DNA from: Botryllus schlosseri
Lineage: Eukaryota
Assembly: GCA_051294905.1 (NCBI GenBank)
Contig: CM119372.1
Location: forward strand, 33,482,001 to 33,546,000
Length of the DNA stretch: 64,000 bases
Direction: 5' to 3'
Positions 1 through 64,000 of this stretch are shown one piece after another (the first letter of the stretch is position 1; each line of letters starts with the position of its first letter). The notes beneath the pieces were generated by a model. It was not told the DNA's origin and did not search any database. It saw only the letters and a program-made list of their open reading frames with translations. A program made the translations under genes and the position numbers.

Positions 1-296
1 ATATCAGTCCTGTAGAGTCGGTTCAGTCCATACCAGTGACTTCAAACATGTTCAATATACGGACTTCAAACCTGACTCAGACTACGGAAACGTCAAACAC
101 ACGGACCCCGGACTCCAGCTCCGGCTGCAAAAATTTTATTTATATCTCCATTTTTCCTACAAATCAACTCAGAAAACTATACATGTCACATTCACAATCA
201 ATCACATGTACTCAAATTAGTGAGCATTTCTACTCAACCGGATGCAGGAATAATGTCGTAAACTAAATTTGAATGGTATATTCCTATTGAAATGAA

Positions 297-346
297 CCCG
301 AATATTTTCGGCTGACACTCGCCAGGGGTAATCGTAAGAGTCAGCA
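297..346 (-). ncRNA. Degenerate minimal hammerhead-ribozyme-like motif in a Penelope pseudo-LTR (copy 1)
   Basis: Minus strand reads CCC-CTGGCGA-GTGTCAGCC-GAAAATATTC-GGG: CCC/GGG stem I, near-core CUG(G)CGA, GAAA, palindromic AATATT, NUH=UUC. It lies about 110 nt downstream of the GIY-YIG stop. Confidence 0.45.
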
Positions 347-438
347 ACTATAGTAGAGAATTCAAAAGAACATTGTATATCAACAATTGTATCAGAAAAT
401 GTGACGTCACCAGCATGAAATTTCGAATACAAGAGCGT

Positions 439-870
439 TCAATGTACTATTTTCAGACGATACACGAACTCTATTTGTTGACACAGCCTTGGCTGCTGTA
501 TTTTGATAAAAGTCGACTCCAAGGCACACAAATGAAAGTGTGAACGACCCTTTCCGAGTGCGCGAAATGTGTTGTCTCGATAATTTTTTGCAGAGGTGGG
601 TTCATCCAACAAGTGTTTTCCAATTGCAGAATTTATGGCCTTTGATTGCTCCGCTTCAATCTTGAGCGGGTGAGTCAAGGGTGAGCTTTTCACCGAGCGT
701 GACGAGCGTGTTCTAATGAATCTAGGGACATGCTGATCTATGCGTTCCTGCAAGCGCTTCGATGTTCTTCCCACGTAGCCACAATCACAGTGACACTTAA
801 ATTCGTAAACTACATTGCTCTGTTGAAGTGCAGGAAGCACGTCTTTACGTGTTGCAGAGAGAAGTTGCGT
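439..870 (-). pseudogene. Penelope-like retroelement 3' fragment: GIY-YIG endonuclease domain
   Basis: ORF 439-840 reads VVYEFKCHCDCGYVGRTSKRLQERIDQH...SAIGKHL...LESTFI...PRLCQQ, the GIY-YIG pattern with CCHH residues typical of Penelope elements. The 5' part is truncated. Confidence 0.85.
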
Positions 871-990
871 TGTCCAACATAGGTGGAATTAGTATATGCA
901 AATCATACATCAGGATTTTTCTGGACATGTCCGTAATTTTAGTGTTTAATCTGCGTCCTAATGTATTTGAATAATATATGCATATCTAAT

Positions 991-1120
991 CCCGAAGCTT
1001 TTCGGCTGACACATATCTGGGGATAACGTCAGCAATAATGCGAGCATTCAACAAAATTTGTTTAGCAACAATCTGTATCGCTAAGTCAAGTCGAGTAAAC
1101 TACAAAAATTCGAAATACGA
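991..1120 (-). repeat. Second copy of the Penelope pseudo-LTR segment (similar to ~297-430)
   Basis: Shares TTTTCGGCTGACAC...GTCAGCAA...ATTCAA...CAACAAT..GTATC...TTCGAA with 297-430. Confidence 0.6.
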
Positions 1121-1132
1121 GAGAGCTATAGC

Positions 1133-2466
1133 CAAGGTTGCCATCGACATGGACTCAAATATAAGGACAGTTGAAAAATTAGATTAGGCTGCCAATAAAA
1201 GCGATTTTGTATATACTTTGTATTTATACGAGCCGTGGCATATCACATTACATACTTTTCGCAAGAAACAACCTTCTCCTGCAACTCCTTGTTATTAGAA
1301 AGTGCTTTATGGATCTCACGACAGCTCAGGTTTAGGTTTACCATTACTCAAGGCCGAAACAGCACTTCGTCAGCCCCTCCCCCAAAACACACGCTGGTCC
1401 GCCCCCCCCCCCATAGAATGATAAACCAAACTTCTTCACCTCGTTCTGATTAGAGGCGTCAACCAAGATGGAAAAAGTTTAGACAAAATCATTTTTGAGC
1501 GTATGGAGCAAGAACTCCAGTAACAATGCTTGTAGTCTTGGTCCTGACCGAAGCAGACGTCCTTGCGATGTTGGAACCGCTTTGAACAATTGCGATGTGC
1601 AATCGTTGTAGAGGAATGATTGCTGATATTTGACAGTATGGGATGTCCAGGTACCCGCAGCAGCAGCTGCCTAGTAGTCTATGCTGGTCGTTGGTGTTGA
1701 TCGACTTGTGAAAAAATAATTCATCGACTGGCTCGAGACAATCATTATGACACACTTCTTGTGTTTTGAGGTATCAATGTGAGTTGAAATAGCGGTCTTT
1801 CCTATGGCCTCCAGGTTAATGTCACAATTGCAGAGATTGCAATGTGCGAAACACTCGCCCTTCATTAAGCTTCCTTTGATATATTCGAATTCTCGTTCAT
1901 AATCGTCACGAAAAACGTTTTTACGCCTGCTCATTCTAACTGAACAGATTTAGATATAATTTAGATAAATTTATCAATGATTAATAGCTTTACTACTTTT
2001 TAGCCCAAGTGTCGACTACACTTCGCCCTTTTCCGGTACGCAATAAATGCTGCCTTCCCCACAGCTTTTTCAGCTGGCTAGACGGCAGAAGCCTGGTGCG
2101 GCTGTTTACTACTAAAATGACGTCCACTGCGATAGCTTGGTAGGCCTACAGCCGAAACCACTATACCACTCACTGCCTTAGCTATCTCACCACTTAGAAC
2201 TCAAATCCTGTGGTGTGTACGCCACAGGAGTACCTTTCATTTATGATGTCATAAAATTTTGACGCAAAAACGTATTTTGGAATATTATGCAACACAGATA
2301 CCAGAGGAAAACGATGGAAGTTCTGTAGTGGTTGAAAATAAGACAAAATAAGGACGCAAGTCGAAAATAAGGACATTTCTTAGAAATAAGGATAGTTGAG
2401 TTTTCTAAGACGTGGCCCTTAAAAATGAGGACAAATCTTGGAAATAAGGACGGTATGGCAACCCTG
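1133..2466 (-). mobile_element. Non-autonomous hAT element (Blackjack-like) with transposase 5' remnant
   Basis: TIRs CAAGGTTGCCA / TGGCAACCCTG; perfect 8-bp TSD GCTATAGC at 1125-1132 and 2467-2474. Confidence 0.85.
1489..1934 (-). pseudogene. hAT transposase N-terminal remnant (BED-like zinc finger)
   Basis: HCNLCNCDINLEAIGKTAISTHIDTSKH zinc finger, then a stop and frameshift into ...HTVKYQQSFLYNDC...RTKTTSIVTGVLAPY, motifs seen in hAT transposase N-termini. Confidence 0.7.
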
Positions 2467-3844
2467 GCTATAGCACAGTCAAGATGAGAAAGAAACAAAA
2501 CTAGTTGATGTGCGATATCGAAGCATACGATTTGGTACACAGTTGAATGTGTTCATTGATGCGGTCCTGCAACAGTTTGGAAGTTCTCCAAATGGCATAA
2601 CCAGGAGGAGACAAAAGTGGTCATGGCCCTATAATGAATAATAATTTTTGGAAATTTTTTGAAAATTGACACAAGTTGAGTTTTAAGCAGATGTATTAAA
2701 CATGAACTTTTTCTTTGCATTCGCGTGATATATTGTGTCGGTCGATTTTTAATTATTGTGTAGCCGCCTTCCCATCAATAAAATGAAAGAATATGCCCAT
2801 GCCCAAGTACAGAATTTAATTCAACATGAAGTGCGATCCCAGAAAGGTTGCCGGTTATAGAACCGTGGCCGAAGATCGCGCCGGATGGCCCTCGCATTGC
2901 CCTAAGTCCCGCGGTAAAAATACCAGCAGAGGAACAGGAAATAACAACATGCATCAACTAAGTAAGTTTACAAAGTACCATGCACTAACTAACTATCCTC
3001 AGAGCAAATCATCAGCGCCCGATGGACCAAGGTGCCGACCTAATTGATTTTACAATCTTTTAGACTAAGAGCAGAGGTGCAATAAGCTGAAGAGCTAAAT
3101 CTTCATAGAACACCACAGATATAGCAGCTAGAATAGGCCCCAATGATGATTTCGTGGCTCAATCTCTTTCTACATTATACTGTTGATACTAAATGCAACG
3201 GAGCAAACAGCGTTTCTCATCCATTCAATGGAGATAGCATTCGAAAAGGGAGAGGTATTAGCTTACCGTTATATAGAGTAGGGCTTTTCAACCAGGTGTG
3301 CACCCTGGGCTGTAATATAATTTCAAAGGGTGTACCACTCGGATGGGGTGTACTGGGATGTACCAGATCCGTAATACAAAGGACTGATGACTAGCTATCA
3401 CAATAAATTGGCAAGTTTATGCTTCAGAACAGATCGAGTAGATGTGCTATATCGTACAATGTTCCTGTTAAATGTAGGCATCTTGTAAATTTTATTTCCT
3501 TTGGTATGCCATAAGCAAATGTTTCTCCTCATTGAGGCGATTTTTTACCTAAAAAAAGAAAAATTTTGACCTAAAAATCGAAATTTTGACATTTTTTGAC
3601 CATAAAAAGCTTAATTTGGACCAAATTGTGACCTCATGTATGTACATTAGATGTTTTCCCACATAATGTTAGAATTGTACTACTTATCTTCATTTCTGGT
3701 TGGAACTGTCTGCCTTATGAAGTAGTTTGACCTGAAAAAACTTCATTTTAACGGAATTTGGACCTATGAAGAATTCCAGTAGTTACATCACGCATTATGG
3801 CAGATATAATTAAAATTTGTTGTTATACAACGAAAGATACATTC

Positions 3845-4050
3845 CTAAATTCTCAGGTAGAAAGTGCCTGTCCTTACTAAGTAGCTTGTCAAGAATGGAG
3901 AAAGAACGTTCAACAGCAGCAGTTGTTGGCTGGCAACACTAAGTTGGGTGTACACTGCTGGTGACACACCGTGTTGCTTCATTCTGACAATGTTGTTTAC
4001 ATCACAATTTTTCAGCATGCACTTCTTGATATAAGAACCAATGCCCACGC
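3845..4050 (-). pseudogene. hAT C-terminal dimerisation-domain remnant inside a MITE (related copies at 14544-14757 and 50643-50880)
   Basis: The three copies align; the best preserved reads QLQCCQPTTAAVERSFSILGKLL (hAT ERxFS motif). Confidence 0.6.
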
Positions 4051-4762
4051 AGTCTTGCTTCAGTCAGGATATTGCGGTACGTTCAGCGTAACACCATGTC
4101 AAACTTATTTGTTTGAGTTGGCCGTTTCTGATTCGCAATGAGCAGATAATGGGCCGCCAACAGCGGAAGGTCTATAAAGTAGGCTGCAGGCTGTAAAATG
4201 TTAAACGATAACTTCACCGACGAACATTTACGATACAAAAGAAATGCGGTTTGAAAAAAATGACTTTGTAAACAATTGTGACATTTTTTTGACCTAACGC
4301 TACAATTTTGACAAAATTTTGACTTATTTTGACACGTCAACAAATATCGCCCTTCTCATTATTTCACCGTTTGACAGCAATATTTGAGACTACTAACATT
4401 TTTGACGAAATTCATTAAAGAGATTGAAAGATTTTTCACGCTCGGCGCGACAATGGATACCGGGCCCGATACGCTTTTCCTGACATTTACGCTCGCGATT
4501 TTGGTGCATATCTAGTATTGCTGTTGGAATGTTCTGCTTCTACCAATTGAAACTTCCATACGCAAGGTATATCTGAAGGTGCAAAGCTTCCAATAGCCAG
4601 TTCCACATATGTATTTGTCGTCCAGATGGGCAGCTGGAATGCGGCGGAATTAAATATATGTCATCGAAATGCTGTCATGCTTAGGAAAAAGGTTGAACAT
4701 CCCTGGATTAGGCTTACTACGGAATAGGTGTATTGTGTGGTCAGGGATGTACGAGTTTTCAT

Positions 4763-5659
4763 CAGTGTTGGGATGACTCAAGTCTTGACTTTACTCAAGT
4801 CAGACACGAGTCACTTTTTCGTATGACTTGACTTGACTCGAGTCACTTTGCTAAAATGACTTGACTTTACTTGACTCGGCGTATCAGAAATGTGGATTGA
4901 CTCGTGACTCGAAGCAAAACTCACGAGTCAATTTCAAGTCATCATGAAATCGGTGTCGATAAAAATCACTGTATCTTGCATATGTTCGGATTGTTCGCGC
5001 AACGCTGGTGTAACCCGTGAGAGCGACCAATCATTCAATGATCGTGCGTTTTACTGAGCCTCCATTGTTCTCTCACAAATATAGTGATCGCAAACGAAGT
5101 GATCGAAGCTTACAACCTACGTTGTCGGACACTATAGTATAGTAAAGTAATTTAATAGCAAAATGTCTATTTCTGTTCTGTGTTCTTAACTAAATCAAAC
5201 CTCTTGTTTTATTGAAATGGAATTAGATAATAGTTTATTTATAGTCCTCGACCATTGGCGCAGGCTCGAATTGTATCATATCAATTTGCAAAAGGGTTAT
5301 GTATTGCATCTTATCAATTCGTTTCTCTATTCTCTATTTTGGCTGGTAACTATAAACTGACGCTGTGCAATTACGTGTTTATTAGTTATACTTATATGTG
5401 AGCGATACAGCGCCTCACTTGCGTGTATATTTAATCTGTATTTCAGACGGCCAGTAGAATACAATGACGTAATCACGTCTCATACCTCGAAAAGGCAATT
5501 TGACTTGAATTGTGACTTAACTCGTGACTTAACTTGACTTGACTCGAGTCACCTCCAAAAATCGAGTGACTTGACTTGACTCTGACTTGACTCGAGTCAA
5601 AATGTGCAATGACTCGAAATCACTCGTGACTCGAAGGTAGTGACTTGATCACAACACTG
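4763..5659. mobile_element. hAT-type MITE with GACTY subterminal arrays
   Basis: Ends CAGTGTTG / CAACACTG; TSD GTTTTCAT / CTTTTCAT (7/8); dense GACTT/GACTC repeats at both ends. Confidence 0.8.
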
Positions 5660-5833
5660 CTTTTCATTAACCGTTAAAAGGGTGTACCACGAAGAAAAAG
5701 GCACAAATATTCAAAGTCTCATTTAGTTGATCAAAAGGTTCTTTATGTCAAATGAGCATGGAAAGTTACAGCATATGCAGTGCGTATAGTTGTGAACAAC
5801 GCATCTCATCGGCGAAGGTGAAAGAATTGTGTA

Positions 5834-7188
5834 GGGGAGACCGGGGACAAATGTAACTAGGGGCAAATGTAACAATCGACCTCACCGCTAGTAGGATGGA
5901 GAAATCAGCTTGATATTTTAAGTGCACATGCAGTAGTTATCTCTTCTATTATACCTGGAGTTACGTTGAGCTACGATGCGAAACCCCGGAATAATTTTCA
6001 AAAAACGAAATTTTTTACCCTTGAGTAAAGTTTTTCTGGTCTGGAATAATTTGTCTGGACGAATAGTACCTCAAGTAGTTACAAAGTAATATGTGTAGCT
6101 GGAACAATGTTACTATAGTCTACCGTGGTGATGGAAAGAATAGGACTTGCATCGCCGGGAAGGTACCATACTGAGACACTAATCATGGTCGAGCGTGTCA
6201 GGGGCAATCGTAACACTCTGTTACTTTTGCCCCGTTACAATATGTTATTAATTCTGAATGTCTTTGTTCATATGTTGGTATTACCATTCATCTATACTGC
6301 AGAATAATCTTGCAACAGCCAGAAGTTCACCAGAACAGATACTGCCTTGCGATACCAATTCTAACATGATCATCTGTCGAAACGGCCATACAATAGTGGT
6401 GATGTGAATCTGACGGTTCGGTTATTTTCGTGATTCGACCACCCTTTCTCATGTTGGTCGACTTTTGGTGTGTCGAACTTCAATAGTCATGTCTTAATTC
6501 TCGTCCTCTGACTTTGATCATGGCATGAACAATTTACGTTAATTTTCTACAGCACAGATAAATATCATTATAGCTTTGACGCCACACAATGTTGCGTCCT
6601 CGTTTTACTATACTATCATCGGCCCATTCAACCAAGATATGTTAGCCAGGTCGGTTTCGCACCTTCGCAGGTGACCGAATGACCAACCCATTATGCACGC
6701 TGAACAACAGAACCTTGGTAGAAGAGGCCGAATATGTGTAGGGAGATGATGGAATGAATGTGTCTCTTGTACACTTTAAGCTTGAACAAGACACGAAGGG
6801 TGATATTGCATTCAGATGCCATAAATGCGATGGGCTGTAGCCTGGAAGCGTTCAAACGTCTCTTTCTTTAGTTTCATGCAATGTTACAATTTGTGCTTAC
6901 GTTTTCGTTGTTCATTCAGTTTGTGTTTACTTATAAATAACACTGTTACAATTGCCCCGCAAAGGTGGTACAATTGCCCCTGGGTACGGGGCGATTGTAA
7001 CATTTGAGCAGCAATTTTTGCGACCCAAAATTTCCATGATTGATTGTTGATTGAGTTCCAATTTAGTTTTCATATCAACTATCGAGTTGTTGGCTTCTTT
7101 ATATATAACTTTGGAAGTGAAATTTCCACGAGAAGAACACGTAATGTTGGAAAATACGAAAAGTGTTACAATTGTCCCCGGTCTCCCC
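5834..7188. mobile_element. Tc1/mariner-pogo-type non-autonomous element
   Basis: TIRs GGGGAGACCGGGGACAAATGTAAC / GTTACAATTGTCCCCGGTCTCCCC, flanked by TA on both sides; internal repeats of GGGGCAA..GTAAC. Confidence 0.75.
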
Positions 7189-7679
7189 TACGCACTGTGA
7201 CCGTATAGGTGGAGAACAGGTTCCAGTATGTCGATCAACCACTTCACTAACTTGTGCTTGGTTGACCGAGTCATGCTGCGTATCGGTATGAGTGGCACAT
7301 CGTCTTTAATAGGGTTACCATATTTTGAGATCCAAAAATAAAGGACACTTTTCAAAAATTCCTAAAGCTATAGTACCGGCATATAAAACTAGTGATTTTG
7401 AAAATTTTTCAACCAATAGCACTAAAAAAATGTCATCACTTTGACTCGACTCCCGAATTACCCGCTTTTTACGATACTTCTGTGATGTTGACTAAAAAAG
7501 TTCATCTTTTCCGTCTCTACTGCCTAAATAGGCCTACTCGTGGCGCTTTTTGATCTCATTTTTATAAATTTTCTAGAAAAAAGAGGACAAATTCATAAAA
7601 TAGAGGACATTTAGGCGTCCTCCGAAGACACTTTAAATTATTTAAGAAAGAGGACAAATCCTCTTAAAAGAGGGCGTAT

Positions 7680-8100
7680 GCGTCTTCGGTATTCCGTACA
7701 TACGCGGTCGTTGGGAACCAACAGACCTAATGCAGTCGTATGACTCTGTCGATAATATGTCGTCATTTGTCAATCTTCGAAGGCGTCGTTGTAGTCGCGA
7801 TTCAATCTTTGCGGTGTTGTCATATTTCAAAATCGGGTCAAGTAGGACGAATGGATTTATATTCAGGAATTGATAACATTTTCTATTCGTAAACATTCTT
7901 GTTCAGAATTAGCACGCCTGTACCTTTATTAGGTTTTTATATTGCTGTTGGGCTTGCTTCGCAAATATGTTATTTGGCACTGAATCATTCCATGGTCATC
8001 AAAAAATCGGCCTTGTCATCCGGACATCCTCAATACCAGTGTTCCGGATCCGAAATCTTGTTTTTGAGCGCCGGCCCGTCATCAATCGATTTTACCTAAA
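7680..8100 (-). pseudogene. Penelope-like element fragment (region just N-terminal to the RT core)
   Basis: Frameshifted IKPNKGTGVLILNK...KML and ...IRSVGSQRPRMYGIPKTH, matching the Penelope/PLE DKG and YGxPKxHK motifs. Confidence 0.7.
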
Positions 8101-8705
8101 CGATGCTTCAACTCAGCTATTATTATCTCGAATTCGGAGAAAACCTCTTCACTCTTGACATTAGTTGGTGGTATGCAAAGTTCAATCCGTGTGATGAAGC
8201 AAACTTTCCAGTCGATGACAGTGCATAATCAGATAGGTCAGCGACTAGCCGGTTTAAATTTCGTTCGATTTTTGATAGATACTGATTATTGTTAAACATA
8301 GTTTGTTGAATGCTCGCATTATTGATGAAGGTATCCCTTGATGAGTGTCAGCTGACAAGCTTCGGGAATAAATATGAATATAAAATTCAAATGCAGCATG
8401 AGGCTCTTTACTCTACAGCAGTGGTTCTTAACCTTGCCTCGTGCGCCCCCCAAGGGGCGCTGGCGGTTTTGAAGGGGGCGGAGCAGCTCAGCGGGCGATA
8501 TGGCAGGCGCTGAGCTCAGGGGGCGATAAGGGGGGCGCTGAAGAAAAATGGCTTCGCCGTAGATGATGTGGTAGTAGGACATATCCTTAATGAGTTCAGA
8601 ACAAATTAACATTCCACAAAACATGTCAAATCCCGAAATCTTTGGTCGCGCTACGCAACGATGTTTGCCACATATGTTTTCATAAATGCAGTGGGGTATT
8701 ATAAT

Positions 8706-8971
8706 CAGAGGTGGTCAAAGTAGTCACCGTCGCTACTCAAGTAGAAGTAGAAGTAACGCCGGAATTTCTACTCAAGTAGAAGTAGGCGTGGTGGTTCACA
8801 AGTAAGTAAGTAAGTAGGTATTCTACGCTTATTTTTGCCTACAAAACTGGAAACTGTTAAGTAGAAGTAGAAGTAGTCTAAAATCATAACTACTTAAAAA
8901 GTAGTGTGAGTAGGCAAAATCTACTTCAAGTACTTCAAAAAGTAGAAGTACTTCGTTACTGACCACCTCTG
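8706..8971. mobile_element. hAT MITE with AAGTAG repeats (related copy at 13285-13792)
   Basis: TIRs CAGAGGTGGTCA / TGACCACCTCTG; perfect TSD ATTATAAT. Confidence 0.85.
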
Positions 8972-9469
8972 ATTATAATTCATATAAACGAATTGCGCAT
9001 ACCTTTAGATCACCAATTTCCCGTTATTTAAAACGCTGCCGTCACATTTGCTAGGGTTATTTTCAACAAAATGTTTCTAATTAGGTATTATATCCCGCAG
9101 TGCACAGCGTGTGAAAATCGAAGGAGGCACTGTATGTCACTTTTTGATTGAGAGCATAGGTGTATGGGAGGAAAAACTTTTGGGGATGCGAAATTTTTTT
9201 TCCAAATAGACGGTGAGCGACAAAAGTAGGTATAAAGCACCTAATAGTATAAATGACGCACTGGGAAGAACTTTACCCATATTTAGAACAAACTGCAATA
9301 CAGTCAAAGCAAAGATAACCCATCACTGAAGCGAAATCCGAAATTATTTCAAGGCTCGGATATTTATGAGCAGTCAGTATCACCAATTCAAAAAAAGTAT
9401 TTGTCTCTGCCATGATGCATACCAAATAGGCCTACATCAATGATGCGCTCAATATTGACATTAGGTAAA

Positions 9470-11100
9470 ATAACGCCATATTGGTAAGTCGTGCCTGACC
9501 CATAGTCCATCTGAGATATGTTTTTTAGTCTTTTCAACTTCGAAAGTGCACTTTCAGAACTGCGGTCAGAATTTTTTCATCGCTGTAAGATGAGTCTTGC
9601 ACTTTGCATGATTAACCAATTTATGAGGCATTCTCCATTGTGAATACTTGAATCCATCATTTGATTTGTTGAATTTCAGGCATGGACAGCGTTTCATTAT
9701 GGAATGTGACTATGGAACGGAAACTCCCGTTTTCCATTGTTAAGTTACGCTCGACTGAATCTAGCGGCTTTGGTCAATCGCAGCGCAACAATTGAACAAT
9801 TTGCCTTGGGTTAAATGGCATATCACACTTATAGATACTCAACTTTGATAACGAAATTACTAGACTAATCAGTCAGTGGTAATCTTGAAACTTGCTACAG
9901 TGTTAGATGACATCATCAGGATATATAATTCGGAAGCTAGTTGCTCATCTGGGTATGCAACACAAATAAAATCCACATATAGACCGATACTGGCTTTTGC
10001 GAAAAATACGTTACGCGCTAGGCTGCGCTCACCTATATACTGCGTAAAATCTACTACCGGTATGCGATAGCGCACTTTGCGCAAACCTATGCAATATACA
10101 AATACACGCAACTTCGAATGGGCATTTCGGCGTCGGCAATTATTTATCACCCTATTGGAGGCCCAAGACCGACGTTTTGGGGGGCCTGGCGAAGTGCTGT
10201 TACTGTCCTGCATCCAGCCTATAGGCCTACCTGCCGAACAGATTTTATGCAAAATCCTGTGTTGCTCTATAGATTTTGAAGGTGTTTCCATAGCGGGAGA
10301 GATGACGAGATTTCGTATCTATTATTCGGATTATGCGTTCTAACTCTGTGCGAAATTTAAAGGCTCTTCCTACACAGTTGGATTAGTAATTTCGTTACCG
10401 AAGTCGAGTATGTAACTATGTATTGCATAGGTGCGCAATGCGCACAGCCTAGCCAATAACGGATTTTTCGCAAAAGCCGGTATCGGTCTATGTTGATTTC
10501 GAATGTGTTGAATACGGAGATGAGCGACTAGCTTTCGAAGTGTATATCTTGATGATGTCATCTAACACTACAGCAAGTTTCAAGATTGCTACCAATTGAT
10601 TAGGGTGGTAATTTAGATATCGAAGTCGAGTATATAGGTGCGCGCAGCCTAGCGCGTAGCGGATTTTTCGCAAAAGCCGCTATCGGTCTATGTGCATTTT
10701 GATTGTGCTGCATACCCAGATGAGCGACTAGCTTCCGCATTGTATATCGTGATAATGTCATCTAACACTGTAGCAAGTTTCAAGATTACCACTAACTGAT
10801 GAGTCTAGTAATTTCGTTATCAAAGTCGAGTATCTGTAAGTGTGATATGCCATTTAACCTAACGCAAATTGTTCGATTGTTGCGCTGCGATTGACCAAAG
10901 CCGCTAGATTCAGTCGAGCGTGACCTAACAATGGGAAAACGGGAGTTTCCGTTCCATAGTCACATTCCATAGTTTCATAGTCTTGTCATTTTTGTTACAA
11001 GTTAACCAGGGATGAGTTTTGAAGACTTGAGATTTCGTTTTGAGGAGTTGGATTGAAATCTCTTGTTTCTCATTGCCATGGGCTATTTCTTTTGATTGTA
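9470..11100 (-). pseudogene. hAT transposase remnant: TTF-type zinc finger joined by deletion to the C-terminal dimerisation domain; interrupted by the foldback
   Basis: Removing 9698-10971 and one TSD restores QVFKTHPWLTCNKNDKTMKRCPCLKFNKSNDGFKYSQWRMPHKLVNHAKCKTHLTAMKK. This is followed (with frameshifts) by SSESALSKLKRLK/TYLRWTMGQARLTNMALF. Confidence 0.75.
9698..10971. mobile_element. Foldback element with ~340-bp imperfect TIRs and a 7-bp TSD (P/Galileo-like by TSD)
   Basis: Ends TATGGAATGTGACTATGGAACGGAAACTCCCG and its reverse complement; TSD GTTTCAT at 9691-9697 and 10972-10978; extra ~210-bp tandem unit at 10381-10625. Confidence 0.85.
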
Positions 11101-11606
11101 GCATTGTAAAATTTGTCGATGAGGCTCAATCTTGTCGCCAGCAGATGTTTTGAAATCATTGCTCATTGCCGGATCAATATTTGATTGTAATTGTTTCAAG
11201 ATTTGCTATCACACATGTTTCTGGCACTGACTGAAGAAAGAGACACTTGCACAACAATCGCTGCAACAGTAGTTATATCGTGAGCAGGCGTTTCAATGGG
11301 CTTGTGCACTGTCAATTGGTATCAGTAATGTTCCATTCTAATAGGCCATTTGCAGGACTTCGATCACGTGACTAGATACGCATAGCAACCACAAATTGGT
11401 TAGCAAGCTACTTTCTCGCGCACCTGCTGCAGTGCTAAATATCGCATACTGTACTGTTGATTTCTGGTTGTAAACGTTTCAGAAATTTGTTGTGGAAGTC
11501 ATCAGAGATTCACCTATGCTAGACGTCAGTCCTGTACAAAGCATTTCGAATGACATCGGTAGAATTACGCAGAAATCTCTCGGTAACGTAGTCGTATTAC
11601 GGTACT

Positions 11607-12805
11607 CAGGGCCGTAACAGCACTTCGTCAGGCCCCCCCCAAAACTTTGGTCTTGGGCCCCCCATAGGGTTATAGACCGAACTTCTGGGGGGGTTCGCCC
11701 CCCAGACCCCCCCTCCGGCGATACACTGTTTACCACTATTCATCTTAGACTTTGGGACTTTGTTTAGTGAATCAGTTTTTGTCGCCTAAGCGCGCGAAGC
11801 GCGGAAAATTTATGATTTCATCAGTCAGTATGATCGGGGATTGCGTATTTGTTATCAATTTTTATCTTCTCTCTGCTGACGTAATCTGATTTGCCGGTAG
11901 AGCTGAGTGAGGTGTGTTTGAAAAGGTAGGACCACTCAATAATAATTAAATAGCACCTCGTCACGTTGTTCGCGTTTGTCACGAAATTATCTGTACTGTA
12001 TTGTGAGCCGAGCGAAAGCGAGGCGCGAAAATTTTCGATAATTCATGATAAAATCGGTCAATCAGATCGGTGATTGCATATATATTATGCTATCAATTTA
12101 TTGTCCTCTCTACTCACTTAATTAGATTTACCGGTTGAGCTGAGTGAAGTGTCTTGAAAACGGGAGGGCCCGTAAATATTGATTAAACATCTTCGGGCGG
12201 GCGGACCCGTTGATATGACTTCGTTATGGTGTTATTTCGTGACTTCCAGTCTGCTATATCAAAAAATATAGAATCGCCCAAACGTAGGCTTCTAAACTAT
12301 AAGAGACGCACACGATTTCAAATTGGTATTTCTTCACTGGCATAAAATTTTCCCCAGCGGGATGGTAATTGTCTCATGAGGTTCAGATTTCAAAGATAGG
12401 AACATTCGGCGCCAGTCATTCAGGAGCCTATGGACAATTAAACCTATATGTATTTTGTATAGCCTATATAACGAAGTTTTCGGTCTGCATAAGGGCATAG
12501 ACCTTTTCGGCCAAACTTTTCTCGCTGCCGATCGTTCTGGCACACCTCTTGGAGTCGCATGTTATATGGCCTAAAAGTTGATTGTATGTCTCGGTCGGCC
12601 GAGGCGCGGTAATGGCCCAATATCCAATAATATAGAATAATGGCTGCTTGAATTCGCGCGCGGCGCGAAAGTTTTTTTAAAAATTTGCATAAATTTTCAA
12701 AAAATACGCTATGATTTATGCTAATTCACGAAATGATTTTGGGCCCCCTTCGAGCTCGCCCCCCCCCCCAATTGGGGGGTTTGGGGTGCGGCAGTTACGG
12801 TGCTG
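11607..12805. mobile_element. hAT MITE inserted in the left arm (family also at 22978-24791 and 41327-42606)
   Basis: TIRs CAGGGCCGTAAC / GTTACGGTGCTG; perfect TSD ACGGTACT; the opposite arm shows the empty site. Confidence 0.9.
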
Positions 12806-14070
12806 ACGGTACTCAACTATGATCATATGTACTTGCATTCAGGCATTTGAAGTAGAGCGATTGGTTTATATTCTGGTGAGAGTATTTGTTAGTTCAAGTA
12901 GTACTATATGTCTGCTGTGGAGCCTGATTTTGGATGGAAAGATATGACTGAAGCAGCTGGGACCCGCAAGGATCAAGATATAGCCTACTGTTTGCTGTGC
13001 TATCGTGCTGACATAAAACAATGTCGCTGCACACATTGGAACTATCTTTTGGGAGAACCTGACATCAAGACTAAACAAACCAGTGCACTTCATTGTTGCC
13101 TTATACAATGCTGATTTTATTAGCACTTCTTCGCAGCTGCGATGGAAATAGATTTGGAAAATCACACGCGATTTTGACTAATAGTTGATTTCACATTTGC
13201 GCTATTTAGGGAACTAAGAGAAGTAACTATCAATTAAATCTTAGAGCAGCTCAACCGCAGTGACAAGATCGGTCATCCTATACCCAGAGGTGGTCAACGT
13301 AGTCATTGTTGGGAACCGAGTAGAAGTAGAAGTAACTCCGTAATTTATACTCCAGTACAACTAGAACTAATTACTTCCAAGACAGGTTAAAAGTACTTCA
13401 AATGGAAGTAGAAATGAATTTCTGAAAAGTAGTCAAGAAATTCGTTACATGAAGTAGATTTGGTTGAGGGTTGCATAGTTATAGAAATTTATGCCAGGTG
13501 ACAACTGTTAACATTGTGCGGCGCATCTTCTTGGTCAACGCAAAAGAGTAATTGCACTACAAATAGGTGCAATTTTCAAAAATTGATTTAGTTGCCGTGG
13601 TACTGCGGGGCTATTATGCCCAGTTGTTATGACAACCTCATGCTTGAAGGGGAGTCAATCATGCGCCAAAGCTACTTTCTAGTTGACAAGATCTCAAATC
13701 TGACAAAAAGGTCAAGTAGAAGTGGGAGTAGCCTAAACTCATAATGACGCGAGTACTCAGGTAAAATAGTACTTCGCTGCTGACCCCCTCTGTACATTGG
13801 TTCAACCAACTCAGAAACATCCTCTAAAGACGACGAACATTGTTTCTGTTGCATTGACTTCATAATATTCTGAACAAATGATATTCTTTGATTCATTGAA
13901 TTTACAAATATACTTGGAAAGAAGTGCTATTTATTAATTTTTGTTTTGCATTCGATACCCAGAGCATAAAAAAATAGTTGAAGAATGCATGTCAACCTTA
14001 TCAAGTTCAATAACTGCCGACACTTTATGCCCATGCCTTTTCCTCTGCCTCCATAGCCACTTGTCTAGAC

Positions 14071-15180
14071 CAGTGGTTCCCAACCTGTGGTACGCGTACC
14101 ACTAGTGGTACGCGAAGGTCTTCCAGGTGGTACGCAAGTAGATTTTGTTTTTTCGACCGATGGAAGTTATTAGTTTAGGTGGGGTTGATTTTGAATTTTT
14201 TTGACTAGTGGTAAAAAAACAATTCCATGCATCTCATCAACCCGGGCTGATAATGCCTAGTTTAATAGAATTTGCTATTACTAGGGCGATTGTTTTGTCA
14301 AAATTGACGTGTCAAGTCAAAAAATTGTCAAAATTGTTCACAGAGTCAAAAAATTTTTGACCCCTCCATTTCGTTTGCATCGTAGATTTTGTAGACGGCC
14401 CATTGTCTGCTCATCGTGGATCATAAACTGTCAAACGAAACAAATAGGTTGACAATTGACACGGTATTATGGTCAACGTACCGCAATATCCTAACTGAAG
14501 CAAGACTACTTGGGAATTTCATTGTTCTTTTATCAAGAAGCGCATGATGAAAGATTGTGATGTACGACAGCATTGTCAGAATGAAGCAACATGGTGTGTC
14601 ACCAGAGCAGTGTACGCACAACTTCAGTGTTGTCAGCCAACAACTACTGCTGTTGAACAGTTCTCCATTATTGGCAAGCTACTTAGTAAGGACAGACACT
14701 TTCTACCCGAGAATGTGGGAAAGTATATTTTGTTGTACTACGACAAATTTTAAATAACTCTACCTTAATACGTGGTGTAACTACTGGGTCAGATATCGCT
14801 AAAATAAAGTTTTTGATGTCAAAATTTGTCAGTTTTTAAGTCAAAAACGCTTTATCAGGCCAAACTACTTCGTAAGAACAGACAGTCCCAACCAGAAATG
14901 AATATAAGTAGTGCAATTTTAACATTATGCGCTAGAACACCTAATTTGCGTACGTGAGGTCAAAATTAAGTTCTAAATTCTAGGTCAAAATCCTACGATT
15001 TTTAGGTAAAATATCGCCCTATTTATTACACCTCACATAGGTCAAATACGTGATTATGACGTCATGAATGATGGAAAAAAAATCGACCGCCCACGGCGTG
15101 CGTAAATTATGTAGGTGGTACGCGAGCACTGCAAAAAACCTCGAAGTGGTACGTGGGTGGAGAAAGGTTGGGAACCACTG
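14071..15180 (+). mobile_element. hAT (Charlie-like) MITE
   Basis: TIRs CAGTGGTTCCCAACCT / AGGTTGGGAACCACTG; perfect TSD GTCTAGAC. Confidence 0.9.
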
Positions 15181-17772
15181 GTCTAGACGGATTCATGGCA
15201 TCTACGGAAGAGCGCTTATCTTGCTGTACGAAAATGAAATATTATTTTCAAAGCAGACATCAGCATCGGGAAAGAAGTTCCGGACAGTTAGTCAGTGGTC
15301 AGATCATCTGCTGAAATTTCTGTCGGCATGAAACCACACTACCTTTTACCGCATGACCAAATTTTATGCGGTGATCATAATTGGCTCCAGGCTGAATTTT
15401 TTACGAGGGCATCATCAATTTCTTAGTTGCCTATGTTCGGCTCTCTTGGGATAATCCATCAGATCATTAATTCGTATACATGTAGTAAAGCAATGTCTTG
15501 AAACTCAATATATTTGCAATGTGCCAAACAGTAAAGTAATCCAATCCAAGCAATCAATCAAGTAATCCAGACAGTTTGTTGCATCATCAGCTGGAGCTGA
15601 TGATCATTTTTCTTCGGGTAGTGGCACTTGGCAGCATGATCAATAACTTGGGTATATGTAATATAGGTATAGAGGTCTAAATATGTTGAATTGTTTAACT
15701 GAGAAGCCATACAATAGCATAGGATGTTTAATATATATATTGTATGTAGCATGTTGCATGAATTCCTAACACATCAACATACTGGCAGTCATTAATCAAT
15801 TGTCTCTTCAGGCTTACAAATAGCGGTATCCTATATATATTGCAAACGATATCAATCATCAAAATACTGCAATGATTACCAACTACCACTATACAATACA
15901 ACTATAGTAGGCTATAAGTATACTATCCACACCTAACTTAATGCTGCATTAAATATCACGTAGTCAATCAATCTGTGCTAATAAAATCAGCATTGTACAA
16001 GGCAACAATGAAGTGCACTGCTTTGTTTAGTCTTGATGTCAGGTTTTCCCAAAAGATACTTCCGATTGTTCAGCGTCATTGTTTTATGTCAACACGACAG
16101 CAGAGCAGACAGTATATCCTGATCCTTGCGGGTCCCAGCTGCTTCAGTCATATCTTCCATCCAAAATCAGGCTCCACAACAGACATATAGTACTACTTGA
16201 ACTAACAAATACTCTTACCAGAATATAAACCAATCGCTCTGCATCAAATGCCAGAATTTATGTACATATGATCAGAGTTGAGTACCGTAATACGACTACG
16301 TTACCGAGGGATTTCTGCGTAATTCTGACGATGTCATTCGAAATGCTTTGTACAGGACTGACGTCTAGCATAGGTGAATCTCTGATGACATCCACAACAA
16401 ATTTCTGAAACGTTTACAACCAGAAATCAACAGTACATTATGCGTTATTTAGGACTGAAGTAGGTGCGCGAGAAAGTAGCTTGCTAACCAATTTGTGGTT
16501 GCTATGCGTATTTAGTCACGTGATCGAAGTCCTGCAAATGGCCTATTGGCCGAGAAATGGGTGTAAATGTTAACTTTCTTCGTTCAAGGTTATCTTCAGC
16601 ACTAAATTCAATTGAACAGTTAGTAGACTTGTATGCTCTTCTTTGTAGGATGCAGCATGCAGATAGGGATTGGCGGCAGTTTTTGCATGTTGGTTGATGT
16701 CCGAAAACTTTCTCTTTTGATGCTTATCCATTGGATTATCTGGGTAAAATTCAAAACCTTTACTGACTTTTTAGTAGTTACACTATTTTTTGCTATTTCT
16801 CAAGTTAGCGAGCAACTGATCTCCACCTACATGGTAGACAATAACCGTATACCTGATAGGCGAAAACTACAAGAATTAGTTTGGATACTGCTTATCATCA
16901 AAGCCGACATAATTTCATGCAAAATCCAATTAAAAGAAATATACAGCTCACCTGCTTTCTGTATAAATTTCGAATCCAACAAATTCCCGACAGCGCGACA
17001 CATCTTATTCTCCCTCAACCAACACACCCTCAGCTTACACAAAAGACAAAGACATTTTTCATTGCAATTCGACATGAATAAAGTGGCAGGAGCCAACAAA
17101 CCAAGCATATATTCTGTTGGATTAGTGTGCGATGAACCATAGCTGCAATAATAATGCCTGTGATATTAGATTGCTTTTTCCAATATATGATTTAACGATA
17201 TGATATCATTTTCACTATATGCAGAAATTATCCCTTGTTTTATGCGACCATTATCTCTGTCAGTCGTGTTCATCTCATATCCGGATTGATAGATTGAATA
17301 TGTTCGTTCACCTATGACCTCAAATGTTTTGTTCCAACCCAGTGACCACTGCTGACGAGTCTACTACGGCTGGCTTGTGTTATTTTTGGCGATGACCAAA
17401 AATCTTTGATGAGCAATAAGAAATTTAGCAACCTAAAAGCTGCATACTTAGGAAATCCATAAATTAAACTTCCTTTACATTTTTAAACTTATACGGGCTG
17501 AAACCGGAAGTACGCTACCTAGCTTCTGATTGGTCACTAAGTGTTGTCCTTAGTAACTGCTGATTACGGCGTCGTCAGGTAGGCTGTAGGCTGCGTATTG
17601 CTATGCTATAGTATGGAATAGGGATGTAAACAAAACATTTTGAGGCTATTTTATAGTAATATGAAGTTCCAGTTGCCGTCAGGATGAATCTGCTGATTAT
17701 TCCTCGTGATATTGCCCAATATCTCACTTCTCATTTGTCGCAGTGTCACATTGATAGATATTATAGTAATTC

Positions 17773-19059
17773 ATGGATACGGAGATTATCACACTAGCAG
17801 GTGCATTATCCTTCTTTTCTGAAGATCTGGGCGTTATTGGAAAGGCTGAACTGAAGATTAAATCAAATCATGTAGTTTCATTGAAAATAGACGAGTTCCG
17901 AATTAATGCAAAGATCAGGGCATCATGGAAGGACAAAGAGTACAATGTTATTGTCAATATAGATGGGACAGGCGGTATTAGTAGTGCGGCGTGTGAATGC
18001 CCTCGAGGCAAATGGATCTGCAGTCACATGGCAACAGTAGCCATATACGTAAACAAAAATGGTATGTCGAAAACGGACCTCCCAAATTCATGGATTAAGC
18101 GTCCAAGAGGAGCGCATAAAGAAAATATTCAACCACTGAAAGAGTTATTTCCATCGTCCAAACCATTATACAGTGCCTTGCCAAGAAAATTGGATCTAGA
18201 GGATAGAAAATCCTTCCAAATGAATTTGTTCAAAACTGATACTACGTGCCCGATGAAATGGATTGCTGGCCCTGAGCCCCCATCACACTTAGCATCATCC
18301 GCTAGAATAACAGAAAGTATTTCCGATCTGTTCCCATTATTCCAAGCAGACAGGAACGAATTCTTGCATAAGTGCCGGGTAGAACCTGATCAAATTGCCA
18401 TTGTGGCTGAAGAAACTAAGCTGCAATCCAAATCACAGTTATGGGGTCGGATGCGCAGTCACAGACTGACTGGAAGTAACTTTGGACGGGTCATCAAAGC
18501 CTTTGATAGGCATAGTTGCTCTGGTTCTTACCCCGAGTCGTTATTTAAAACCCTCTGTGGCGAATACAATTTATCGTGCAAAAGTGCGATAATGTGGGGC
18601 CAGATGCACGAGGATGCAGCGGTCAAAGCTTATCAAGACGTCACCGGCAACACTGTTGAGAAGGCTGGGCTATTTCTATTCCCTTGTGGATATCTTGGGT
18701 GCACACCCGATGGCATTATACTTACTGCTGATGGAATGAGAGGAGTATTAGAAATTAAGTGTCCATGGTCTCACCGGAACAAAACTTTTATTCAAATCAT
18801 GACGGAGAAACAAGAAAAAGACACTTCAACATACTTGGATCAGAGCGGTGTACTGAAGAAAAACCACGAATATTGGCATCAAACTCAAGCGGAAATGGTA
18901 GCTACTAAGACATTATGGTGTCACTTTGTACTGTGGACAACAAAAGATATGCGAATCATAACAGTAACAAAGGACAATCATTGGACCGAAGAAAACTTGC
19001 CAAAATTGACCAATTTCTATCTGGATACGTTTTTGCCACACGTCACATCTTCAAAATAA
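17773..19059 (+). CDS. SWIM zinc finger + YqaJ/lambda-exonuclease-like PD-(D/E)xK nuclease, 428 aa
   Basis: SWIM CECPRGKWICSH; YqaJ motifs WGRMRSHRLTGSNFG, WGQMHE, LGCTPDG, LEIKCP, YWHQTQAEM; intact ATG-to-stop ORF. Confidence 0.9.
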   Translation: MDTEIITLAGALSFFSEDLGVIGKAELKIKSNHVVSLKIDEFRINAKIRASWKDKEYNVIVNIDGTGGISSAACECPRGKWICSHMATVAIYVNKNGMSKTDLPNSWIKRPRGAHKENIQPLKELFPSSKPLYSALPRKLDLEDRKSFQMNLFKTDTTCPMKWIAGPEPPSHLASSARITESISDLFPLFQADRNEFLHKCRVEPDQIAIVAEETKLQSKSQLWGRMRSHRLTGSNFGRVIKAFDRHSCSGSYPESLFKTLCGEYNLSCKSAIMWGQMHEDAAVKAYQDVTGNTVEKAGLFLFPCGYLGCTPDGIILTADGMRGVLEIKCPWSHRNKTFIQIMTEKQEKDTSTYLDQSGVLKKNHEYWHQTQAEMVATKTLWCHFVLWTTKDMRIITVTKDNHWTEENLPKLTNFYLDTFLPHVTSSK

Positions 19060-19250
19060 TTTCTTCCTGATCTGGCTATCATTAATTTTGACTGAATATA
19101 CTCATACTCAATTTCATAAGCTATCTTTGTTTGTTCATTCAGGAAAGACACAATCAACAAAAGAGATCTGCGGTTTCCAAAATATCAGCTGAAGCTGTAG
19201 GCACTACAACTATTTTGATTCAAGACAATACGAGAAATTCTGCATTGAAT

Positions 19251-21042
19251 CTAAACTGGGTTATTTGATTCAAGGTATCGCTCAAATACTCCTTGAATGG
19301 TTGGAGACTGCAAATTTACTAGAACTCCACATAGTTGCACCAGCTTATCTACGAAAGGTCTCTTTGTGCTAGTAATCAAATTTAAAATTTTATAATTGCG
19401 GATTCTTTCTATAGCTCTCTCGACATGTATTCTACAAGAAGCTATCTTTTTGCAGAACTTTGCCTCATTCTCGGTAAATTGCTTCTTTCCTGCTAGGAAT
19501 GGTGGCAGATTCAACGAAACTCCGCTTGGCATCAATTCATGAATGACAAATCCTTTGTCTGCCAGAACTAAATCCCCGGCCTGTTATAAAGAAGCATCAT
19601 ATAATCTTACGGATTACAATGTTTAAATAGCTAAATAATATTCAATGGAACGCCTGGAGCTAACCTTATTTCAGACTTGGACTTATTGTCATCAAATAGT
19701 AATTCAAATTTCATGAAACAATAATTTGATTCATTCTGAAAGCCTCCAACTTTAATATCCTAAATAGACGATATGTGTCTGTCTATAATAATCTGTCTAT
19801 GATTCGAATGCTGATACAGACCTGGAAATGTTGTAATACTCCTGAAAGCTTGGTGATCATTTTGTCACTGGTACTTCCAGGGTATCCATCACTAATGAAA
19901 GTTATTGCTCCATTGGGAGCTACTCCAATTAGATATTTAGCTGTCAGTCGTTTCTTGTAGTTACTGAAACTTGAGCAAGCTGCTTCAAGATCTTTTCTTG
20001 GGGTTTCTATGAAGAATTCTGTGCAGTCTATAATCATGCGGCAATTTGAAATCCCATGAAACTTCTGAGGAGTTGTGCACAAATGCTTGGCAACCGATGG
20101 AACTTGGTTCAAAAATTCTTTGAAAAATAGCTCATGCATGACATGCAAGTACGTCAAAAATATGTTATTGATTGAGGTATGGCTCAGATTGAACAGTTTT
20201 GCTAAAAAAACACTTGGCAGGTCGAATTTCATTTTCAGGAGCATTATGAGCAGCTGGTCAGAAGTGCTCACAGATTGCACAATTTTGCCGGTCCAGTAAG
20301 TCAAAGGCTGGAATCGGTCAATCTGCTTTACAATAAGTTCAAAAATATCTTTACTTAGTCCAGTGAAATTATGAACTTCAGCATTGGTCATATTTGTTGC
20401 TGACAGTATTCGTGATGACTGTGCAGCCATAGAGAGGAGTGTTGCCTCGGTGTCGCACTTCAGCTGATCAAGTTGTTGCGCCTGGCTTCTGGTTTTATCC
20501 ACAAGGGCAGCAATCACACTATGGGCAACAGCTATTTCTCCTTTAAGCTTTTCCAACTGCTCTTGCTGTGGAATCTTTTCCAGTTCCTCTTGCTTTGGTA
20601 TGTATTGTTCTTCTGATGGGATAGTGATGGTACTGTCATTTACAGAACTACCACTGGATTTGCTGGATACCATAACTGTGCTGCAACTTGGCTTTTCATC
20701 AGCAGTCACTGTTCCACTAGCACGCTGAGATGTACAAGTTTTACGCTGGTATATTCGTGTATCCCTTTCCTCACCTCGAAGATTGCAGCTTGGCACAGCA
20801 TCCTTTTTCAATCTCTTTTTTTGAAACTCATCTGGTACATCTGACAATCTTTTACGGCTGTAATCTTCAACTCTGAAATGATACGAGCACACTAGAGAAG
20901 TAGGGCAGGGTGACCAATTTTTTCTATTAATCCTATTAATCCACATCTTTTCAAGCTTTTTATCTTTTGGAAATTGGTGAAACGATCGACCCGGATTTCT
21001 TTTGTGCGTGGCTGCACACCCAAATACAACACAATGCACCAT
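19251..21042 (-). CDS. THAP-domain, HTH, DDE_Tnp_4 (Harbinger/ISL2EU) transposase; two exons, 21042-19822 and 19580-19251, ~516 aa
   Basis: THAP motif C-x4-C...FP...W...CSYHF...AVP; catalytic IIDCTE / LADKGF / HVERAI. A 241-bp phase-0 intron (19581-19821, CAG|GTCTGT...TTTATAACAG|GCC) joins HFQ to AGDLVLADKGF in frame. Confidence 0.9.
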
Positions 21043-21639
21043 AGTGATTACAGCAACAGTGTGCTGTAAAGCTCTCTTCAACAAATTATACGCTCTTAAA
21101 AATATACCTATTTATAGGAATAAGAGATCGTTTCAAATTCAACTAAAATCGCAGAAATACACATTACCGTGACAAAATAGTATGTATTATTATTATAGCG
21201 AAACTTTATCACCAGACACTCCGTAATCCTAACATCTCTTTTGCAGTTTCATGGCAAATGTTCGTAGTATCATACTATCATACGCAAAAACCATAATAAC
21301 AGTCGCGGCGCTTGCGTTGCTATCGGCAGTTGCTAACGCCTAGACGCATTGTCCAATCAGAATGCGTCCTTACAAACTTCCGGTTTCAGCCCGTATTGCT
21401 TTGCAAGAAAATGTTGGTACAGTAATTGTTTCAAAGAAAAATGCAGGTACACGTACCGGTAACGTTTTCTATTACTACGTGGGGCTGACCAAATCTAGAA
21501 GTGATTCTATTCAAGATTGCAAGTCTGGTGTCAATCATTATTATCTCATAACAGTTTTTATGAATTATAAATATGAATATCTTATGCCATAGAAGAAGAA
21601 GCAGAAAATATCGACTTTACGGCCGTAAGAAGATGGGGA

Positions 21640-22170
21640 ATTTGGTGCAGATGGTCCATCGATGACATAGCGGACTTTGATACGGCCATAATATGCTGAA
21701 ACTAGGATCTAAGTGGAAAAGATGTCTGAAGAGGGAAACGCCATCCTAAGTGGGAAAGATGTCTGAAGAGGGGAACGCCATCCATTCGAGTTCCGGGCTA
21801 ATCTGATAGAGGATTGCCGAATGTCCATCGGGGACATAGCGGACAGTGATACGGTCATAATATGCTGAAACCAGGATCATAAATATGTAGAAAACAATTC
21901 TAAGGAGAGGAAAGGCCAACCATGCATGTTCCAGGCTAATTTGACAGAAGATTGCCCAATGTCCATCGATGACATAGCTGACAGTGATACGGTCATAATA
22001 TTCAGAAACCAAGGTCATAAATATGTGGAAACCATCTCTGAAGATCTGGGAAAGCCAACTATGCGAGTTCCAAGCTAATCTGGGGGAAGATTGCCCAATG
22101 TCCATCAATTACATAGCGGATATGCGGATACGGTCATAATATGCTGAAACCTCAATCAAAATATGTGGAT
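21640..22170. repeat. Tandem repeat, ~138-139-bp unit, about 4 copies
   Basis: GATTGCCxAATGTCCATC...GATACGGTCATAATA..GAAAC recurs at 21812, 21950 and 22089, with a degenerate copy near 21650. Confidence 0.8.
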
Positions 22171-22977
22171 AATGGAAATTTTGATGCTCGGTTCATACGC
22201 TTGTCATGGTGCCGTTAACTCCATAAATGGCAAACAAAGAGTCCTCGAATTAATAACATATACTGCAATGAATGTATTGCCTTGAAAAAATATACCTGTT
22301 ACTATAAATATATACCTACTCCACGTATATTGTACAATTTTCTGTCAATGCTAATATAATATAGTGAAGAAGCAGATTAGAGTATTCTTTTGAAGTTATC
22401 GCAAAACTAGAATAATCAATTTGCAAAAAATTTCAAACATTTGGGGATGCGGTCGCATCCGTCGCATACCCCTCCCATACGCTGGTGTTTCAGAGTGAGA
22501 GCCCCTTGTACATAAAATAAGTTTTGAAGCATTGTGCACGAAATGAATAACTTGCATTTGAGAGATGATACTATCTCGTGTTGTGGTTCACAACCTCACA
22601 TGAACGTTGTATAATATGAGTTTCTTTATTTGGAATACATTCATGTTAAAATTAATAACTGGGTACAGTACTAAATTCAATGTGAGCAGATATATGCATC
22701 CAATTCTCAATTGACTTACTTATAGTTACACAAAGCACTAAAACAAAATCCAACACCATTAATTTCCCGTATTGCCAATCGCCGATGTGAGTTCGGGAGG
22801 ATTCGAACCACAGGGTATGAGACCGTACCCGATTGTTGATATATCAACCCCCTGAATATATAACACACACAATTAATATATGGTTTATTATAGTCGAATG
22901 GTCCTCGAGCGCGATTGAAGCGCGAAATATTTCCAATACCAAAGTCCCAAGAAGACCGACTGAACTTTAACTCTTAC

Positions 22978-24791
22978 CAAGACCGAAACTGCTGCAACCC
23001 AAACCCCTTATCGGTTAGCTCGAAGGGTGCCCTAAATTATTTCTGTGAATGAACATAAATTAAACTTCATGTTTTTGCGACTCCCCCACGAGAGAATACG
23101 CATAATTATAGAAAATAGAAATAGGCATTTCGGCGTCGGCCAGTACCACGCCACGATGCACGAAGACATATGAAGTTCCGGTGAATATGGGACTCCGAGA
23201 AGTGTGTCAAAAAGATCGTCAACGAGAAAACCTTAGCCAAAGAGGATTGCCCATATGTTGAGCGTAAACTTCGATGTATATAAGTCTAACTGTCCATATG
23301 CGCTCAAATCGCTCGTGCCGAATTATGAGGTCGTCGCAATCTGCACCCCACAGGACAATAACATCTATCAGAAAAAATTATTTGCCAGTGACGAAACCCT
23401 TACTTTAGTTTAATACGTTTATGCGTTTCAATATCTTTTGACTATATAGCGGACAGGAGGTAACAAAATAACAACTTGTAGCGAAGTAGTTGTACCAACG
23501 GGCACGCCCGAATATGTTTAAATAATAATTACGTGGCTTTCATTTTCCTAGACAACAGCTCACTCAGCGCTACTGGTAATTCTGATTACGTGGACTGAGA
23601 GGATAAAAAGTTTATAGCGACATATATATGCAATTACCACCTAGGGGAGATGTGGTACCGATGGATCGAAAATTGCAAAATGATCTCTGGCCCTCAAATC
23701 TCCAGCCGAGAATAGCAGATCTTTTGCTGTCTCAACACTTCGATATAAGCTCTACCTATCGCGGACATTTACATGAATATCCGCCGTTTAAAAAAATATT
23801 TATGAACGTTTAAAATTTGTTGCTCGAACGTGTCATCGGTCCCCGCCCGGTGGGTCCAAAGGCACACGACCATGGGACCTATGAGACACGCTCAATAACT
23901 CAGGTTTGTTAACTTGTTTTGTTGTGTACTATAAGCTAAGCTACAACAAGCCAATGAAGAATGTTTCGTCGCGACCTTCAAGAATAAAATAGATTATATC
24001 AACTCAAATGTTGGCATAAAATCATGTTTTGATTTACGCCTAAACTTACAAAATTAATGCCACATACATATAACCCGCAAATCGACATTTTGACTTTCAA
24101 ATACCTCCAAATTGCGATAAAACATCACAGGTAACTATGATATACAGCCTATATATATGTAAGCGAGTTTCTGTTGTTAAGTTTAAAGTTGGTCCATCTA
24201 TTTTGCTTGATTTGGCTATGGTACCATAGGTCCTCCACCCCATAAATATTGTAATTGACTTGAAAATAGTCCACTCGAGGATGGTATTGATTCTGAAAAT
24301 ATGTGCCATTATATACCCAGATACAAGCCCTATACTTCACATCAAAAATTATGGCGGGTTTGTTAGTCTGAAAGGTAATATAGAAAAATGCAAATGTCGA
24401 TCCAAATTTATTTTACACCTCCTAAAACGTAAATCATTCGTCACAGACCCCATAACTCACGAAGGTCGAATTTTTTTTGCATGTGAGGAAAGATTCTGTC
24501 TGCATGTAATTGTAGCCAAATTCACGGAGTGTATTCATGGAATTATCATGGAGAATTCTTCAAGTATTTTCGGACCCAGTGATCCATCGGTACCACATCT
24601 ACCCTATTCATTCATGCATTATTGAAAAATTTTGCGCCTAGGGCGACCAAGTCACATACACTTTGCTGACCATCGAAATCACGCGACGGGGTTTTTGGGA
24701 GCTAAACCCCAAGAAGTTTGGTTTATCACGCTATGTGTGCGCAAGACAATCGTTTTTTTAAGGGGGTTGACGAAGTGCTGTTACGTCCCTC
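22978..24791. mobile_element. hAT MITE, same family as 11607-12805, inverted
   Basis: Ends CAAGACCGAAACTGCTGC / GAAGTGCTGTTACGTCCCTC; flanks ACTCTTAC / CCGCTTAC (6/8); internal similarity to the reverse complement of 12100-12780. Confidence 0.6.
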
Positions 24792-27700
24792 CCGCTTACC
24801 CATTTTCTTTATTACAGTCCTTACAATATGTTGAGGGGGGCGCTAGAGCCCGATAATTTTTGAAAGGGGGCGCTGGAGGAAAAAAGGTTAAAAACCACTG
24901 CTCTCCAGCTTCCTTTAATCTGCGTCCATGGGAAAATGCCAAAATATGCCTGATTTAGGGTGGCCATACGTCCCGAATTTCCCGGACATGTCCGGAATTT
25001 CACTGTAAAAACTGCGTCCGGGAGGAAATTCTAAAATATGCTGAAATGTCCGGAATTTCGAAGGTTTGAAGTGAGGCCAAATTTTTTTTCGTAAATCAAC
25101 ATAAATTATATTATTTATTCCAGGACATGGTCACATTGAACTGACTAGAAACAAAATACCAATGGTAAACTGCCCATGTCCATTTCTGGTGAACTCCGGA
25201 CGAATCCACTTTTTCATATCGTCTTACTATACGCATCGAAATCGCTAAGTAGTGGTCATGTTATCCATAATGACTGGGACCGTCATGAATAGTCATAGTA
25301 TCACATATTACCAGCAAATATTTATTCTTTTTTCAACCAAAGTGATCAGATTCATCGGTCGAGTTGATTGAGGGAGTGCTTTCGAAAATTTAGAGCTTAT
25401 GATGCATCTTCGGGTGGGCAAATTGTTAGCATCATCATTTTAGGCAGTTTTGTTATTTCTTGACCTCCCATCACGATTGTCGGTATAGTGGAAAGATATT
25501 GGAATCTCCCAAACGTACCAGAAACAAATTTTTTTCGTGAGGAGCGCACGATTCCAAATTGTTATTTCGATATCGGGCGCATCATTTTCCTCCGCTGTTC
25601 GCATCTGTACTGTGGGGCTCAGATTGCAAAGGGCGTTAGGACTATATTAAAATCGAAAAATGAACTCGCATTGGATCGCACCTAGTGCGAAGAAAATTTC
25701 AAGAATAAATTAAATATCTAAAAAATTCTTGAGTCAATTCGCAAATTCGATTTTCATGTCGACGGCTGCCAACATATACTAATTGAATTGCGTGTCCACG
25801 GCCATGTAGATTTCCTTCTACGGCCGCAGGTTGGATACTCCTGTACTAGTGACGGTTTTGTTCGTTATTAAATATATTTCCGATGATATTCATTTGATTT
25901 TACTGTATTGAGTGCTGAGTCTAGGTAAAATTTACTTGATCAGATAAACATAGGCTAATTTCGCGCCGAAGGCCGTGAATTAACAGATCGCGCAAACTGG
26001 AATAAAATTCTTGTCTTTGACAATATCCAGAGATGAAGCGTTTCGGAGTAGGACCAAGCACCTTGTCAAGCTATCTTGCTCATTTCCTACTACTAGCATC
26101 TGTAGCCTACTGCGAGCACCATGCGCCTCACGACAACTCCTGATTACATCGATACCTGGCCATCCACAAAATTTATGAATCGAGAACGAATGATCGTACG
26201 GATGGTGCGGTTTAGCGAGTCGCTCACATGTCGCCACCGGAGACAGCTTGACTTTAAGTCAAATCGAACCGGTTTCCGGGCCTAATCTATAAGCACACGA
26301 ATTTCCGCATCAGTTTAGAATTTGACGTTCTATTTATTTTACCAATAGACAAACCTTCAACATCTTGCATCTTGAAATCAAGGTATAAAATCTTAATATA
26401 CCTCGCGGACCAGCAGAAAAGTCATCGCGGACCGGCGGTCGAGAATCACTGTTCTAGAGTGAAGTCTCGCATTTTTGAACTGGTAAATGAGAACCGCACA
26501 AGTCAACCTGATTTTTGTTAAATACTCACCATATAATGTTTTCATTTTATGTGAAAATTATGTTTAGTAGTTTCTTCCTTTAACATGCAGTTGAGGTACC
26601 CTTCCTTTTGTTAACCAATAATTTATAGTAATGTATTAGATATCCAGTTAGATAGGTTATAGTAGTGACATTTTTTATTGACTCGGCGAAAAATTGGGGT
26701 GCCGCGACAGGTTGCAGATTACCGTCAGTGTTTAGCGTATTAGTAATGGTTAAGAACCACTGCTTTATAATTTATGTTGATTTACGAAATAATTGCGGGC
26801 TCCCTTTGCGCTCGGGGGCTTGTAGCGCGGTAGTTTCGGTCATGCAGATGTATAACAAGTAGGCTACCAGTTGGCTACCTGTAGCTACCAGGCTTGGCTA
26901 AATATTTCTTTCAATTCCAGACCAGTTCGGCACAACTGGTTATAAGAACTATCCAAAACTCATATCCATAAAATGTAGCGTGTTTTCCGCGATTGAAAAT
27001 TCTTGCTGGCAGAAATAGTTTTAAACGTATGAGCTGAAAGTATCGGGCGCTCATGCTCATCGACGGGTAACAAAACCCACCGCTTAGTTTTCAATGGTGC
27101 GTCTCGGTGACCAGGTTTGTGCTCCCAACTCATTTCTTTTTATCCGCACTTGCAAGTGCGTGCCATGCCACAGGTTGAAAAACACTGATGCAGGGGGATG
27201 TTTTCATGAACTGTCAAGTTTTAGTTAATCGTCAACGTCGAGGAAGTTCTAAATTTCTTAATTTGTTCTAAATTTCTAAATTTGTTCGCTTTGGTGTGAT
27301 AGGATATCATCTTGACCTAAAATGGATTTCGTCCTATGTATCACGGGACAACGTTTTACTCAAATGTATTACTCGGTTTATATTAATCTATTCAGACAAG
27401 GCCTCAATTTCGCTCAAACCCAACACCGAAGTCACAGACACTTGATTGCCTTACGCGCACAATTCTTCACCAAGTTTCTTCATGAATAGGGGTGAAATTG
27501 TAACCAATGTCTGCACTATCCCAGATTCCGATGTCCGGTGGCCGCGGGACCTACGAAATTTTATATGCACAGCGAAGCTGGCAAACTCTTGTTACTCGAT
27601 AGTATATCATTCGCCATCAACCATCTTTGTGGATCTGGATTTTTGGAATTCGTTCATATCAAATCGAAGACGCATATTGACAAGACACCACCACGTACTC

Positions 27701-28253
27701 CAAAAAATACAGCTGCAAAATTCGCTTGGAAATAATAAAAGTTATGTTATTTTCATGATAGTCTTTTGTTGCCGTTTATATAGCCAGCCTACTGTTAATA
27801 TTTGCACGGACAGATGTAGGTTGCACGATAATTGAGCTAACTTTGAACTAAAACTTGACCGGGTCCGCGGGGATCCGTAACAGTCCAAAAGGGTCCGCGA
27901 AGACAAAAAGTTCAGGAACCCCTGGTCTACTATTTGTGAAACCGACATCAAATATCTAAATTCCATCCACTTCTCAAACATCATACATGTATAATGTATA
28001 TATACTAATCTATAGTAGTATGGTACACAAAATAGCACACCGATCCGGATTGCGTAGAAAAAAATTACACCAACGATCACAATTTCACTATAGATTAATT
28101 GACCAGACGTAGCATACATAGAGCTGCATACTGTATTCACTAATTAGCGTAGGGTATAGCATACGTCTGTTTATTTTCCAGTTTAACTGGCACGAAAGTA
28201 ACGTGCGGTTGCATATCTCAAAAGTTCGTTGGCACAAGGTATGTAGCGTACAT

Positions 28254-28255
<2 letters not shown>

Positions 28256-28287
<32 letters not shown>
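28256..28287. repeat. (AT)n microsatellite
   Basis: Uninterrupted run of about 16 AT dinucleotides. Confidence 0.95.
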
Positions 28288-28289
<2 letters not shown>

Positions 28290-28447
28290 ATATAGAATCA
28301 TATCTGTCCACCGACATCTTTTTTACTTCCCGAAAACCGAGATCATATCATGAGCGAGCTGAATCATAGGCCTAATAATAAAAAATTACAACCAACACAA
28401 TAGCATCAATCTTTCGGTACTGCAACTTCTATGAATGGGACAGTGGT

Positions 28448-29458
28448 TTAACATGATTCTTTCACGGTATCGTCCATAGATGCGCCGGCGTGCTGCGATC
28501 CTCCTGGTGGCGATGGCATTACGCTGGCCATGATCGGTGCTAATACTGAATTAGTAACTATCCCGACTCCCCCAGCCGTTTTCCACATTTCCTTTTGAGT
28601 GAATTCGGTCAGATGCATTATAGCGTCGCCAAGATACTGGCTTTCTTCTCGCATGGGATTAAAAAATGAATGATTCAGCGCTTCTGCGGCGGTGATGCGA
28701 CTGTCTTGATCTTCATTCAAAAGCTGTTTTATCAAGTCCTTCGAAGACTCCGAAACGCGATCCCAATAAAGTGAAGGGAAGGAAGCACCAGACGGGTGCG
28801 TTCCGCTGAGCAAATTGTAAAGTACGCACCCACACGCCCATAAGTCGATCGGCGTGCCATACTTGAGACCTTGGACCATCTCCGGCGCTTTATATTTACG
28901 CGTACCGAGGTCTCCGAGTTTTCGCCTGGCTTTGCCCTTTGTCTCGACCGCCAAACCGAAGTCCACTAGCTTCACAACTTCTCTTTTGTCTTCGATAGTC
29001 AACGAGAGATTGGGAGGCTTCACGTCACGGTGTATGATATTTTTAGTGTGGCAGTATTGTAGTCCGGTGAATATGTCTCTCATATAACGCATCACGTTGC
29101 TTTCGCAATGAGAAGTACGCTGTCTTTTGATGACATACTGGTAGAGATCGCCACCATTCAATAGCTCGAACACCAGTCGATAATCCTTCGCGTCCGAAAA
29201 GCTGCCGTAGAACTTCACAATGTTACGATGGTCAAGTTTCTTGATAATATGCTTCTCTTCGGACAATATCTCGACTTCCGGTCGCTGCATACCTTCTTTA
29301 CTGATGATCTTAACGGCGTATTCTCTCGCCGACTCTCTATGAATGCATTTCTTAACTATTGCGCAGGCTCCGGTGCCGAGAACTTCTTCCTCTTCGTACA
29401 AGTCATCGAACCCCAACCTTCTGCCAGGGCACACGAAGGCACCACATGAAAAGTCCAT
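28448..29458 (-). CDS. Intronless CaMK-group (CaMKII/CASK-like) Ser/Thr protein kinase, 336 aa from the first ATG
   Basis: Gly loop LGTGACAIV, YAVK, HRDVKPPN, DFG, APE, DLWACG, RITAAEALNH; single uninterrupted ORF. Confidence 0.88.
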   Translation of the reverse strand: MDFSCGAFVCPGRRLGFDDLYEEEEVLGTGACAIVKKCIHRESAREYAVKIISKEGMQRPEVEILSEEKHIIKKLDHRNIVKFYGSFSDAKDYRLVFELLNGGDLYQYVIKRQRTSHCESNVMRYMRDIFTGLQYCHTKNIIHRDVKPPNLSLTIEDKREVVKLVDFGLAVETKGKARRKLGDLGTRKYKAPEMVQGLKYGTPIDLWACGCVLYNLLSGTHPSGASFPSLYWDRVSESSKDLIKQLLNEDQDSRITAAEALNHSFFNPMREESQYLGDAIMHLTEFTQKEMWKTAGGVGIVTNSVLAPIMASVMPSPPGGSQHAGASMDDTVKESC

Positions 29459-30535
29459 CTTCACTGCAAACCGTACTGGTAAGACTGCTCAGACAGTGTC
29501 CCCGACAGTAAAGCTCTTTTTCCAGATGAACAACGGCAGTACTAAGCTTCGCGCTAGCATGGGGTGATAAAAACATTGCTTACATTGTAATTTCCCGGGC
29601 GACACGTTTAGTACGATTGACTTCTAATTACTCTTTCGCACCGCAGAGCACCCAACTCAGACTTCTTGTGCGGCTGACTTTGAAAAGGCTTTAGCAACTA
29701 CAGTATGGTTTAAGAATAAGACGGTATAGTAAGAATTTATATAGCAATAGTCGCTCATTTTATTTCAGCGAACCTGAGAATCTCAACCAACTTCTATAGT
29801 CAATGGGAACGATTAGAGAAGGGCAAATTATATATTATGTAACTGAATCAATGCCGAATCTAATACTAGGCTTAAAGTCGAGAATTCGATTGCCACACAT
29901 TATGACGTCATACATGATAAGAGCAAATAACCAAGTTTAGGTTTGTACCTTTCAGAAAGTCTGAATGAAAATATTGACAGTGACACTCACTCAAATCCAT
30001 ATGTCAATATCTATTCATTATTTAGCCGCATGCTGCATGTCTTCTCTACTGTTACGAATTCAGTATAGATGTCATAGTTTCGACAGTGGGATGAAAGTGT
30101 CGAAATAATAATTCCTGTCTATTAAATAGTTCTTCATCACACACTTTGGCAGAAGAATAAAATTACACTCTGCGACCAGAATCACTACAATCTGTAATCA
30201 TCTCGATTTCGATTACTCGGATCGTTTTGCTTAGATCACAGCCAAAGAAATTACTTTCCATAGTGATGACGCACGCTAAATTCCTCTGATCTAACCCACC
30301 ATTTCCCGCATGTCCAACCGAACAAACAAGCGCGACGGCTAATTTCAAAAGCCGTGTCGTCATTATTTCTATTCGATTTGTAGGGCTACTGCTATCCTAG
30401 ACGACGATAGAGTCGATGACAATGCATTGACGTGCTTTGCACAGTAATAAACAGAGCAGGGGGACTTTTCATGCGTATAATTGGAGTAATTCCTCAAATA
30501 GGCGATCAATAATTGACTGTTCCCACGCACTAGAT

Positions 30536-31776
30536 CAGGGGTTCTCAGCCCTTTCTTGGCCGTGGCCCATTTTTCGATTCAAAAATGTGGTGTGGCCCAC
30601 CTGATATCTTGGAGTCATAATCCTGTTCAATGCGTGGTGATCGACTGCACCGATATGCCTATTTCTCTCTAAACTATGCGCATTTTCCTTTTAATGTACT
30701 GCTGATATTTAAATGTAGACCGTTCGGCCCATTCAACGAAAATTTTCATGTCGAATAAATATCCTCCAACAAATGACCAACGAAATAATCATCTTGGACC
30801 CTCCGAGGTCCCGCAATCGGGGGTATGGGTGCAGCAGTTACTGCCTTGGTAGATCATTAGGCTGAAACTCTTGTGTATATTATGATCGTCCGCCTGCTCC
30901 ATTTGCATCGCAAAACACAATGATCAAATCCACGCATTCACTATGTGATTGGGATTTTAGTTCCACCTTTGTGGGGAATAATATAATCATTCTGAGTGAG
31001 ATTCCAACAATTCATTGGTGAATGGGGTACTACAGAGAAGTGGAGAAAGATTTTTCAATATGCATGCAATAACACATCTTGTACCAAACCAACTGAAGTT
31101 GCGATGTCAGAATATTCAATCCAATGATACTATAAATTCACGTGACTCTTACATTATGTACAATGATAGCAGGGCGGACATTTTAAACCGACTCCAAATA
31201 TTAATGAGCTCCGATAAATCTTCAATCCATTACGATTCGTTGCGGTGGTGCGGTATAACTCCACCAGAATTTGCTAATAATTTGCAGTCATGGCTATTTT
31301 TATCCTACAATAATACGACTTGCCTTAGTAGCCTACTGTAAATCTATTGATCAATTACTCTTCATTCCGAGTTTATTGCACACCCCTTTCAACGGCGTAC
31401 GACATATGCCGCCCTGCCCCTGCCGGATTACTTGGTTACTTCAGCATTACCTTCCAGTTAAAATATACTCGAAATTATTTTAGTTGCTGTTAGCTGTAGG
31501 TTGCCAGAGTCAGTGGAAAAGCCGCCGTTTCTCCCTACCGTTTTGGACATGTACATGCAGACTCCATACGTATGCCACTACTTCTCATAAGAGTCGGGTG
31601 AAAAACTTTACGCAGCCTACGTTTAATTCGATAACATGAATAACTTTTTAGCGATTAACATAACAAATATAACTAAACTAACAGTAATTCTAAAATTTTC
31701 GAAATAGCTTTGTGGCCCACCTCAAATGCTCCTGTGGCCCACCAGTGGGCCATGGCCCACCCATTGAGAACCCCTG
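30536..31776. mobile_element. hAT-type MITE
   Basis: Ends CAGGGGTTCTCA / TGAGAACCCCTG; GTGGCCCA subterminal repeats; TSD degraded. Confidence 0.65.
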
Positions 31777-32615
31777 CTATAGACACCTTGTATATATTAA
31801 CTTGTCAAAGTCCGTTATCAATCTGCGCATGCAACTCACGGCACAGTGCGAGAGATTGGGAAGGGCCATTAAGGTTTCTTGAGAGGGGTGGGACAATATG
31901 TATGGTCAGATGTCATGTGACACTCCTAAGTTTTTGAGTCACTACAGTAAGAGTTGGTCTACCTGAACCACTTACGCATGCGGTTATTTTTAGACTGCAT
32001 CTGTTTCTACTTGAACAGATTTTGAACAACACGACTTATTTTTCACAAAAATACTTTCATTGTTTTGTCTGGATATTGTATCACTTTCGTGTGTAAACTT
32101 GTCCTACTAAGCGGGCGAAGATGCCGATGTATTGCGGCACTGAAGACAAGTTAAGAGATCGGACCCTCTTTCAAAACTTTATTTACCATCTTTTGCAAGA
32201 AGATGCACTCTGCGATTTCCAAAGTAGCTACGTCCGACCCACCGGTAACAACAGGCATCCCCCCGACCGAGTATACGTTTTGAACTATTGTCTTGGATAC
32301 TTTTTCGCATTCATTATATACTTCCAATCGAAATAGTTTTGACATGTCTTGGACATCCCTCTTACTACTTTCTGTTGTGCAGAATTTCATGGCGATTCTT
32401 CTACTTTTACTTGGTTCAAAAGCCAGACTGCTGCGACATATGTCTTACACCTTCATGCGCATGCCACATTGCATACTGAAAAACATAGCCTACAAGCATT
32501 TAATTTACAGTGCCAGCAAAATATCTTTACATTCAGTGGGCAAGAAATACCTTTAAAATGAAAATGTGCATAAGTTCGTAGCTTATTTTTCCCGCCAGAA
32601 GCATCGCGTTACCAC

Positions 32616-34669
32616 CAGGGCTGTGCAGTCGGTCAATTTTACTACCGACTCCGGCTCCGACTCCGACTCCACACAGTTTCAATATACCGACTCCGACTCC
32701 TGAGTCTATAAACGTACCGACTCCGACTCCGACTCCTAGGTCTTTAAACGTACCGACTCTGACTCCGACTCCGACTCCCGACTCCGACTCCAGCATTATT
32801 ACCAATTTACTTCGAAAATTATATGCCACATTGTCGGTTGAATGACTATCATACAACCATTAAACATATGCAAACATATGATTAACGGTGGCATGCTAAA
32901 TTGTTCCACTATGGCACAGCTCGAATTATCCACTATGCAATTAACATGAAAGAAAGACTTGCTCAATATCCTTGATTGTTCAAGTTTTTATAACATGGAC
33001 TCTCTAATATCATGAAATGTATGAATCATTCAAATATGGCAAATATCCAATCCTGTACAATAAAAATGTAGATAAAAATCCTAGTGTAGCTCTTGTGTAT
33101 GAGTCAGCAACTAATAAATAGATTGAACTTACTAATTTTGTCATTGCACACTATACTGATTACAAGCACACACCTCTTATTACTAATAGACATTGGTCAT
33201 AAATGGAATTTAGTTAAGTAGTAAAAGACCATAGCCTAAGTCTAGTCTACATGTACTTAATCAAGTATTCAAGGATTGGGACTTGCAGTCTTTCTTAATC
33301 ATTTGTTCGACCCAAACAGCTAAGCTACACTACAAATATTTTTAATTTTGTCAAGTGGGACGCATCGTTTGGTCATATTTACATCATTTTTACAATTTAA
33401 AAAAACCAGCCGATGAATTTGCAGCTGTCACAGTATTATGGTATAATTCCAAAAATTGCATCAATTTTGACTGCATCGCGAAAACGCATATTGCGATTTC
33501 TTCCGCTGTGCAACTGAGTTGTAATTTGCAAGTAATGTCTAATTTTATCTATATCAGGGGTGGGCAACTTTTTCGGCCAAAGGGACACATGAAATTTACG
33601 AGCCATTGCGCGGGCAACTGGAATGTTGATAACCTTTTTTTTAGTCGTGCGATAGGAGCGAACCGAATTGCAAACAAGACTTATATTAATCTGCTCTAAA
33701 ACTGATAACTATATGTCATGCAACTGTGCAGTGTGCAATCGGTCCCTGTTCGCGCGAAGCGCGAAATATTTTTGCAAGATAATGACTGAATTATATCAAT
33801 GAATATGTTGCTAACATATATTGGGGGTCGCATCTGTATACCACTGGGCTCATTTGGCAAGGACAGGATTATTCAACGTTTAGACATAGCAAAATCGACG
33901 GTATCAGTGAACATGCCTCTATCATTTTGTGCAGATGTTTTGTCGACGATCTCGCTGCGAGTGCACTAGCGAAGCCGCATGTTGGACGACACGTTATCTC
34001 CTAATTACGAATATAGATAGACTCAATTCTGTGAATATTATGTATTTATAATTTTCAGAAGGGGGCTCAAATACTGAATGCAAGAAATCTAGTGACAATG
34101 GATCATGTGAAGTACCGAGAAAAATTTCAAGTCAAATAAATCTGCTATGAATTATTATACCTTATGGTCATATACGAAGATCTGGGATAAATGTGGCTGG
34201 CCTCTGGATACGTCAATGCGTGAGAACTGTTGTTTTAGTCATCATCAAATTTCGCGGTCATGCTAATCAAATTTTGGTTGGCCTTGCAATTTTACCTGAT
34301 ATCATAAATAATTCCGAGAATTTCTTCGCAGGCCACACCTAACCTTCTCGTGTGCCAAATTTGGCCTGCGTGCCACGGGCTGGCCACACCTGATCTGTAG
34401 GCCTGTGGTTATTAATAACAGTGATTGGTGGTACATAAAAATTCTATTGAAAAATTCTTTCAAAGCAAATGTTTTCATGATAAAGAAGTTGGAGACGGAG
34501 TCGGAGTCGAAGTCAGGGTCATTCTTACAAATTCCGACTCCGACTCCAGTCAGTATTTTCCCCACGACTCCGACTCCGAATCCAGCTATTATAGTTTTCA
34601 CAACTCCGACTCCATCAAGCAGAAATTACCCAGACTCCCGACTCCGACTCACCCGAGTCCACAGCCCTG
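32616..34669. mobile_element. hAT MITE with (CCGACT)n subterminal arrays
   Basis: TIRs CAGGGCTGTG / CACAGCCCTG; perfect TSD GTTACCAC. Confidence 0.9.
33555..34392. mobile_element. hAT MITE nested in 32616-34669
   Basis: Ends CAGGGGTGGGCAA / TGGCCACACCTG; flanks ATCTATAT / ATCTGTAG (6/8). Confidence 0.65.
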
Positions 34670-36056
34670 GTTACCACAACGTTTACAAGATGTTTTTCTC
34701 ACAATTGCATATTCTTTCGAACTTTTTAGCTTCAGAATGGATTTTGAAAGCCGTCGACATTTTTTGGAAAGGAACAATATCGTGCGATTTCAGAAGCCTT
34801 ATTATCTCGGAAGATGTAACGCAGCAGAAGGCATGCAGAGCAATGGCCTTGCAAGAAAGTGCAGCAAAATCTACAACCACTCTGGTGACGCGAATCTTCT
34901 GACTTAAATGTGTAAGTTGGGAAGCACGTGGAGCAGTTGGCTAAGCCGCCATCACCACGACACCAATGGAAATGGAAATGGAACAACAGTTCCGCCTATC
35001 TCTTATGTGTTGGGGGTTTATCTGGGCTCCTCATCGCTAACCGCACTGCCATTTCAGTGCAGTCCACATTGACAGTGAGCCGAGACAAAAATTCGGCAGT
35101 AAGGACGGGCGCATGAAAATCGAGAGCGACTAATGCTGAAAGAGTGCGAAAGTAGTCCGGAAGATTACGAAAACCGAATATAATGACCAATACAGATGTT
35201 ACAGTCGTGGCGCACATGGCCTCAATAGCCGGCAGGTGCCACTGCCGTGCAAAATAAATAAACAAGTGAAGTTTTTTGTCGACTGGATGTAAAGAATTTT
35301 TGTCATCACTGTACAACACATGAGGAAGCATTTATACATGCATCATCCCTCTTAGGAACAAATCATAATTGATAGCGAACAAATCTGCTGCAACAAACGC
35401 TTAAAAATGACATCAATCCACATGCAATTGCATGCGAGTACACTAGTATAGCGAGTATAATACATCCACATCTTTTCTATTATATTACAGTGACAACTCA
35501 ATATGTTTCGAGAATATACTATCTAAGTGTCTATGCTTTGTCTCAAACTGTCGGGATGGGATTGAATGTGTTTTTTGACGGAGCTGATTGATGGATGCGG
35601 TATGAGAGCAGGCGTCTTTACAATTGGAGAATTATGACTTTTTTTCTACTTCTCCCGAATTATTAAAATCAGCACTTGGATCGCTGGACCCTGCGCTACT
35701 ACGGAGTTCAATAAATTGAACCTGGTCTGAGAAAATGATTCTGTAACAAAATGTGACTTATTCACTCACATTCATGATAATATCGAATACCCTCTCCCGA
35801 TCGCAGTAAGGACAATAGCCCAAGAGCACGTCAAACTGCTAGAATTAAGGCACCAACAACGTTTCTAATATTTGCTCTAATATCCGAAACCGGAAATCTC
35901 AAAGAATTTTCATGTCGAACACGAGCTATTCATGAATATATTCGGCAATGCGATTCATTCATCAATTCAAAGACGCAACGTCCGCCAATTACGGTCTGTC
36001 AAAGATTTCAGCATATGCCGAATTCGCTCCCCTGTGACCAATTGAAGTCTTATCTT

Positions 36057-37068
36057 TCAAAATCGCGATCGTATGAAGTCGTATTTCTGGGTCGCTTGAC
36101 AGGCGATCGTATCCCGAGCTGCAGATACTTTCTTTGGTATCAAGCACCGGCTCGCGTTGGGTTTACCTGGAACATCGCCGGAGTCATCACCACCAGCCAC
36201 CGTTTTCCAGATTTTCTTTTCTGTGAATTCTATCAATCTTGTGACTGCGGCGGTGAGAGGGATGCATTGAGCAACACACTTGTTGCGTGTTAGAAATGAA
36301 TGACGCAGCGCCTGCGCAGCGGTATAGCGTAGTTCCTGTTTGGAAATTAACAGTTTCCCGACCAAGTCTTCCGCCGGTTTTGAGATGACGTCCTAAGCAG
36401 GCTCGGGGAACGAAAACGTATCACTGGTTGCATTATTGTACGGATCGCAACCGTATAGCAGATTGAAAAGGATGCATCCGCATGCAAACAAGTCAACTGG
36501 TGTTCCGTAACTATCGCCACGTCTCACTTCCGGCGCGATGTAACCAGGCACGCCGCATGATCCGTGCCAGAGTCGATCTCCTCCATTCGTGTTGACCGCC
36601 GAACCAAAGTCAATAAGTTTCACCACAGCTCCGGTGCCAGGAATATAATTAACACGCAGATTCGGAGGCTGCAAGTCTCTGTGAATGATATTCCTTTTGT
36701 GGCAATACTCCAGTCCTCGTAAGATAACGCGCATATACGCGCATCACATCCCATTCCCAGTGAAAATCATGTTGACCCCTAATAACATATTGGTAGAGTT
36801 CGCGTCTATCCAATAGTTCAAACACCAAAATAACTCTTCTCGGATCCGGAATACGTGCGTAAAATTTTACAACGTTTCGGTGATTGAGTGTTTCCAGTAC
36901 ACTTTCTTCAGTGGATTTTCGCTGAGATTCATTCGTCGGCGCTTCACGGGAAGGAATTATCTTAACGGCATACTCCTTTGCAAAACCTCTGCCAGTGAAC
37001 CTCTTGACGGTCGAAGAAGTGCCACGACCGAGCTCTTCACACTCTTCATTCAACCCAACTCCGTCCAC
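36057..37068 (-). pseudogene. Pseudogenised paralogue of the 28448-29458 kinase
   Basis: The three ORF pieces form one kinase: a +1 insertion near 36738 (ATG CGC G TAT ATG) and a TAG at 36393-36395 where the paralogue has Trp. Motifs EYAVK, HRDLQPPN, DFG, APE. Confidence 0.85.
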
Positions 37069-37502
37069 ATTGGCTCTTGATACACCTCACTGCGTCGTCC
37101 TTATGTTCTGAAATGTCCTGTTGACTCATCTACGAACCGACTAGACTAAATCCTATCTTGTGGCTGCGGTGCGTACTAATGATTGAACGCCGCCCAATTT
37201 CCGCGTCTGATAGATTGTTCAAAGTCAAACTCCACAATTGTTCACTGGAGCAGCAGTTGGCTCGTCGATTTTAGAATGTGGGTCGGCCATTCAATAGCAA
37301 CGACAAACTTTTCGTTTCGAAAGTATTTCATAGCCCGCCTTATAATATTGAAGCTTATGTTTTCATTGCAACGTAATAAAAAGTTATGTCTTTTTATGAA
37401 ACAGGATATATGACAAATGAACTTACGAATATTTCATAACTTGGTGAGGAATTCAATGGTTTCTGTTGGGGAATAGAAGCATTTGGTAAACATCATATAC
37501 AG

Positions 37503-38706
37503 CAGAGGTTTCAAACTCAAATGTGCTCGCGGGCCAGTTTTCCGGTTTTGACGACGCCGCGGGCCGCAGCATTTATAGGGGTATTCTATGTCTTTCCAAG
37601 TAGGCCTTATTTTGCGGGAATGAATTGTCCTATTGAAAGTGAGCCGATCCAACATACTGACAGTGAACACACATCGTCAAAATGTGATATACTCTTGTAT
37701 CAATTTAGGCCTGGCAAGAATAGAATCATCACATTTATAACTATTTGAATAGAATTGTTGTTGTACTTGATATATATTAATTATAAGATATAGACACCAT
37801 ATGGCGGACAAATGTATGATACCCGCATAAAAGCTATCGGGTTATTAATTTTAAGCTACTATGAATATTTTGAATTTAACAGATTGATAATAGAGACTGA
37901 TCTGATATCAAAACATTTTTAAGTTCAGCATTGTAATTCCAATCCATGATTCGGGTATACTTCTGATAAGTAGGCTATTAATCTCATGGCCATATATCTT
38001 CAAATATACGAGCAGAAAAAAATATAAATAATATAAATATATTAATGAATGTGTCCTAGTGATTGAAATGTCGGAACGTCGAACGGCCCATTGCTGTTAC
38101 ATCGTTGGAGCGTTCCATTACGGTACTCGATACCTTTAAGTGGCCTTAATAACATGATTTTGCGACCAAAGATGTAACTAACACATTGCCTATGGTTGCC
38201 ATAACAACTAGCTCAGTTAACGAAATACCAAGCTGCAACCTTCTGATCTATTTCTCCTCTGATACGCGATTAGTTTGTTGCGTCCATGGTTCTAACAAAT
38301 TCACGGCATTCCGAGTCACTCCCAAGTCCACTCGAGTCGTTTCCATTTTGCCATGGAGTTAGCCCGAGTCTGAGTAATTTAAAAAAGGTCGCGTCTAAGT
38401 CCAGCTCACAAATTTCAATCACGAATCGTCTAAAAGTCACGATTTGTCATCATGAATTGGAAATGAGGTGAAATAGTGAATGTTCCACTGCATGATAGCG
38501 TTTGCAATTGATGTGATAGTGAAGTTTGATGAATAGTTTGAGGCTTTCGGAGCAATTTAAGAGTGCATTTTCACTTTATTACCTGAAAAGATATATGTGA
38601 CACTTATATATTGTCAAATTAATAAAAATCTAAAATGTCGTCGCGGGCCGCACAAAATGCTCGGCGGGCTGCATGCGGCCCGCGGGCCGCGTGTTTGAGA
38701 CCTCTG
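37503..38706. mobile_element. hAT (Charlie-like) MITE
   Basis: Ends CAGAGGTTTCAAAC / GTTTGAGACCTCTG; flanks ATATACAG / ATATTCAG (7/8); GCGGGCC repeats. Confidence 0.8.
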
Positions 38707-41051
38707 ATATTCAGGATAGTCTCCACATAGTTACGGAGACACATGCGCGACCCGCGATTACCGTTACCAGTTACCTGTTCTGGAATTCATGTATCGAAAG
38801 TTATAAATTGAAATTGGCCTCGGATGACGCTTAAATGTCTTCTTATTTGGGAAATTTGTCCCATTTTTCTTTAAAAGGGATTTAAATGCCATGAAACATG
38901 CGACTGCGACGCGCTGAGTCAAGGTGGTCACCTTCTTTTACTGAACACAATACTATCGGTCGAAAACATTTCAAAATCACCAATTTTCTTGGAGCTGTCA
39001 GAATTTATAATAAGTTGGCCTCTTTTGCGATCTCAAAATATCGCTATAACCCTATTTTAAAGGGTATAAATGAGTTTTGGGTAGTGAGGAATGGAGACAA
39101 AAAGGTTGGGAACCACTGCCTTAGTTGCTTATGTTTGCATTGACAAACATCGGGTGTGACTGATAATACACAACTAAAATCGAGTACCCGTCATAATATT
39201 TGATTTTTTTCTTCATATTTTTATTTATGTTTCTTCGGTATTGTTAAGTAAATACGTTCATTGCACGATTTAACTATAAGCACAATGTTTTAAGTGACGT
39301 GATCGTATAGAACAGTGCTTTGCAGGCCTTTTAAGCGCCATCTGCAATTTTGTTTTGCAAAAGAAATTATATCCACACAAAACGAACCGAGAACTGCTGT
39401 GCAAAAGAAAATGCAGATACTCAACAATCGTTTGTTTGAACGTGTAGCAAGTAGTCTACCGGCTTTGACCATCATGGGTCTCATTAAAAAGACAACTCTT
39501 TTCCCTCGTTTTCATTTCAATTATAGTTAACAAAAGTCCTTTTCGATCAAATAAGTTTTTTGGTTATGTACGAGAACTTCCTGTGCATGGGTGGAAAGTT
39601 CTTTAAAAGAACTATCCAGCACTCGTATCCAACATACAGCATATTGTCGACGAGTGGAAAATGATTGCTGACGGAAATCGTTTTAAGACTATGACAAAAA
39701 GGTCCCAGAGGCTCCAGTTCCTCGGACAGTGCATGATCCACATCTTTGTCTATTACTGCTTCTGCCTGATTGGCAGATTGGAAAGTGAACTTCATATGTG
39801 TTGAACAGATTCTCTAGTGGCCACATGATAAGCCATCACCTTATTGTACGCTGCTCTAACTTACATTCTGTTTGCCCTTTTTCCAACTCACTTCTAGACC
39901 AGGAGAGCAAATAAAATCGCGACACTGCGTGTTCGACATATTAGCTAAATCTTCGTCGAAAGTTGATAGCAGTTTAATTAACTTTAAAGCAGGGGTTCTT
40001 AAACTTTTTATACCACTACCAAAATCAGAGTTTGAGTGGCATCTCGCCATCTATAGGCTAAGCCTCACAAAATAAAAATAATGGATTTTTTGGTATGATA
40101 CGTTTTTACGGGCATGTATGACATAAAGAATACGCGCACAACAGCAGGACGCTACGCAGCTGTATCAAAAATGTCGCACGCAAGCGGTTTCAAATCGGGG
40201 TGCATTATTTACCTCTGCGTGTCGCATTTCTAACGCACTTCTACTACTCCTACTCATATCGCAAGATTTCGATTATTTGGTGCCGATCATTTTGACGACC
40301 GTAGGCCTACATATCAATATTCAAGGTTCATCCCTACTCGTGACGGTCATTTTTGGTCAAGGTGTTATCGCCGCCGATCTCTTTGGAACCGAAATTTGCC
40401 CAGCAGTGTGTTGATCAATATTTCGTTTCTTCATGTGCATCGGCGCAGAAGGGGTTGTACTCGAAATGCCTGTTTGCCATAGTTCCTCACCCGATCGTTG
40501 CACTCCCTTACACTAAAGCGCCCACGCGGCAGTTTTTAGAGATACCAATTTCAGACCAATCTTATCATGAATTCAAAGCGATTTGTGACTTACAAATTTC
40601 GGCACGTTTTCATGATCAAGTGATTTTATATAGTAACGACGTTTCCACGTGTCTCTGATATTGGCCATAGTACCTAACACGGTGACCTCGGCAATGGACC
40701 AACTATCCATAGGAAATCGTCCGTAGCACGAATAATTCTTTTGGTGCGAGCATAATTCACGAAATATTACATACATAATAAAATATCACTGTGGTGCCGT
40801 TGCCACCTAAAATCAAACAACCATTCGCAACCAATGTTTTGGTTTCGATCAATACTTCAATGACCGCTGCCGTGAAGGAAGAACAATTTGCATTACGTTA
40901 CCATGTTAAAAATGTGAGTCTGTAATGAAAGTACTTAATACGATGTATGTATGCATGTATGTATAATTGGAAATGGTGCGTATAACTGCGGATGGTTTTT
41001 TGCACCACGTCATTTCAAAAGCGAAACTTTTATACTGTAGTACATATAGAC

Positions 41052-43037
41052 CAGTGGTTCCCAACCGCGGCCCTGAGGGCCGCATGCGGCCCCCAGCTAG
41101 CCTTTCTGCGGCCCCCACAAAAATACTGAGAACTCGATCTATGAAAAAATATATATATTTATAAAATATTCATGCTCGGCTTGGAGTCTGGAGTTTTCAA
41201 TTAGGATTGCAGGAAAGTTGTGAGTAGACTGATAGGATTACGTCACTGCTGTTTCAATGCAATGTGCCCTAACTTTCCAGTTGAACGAGCAGTACCTATA
41301 GATATAGGTATAGATATAGGTATTGACAGGACCGTAGCTGCCGCACCCCAAGTCCCCCAATTGGGGGGAACGAGCCCGAAGGGGGCCCAAAATTATTTAG
41401 TTATTATTATAGAGTATTTTATGAAATTTTATGCAACTTTTTCAAATTTTTTTCCCGCTGCGCGCGATTTCAAGTTCCCAAGTACCTTCACTATTGGATA
41501 CTCTTCCACCAAGATATAATACGCAAGATTTATAGAAGTGGGCATATCGGCGTTGGCCATTGCCGTGTCATGACGCACGAAGACATATAAAGTCTTAGGC
41601 CATATAACATGCGACTCCAAGAAGTGTGCCAGAACGATCGACAGCGAGAAAACCTTTGCCGAAGAGGACTGCCCTTACGCTGACTGGAAACGTCGTTATG
41701 TATATTCAAAATACATATAGGTGTAATTGACCATAGGTGCCTAAATGACTGGCGCCGAATATTCCTGTCTTGGAAATCTGAACCTCACGAGACAAATAGG
41801 CTACCACCCCGAAGGGAAGAATTATATGCCAGTGAAGAAATCGTGTGCATCTTTTAGTTTAGTATGTTTGGGCGATTCTATATTTTTTGATGTAGCAGAC
41901 TGGAGGTCACGAAATAACATCATGTAACGATAAGTCATACCAGCGGGTCCGCCCGTCCGAATATGTTTAATTATTATTTACGGGCCCTACAGTTTCCAAG
42001 ACACCTCACTCAGCTCTACCGGTAAATCTAATTACGTGAGCAGAGAGGACAAGTAATTGATAGCAATATATATGCAATTCCCAATCTTATTGACGTATTT
42101 TATTTTGAATTATCGAAATTTTTCGCGCTCAACGCTGGCTCACTAAATGGTGATCCTGATTTCTTGGCAGAAGCGAACAACGGGACGGGTGGATCGGTTT
42201 ATCATCCTATGGTAGCTCAACACCCAAGTGTTTTGAGGGGCATGACGAAGTGCTGTTTCGTTCCTGCCAACTGGTGTAAGCCCGAATATGAATAATTATT
42301 ATTGAGTGGCCCTACCTTTTCAAACACAACTCACTCGGCTCAACCGATCAATCTGATTACGTGATGAGAGAGAGAGGATAAAAATTGATACCAATATATT
42401 TTCAATTCCCGATTATATTGACCGATTCAATAATGAATTATAGAAATTCTTCGCGCTTCACGCGATTAGTCGAGAGAAGTCGCCTAAAACGGACACCCGA
42501 TTTAGATGATAAATAGCGGTAAACAGCCATCTGGCCTGAGGGGGCCAAGAGCAACGTTGGGGGGGGGGGGGGGGGGGGCGGCTGACGAAGTGCTGTTACG
42601 GCCCTGGGTATTGATAACTAATTTACGGATAGATGTGCAACAAGTGACTCACGATGAAATACACAGAGATACGTACTGCTTAGCCGGCAAAACAGCATAA
42701 TTGTTAGTCCTATAGCTCGCGACCCAAGCGTCCGAATAATTTGTTATGACGGTATTTATCGGAAGGAGGTGTCGCACTGATTACTAAAATACGAATTGAA
42801 ATCTCGCCAGGGCAATAAAACTACTCCGAAATAGCCAGCAAAGGTTGATTGTTCTGAACAACGGGAGCGCGGCAACACAATGACCAGTAGCGTCAAGCGG
42901 ATGATCGGAACAATGCGACTTTTCATATTTTGGTGACTATTTTGGGTTCCTCTCATTGACCTGGTATTCGTGCGGCCCCCACCGTACTCTGAAATTCTAA
43001 ATTTGGCCCTGCCACCGAAAAAGGTTGGGAACCACTG
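41052..43037. mobile_element. hAT (Charlie-like) MITE
   Basis: TIRs CAGTGGTTCCCAACC / GGTTGGGAACCACTG; perfect TSD ATATAGAC. Confidence 0.9.
41327..42606. mobile_element. hAT MITE nested in 41052-43037
   Basis: Ends CAGGACCGTAGC / GTTACGGCCCTG; perfect TSD GGTATTGA. Confidence 0.9.
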
Positions 43038-43770
43038 ATATAGACTGTCCTATTGTTATATTTCTCTACCGGATATTAAGACAAATTCAATTACTGGTGT
43101 AGGCTACTGGTATAAGGGCTAGATAGCGATCTAGAGAGCGATCTTCATTTCTCGTGCCTTTCGCACCGTTATTACGAGTTCATGATGATTGTGGAAATGA
43201 GGGTAGGCAGAAGGCCAATTTCACGCCCTTTGCCGCGTTCCGTGGCTCATATGTGCTGATTCAGTGTATGCCTGCCACTACACCCGATTTCGAACAAGAC
43301 GTTCGATTTCGTAATATTGATAGTGCACAAATATTATTTTAAAGTTTCAGGACACAATAATGCATAAAGGTAGCATTTATATGTAAGCCATTAGTATGCA
43401 TGTCAGATATTCAAGTAAACGCGATTAGTATTCATGTTAGCAGTGATTCGACGGCCACACGACATACTATATACGACATTCGACTCAATGGAATGAATGT
43501 CCTGGTCATTCGACTACTGAATTCACCGTATTCGCTCCTATGAAAATATTGTATGGACCCCACGCTGGCTAGCAAGCAAACGTCAGTTTCAATATTATTA
43601 TTTACATAATTGACCAAATGAAAAGGTGAAGCTATTTCCAATAGTATTTTGCGTCATGTCAACGTATGCAGCCTATGTTAACTTACATATCGATGCTCTC
43701 ATGAGTTCTCAAAACAAAGAAATCGAAATATCATTCAAGATATGAGCAAGTATGGTCCATCTTCACGACA

Positions 43771-46700
43771 CTATTTATCCGAGCCCGGTCGCACCCCGCT
43801 ATGTTCCGCCATTTCAACGTTTTCCTTCTTTGCGGGTTGCTGCGTTACCCTGTTCTCCCTCGGTGTCGGTGGTCTGCATATGCAGAAGATACCGCGCAAA
43901 GTGTGCTTGGTTGATTCACGTATAGACTACGAACCGATATTGTAGACGATCGGGTTGACAGATTCCGTGACGCTCAACAGTAACCTGTAAGTCAGTAAGA
44001 CTACTCTGCAGACGTGATGGCTGTCTGAAATACGGAATATGGTAAAAACAAGATAGCAGATCTTGGGAATGTATCCCAAAAGGAAAGAGGCAATGATCAA
44101 AGCAAGCTGCAGCAACGCGTCCCTGTCCTCTTTACGGAGTTGGTGATTTCCCGAGAGGTGTTGTCTTTTCGATCTCTGCGCAAGCAGCGACAATCCTATA
44201 GCAACGCACAGAATGATGATCAAAGCCACAAGAACAAAAGTTATGACGACAGCATCGATGATATTGAAAATACGAAACACCCACATGTCGGGTGGTCGGA
44301 AAAAGCAGACCAATTTCGTCGAATTAGCAGAGTATTTGACATCCAAGTAGTAAGCTGGAGTAGGAACAATAACTATGATGGCAACCACCCACACAGCCGC
44401 GGTTATCCGCTTGGGTCGTTTCAGAATCATGACCTTGCTAGCTCGATGGGGGCAATGAATAGCGTACATCCGCCAAAAAGAGAGTGTCAGCACTAGAGGG
44501 ACTGTTACAGCTGGCGTGAGAATCAGTATGGGATGCAGTGGCGGCTCGTGACAATATCGTGTGGTGGGGCAAGGGGTGTACGCGATTTTAATTGTCTAAA
44601 TGACGTCACAATAGTGTATTGCGACGTGAAAATGTGACTTCGTGATGGTCACACACAATTTGTATGGGGTATAGACATTAGGCATGGCATGGCATGGCCA
44701 TGGCCATGGTTAACAAAGATTACGCATTTCAAATTATTCGAGAGAAAATATGAAGTACAGTAGTTCATACCTGCACATTTTAACGTTTGTATCAGTAGGC
44801 CTATTGCGCGCGGCGTGATTTCATAGTTGAAAAATGTTCAACGACGAGTTCATTGAAATCTGGAATACCCAGAATGAGAGCGTAAGAATCGTGAGCACAT
44901 CTAACGCATCGAGCCTAATCACTGCAGCAAAGTTGATAAAAAGCGATTTTTCATAGGAATTTTACAAGTTCACTAGTGGTTACTACTACGGAAAAAGGTG
45001 TATTGGAATATAAACCAGTCAAATCGAGTTGAGCAATGTCGACCATCGGGTAATATCGAGACACCGTTTGCAGTAGCCCGCATGGTTCAGATCACGTTAC
45101 CCAATTTCGGTCGCACTAAAGACACTGTCCCCTGGCACCAGCAGTGTAAAAGTGTATTTGTATAACATGGCGTCCTCATCCTCGCTTATACGTCAGCCTT
45201 TCATTTTTTATCGAAGTACGTTGGGAAAAGGGTAAGAGTGCGCTTTCCTTCCGTGTACGTTTAGATCAATGGATGATTTCCAGGCTGATAAGGGCCGAGT
45301 CTAGTGTAAAAACACCGAATTTAGCGTAAAATATATTAAGGTATAGACTGATCAAGCGATCAGCTGTTGGCCGTCATCGAAAACGAACTAGGCCTATAGC
45401 TAACGTGCTTGACATAGGGATGTCAGCAAATGGCTTGAAGGCCACAATTTCACGGTAAAATTGACATTGGAGAATATAAAATAAAGTAAAGATTTGAATG
45501 CAAACCACGAATCTTAGTAACCTCATTTATGAGATCATCATCTCTTCACCTATCTCAGTATGAAACACAGTTAAAATTAGCACAGACCAACACAGGCTTT
45601 TGCGTGAAATCCGCAATGCGGTAGTTAGCATTAGGCCTGTGTCAGATCAGCACCCATCTCTACTATACTTGACCTCGACAACGAAATTAGTGTCCAAATC
45701 ATTGAGTGTCAACCTCAAGACTTGGCACAACGTTTGATACTGAAATCAAGACATATCGTCCAAAAGCTCAAGACCGATCTAGGTATGGAGCATCGTTAAA
45801 ATCGATAGAGACCAATACAGGTTTTGCGTAAAATCTGTTAGTGATAAATGGCGAGTCAGCTCTCACTCGACTCAGGAGACGAAATTACCACTCACATAGC
45901 TCCGTGATAAACTTAAAACTTGGTACGGCGTTCGATACTAACACTATGACTAACTATGCCAAATGTCATGACCGATCTGGGCATGAAACATCGTCAAAAT
46001 CAATGGAGACCAATATCCGCTTTTAAGTAAAATCTGTTTGTGATACATGACGGATTAGCACACTGTCAACGTTGGAAACGAAATTACTGCCCTACACTTT
46101 GATTAGCAACCCTGAAACTTGGAGCGGTGTTAAATACCACCTTCACGACATAACATACCAAGTTTCAAGAATTATCAATGGGTGAAACATCGCAAAAATC
46201 GTCCAATACCAGCTAAGGTCGACTCAACGCGTGTGCCGGTAACCGAGTTGAGATATAGATGCGATTGTTACATCACACCTTAGGGGCAACCAGGTAAGTT
46301 GCCCTACTTGCTCGGTAATTTTATGAATAGGAGAGAGTAAATCACCGTTTCTTTATTGTGCGCGGATTTTAGAGAATAGACAGTGAAAACTTGTTATGAG
46401 CGCTACTGGAGCAAGCCCCGGCTAGGCATTCACAAAGCGAAAACACAGAAGAGAATTCGATTTTCGTATAGACTGCGCTAGGTATGGGCATTCACAAGCG
46501 AAAGCACAAGAAGAATGCGGGTTTCGCTGTGATATCGGTATATATTGGTTGCTGTGCGTCTATAAATGGTAAATGATTGTTATTGAACAGCATTTTAGGT
46601 GGGGCAATGCCCCAGTTGCCCTATAGGACGAGCCGCCACTGATGGGATGCATCGCTTTGCAGATTGCTCTGTTCCAAGGATAATCTTTTCCAATCACGGA

Positions 46701-46982
46701 ATAGAGGAGCTGAGTTATGACGAAAGGCGTAGCAAGAATGGACAGTATATCGGAACAGCACAAGCTAATGATGATCACATTGAGAGGGGTTTGTTTCATT
46801 TTGAAAAGAGCCATCAGTGCAATTATATTCGAATCGAGTCCAAAAGTACACGTCGTCCCGAAAGCTGGTATAACTAAAGAGATCTCAATTTCCCTAATCC
46901 TTGGTGGAAGCTCAAGCGATGCAGTCGTTGCTAATGACATTTTTGGGTCGATTGCGTGTTTCGAAGTTGAACTATTCATCAT
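43771..46982 (-). pseudogene. Intronless class A (rhodopsin-like) GPCR, split in TM3 by a MITE and with a premature stop after NPxxY
   Basis: TM1 GLDSN, TM2 LCCSD. Removing 44536-46641 and one TSD gives in-frame CKAMHPILILTPAVTVPLVLTLSFWRMYAIHCP. TM6 FLLGYIP, TM7 NPIVY, TAG at 43927-43929, then an open tail SIRESTKHTLRGIFCIC... to a stop at 43771. Confidence 0.85.
44536..46641. mobile_element. hAT (Tip100-like) MITE inserted in the GPCR
   Basis: TIRs CAGTGGCGGCTCGT / ACGAGCCGCCACTG; perfect TSD ATGGGATG. Confidence 0.92.
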
Positions 46983-47653
46983 TAGCACGTATGGGATCTG
47001 ACTTTGCCTGTAAGATTGAAAGAACCAACTGTATTCCAGAAGATGTAATATTGATAGTCTTATATCTATTGGTTCGCGTCAGTAACGACGTACTTCCACT
47101 TCTTCGAAATACTCAGGTAGGTATTCTCTACTTGCAGTACTTACTCAAGTATATCTAAATTTCCGCTACTTCTACTTTTACTCCGTCACATATTGTTACA
47201 TACTTAGTCCTAGCGATTTTTTGTCAAATATAAACAGTTTGCTCTCACAACGTGAGAGAGAGAGAGCAATCCAGGGCTCGCTAGCCATATGGGGCTCTTT
47301 TACGCATCTACCCCGGCTACCTCTTTGCAGGTAAAGCAAAATAAATGTATATTGCATCAAAAATTTCATGAGATAATAATTATATTTAGAGATAATTGAT
47401 AATGGTATTGTTGCGCTTATGTAACTTCCGTGCAAGACTGCATTTTCAAATTGATTGTGGCGTTGAAGAGAGATATCAAAAAGTTCTCGAATGTTTTGCC
47501 CGCTAGTCGCATGTGATCACATGGTTGTCTTTCCAATCTCTAGTCCACAACAAAATCACTAACGCAAACACGTACCTAACTCGTCTTGTATTTCTTGCAA
47601 CAAACTTTATAGGACAAATTTAAGTGTTGGGCAGAATACTTCAACACCTTTAC

Positions 47654-47699
47654 CACCTGATGAAGGAGCGGCGCTCCGAAAGCTCGTGTACCTAATAAA
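47654..47699 (+). ncRNA. Minimal type I hammerhead ribozyme followed by a polyA signal (Penelope pseudo-LTR type)
   Basis: CAC-CTGATGA-A-GGAGC-GGC-GCTCC-GAAA-GCTC-GTG: intact core, 5-bp stem II, CAC/GTG stem I, AGCT palindrome, NUH=CUC; AATAAA at 47694-47699. Confidence 0.65.
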
Positions 47700-48690
47700 G
47701 TTATATTCATTCGCAAGTGGACGTTAAATAGAGTGTGAAAGCTGCCAAGGTCTTACGTTTATATAGATCGTCCGCCATCGGCGCAACAAAGTATTCAACA
47801 GAATATAAGGTAACGTTTCAAGTTAGTACAGACTATCCAGTCTCTATCAATTGTAGATACTCAATTTTGTTCTGCATGTCAGTAAGCGCCTGACTTCCCG
47901 ATGCTACGCAGAATTTCGCCTCGCTATACGGGCCCGCAAATCAGCTACATTTAGGGTTGTGTTTAAACCAAAAGACAATTTAAAACAAACATGATTAAAA
48001 CAAGGCTATTGTTTAAAACAGGTATTTTTCCAAGCTAGGACGCCACGCATATTCAATTGTGACGTCATTTTGGATTGATATTCACAATGGAAAATATGGG
48101 GTAAATATAGCTCATTTGATGAAATAGGCTTCCAACCCCTGTCATACCAACCAAAAATATCTTTAACCAGAACTACATCGTCTTCAGCCCTTTTTAGGGT
48201 CGGTGGTCATCACCATCACAACATTCACTCCGTACCAATGATCTATATATACGTACTATAGCTGTTGAAACGACTTTCGAGGGTTTCAACCATCCCATAT
48301 CGTATACGTCGGCTATGTCGGTCGGAAATCGTCGTCTGTAGGCTAATACAACATGTTTTAGAAAGTATTTACACAATTATGGCATAATTATACAAATTAA
48401 AAAATACATATTTTTTGAGAGGCCTTTGTTTAAAACACTGTTCGAAACATGTTTTAAAACAAAGTGTTTTAAACAACCATGTATCTTAAATGCAACCCTA
48501 CCTTTATCGGTGTATTAACATCCCGGCACATGGTAAACCTTTTTCATACAAATGACCACTTACATGCAGGGTAAAGTTGCAACCTGAATATTTTGCATTT
48601 TGTGAACACAAATGAGGCAAAATATTGTCCACTTAACGTTTCCTTACATGATTTCTACAATTTATTTCGTCACTACCGTTGCCGTTAAAC

Positions 48691-49939
48691 CAGACTTGGA
48701 CAAGTAGACAATTTTCAGCTTTTCCAAGTTAGATTAAAATTAGAATTAGAGCTACACAGTTTTTTCCAAATTATATTGAAATTAAAATTAGAGCTACACA
48801 GTTTTTTCCAACTTATATTAGAATTAGAATTAGAATTAGAGCTACACAGCTTTTTCCAAATTAGATTAGAATTAGAATTAGAGTTTCATAGTTTTTTTCC
48901 AAATTACATTAGATTAGGAATTAGAATTACTGAATTCGCAAAAACTTGGAAATTGAATGAAATTGCGAATGAGAATTAAATAGAGCAAAGTCCAAGTTCA
49001 GTTCATATCAAACAATAATGCATTCACATAAGCATTAGAATAGTTAACGTCTGTACACCAAGCTTGGTTCGTTTTGTACTATACCAGAGGTCACCAACAC
49101 GCGGGCCACATACGGTTGGTGATCTGATTTGTGATTTTGGATGGACGTGAAGCAAAAAATTTTGAAATGATGAAATTGATTTCAGTTTCAAATTATTATA
49201 GTTGTTTCAAAATTAGCTATTCGTCTCAACACACAAAAACACTGGTACCCACTAACTGGAACGGCTTCGGATATGGCAACAGCATTTCATCGATGGAGAG
49301 TCTGCTGATATGGGCATATTGCCTAAACGTGCAATGGCTCAGGCACTGCCAAGACGGAGACGCTTAGCAAATGGCTAAGGGCTTTCCCACAAGATCAATC
49401 ATTAGGATGAAATAGCTTTTCGGCTAGTAACATGTCTGACAAGCTCCAATATCGATTCATTAGTGGCTGGAAAGCGGGATCAGGTATCGTGCGAGGCTAT
49501 TAGTTCAAAATAAAATGAAGTTGTGATCATAATATTTCTTGTTTTATTTATTAAAATTACTTCTTTTGTGGTAACCATGTCCATCTCCCACGTAAGTGAG
49601 CACGGCGTTGTACTAACGTAAAGATTTAAAAACAGCGAATATTCGTCACAATAACCACTATGATTGAACGGTGTAAGTAATGCGATGGCGGTTTGGCACT
49701 GGATTTCCCTGCGAGAAAAAGATATTCTTGCTGCAAAATGCCGCGGAAAAAATGCATTTCCAGGAAAACAATAAATTAGATTAGAATTAAAATTACAGCA
49801 CAAAAACATTTACCAAATTGGATTAGAATTAGAATGAGAGCATAGATCGTTTCACAAATTAGATTAAAATTAGATTACTGGCATTTTGCTCTAATTTACT
49901 TGAATTGGAAAACTAGAATTATCTAGTTGTCCAAGTCTG
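48691..49939. mobile_element. hAT-type MITE with (TTAGAA)n arrays
   Basis: TIRs CAGACTTGGACAA / TTGTCCAAGTCTG; flanks CGTTAAAC / CGTTTAAC (7/8). Confidence 0.8.
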
Positions 49940-50294
49940 CGTTTAACTCCCACAATATACCAGTGTGTTTGATTATCCTGCGTCAAAACTCGTCCCCCAA
50001 ATTTCCTACAATATGATGACTGGGCAATTTTTTTACCTAAATAACGGAAGATTTTGACCAAAAATTTTTAAAAAACCTGATTTTGACCAAATTTTGACCT
50101 AACGTATGCAAATTAGGTGTTTTCCCACATAATGTTAATATTGTACTACTTATATTCATTTCTGGTTCGAACTGCCTGTCCTTACGAAGTAGTTCGGCCT
50201 GAAAAACTTTTTTGACTCAAGAACTGACAAATGTTTTCATGAAAAATCTTGATTTCAACGAAATCTGACCCTATGAAGAATTCCAGTAATTACA

Positions 50295-50640
50295 TAGGGT
50301 TACCATACGTACTCCGTTTTTGAAAAAGTCCTCCGAGGACGCCTAAATGTCCTCCTTTTTGAGATTTTGTCCTCTTTTTTGAGAATTTTGGTCAAATTTA
50401 GAGCAAAATTCGACGGAGATACCGTAAATAAGCACCGAAGTGACGCTCCGGCGGGTATTTCGGGAGCTGAGTGAGAAGTCGACCTTTTTTTTAGTCCACC
50501 ACCTGATAATGAGAAGTACAAAACAGTATTTTGGTCGCTGGGCGAAGTGGAAAAAATTTACCATTTTTTCAGGATTTTCCACCGGTATTCTAAGTTTGAA
50601 AATTTTGATTATTTCCCGATTCCAAAATATGGTAACCCTA
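50295..50640. mobile_element. hAT (Blackjack-like) MITE nested in another MITE; fragments of the family at ~7310-7680 and ~56790-57203
   Basis: TIRs TAGGGTTACCATA / TATGGTAACCCTA; interrupts a sequence that is contiguous in the related copy at ~3775-3795. Confidence 0.75.
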
Positions 50641-53600
50641 AGTTACATCACGTATTGTGGTACAAATATTTGAAATCTGTTGTAGTACAACGAACGATAT
50701 TTTCCTACATTCTTGGGTAGAAAGTGTACATTCCTGGGCAGAAAGTGTTTGTTCCTACCAAGTAGCTTGCCAAGAATAGAGAAAGAACGTTCAACAGCAG
50801 CAGTTGTTGGCTGACAACATTGAAGTTGGGCGTGCGTGCACTGCTGATGACACAGCACCGTGTTGCTTCATTAGGACAATGTTGTCTACAACTACATCAC
50901 AATTGTACGTTGATTATAAGACCATGTCAACCTATTCGTTTAATTTGAATGTTTATGATTCACAATGTGCAGACAATGTGCCGTCTACAACGGTAGGCCT
51001 ATAAAATAGGCTAAAAGCTGTGAAATGTCAAATGATAAGTTCCCGACAGTGCAAAATTTACGATAAAAATATATTTTGACTTTGTGTACAATTTTGACAT
51101 TTTTTGGCCTAACGCTACAACTTTGACCTAATTTAGACTTCGCCTTCGCCTGGACTGATGGCTGTAGTTCTTTGATTAATTAAACATGATCGCTTGGTTG
51201 AGCTAGTATTATAGCAGGGGACACCAACACGCGTCTCAAGATCGTATTTTGCCACCCGCGATCTGATTTCAAAGAACTTTAAGTAAAACATTTTGAAATT
51301 CTGTAATTGATTTCAATTTCGAAATTTTGCTGTTGTTGTTTGAAAACAAGCCATTCTCCTGAGCACAACATCACTATTTCTCACTAGCTGAAATGGCTCC
51401 GGCGATGGCACAGCCTTCCAACGAGGGAGAGCGAGCTAATATGAATGGGCAGTTGGGGACATTGCCTTGACGTGCTGAAAAGCGTTTTTAGGTACCTTGT
51501 TCAGCTCATAGTTCAAAATGAAATTGACTATCATGATATTTTGTCGTATTTGTATTGCTTTAATAAAATATTACTACTTTGTGGTATACTTGCCACCAAC
51601 GTTTTGCTACTTATAACTTAACTTATAAAACATATTGGAAGACAACATAACAATTGCGATGGAAGACCTAATGAGTATTTCGATTGTTTTGACATGTCAA
51701 AAAAAGTCAGAATTTTGTCAAAATTGTAGCGGTAGGTCAAAAATTGTCAAAACTGTTTACAATGTCGATCTTTCCTTTGCAACCTGCATTTCGTTTGTAT
51801 CGTAGATGTTTGCACTATCGGTGAGTTTTTTCATGCAAAGATTTGTAAGTTTTCAAGTCATAAAGTTTTTTTTCCAGTCGAAACGGCTTTGTAAAGACAG
51901 ACAATTCCAACCAGAAAGGAAGATAAGTAGTACAATTAAAACATTATGTGCGGAAACACTTAGTTTACATACATGATGGCAAGATTTTGTCACAATTAAG
52001 TTTTTTAAGGTCACAAAGTGTCAAAATTAGATTTTTAGGTCAAAATCTTTCGTTTATTAGGTAAAATAATCACCCTACTCACGAGAGTACAATTTCATTT
52101 TTAAAGTGACGTCATTTGTTTGTTACATCACAATATAACATCGGAACTTCATAGCTGACGACCTCTCGCAATCAACGATTTGCATTTTAGACAGGGCCAT
52201 GAATGCCGCACACCAAATCCCCAATTGGGTGGGGGAGAGCTCAAAGGGGGCTTAAAATTGTTTCGTAAATCAAAATTTTTGAGAAATTTAATAATCTTGA
52301 GAATTTTCGTGATTTTAATATGCATATCATTCCATCTCAAGGAAAACTATTCATAATATATAGAAATATTCATTTCTGCGCCAGCCATAACCGCACCACA
52401 ACACACCATTGTGCAGTTAAACCAACATGCAACTCCACAAAGTGTACTACCAAAGAAAGACCTTGAATACTTCATAGTCAATTAGCCATTTATGCGCAGT
52501 ATAAAATTAGAAAAAACTACGATTTTCTTCCCACCAAGTGAAATATCTAAGGGTAAATACAGTAATTTTGGGCTTTTTTAGGGGTATAAATATCTTCTGA
52601 CAAAGAGCCAATCTGACAAAACTAATGTGATATTCGTAATCAGCAACCTCAAAAACCCCAGAAACGGCTTTCACATATTCTGCCTAAATTATTTTTTTCT
52701 TCATTTTGGTGACCAGTGTAATCAATGGCGTATCAAAATCGGACGTTTCTGCTGTGAATAACGGGTTATATTATCGAATTCTCCCTTGTTCATGAATATT
52801 CAGTTTGTGTCATTCCCCTTTAAATTGAAAAGCAATCGTTTTTTCATAGAGAACTCTTGATGAATTTGATTTCGTTCATATAACGAACCGCTACGCCAGC
52901 TATAGTTTTAAAACCGTTAAAAGCAACAAATGCGAATAAAAATCTAAATAAAATGCAAGTTTTGCAACGCCTCATTATCCCACGGAAACCTTGAGCATTC
53001 CAAATTACGAACCAAGGTGCCATGGCATCCCGGTCGAGAACCACTATAGGTCAGGACTTTATTTTTTCGAACAGTTCCAACTTACCAACTCCGCTATCTT
53101 CAACTGCAAAATTCTTAAACGTAGTTGCTTTTATATATAAATTTCACAACTTCTATCGCGTCGCAAAACTCAAAATCCCTCCTCTCGTAAAGACCTATAC
53201 TACTTTCTGTTAACACGGCCAGATTTGGCCCACAAGTATGATAAGATGACATATTCCGAGCATCTCACAATCAATAACGGCCGCTCAATTGTTTTGCCGC
53301 ATAGCTGTACATTATTTCGCCAGATGTGCTAAAGTACTCAATACATCACTTCACTGAAATGTAGAGTGAAGTTAGCATTATGACCTCACGTGACGTCATA
53401 GGTTCACGTTCGCGTTCACACAGAATCTTTCACATGAACTATTCCTAGTTTTAAGTGGCCTGCGAGGTAATTCTTGAAATTAGTTTTATTATCAGAAAAT
53501 AAATTTGCTAGGTAAATTATTGCGAACTTGCCACGTCAACCAATAACTCGAATAGCCTGACCGCAAACTAATATATGTTGATGACTAAGATATCAGTTCC

Positions 53601-54198
53601 GACGCATTGGCGTAGCCAAGGGCCAGCCACATTTTCCGCAGATCTTCGTATATGACCTCGAAGTACAATATTTGATATTGATATTTTTAGCGTTTCGCGC
53701 GATTCATTGTCACTCGATTGATTGCTTTTAGTATACCATAGTGCAGGGGCGGGCAACTTCTTCAGCCGGCGTGCCGGAAACCGGAACATGAACATAAGGC
53801 GGGCCGGACTCTTGAAATTTTAATGAGTTTAGGGGAAGTACACCCATGAGAACCAGCCACAGATGTGTCCATCCTACCCTGCAGTACCCTTTTGTACATA
53901 CAATTCAGAGACGCCCTCATTCTTGCAGTTGCAAACTATATTTGGGTTTGGCGACCTATTCACGGGAGAGCCAAAATCAGTGATATGAATGTGATAAAAA
54001 AAATCAAAGTGCATTTGGCTTCTAGTCGCACGAAAAGCGAAATATTTTTGAATAAATGAATGAATTTGATAAACGATATTGGTGAGTGTATGAGCAAGTG
54101 TTTTTTTCGAAAATTTACGTCACGTATAATTATAATTTTGAACATTGATCACGCCACAAGAATATGTATTCATCAGCTGGTTCATTCTTATTAATAAC

Positions 54199-54954
54199 TA
54201 GGGCTGGGCACAATGATTCGAGTACTCGAATCTGAATCGATTAATGATTCGAGTCGAGTAGTAAAAGACGATTTTTGATCACTGAAATCATACACTTCTA
54301 GTGACTGAAAGTTAATTTATTAACGAGAATTATAGTTTCGATACTAACTTTCACTGTTGGAGCCTTTAAAGCTTGATTGGTGGTATCGTAGCATACGAAA
54401 AATATAGTTCAAAGCTACGAAGGTTACGTGACGTATAGCACAACTCCGAAGTCATGATTATCCCACAACATTGGCACCAAGTGAAATGAAATTGGTATGG
54501 TCGAAAAAATACCAAAGTATCATTTATGAGAGAGAGAGATATATGATATTCTCTTTCGCCTGCACCATCGAGATGCTTTGACGACGGAGTTGCGATACGG
54601 CCCCATGAGGTCATCTAGTCTGCGCCACCGTTTTTTTCTCCTCCATGCTATCCGTGATTGCTGAGCGCCTAGCAGGATAGCTGCGGATACCAATTATCGA
54701 GTCTTTGGTATGACCCGGCCGGGGATCGAACCCCCGACCTACCGCTTGAGAAGCCGGACGCATAACCATTACACTATCTCGCTTATGAGATGGATAACAG
54801 GCATTATAATCTTTGTGGTAGCATATTTGAATTTTGATGTATTATTTTATGTCATGACGTCATAATGAGTGATACTCGATTACTCGACTCGACTCGAAGC
54901 ACAGTCCGTGGTTCAGAATCGAATCACTCAGGTACTCGATTTTGCCCAGCCCTA
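54199..54954. mobile_element. hAT MITE with ACTCG/AATCG repeats
   Basis: TIRs TAGGGCTGGGCA / TGCCCAGCCCTA; perfect TSD TTAATAAC. Confidence 0.88.
54532..54782 (-). mobile_element. tRNA-derived SINE with a V-like central domain
   Basis: Minus strand has A box TAGTGTAATGG, B box GGTTCGATCCC, then GGGTCATACCAAAGACT...CTGCTAGGCGCTCAGCA and a (TC)n tail; TSD TTATGAGA at 54524-54531 and 54783-54790. Confidence 0.8.
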
Positions 54955-55304
54955 TTAATAACTTCGTTGAAAGCTCCTGCAACTCAACGGCCTCGGGCTA
55001 TTCTAGTGCATCTATGAAACTGTATTCTCATAATCAATACACATACACAGAGACACTAAATCGCGCGAAGCGCGCGATTTTTTTTAGTTTGAATCAATCT
55101 GCCAGGAAATATTGTACTATTTATAGATATTACGAATATTCTCGAAAGATTTGAGAATGCCATGGCCCATATTCGCCCCTGGCTACTTCGATGCGGTGAA
55201 CATCAGTGGTATTGGAAAGTCGCTTTGTCTTGCTAATGTTCATGCTAGCAAATTTTTGCGCCTAAATGCTTGTGGACGGCGATGCGGACCACATCATCAT
55301 ATGC

Positions 55305-55715
55305 GGTGTCCGGTCAATACCGAGAATGCTATTACCAAGAATGACAATACCGAGAATGGACATTACCGAGATTGGACAATACCGAGAATAGACATTACCG
55401 AGAATGGAAACCACAGAGAATGTAGCCTAAATTACCAAGAATGCAATATATGCAATGCAGGCATGTTATGCATATGAACAGCTCGTGTGTGTGCGTCACG
55501 GCGTTGCCACATTCGGTATCGATTCTCAGGTAAAAATTTCTCTACAACTTCCGTCCCAGTAAGCTAGATTCTTGGCATTGGCAATTCTCGGTAATGTCCA
55601 TTCTCGGTAATGTTTGTTCTCGCGAATGTCCATTCTCGGTAATGTCCATTCTCAGTAATAGCATTCTCGGTAATGTCCATCTCGGTAATAGCATTCTCGG
55701 TAATAGTATGGAACC
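55305..55715. mobile_element. Mutator-like (MULE) MITE with ~15-bp subterminal repeats
   Basis: 9-bp TSD ATCATATGC (55296-55304, 55716-55724); GG...CC ends; inverted arrays of ATTACCGAGAATG. Confidence 0.8.
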
Positions 55716-57430
55716 ATCATATGCGACCGTAAACTGTCGGCGGGCTGCACAAAATCCCGTCGCGGGCCGGATCCGGCCTGCGAGCCGTATGTTGTCCGCC
55801 CCTGTTATAGTGGTACCCCTTTCTGAAAATTTAAAATATTCCCAATTTACAGAATTGAGTCTAGCTATATTCGCAATTTTGTGAGAATGTGTCGTCCAGC
55901 ATGCGACTTCACGTCTACACTGGCAGAAAGATCTCGGCGACGAAACCTTGGCACAAAATGACAAACGCATGTTCACAGAAATCTTCGACATTGATATGTC
56001 CAGGCCCCGAATAATCCTGTCCGTGTCAAAGGAGCCCAGCGGTATACAGAGGCGACGGTCCGCAGTACATGCAAGTACCGTTATTATTGACCGAATTCAT
56101 TCATCAACTTTGCGAGGCTATGACGTTTATGTAAACTATGGGTTTTAATGACATGATTGTTATCGATTGTGATGCGTAGTAATATAAGTCATGTTTTCAC
56201 CGTTACCCAATCCGGTTCGCTCTTATTAGACGACTACCAAAATACCATCAATATTCAAGTGGCCCGAGCAATGTTTCGCAAATCTCAGGTGGCGCTTTGG
56301 CCGCAGAGGTTGGCCACCCCTAGCATACACATTAACGAATCATTCTGGTACCGTGACGATCCAAAATGACGCTTTTGCGACCCATACGAAACCTGGAAGG
56401 GGGGACATTTATGTTAGATTACCCTGCAAATGTGAGTCTGCAATGATGGTATTTACTAATATCTTCGGGCCTCGTGCCAAACTGCCAATCGAACCGTTGT
56501 TACGAAAATATGATGATTGTTCAAAGAACGAAATCAGAAAGTCAATTTCACGACATCTTTTCCCGCATGTCGCAAGCTCAGATGGGCTGATACACTGTAT
56601 GCCTGCCACTACACTGATACACTGATACACTGTAACAGCCACTTGGCGGTTCTGGCTCTGCGCCAGAGGCGGCAAGCTGCGAGGGGGCGGTAAAATGAGG
56701 CTGCACACAGCACGAATAGATAGCAAATCACACGCTAATTTGTTGCGACACGATTTTGTCCCGCAAACCAAGGAAACTCAGGAAGGTGAACTATAGGTCC
56801 TCCTTTAGGAGGATTTTTCCAAGAAATTGGAAATGTCCTCCAAGGACACCTAAATGTCCTTCTTCATGAAAATTTCTCCTCCTTCACAGTTTTTACCGCT
56901 ACGCTAATGGACTGAGTCAACTGAAAATAGGCTTAATGACACCAAATGGGTAATGTGGACGTTCGAGCGGGTAATTTGGAAGTCGAATCAGAATGATGAC
57001 CTTTTCTTTTAGTCAACACCACAGAAGTGTCGTAAAAAGTGGGTAATGAGGGAGTCAACAGAACGGGGCTACCTTTATTTCTTGTCAACACGATAAGACT
57101 TCCAGTAAATAATATAAATCGGCTGTTTTCAGTTTCGGTAAACTAACTTTTGTGATTTTGAAAAAGTTTCCTCCTTTCCGGATTCCAAAATATGGTAACC
57201 CGAGTGAACCAGCCCTGGGCCCCTGGTATGTGGAAATGTTTAACTTGTTATAAATTTTAAAGGTTTAAATGACAGGTTGTGGTCAAATTTATACAAGTGT
57301 TGATTTAGACTCAACACCTATACTTGATTCCGCACCATATATTTATACTTGTGTCGGAAACTTTATCTTGCGATCGGTGTTTCAATTGGAGTTTCCCAAA
57401 GCTCAAAACGAGGAAGTCGTATACACGTTT

Positions 57431-57686
57431 TGTTATGTTCTTGATCTTGTTTGAACAATAACTCAATACGACGAGGTTGCAATACGAAATCAGTATATTT
57501 TACAACAGTATGACTTTAAGGCAGCGACACGATCCAGAGTACAGTTAAATGAAAAGACCCCGAGGCAACAGAACACAGGGTATAAATACAAGCATGACAC
57601 ACGAGGAAATAATGATTGGCTGAAATTACTAATCCTATAGAAAGAAAGAGTTCTACGACACCGAACGTAAATGCACGAACATATCA
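57431..57686 (-). repeat. 3' LTR
   Basis: Direct repeat of 62042-62297 with 2 differences seen; preceded on the minus strand by the purine tract CAAGGGAGGAC (57687-57697). Confidence 0.95.
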
Positions 57687-57719
57687 GTCCTCCCTTGTAA
57701 GTTAGAGGGTTGCCCACAT

Positions 57720-60700
57720 TTACGGTCTATAGAAATCGGTGGGTTTCCTATTTCTAAGAGGATAACGTCTGCCCGACGATCGAGCAGGACTAGCTGCAGG
57801 ACGTTGTGCCCTATTCCTGACCAATGGTTGCTCAGCTTGGGACTGTTGAGGCTGAGCAACTTCCTGTGTGGCTGTATCATGACCAGTGGAAATCAAGCGT
57901 GGTTGGAGTTGGTTTTTGTGCCTCCTCCAATACCCATGATCTGTTTTTATGATGTACACAACACGCCCCAGTATTTCCGTCACCACGCCAGCAACCCACT
58001 TTGGTCCGCTTCGGTAACTGCGAGCGTAAACCGAGGAACCAATCTCAAAATGAGTGACTGATTGTCTAGGCGTAACGGGTTTCGATTTGTCGAAGGGCGA
58101 GCACAAACTTAACAAATTGCGCGGCTGCCGACCATGTAAAATCTCGGCAGGCGTTTTCCAGTCTATGCCCGGGTGCGGTGCACATCGGTACGTAGCGAGA
58201 AGTGTTTGGAGCGCGAAGTTGAGATCTTTTCCCCCGTCGCAATTTTTTATCAATCCAGCTTTTAGAGTCTGGACGAAACGCTCCGCTTCCCCGTTAGAGG
58301 CAGGGTGAAAAGACGGTGATACGATATGACTGATTGCCAAATTAGAACAAAACGTATCGAATTCATTCGATGTGAATTGCGGCCCGCCATCTGTGACAAT
58401 TGTTATGGGCAAGCCTTCGATAGAGAAGACTTCCCCCAAAGCGTTGACCACACACAAGGTTGTGGTAGAACCGACATTCATTACTTTAACGAAAGGATAT
58501 TTCGAATGCGCATCGACGATGACAAGAAACATTTTATTGTTAATTGGACCTGCGAAATCCAAGTGAATTCGTTCAAAGCTTTCAGAAGTTTTGGGCCATT
58601 CGCGATACTGACGATCAGGCGCTTTCATTACCTTACGGCAAGCGTCGCAATCCTTAACGAGATTTTCAATGTCGCGATTAATGGAAGGCCATGCGATGTA
58701 ACGTCGAGCCATCTGCTTCATTTTCGCGATACCCCAATGTCCTTCGTGCAACAATGATAAGACTCGCGAGCGAAGTGACTGCGGAATTACTACGCGCTGA
58801 AAACCATCAATATTAAGCATGACTATGTCTTCGTGCAGAGAAAGCGAATGTTTGCGAGTCGAAAACCAAGAAAAATCATCAATGTGCACCTTTGGATTCC
58901 AATTACCATGAGTGACAGATAATTTTACGAATTTCATGGTTTCGTCCTTCAGCGTCGCGTCGCGAATTTCATTGCGAGTTAACGGCAAGCCATCGAATGC
59001 CATATTAATAGCGTGAACGATCTCCGCGTTTTCACGAATTTCCAGTTCGTCAAACTCAGGGTCTGGACCCTTTGGTAGGCGAGATAAACCGTCGGCGTTT
59101 CCGTGCTGATCAGTCGGTTTATAGCGAATATCGTATTGATAAGCCATGAGCGTTAGTGCCCATCGCTGTAAGCGTTGCGCTGTAATCACGGGAATTTTCT
59201 TGACCGGCGAGAAAATAGCTAAAAGCGGTTTGTGGTCCGTTACGAGCGTAAATTTTCTACCATACAAGAATTGACGAAATTTAGTGACTCCGTAAATGAT
59301 TGACAGAGCTTCCTTCTCGATTTGAGAGTAGGATTTTTGCGAATCGGAAAGCGTTTTCGACGCGTGTGCGATCGGTCTCTCTTCGCCATTGTGCTCGATT
59401 GAGAGGACAGCGCCGATTCCGAATTGAGAAGCATCAGTTGACAAAATGAGCTGCTTCTTTACATCATAATGAGCTAACTGCGTAGCGTCGATTACGTCGT
59501 TTTTGAGAATGCGAAAAGCTGCGTCACAGTCCGTATTCCAAATGAATTTCGCGTCTTTTTGAAGTAGACGGTACAAGGCAGCGGCTTTATTCGTAAAATT
59601 AGGAATAAACGCGCGATAATAATTGACTTTGCCCAGGAATGCCTGTAGCTGGCGAACATCCTGAGGTTTAGGCAACTGTTTGATTGCTTCAACGGATTTG
59701 TGAGACGGGCGTTTGCCGTCCTTGTCGATTATGTGACCAAGGTACTCGATACTACTTTTGAAAAATTCACATTTAGCGAAGTTGACGGTGAAACCGTACT
59801 CGGTGAGGCGCTCAAAGAGTAGCGATAAGTTGCGAAAATGATCGCATTCATCAATGCCAGTAACGATTATGTCATCGATAAAACTAGCAACACCGGGTAA
59901 GCCGGCGATCATGGCATCAATACAACGTTGGAAATTTGCGGGACTAGATGCGACTCCGAAACACATGCGTCGATAACGGAATAGACCGAATTGCGTGTTG
60001 ATGACACACAAATTCTTCGCATCATCATCTAATTCTAGCTGAAAATAAGCATCGGCAAGATCAATTTTCGTGAAAATACAACCACCCTGTAACTTGTGAA
60101 GGATTTCATCCAAGGAGGGCAGGGGATGTTGATCTATCTGAATTTGTTGATTCAATGCTTTGAAGTCACCACAAATGCGTACTGATCCATTTGATTTAGT
60201 GACGGCAACAATTGGTGCTGCCCAATCACTGTAATTGATTGGTTCGAGGATACCTTGATTGACTAATATATTCAATTCGGTTTGAACAGCGATTTGCCTT
60301 GCGAAAGGCAAAGGACGTGGCTTGTTAAATACGGGCTTGGCATTAGGTTTCAAGTGAATTGTCACCTTTGTCTTGGTGCATCGTCCTAATACATCAGAGA
60401 AAACGGAGGGAAATTTGGACTGAAAAGATACCAATTTGTCGTTCGAATCAGAAATGTCAATAGTATTACATGATTGCGATTTGACCATCTGCGAGGAAAT
60501 TGCATCCAAAGCAGAAGTTTCCTTAGCGGTCATGGAGAAAGCATCGCTCCAATCGAGACCAAAAATGTTTTGCCCACGGTGTTCGTCGAGAACTACCAAT
60601 TTTAAGCCAACTCGAACTTCAGAACCCACCTGCACAGTTACAGTGCAAATACCTTTCACTTTCAGTGGCTTGTCGCCGCACGCTACGAAAGAGCAATGGT

Positions 60701-61060
60701 ATGCTGAGAGTTTCGGAGAGCCCAAAGTTTTGTACCCAGTCAATCCCACCATGGCGGAGGGTGCACCAGTGTCCCACTGTGTCGGCAACGGAATGCCGTT
60801 GATGCTGGAGTTGATCCAGAGCTGGTTTCCTACGCGTCGATATGGTTGATCGATGTCGAAGGAGAGTAGCGGCACTGAGCAGAAATTGACGGATGTGACC
60901 TGATGCGTGATACTAGGTTTGGTAGACATGCAAACAGGTTTGATATGACCTTTACGACCACATTTCTGACGTACTGAATGTCGATATTGACAGTCTTTTC
61001 TCTGATGATCGATGAAACAGCGGCTGCAGGATTTCAGTCTTTCCGGGAAGTTGCCCTGGA
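57720..61060 (-). CDS. pol: Pol polyprotein (zinc knuckles, aspartic protease, RT, RNase H, integrase)
   Basis: Uninterrupted frame (1069 aa from 60929) with WDTGA, RICGDF, FIDD, TDAS, HEGH...CDAC, LDFAG/TDGG/EAER; upstream in-frame CSRC..H..C and KCGRKGH..C. Confidence 0.92.
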
Positions 61061-61986
61061 TGGATTTGGAAGGTTTTTCCCCTTCTGATAACTTCCCGTC
61101 ATTTTGTTGACGATGGAAGTATCTTTACCGTTACTCCCGCCCGGGATAACCCTATCAGTTTCCAGCGTTCTCACGTATGTTGCGGCTACTTTGAGAACGT
61201 CGTCGAGGGATGGATTGGTTTGTGTTAGACAATGCCGTCTCACATCCGCGTGCGGCATTTCTTTAATGATGAGATCGCGCATTAGCTCATCAACGTAGCT
61301 TTGATCACAGCCATCTCTTGAGCATATGAAGTTGCAATCCTTGGAGATTCCGCGTAGAGTTGCGATCCAATCGGCGTACGATTGCCCCGGTTGCATTTTG
61401 CAATTGTAAAATTCGTACCTGGCTACTTGCACATGAATGGAGTCCTTGAAGTGTGTAAACAACTTCTCAGTCAACGCGTCGAAGGTTTGCGCACTGACAT
61501 CAGCAGCACCAAACAAATTACGTAGGAGCGAGTACGTTTCAGGTCCAACCCATGAGAGTAGACACGCTCTTTTTTTCTCCATGCTGGAAATGCCGTAAAT
61601 TGCTAGGTGATGGTTGCATGATATTGGTCCCATTTCTCTTTTGATTTGATGAACGAATCAAACTTGGGAGCAGTAGCTTCAGATGCTGACGCACCGAGAT
61701 TCAACCTCTGCGTCAATTGCGTCATCTCTGTCATGACTTTTGCCATTGCTTCGTCATGCTTTGCTTGTTGTTGCACCATCATCTCTTGCTGCTTCGCTTG
61801 TTGTTGCGCCATAATCGCTTGCTGCTTCGCTTGTTGTTTCAAATCTTCTCTGTGCCGAGCATTTTGCTGCTCCAGCTCTTCTTTACGCTGTGATTTTTGA
61901 TTTGCTATGGTTTCTTCGTGTTGCCTTTGTTGCTTAGCCATCATTTCCTGCTGCTTCTCGAGAAGCTTCAGTATACCCGATTCCAT
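61034..61986 (-). pseudogene. gag: Gag, broken by two frameshifts (~61620 and ~61075)
   Basis: A Q-rich coiled coil and FDSF...WDQY continue in another frame as KKRACLLSWVGPETYSLL...RYEFYNCKMQPGQS...CNF...RD. The zinc knuckle lies in a third (pol) frame. Confidence 0.8.
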
Positions 61987-62021
61987 GATATATACAGTAT
62001 TTGTCGCAGAAATAACTATGA

Positions 62022-62039
62022 ATCCGACTTCTGACACCA
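62022..62039 (-). other. Primer-binding site complementary to the tRNA-Leu 3' end
   Basis: TGGTGTCAGAAGTCGGAT, 2 nt inside the 5' LTR; matches the recalled metazoan tRNA-Leu end ATCCCACTTCTGACACCA at 17/18. Confidence 0.8.
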
Positions 62040-62041
62040 AT

Positions 62042-62297
62042 TGTTATGTTCTTGATCTTGTTTGAACAATAACTCAATACGACGAGGTTGCAATACGAAA
62101 TCAGTATATTTTACAACAGTATGACTTTAAGGCAGCGACACGATCCAGAGTACAGTTAAATGAAAAGACCCCGAGACAACAGAACACAGGGTATAAATAC
62201 AAGCATGACACACGAGGAAATAATGATTGGCTGAAATTACTAATCCTATAGAAAGAAAGAGTTCTACGACACCGAACGTAAATGCACGAACATAACA
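62042..62297 (-). repeat. 5' LTR
   Basis: 256-bp direct repeat; TGTTATG...CATAACA; followed by the TSD CGTTT. Confidence 0.95.
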
Positions 62298-63281
62298 CGT
62301 TTCACCATGAATGATGATCGGCTATTAGCTCTATCGAAAGATACTACGTTCAAAATCTTGATTTTGAAGATATTACCGCTGATTTTGCTTCGGCGAGAGC
62401 GCAAATTTTGGAACGGCAATTGACCGTTTATTTGCCTAATACCTTTGTTCTCCATTTTGTCTTTTATTTTGCCTTAACGCCAAGACAGTGAGGCTTCATT
62501 CTCAGGCAATATAAAACTTCTGAGTTGCGGCAAATTATTTATAATTCTTTTAATGGAACGACTGCTTGAACATGAAACTATTTCCGAATTGTTGGAGTCG
62601 GAGTCGGACTCGTGAAAAAATACTGGCTGGAGTGCTGATCGCAGTTGTGAAAATGTCCCTATGACTCCGACTTCCTTGTTATGAAAACAAGTTCTTTCAG
62701 AGGTCTTTTGAAATTACTAGTATTAAATACAATATGATTTGTATGTATCAACAATCACTGCTATTATAGTAATGATATTGAATAAATTGAACATTATTTG
62801 CAAATTGCAATTGAGTTACATAGAGGAAGAACATTGCAAGATGCATATATTCGTGACCAACGCAAAAATGATGACGCTATTACTATAGCTGCAATTTTGG
62901 GACTTATGCCATGATACTGTGAAAGAGTAAATAGATCGTTTGGTTTTGTAAGTGACAAACATCATTTGTAAAGTTGATGCAGACATAACAAACGCTGATT
63001 CCCACTTGACAAAATCAAAATATTTGTAGTAAGAAGGGGAGATGTGAGTAGTAGGATGAGCTGGGTTTGGCGCAGACCAATCAGAGAGCGCCACGTCATC
63101 CTAATTGCCACGCCCATTTTCATGCCCTAAGGGTACATTCATCTGCTACGTCATCTGTGCCACATCATCAAGCGCCACGCCTATAGTGCCACATCATCCA
63201 TCCATTGCCATATCATCGCTGCATTGATTGCCGCATCTTGATACTTTTCTCAGATATTGTATTATGTGTATTTAGGACTAA

Positions 63282-63804
63282 TATCATCCGTCCATATTTT
63301 CAACTTGATTTTATGTGTACAAGTTACGGTTTCTGCAGTTTCCACATTTTACGACTTATGATTGCCGCGTCAAAACTTACCTTGGCTAGAATCGACAGAT
63401 TTTCTATTATGTGTATTTAGGACTATGTAATTAAATTCCTATTCAGATTATACATAAATGCGAAAACTATGATGTCTATGCAAGGTTATATTCTCCGGAT
63501 AATATTATTAATATCAAAGTTCTACACATCATCACTAATTACTTAATATAAAATGCGATTTTGAGCGCTGCGACTTGATAATATGAATCCCTACGCTTCT
63601 GATGCATGATTTTTTGTGATAATGACCTAGGTAATATTCATAGTCTGCTACGATTGTTTGGATATACATTATAGCAATACCCCACTAAACTATAGGCGGT
63701 TTTATTACTCTATTGGTCAGAGATAACTCATCCGTCCATATTTTTAAACTTGATTTTATGTATATAAGTTACGGTCTCTGCAGCCTCCACATTTTACGAC
63801 TTAT
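63282..63804 (+). repeat. Local ~78-bp direct duplication (63282-63359 and 63729-63804)
   Basis: TCATCCGTCCATATTTT..AACTTGATTTTATGT...AAGTTACGGT.TCTGCAG..TCCACATTTTACGACTTAT occurs twice. Confidence 0.7.
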
Positions 63805-64000
63805 TTTCATTAGACGCAGGCAAGCGATTCTCTAGGTCGGAGCTACGGAAACAAATCACTCGCATGTGAGCGTTCCGAATAGTCTTATAGAAATTTCTAA
63901 AGTCGTAACAGCTTAGTAGCATATGCGCGAATCCCAAGGCGAAAATAATCGAATGAACTATAGCCGCAGGCGTGCGATTCGCAGGACTTTAATTATACAA

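What the first reader, a model, noticed from the sequence alone, without database searches (positions are those of the whole stretch)
17493..21394. Intact two-component transposon: THAP-DDE transposase plus a convergent SWIM-YqaJ exonuclease
Seen: perfect 19-bp TIRs, an AT TSD and two uninterrupted convergent genes with all catalytic residues present (transposase D/D/E once the 241-bp intron is spliced; nuclease PD...EIK and QxQ). It sits among otherwise decayed elements. Known: ISL2EU-type elements pair a Harbinger-family transposase with a YqaJ/lambda-exonuclease-like gene, so the architecture itself is not new. To my knowledge the role of the second nuclease is not established. Inference: this is a young, possibly active copy. 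The SWIM-YqaJ protein may process transposon or donor ends (5'-3' resection, homology-directed gap repair, target selection), making it a two-enzyme system that could be tested directly.
Basis: partly seen in the sequence, partly recalled or inferred. Interest (0 to 1): 0.8.

Follow-up and report, generated by a model that had tools for sequence, protein, structure and literature searches.

The report
Intact ISL2EU transposon with nuclease gene
This is a complete, recently copied jumping gene of an already described animal type (ISL2EU) that carries a cut-and-paste enzyme gene and a second gene for a DNA-end-chewing nuclease whose role has never been tested.

Summary
Window 17493-21394 is a 3,902-bp DNA transposon with perfect 19-bp terminal inverted repeats. 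Five of five paralogous empty sites prove a 2-bp AT target-site duplication. It has two intact convergent genes. One is a SWIM + YqaJ (lambda-exonuclease-fold) protein of 428 aa. The other is a THAP-HTH-DDE_Tnp_4 transposase of 516 aa, whose second D and E are reached only by splicing a 241-bp GT..AG intron.

The intron position is supported by a seamless match to a spliced Rhopilema gene model and by conservation in five copies of two subfamilies. The genome holds a second intact copy with 19 differences in 3,902 bases, older decayed copies, and a ~77%-identical sister subfamily with two further intact copies. Between subfamilies both genes show dN/dS of 0.11-0.18, so the nuclease has been as indispensable as the transposase.

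All defining traits match the published ISL2EU group of the PHIS superfamily, so this is a new member of a known kind. This scan has reported intact ISL2EU elements before, on other DNA.

Present-day activity is not shown: RNA reads were few, came from other copies, and none crossed the splice junction. The nuclease's role remains inference, most likely 5'-to-3' resection at breaks made by the transposase. The complex prediction was not folded.

The parts
17491..17492 (.). Left copy of the AT target-site duplication
   Evidence: Single AT at the uninterrupted site in 5 of 5 paralogous host-repeat copies.
17493..17511 (+). Left 19-bp terminal inverted repeat (ACGGGCTGAAACCGGAAGT)
   Evidence: Perfect inverted repeat. 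31 genome hits against 0 for the control.
17524..17533 (.). Left subterminal motif TTCTGATTGG (reverse complement CCAATCAGAA), 32-41 nt from the end
   Evidence: Invariant in 12 of 12 aligned ends of subfamilies A and B, which are otherwise ~77% alike. Its function (transposase binding site or CCAAT-type promoter element) is inferred.
17773..19059 (+). Nuclease gene: 428 aa, ZSWIM8-like SWIM module (residues ~3-109) and lambda-exonuclease-fold YqaJ domain (residues ~216-428); stop codon included
   Evidence: ORF. Pfam SWIM and YqaJ. Fold matches to lambda exonuclease E ~1e-9 and LHK-Exo TM 0.72. N-terminal model against ZSWIM8 9rwz_M: Z 11.3, rmsd 3.2 A, 103 aligned residues; next best Z 4.5. 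dN/dS 0.11 against subfamily B.
19060..19250 (.). 191-bp spacer between the two convergent stop codons
   Evidence: Coordinates. No AATAAA on either strand here.
19251..19580 (-). Transposase exon 2 (109 aa plus stop): second catalytic D (LADKGF) and E (HVERAIE)
   Evidence: DDE_Tnp_4 profile 75-158. Aligns from its first residue to residues 369-471 of the spliced Rhopilema model P0075.
19581..19821 (-). 241-bp phase-0 intron, GT..AG
   Evidence: Same position, with GT..AG, in A1, A2, B1, B2, B3 (241, 241, 245, 245, 222 bp). Its middle is not alignable between subfamilies, while the exons are.
19822..21042 (-). Transposase exon 1 (407 aa): THAP zinc finger (20785-21033), HTH (20128-20274), first part of the DDE core with the first catalytic D (19822-20031)
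   Evidence: Pfam. Alignment of 18 homologues. Aligns to residues 5-368 of P0075.
21353..21362 (.). Right subterminal motif CCAATCAGAA, 33-42 nt from the end
   Evidence: 12 of 12 ends.
21376..21394 (-). Right 19-bp terminal inverted repeat
21395..21396 (.). Right copy of the AT target-site duplication

Best explanation

Shown: the ends, the 2-bp AT duplication, both open genes, the conserved intron, a near-identical second copy elsewhere, and long-term purifying selection on both genes.

Inferred from the families involved: the THAP-HTH-DDE transposase recognises the 19-bp TIRs and perhaps the invariant subterminal TTCTGATTGG motif. It cuts the element out and joins its 3'-OH ends to a target AT with a 2-bp stagger.

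Inferred for the second protein: it is a catalytically competent lambda-exonuclease-type 5'-to-3' exonuclease that recognises 5'-phosphate ends. Its SWIM module brings it to the transposase or to DNA, and it resects the 5' strands at the double-strand breaks the transposase makes. My preferred version (about 0.4) is resection of the donor gap, so that repair copies the element back from the sister chromatid and the element gains a copy. The alternative (about 0.3) is removal of the non-transferred 5' strand at the element's own ends.

Whether this particular copy still moves is open.
For: Anatomy.

Mobility in the past. Paralogous empty sites were found in 5 of 5 cases. AT flanks 16 of 17 termini. 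There are 31 TIR hits in the genome against 0 for the control. The twin copy on C8 has 19 differences in 3,902 bases and unrelated flanks.

Family. Han et al. 2015 (PMC4482050, passages read) and Han et al. 2014 (PMC4122938, one passage read) describe ISL2EU as having an AT TSD, a THAP+HTH+DDE transposase and a second ORF with a YqaJ exonuclease domain, in animals.

Splice. P0075 (Rhopilema esculentum NCBI gene model) aligns residues 5-368 to exon 1, ending at exon 1's last residue, and residues 369-471 to exon 2, starting at exon 2's first residue, with no gap. The intron sits at the same place in 5 of 5 copies checked. Most database ORFs stop just past the exon-1 end.

Selection, A1 against B1: nuclease gene dN/dS 0.11 (SWIM part 0.03, YqaJ part 0.14), transposase exon 1 0.16, exon 2 0.11.

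Nuclease competence. The fold matches lambda exonuclease and LHK-Exo. A profile alignment to lambda exonuclease puts W224, R228, D313, E327, K329 on its W24, R28, D119, E129, K131. Lambda exonuclease binds dsDNA ends and digests the 5'-ended strand (table text of PMC3424549).

Link to transposases beyond ISL2EU. Two of the 12 proteins I scanned (P0148, P0206) join a Mutator-like transposase domain to a YqaJ domain in one predicted protein.
Against: No evidence of present activity or expression of this copy. Of three raw RNA runs, one gave 0 reads, one gave 44 reads (42 only partly aligned) and one gave 18 (all partly aligned). Depth was at most 4.4, lay almost only over the nuclease gene, and the reads carried differences from the window copy. 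No read spanned the intron. Only about 6-13% of each run was read, so this is weak either way.

At 0.5% divergence, two intact copies are expected without any ongoing selection (A1 against A2: 6 non-synonymous and 4 synonymous changes).

The second copy lacks the AT on its right side. About 7 bp seem missing there relative to one 82-85%-identical paralogue.

Two secondary traits differ from the published summary. The base outside the TSD is T in 13 of 17 ends (target TATA-like, not A|AT|T), and the TIR starts ACGGG, not GG.

The nuclease's role has no direct evidence. No physical link to the transposase was shown, and no fused longer forms turned up in the word-index search (weak). The Mutator-YqaJ proteins are unverified gene models, and P0148 looks chimeric.
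Confidence: 0.9

Rival explanations
1. The copy is structurally intact but no longer mobile: silenced, or carrying disabling missense changes. It would be a recent fossil rather than an active element.
For: No splice-junction read and almost no reads on the transposase exons in the RNA runs laid. The family is small: 31 termini, and only 4 of 25 places examined have all coding parts open (plus the window copy). A1 and A2 differ by 3+3 amino-acid changes whose effect is unknown.
Against: TIRs are perfect, both genes are open, and all catalytic and zinc-binding residues are present. The 99.5%-identical twin shows transposition in the recent past. The RNA sampling was shallow.
Confidence: 0.45
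2. The SWIM-YqaJ protein is an obligate second catalytic subunit of the transposase. It would work like Tn7 TnsA beside TnsB, cutting or degrading the 5' (non-transferred) strand at the element ends, without which excision cannot be completed.
For: It is conserved as strongly as the transposase and always described as paired with it in ISL2EU. It is a PD-(D/E)XK enzyme, the superfamily that includes TnsA (PMC3424549). YqaJ domains are fused to Mutator-like transposases in 2 predicted proteins. Notes of this scan, unchecked here, report relatives in which an XPG/EXO1-type 5' nuclease with a SWIM finger takes the same place.
Against: The fold and the conserved 5'-phosphate-pocket arginine point to an end-dependent exonuclease, not a site-specific endonuclease like TnsA. 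There is no Pfam TnsA match. No interaction was shown. Spy relatives transpose with a transposase alone (abstract of PMC11304231 as listed).
Confidence: 0.3
3. The gene pair is a domesticated host locus derived from a transposon, not a mobile element.
For: This scan noted such a TIR-less, nuclease-dead pair in Trichoplax (note e1-7319971, not checked here).
Against: Perfect TIRs, an AT TSD, an empty paralogous site, multiple copies at unrelated places and intact catalytic residues.
Confidence: 0.01

Closest known systems
[quoted passage not shown] 2014, PMC4122938; Han et al. 2015, PMC4482050)
   Same: AT target-site duplication; short TIRs; THAP + HTH + DDE transposase; second ORF with a YqaJ exonuclease domain; size near the reported ~4.8-kb mean; animal host.
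   Different: The base outside the TSD is mostly T (TAT|element, 13 of 17 ends), not the A|AT|T reported. The TIR begins ACGGG rather than GG. The SWIM module of the second protein is not mentioned in the three PHIS papers I searched (0 occurrences of 'SWIM'; it was not a search term). A search for SWIM + YqaJ + transposon gave 4 papers, none on this by title and abstract.
PIF/Harbinger elements (transposase plus Myb/SANT-like DNA-binding protein)
   Same: Same DDE_Tnp_4 catalytic core and a two-gene layout in which both genes are needed (statement for Harbinger in PMC9179366).
   Different: 3-bp TWA duplication. The partner is a DNA-binding and nuclear-import adaptor, not a nuclease. Here the transposase carries its own THAP finger.
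Lambda exonuclease / YqaJ / LHK-Exo and viral alkaline exonucleases (PD-(D/E)XK)
   Same: Fold (Foldseek E ~1e-9, TM to target 0.62-0.72). Profile match 3e-17 to 3syy and 1e-9 to lambda exonuclease. Equivalents of W24, R28, D119, E129, K131.
   Different: About 215 extra N-terminal residues with a SWIM module. No single-strand-annealing partner gene in the element. Eukaryotic transposon context. Trimer formation and activity not tested.
Tn7 TnsA/TnsB (two-nuclease transposase)
   Same: A DDE transposase travelling with a PD-(D/E)XK nuclease (analogy only; TnsA's role as summarised in PMC3424549).
   Different: No sequence-family membership (no TnsA Pfam hit). The exonuclease-type active-site surroundings differ. 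Bacterial against animal element.
ZSWIM8 SWIM region (PDB 9rwz chain M, residues 111-223)
   Same: The whole N-terminal ~105 residues superpose (Z 11.3, rmsd 3.2 A, 103 residues; next hit Z 4.5). CxC..CxH zinc ligands are invariant.
   Different: 15% identity. ZSWIM8 is a ubiquitin-ligase substrate receptor, so a shared fold says nothing about a shared function.

Membership tests
ISL2EU (PHIS superfamily) | DDE_Tnp_4-type (IS5/Harbinger-like) transposase core with D, D, E | tested here: met
   Pfam DDE_Tnp_4: 75.4 bits (exon 1, profile 1-69) and 61.9 bits (exon 2, profile 75-158), cut-off 24.8. D339 invariant. D8 and E54 of exon 2 invariant.
ISL2EU (PHIS superfamily) | N-terminal THAP zinc finger on the transposase | tested here: met
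   Pfam THAP 59.6 bits, residues 4-86, cut-off 23.9. C52 and H55 are invariant, C4 nearly invariant; C9 is present here but is not among the conserved columns.
ISL2EU (PHIS superfamily) | HTH domain between THAP and DDE | tested here: inconclusive
   HTH_Tnp_4 26.3 bits, E 5.6e-6, just under the curated cut-off of 27.
ISL2EU (PHIS superfamily) | Second ORF encoding a YqaJ exonuclease-domain protein | tested here: met
   Pfam YqaJ 62.8 bits, cut-off 22. Lambda-exonuclease fold.
ISL2EU (PHIS superfamily) | 2-bp AT target-site duplication | tested here: met
   5 of 5 paralogous empty sites carry one AT. 16 of 17 termini are flanked by AT.
ISL2EU (PHIS superfamily) | Terminal inverted repeats of 6-259 bp | tested here: met
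   19 bp, perfect.
ISL2EU (PHIS superfamily) | Secondary traits, not defining: target A|AT|T and TIRs usually starting GG | tested here: not met
   T at position -3 in 13 of 17 ends, A in 2, C in 1. The TIR starts ACGGG. The paper words both as usual or speculated traits.
ISL2EU (PHIS superfamily) | Transposase falls in the ISL2EU clade of a PHIS phylogeny | not tested
Lambda exonuclease / YqaJ (PF09588) | PD-(D/E)XK catalytic D, E, K and the 5'-phosphate-binding Arg | tested here: met
   D313, E327, K329 are invariant in 37 sequences. They align to D119, E129, K131, and R228 aligns to R28, of lambda exonuclease.
Lambda exonuclease / YqaJ (PF09588) | Toroidal trimer and processive 5'-to-3' exonuclease activity | not testable with these tools
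   Needs biochemistry.
SWIM zinc finger (PF04434) | CxC-x(n)-CxH ligands in a beta-beta-alpha module | tested here: met
   Pfam 23.5 bits, cut-off 19.6. C76, C83, H85 are invariant and C74 at least 90%. ZSWIM8 match Z 11.3.
Tn7 TnsA (PF08722) | Sequence membership in the TnsA endonuclease family | tested here: not met
   No TnsA family among the Pfam hits at E up to 0.01. The resemblance is functional analogy only.

The most novel reading that the evidence does not exclude
The SWIM-lambda-exonuclease protein is not cargo but a second enzyme of the transposition machine. It would be tethered to the DDE transposase through its SWIM module, or fused outright as in the Mutator-YqaJ proteins, and would degrade 5' strands at the transposase-made breaks. 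In that case ISL2EU would be a eukaryotic two-nuclease transposon. It would either complete excision in the manner of Tn7 TnsA/TnsB, or force homology-directed refilling of the donor site and so turn cut-and-paste into net copying.
Probability: 0.3. Interest if true: 0.65.

Novelty: new member of a known kind. Interest (0 to 1): 0.3.

Why it matters
In itself the element is ordinary: one more family of a transposon group described since 2007-2015. Its practical value is as a clean test object. It offers two nearly identical intact copies, exact ends, a proven target duplication, a verified intron and a sister subfamily for comparison.

Han et al. 2015 said the role of the YqaJ nuclease in ISL2EU was unknown. 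I found no paper in the held library that addresses it. A transposase-with-or-without-nuclease assay could use this copy directly.

If the nuclease proves to steer break repair, or to be part of the cutting machine, that would matter in two ways. It would explain how cut-and-paste elements gain copies, and it would bear on transposon-based gene-transfer tools.

Tried and rejected
1. Complex prediction of transposase exon 1 + exon 2 + nuclease. The tool answered NOT FOLDED under one of its rules.

2. RNA. No listed holder is on record as RNA. The lay of four runs gave no junction read and only sparse, partly aligned reads from other copies. This is not usable for or against expression of this copy. 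A contig joint 17489->21394 in run X1 is the empty form, but it probably comes from a paralogous repeat copy and is not evidence of excision.

3. Own-genome search with the right flank did not complete because the machine was busy. It was not needed, since the loci already spanned the empty sites.

4. Search for longer, fused relatives of the nuclease through the word index: none found (weak).

5. Sigma-70 promoter and terminator scan of the spacer: not meaningful for a eukaryote. AATAAA search: none in the 191-bp spacer, and 83 matches in the window against 97 expected, so uninformative.

6. Protein atlas search with the N-terminal 115 residues: only SWIM-type and unnamed eukaryotic clusters, nothing new.

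7. Non-autonomous short derivatives (MITEs). The TIR pattern gave 31 termini, mostly belonging to long copies or solo ends. No short paired elements were seen in the 7 extra loci fetched.

8. Domesticated-locus reading: rejected (see rivals).

9. Host identity: not resolved. The best named homologues are from the jellyfish Rhopilema esculentum. A note of this scan guesses a sea squirt for this genome.
Full report
**What is there.** The window is G000:C2:33482001-33546000 of a 495.5-Mb, 219-contig eukaryotic assembly. Positions 17493-21394 form a 3,902-bp unit.

- It is bounded by a perfect 19-bp inverted repeat (ACGGGCTGAAACCGGAAGT), with AT outside each end. One search reports it as a 21-nt, 100% complementary pair.
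- The plus strand carries an uninterrupted 428-aa ORF at 17773-19059.
- The minus strand carries a 407-aa exon (21042-19822), a 241-bp GT..AG phase-0 intron (19821-19581) and a 109-aa exon (19580-19254, stop 19253-19251). Spliced, this gives 516 aa.
- Pfam finds SWIM (residues 60-94) and YqaJ (224-378) in the first protein.
- Pfam finds THAP (4-86) and DDE_Tnp_4 split cleanly between the exons (profile 1-69 and 75-158) in the second. HTH_Tnp_4 scores 26.3 bits against a cut-off of 27.

**The ends and the duplication are real.** The element lies in a ~2-kb non-coding host repeat, whose left flank gives 42 matches in the genome. In 5 of 5 paralogous copies fetched, the two flanks are contiguous and share exactly one AT: '...aaactt AT tgctttg...'. 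So the boundaries are exact and the duplication is 2 bp, AT. Across 17 termini of 10 elements, 16 are flanked by AT and 13 by TAT. The 21-mer (AT + TIR, up to 2 mismatches) occurs 31 times in the genome against 0 for the reversed control.

**The intron is real by comparison, not by RNA.**

- The NCBI gene model P0075 from the jellyfish Rhopilema esculentum (477 aa) aligns residues 5-368 to exon 1, ending at exon 1's last residue. It aligns residues 369-471 to exon 2, starting at exon 2's first residue, at 72% identity and without a gap.
- The intron sits at the same codon boundary with GT..AG in 5 of 5 copies checked from two subfamilies, with lengths 241, 241, 245, 245 and 222 bp.
- Between subfamilies, only the exons, about 25 nt at each intron edge and the termini align.
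- Most database homologues, called as plain ORFs, end just after the exon-1 boundary.
- Unspliced, the protein stops at 419 aa and lacks the second D (LADKGF) and the E (HVERAIE).

**Copies.** The own-genome search gave 82 matching pieces.

- One copy, on C8, is full length with 19 differences in 3,902 bases and entirely different flanks. Both of its genes are open.
- Other subfamily-A copies are 97%, 94% and ~90% identical and carry stops or frameshifts.
- A sister subfamily B (~77% nucleotide identity) has two copies with all coding parts open (L030, L032) and one with a frameshift (L031). The rest are decayed.
- Of 24 other places examined (17, 7), 3 have all three coding parts open. With the window copy that makes 4 of 25.
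- Four loci hold only 37-67 bp of an end and have no second TIR within about 5 kb.
- The C8 twin has TIRs with one change each and lacks the AT on its right side. One 82-85%-identical paralogue suggests about 7 bp are missing there.

**Selection.** Between A1 and B1, dS is 0.74-1.19. dN/dS is 0.11 for the nuclease gene, 0.16 for transposase exon 1 and 0.11 for exon 2. By region, the SWIM-bearing N-terminus scores 0.03, the YqaJ domain 0.14, THAP 0.08, HTH plus DDE 0.09, and the transposase linker 0.37. The nuclease gene has therefore been as necessary to the propagating lineages as the transposase. Between A1 and A2 there are too few changes (6 non-synonymous, 4 synonymous) to say anything.

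**The second protein.**

- A 37-sequence alignment keeps C76, C83, H85 (C74 at 90% or more), D313, E327, K329 and Q370 invariant.
- The AlphaFold model has mean pLDDT 82.9. Its best matches are lambda exonuclease (6m9k, 3slp, 1avq; E ~1e-9; TM to target 0.62-0.65) and LHK-Exo (TM 0.72), followed by a phage exonuclease, mimivirus R354, Cas4-type and herpesvirus alkaline nucleases.
- A profile of the family hits 3syy at 3e-17 and lambda exonuclease at 1e-9. The printed alignment places W224, R228, D313, E327, K329 on lambda's W24, R28, D119, E129, K131. That R28 is the 5'-phosphate contact is my recollection of the lambda exonuclease literature, not something a call showed.
- The N-terminal 125 residues, folded alone (pLDDT 81.2), match the SWIM region of ZSWIM8 (9rwz_M 111-223) with Z 11.3, rmsd 3.2 A over 103 residues. 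The next chain scores Z 4.5. The whole N-terminal module, not only the 35-residue Pfam core, is therefore a SWIM-type domain.

**Distribution.**

- The word-index search found 72 relatives, the best at 59% identity. The named ones are from Rhopilema esculentum.
- The exhaustive search of 1.84 billion cluster representatives found 108 at E up to 1e-30, 2,288 at up to 1e-10 and 6,782 at up to 1e-3.
- Nuclease and transposase homologues sit on contigs of identical length in five cases: 801,167; 2,341,888; 696,563; 4,751; 16,759,797. That fits linkage elsewhere, but identity of the contigs is only inferred.
- I scanned 12 proteins: 10 of 484 aa or more and 2 near-full-length relatives (P0099, P0104). 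Two of them (P0148, P0206) combine a Mutator-like transposase domain with a catalytically complete YqaJ domain. These are unverified gene models, and P0148 looks chimeric.

**Ends.** Aligning 12 ends (A1-A3, B1-B3) shows two conserved blocks. One is the TIR. The other is an invariant TTCTGATTGG at 32-42 nt from each end. Its reverse complement, CCAATCAGAA, looks like a CCAAT box (my reading). It may be a transposase binding site, a promoter element for the two inward-facing genes, or both. This was not tested.

**RNA.** No holder is on record as RNA. In the lay:

- Run X13 gave 0 reads.
- X17 gave 44 reads (42 only partly aligned) and X21 gave 18 (all partly aligned).
- Depth was at most 4.4, almost all over 17869-19164.
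- Some of the differences seen match the C8 copy (18229C, 18985G) and some match neither copy (18240G, 18453A, 19134C, 19142T).
- None crossed the intron.
- X1 (contigs, kind only guessed) covers most of the element, including unspliced intron, so it is probably DNA or a diverged copy.

Expression and splicing of this copy therefore remain untested.

**Comparison with what is known.** Han et al. 2015 (PMC4482050, passages read) describe ISL2EU as follows:

- AT duplications;
- two ORFs, one a DDE + HTH + THAP transposase and the other a YqaJ-domain protein;
- TIRs of 6-259 bp;
- mean length ~4.8 kb;
- 25 families in 14 animal species, 12 of them potentially active;
- the role of the extra ORF unknown.

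Han et al. 2014 (PMC4122938, one passage) and the teleost survey (PMC9179366, passages) say the same. Every defining trait I could test is met. Two secondary traits differ: T rather than A outside the duplication, and a TIR starting ACGGG.

The word SWIM does not occur in the 2015 and 2022 papers. A search for SWIM + YqaJ + transposon returned 4 papers, none relevant by title and abstract. Repbase reports are not in the library, so I do not claim the SWIM module is unreported.

I found no transposition assay for ISL2EU. Two papers hold both terms, and both concern other families. Twenty-eight papers since 2019 mention ISL2EU, 25 of them listed, and none by title or abstract is on its mechanism. 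Supplements of these papers were not read.

**Earlier notes of this scan** (unchecked by me) report three things:

- intact ISL2EU elements with SWIM-YqaJ in another genome;
- relatives in algae and elsewhere where an XPG/EXO1-type nuclease with a SWIM finger takes the same place;
- a TIR-less, nuclease-dead pair in Trichoplax.

If the replacement holds, what the two nuclease types share is 5'-to-3' nuclease activity plus SWIM. That is why I favour 5'-strand resection at transposase-made breaks.

**Mechanism and odds.** It is shown that this is a cut-and-paste-type element that inserted at AT with a 2-bp stagger and copied itself recently. The rest is inferred.

- THAP, HTH and DDE do the recognition and the strand transfer.
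- The nuclease is an active exonuclease dependent on 5'-phosphate ends.
- About 0.4: it resects the donor gap and channels repair to homologous refilling.
- About 0.3: it removes the non-transferred 5' strand at the element ends (TnsA-like in effect).
- The remainder covers other or non-catalytic roles.

**Verdict.** This is a new member of a known kind, of modest interest as a well-characterised test object for an old, small open question.

Noticed in passing
proteins P0148 (840 aa) and P0206 (604 aa): A YqaJ nuclease domain 31-40% identical to this one, with its PD..E.K and Q.Q motifs intact, is joined to a Mutator-like transposase domain (PF20700) in one predicted protein. This suggests YqaJ nucleases also travel with a second DDE transposase superfamily. 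The gene models are unverified, and P0148 looks chimeric (it has a partial extra YqaJ at its N-terminus).
   Followed up: partly
window 17524-17533 and 21353-21362: The invariant subterminal motif TTCTGATTGG / CCAATCAGAA sits 32-42 nt from both ends in 12 of 12 ends of two subfamilies that are otherwise ~77% alike. It looks like a CCAAT box. It may be a binding site or a promoter element.
   Followed up: partly
window ~16546-17492 and 21395-~22490: The host repeat into which the element inserted is about 2 kb, has no Pfam-recognisable ORF, and contains a 138-bp tandem array at 21771-22169. It has dozens of copies at 70-95% identity in the genome. Its class was not determined.
   Followed up: partly
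window 57720-61124 (-): An uninterrupted 1,134-aa ORF with reverse transcriptase, RNase H, integrase zinc-binding and integrase core domains (Ty3/gypsy-like pol). A further 207-aa ORF lies just upstream at 61034-61657 with no Pfam match. Observed only.
   Followed up: no
window 28448-29488 (-): A single-exon 346-aa ORF with a complete protein kinase domain (Pkinase 209.7 bits).
   Followed up: no
window 43927-44595 (-) and 46560-47078 (-): Two ORFs matching different parts of the rhodopsin-family 7TM receptor profile (profile 72-260 and 5-62). They are probably exons of one GPCR gene.
   Followed up: no
L002 (G000:C8:17959636-17963537), right flank: The near-identical twin copy has AT on its left but CG on its right. 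One 82-85%-identical paralogue reads AT + aaggt before the same flank, so about 7 bp (the second AT plus 5) seem lost at the right junction. That flank is a ~200-bp dispersed or tandem repeat (787 first-look candidates).
   Followed up: partly
L044, L045, L047, L048 (G000 C5:15.33 Mb, C7:6.88 Mb, C1:40.25 Mb, C4:2.24 Mb): Solo termini: only 37-67 bp of an element end (94-100% identical, AT-flanked, TIR perfect or with one change), followed by unrelated sequence, with no second TIR within about 5 kb. These could be truncations, abortive events or ends of much larger elements.
   Followed up: partly
window 18958, run X21: Five RNA reads carry what I recognise from memory as a template-switch oligo sequence immediately before 18958, inside the 3' part of the nuclease ORF (table 7). 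It could be a cDNA 5' end or a strand-invasion artefact.
   Followed up: no
G000:C2:33665722-33671798 (about 120 kb beyond the window): A decayed subfamily-B copy with stops and an insertion lies on the same contig near the window (locus L038).
   Followed up: partly
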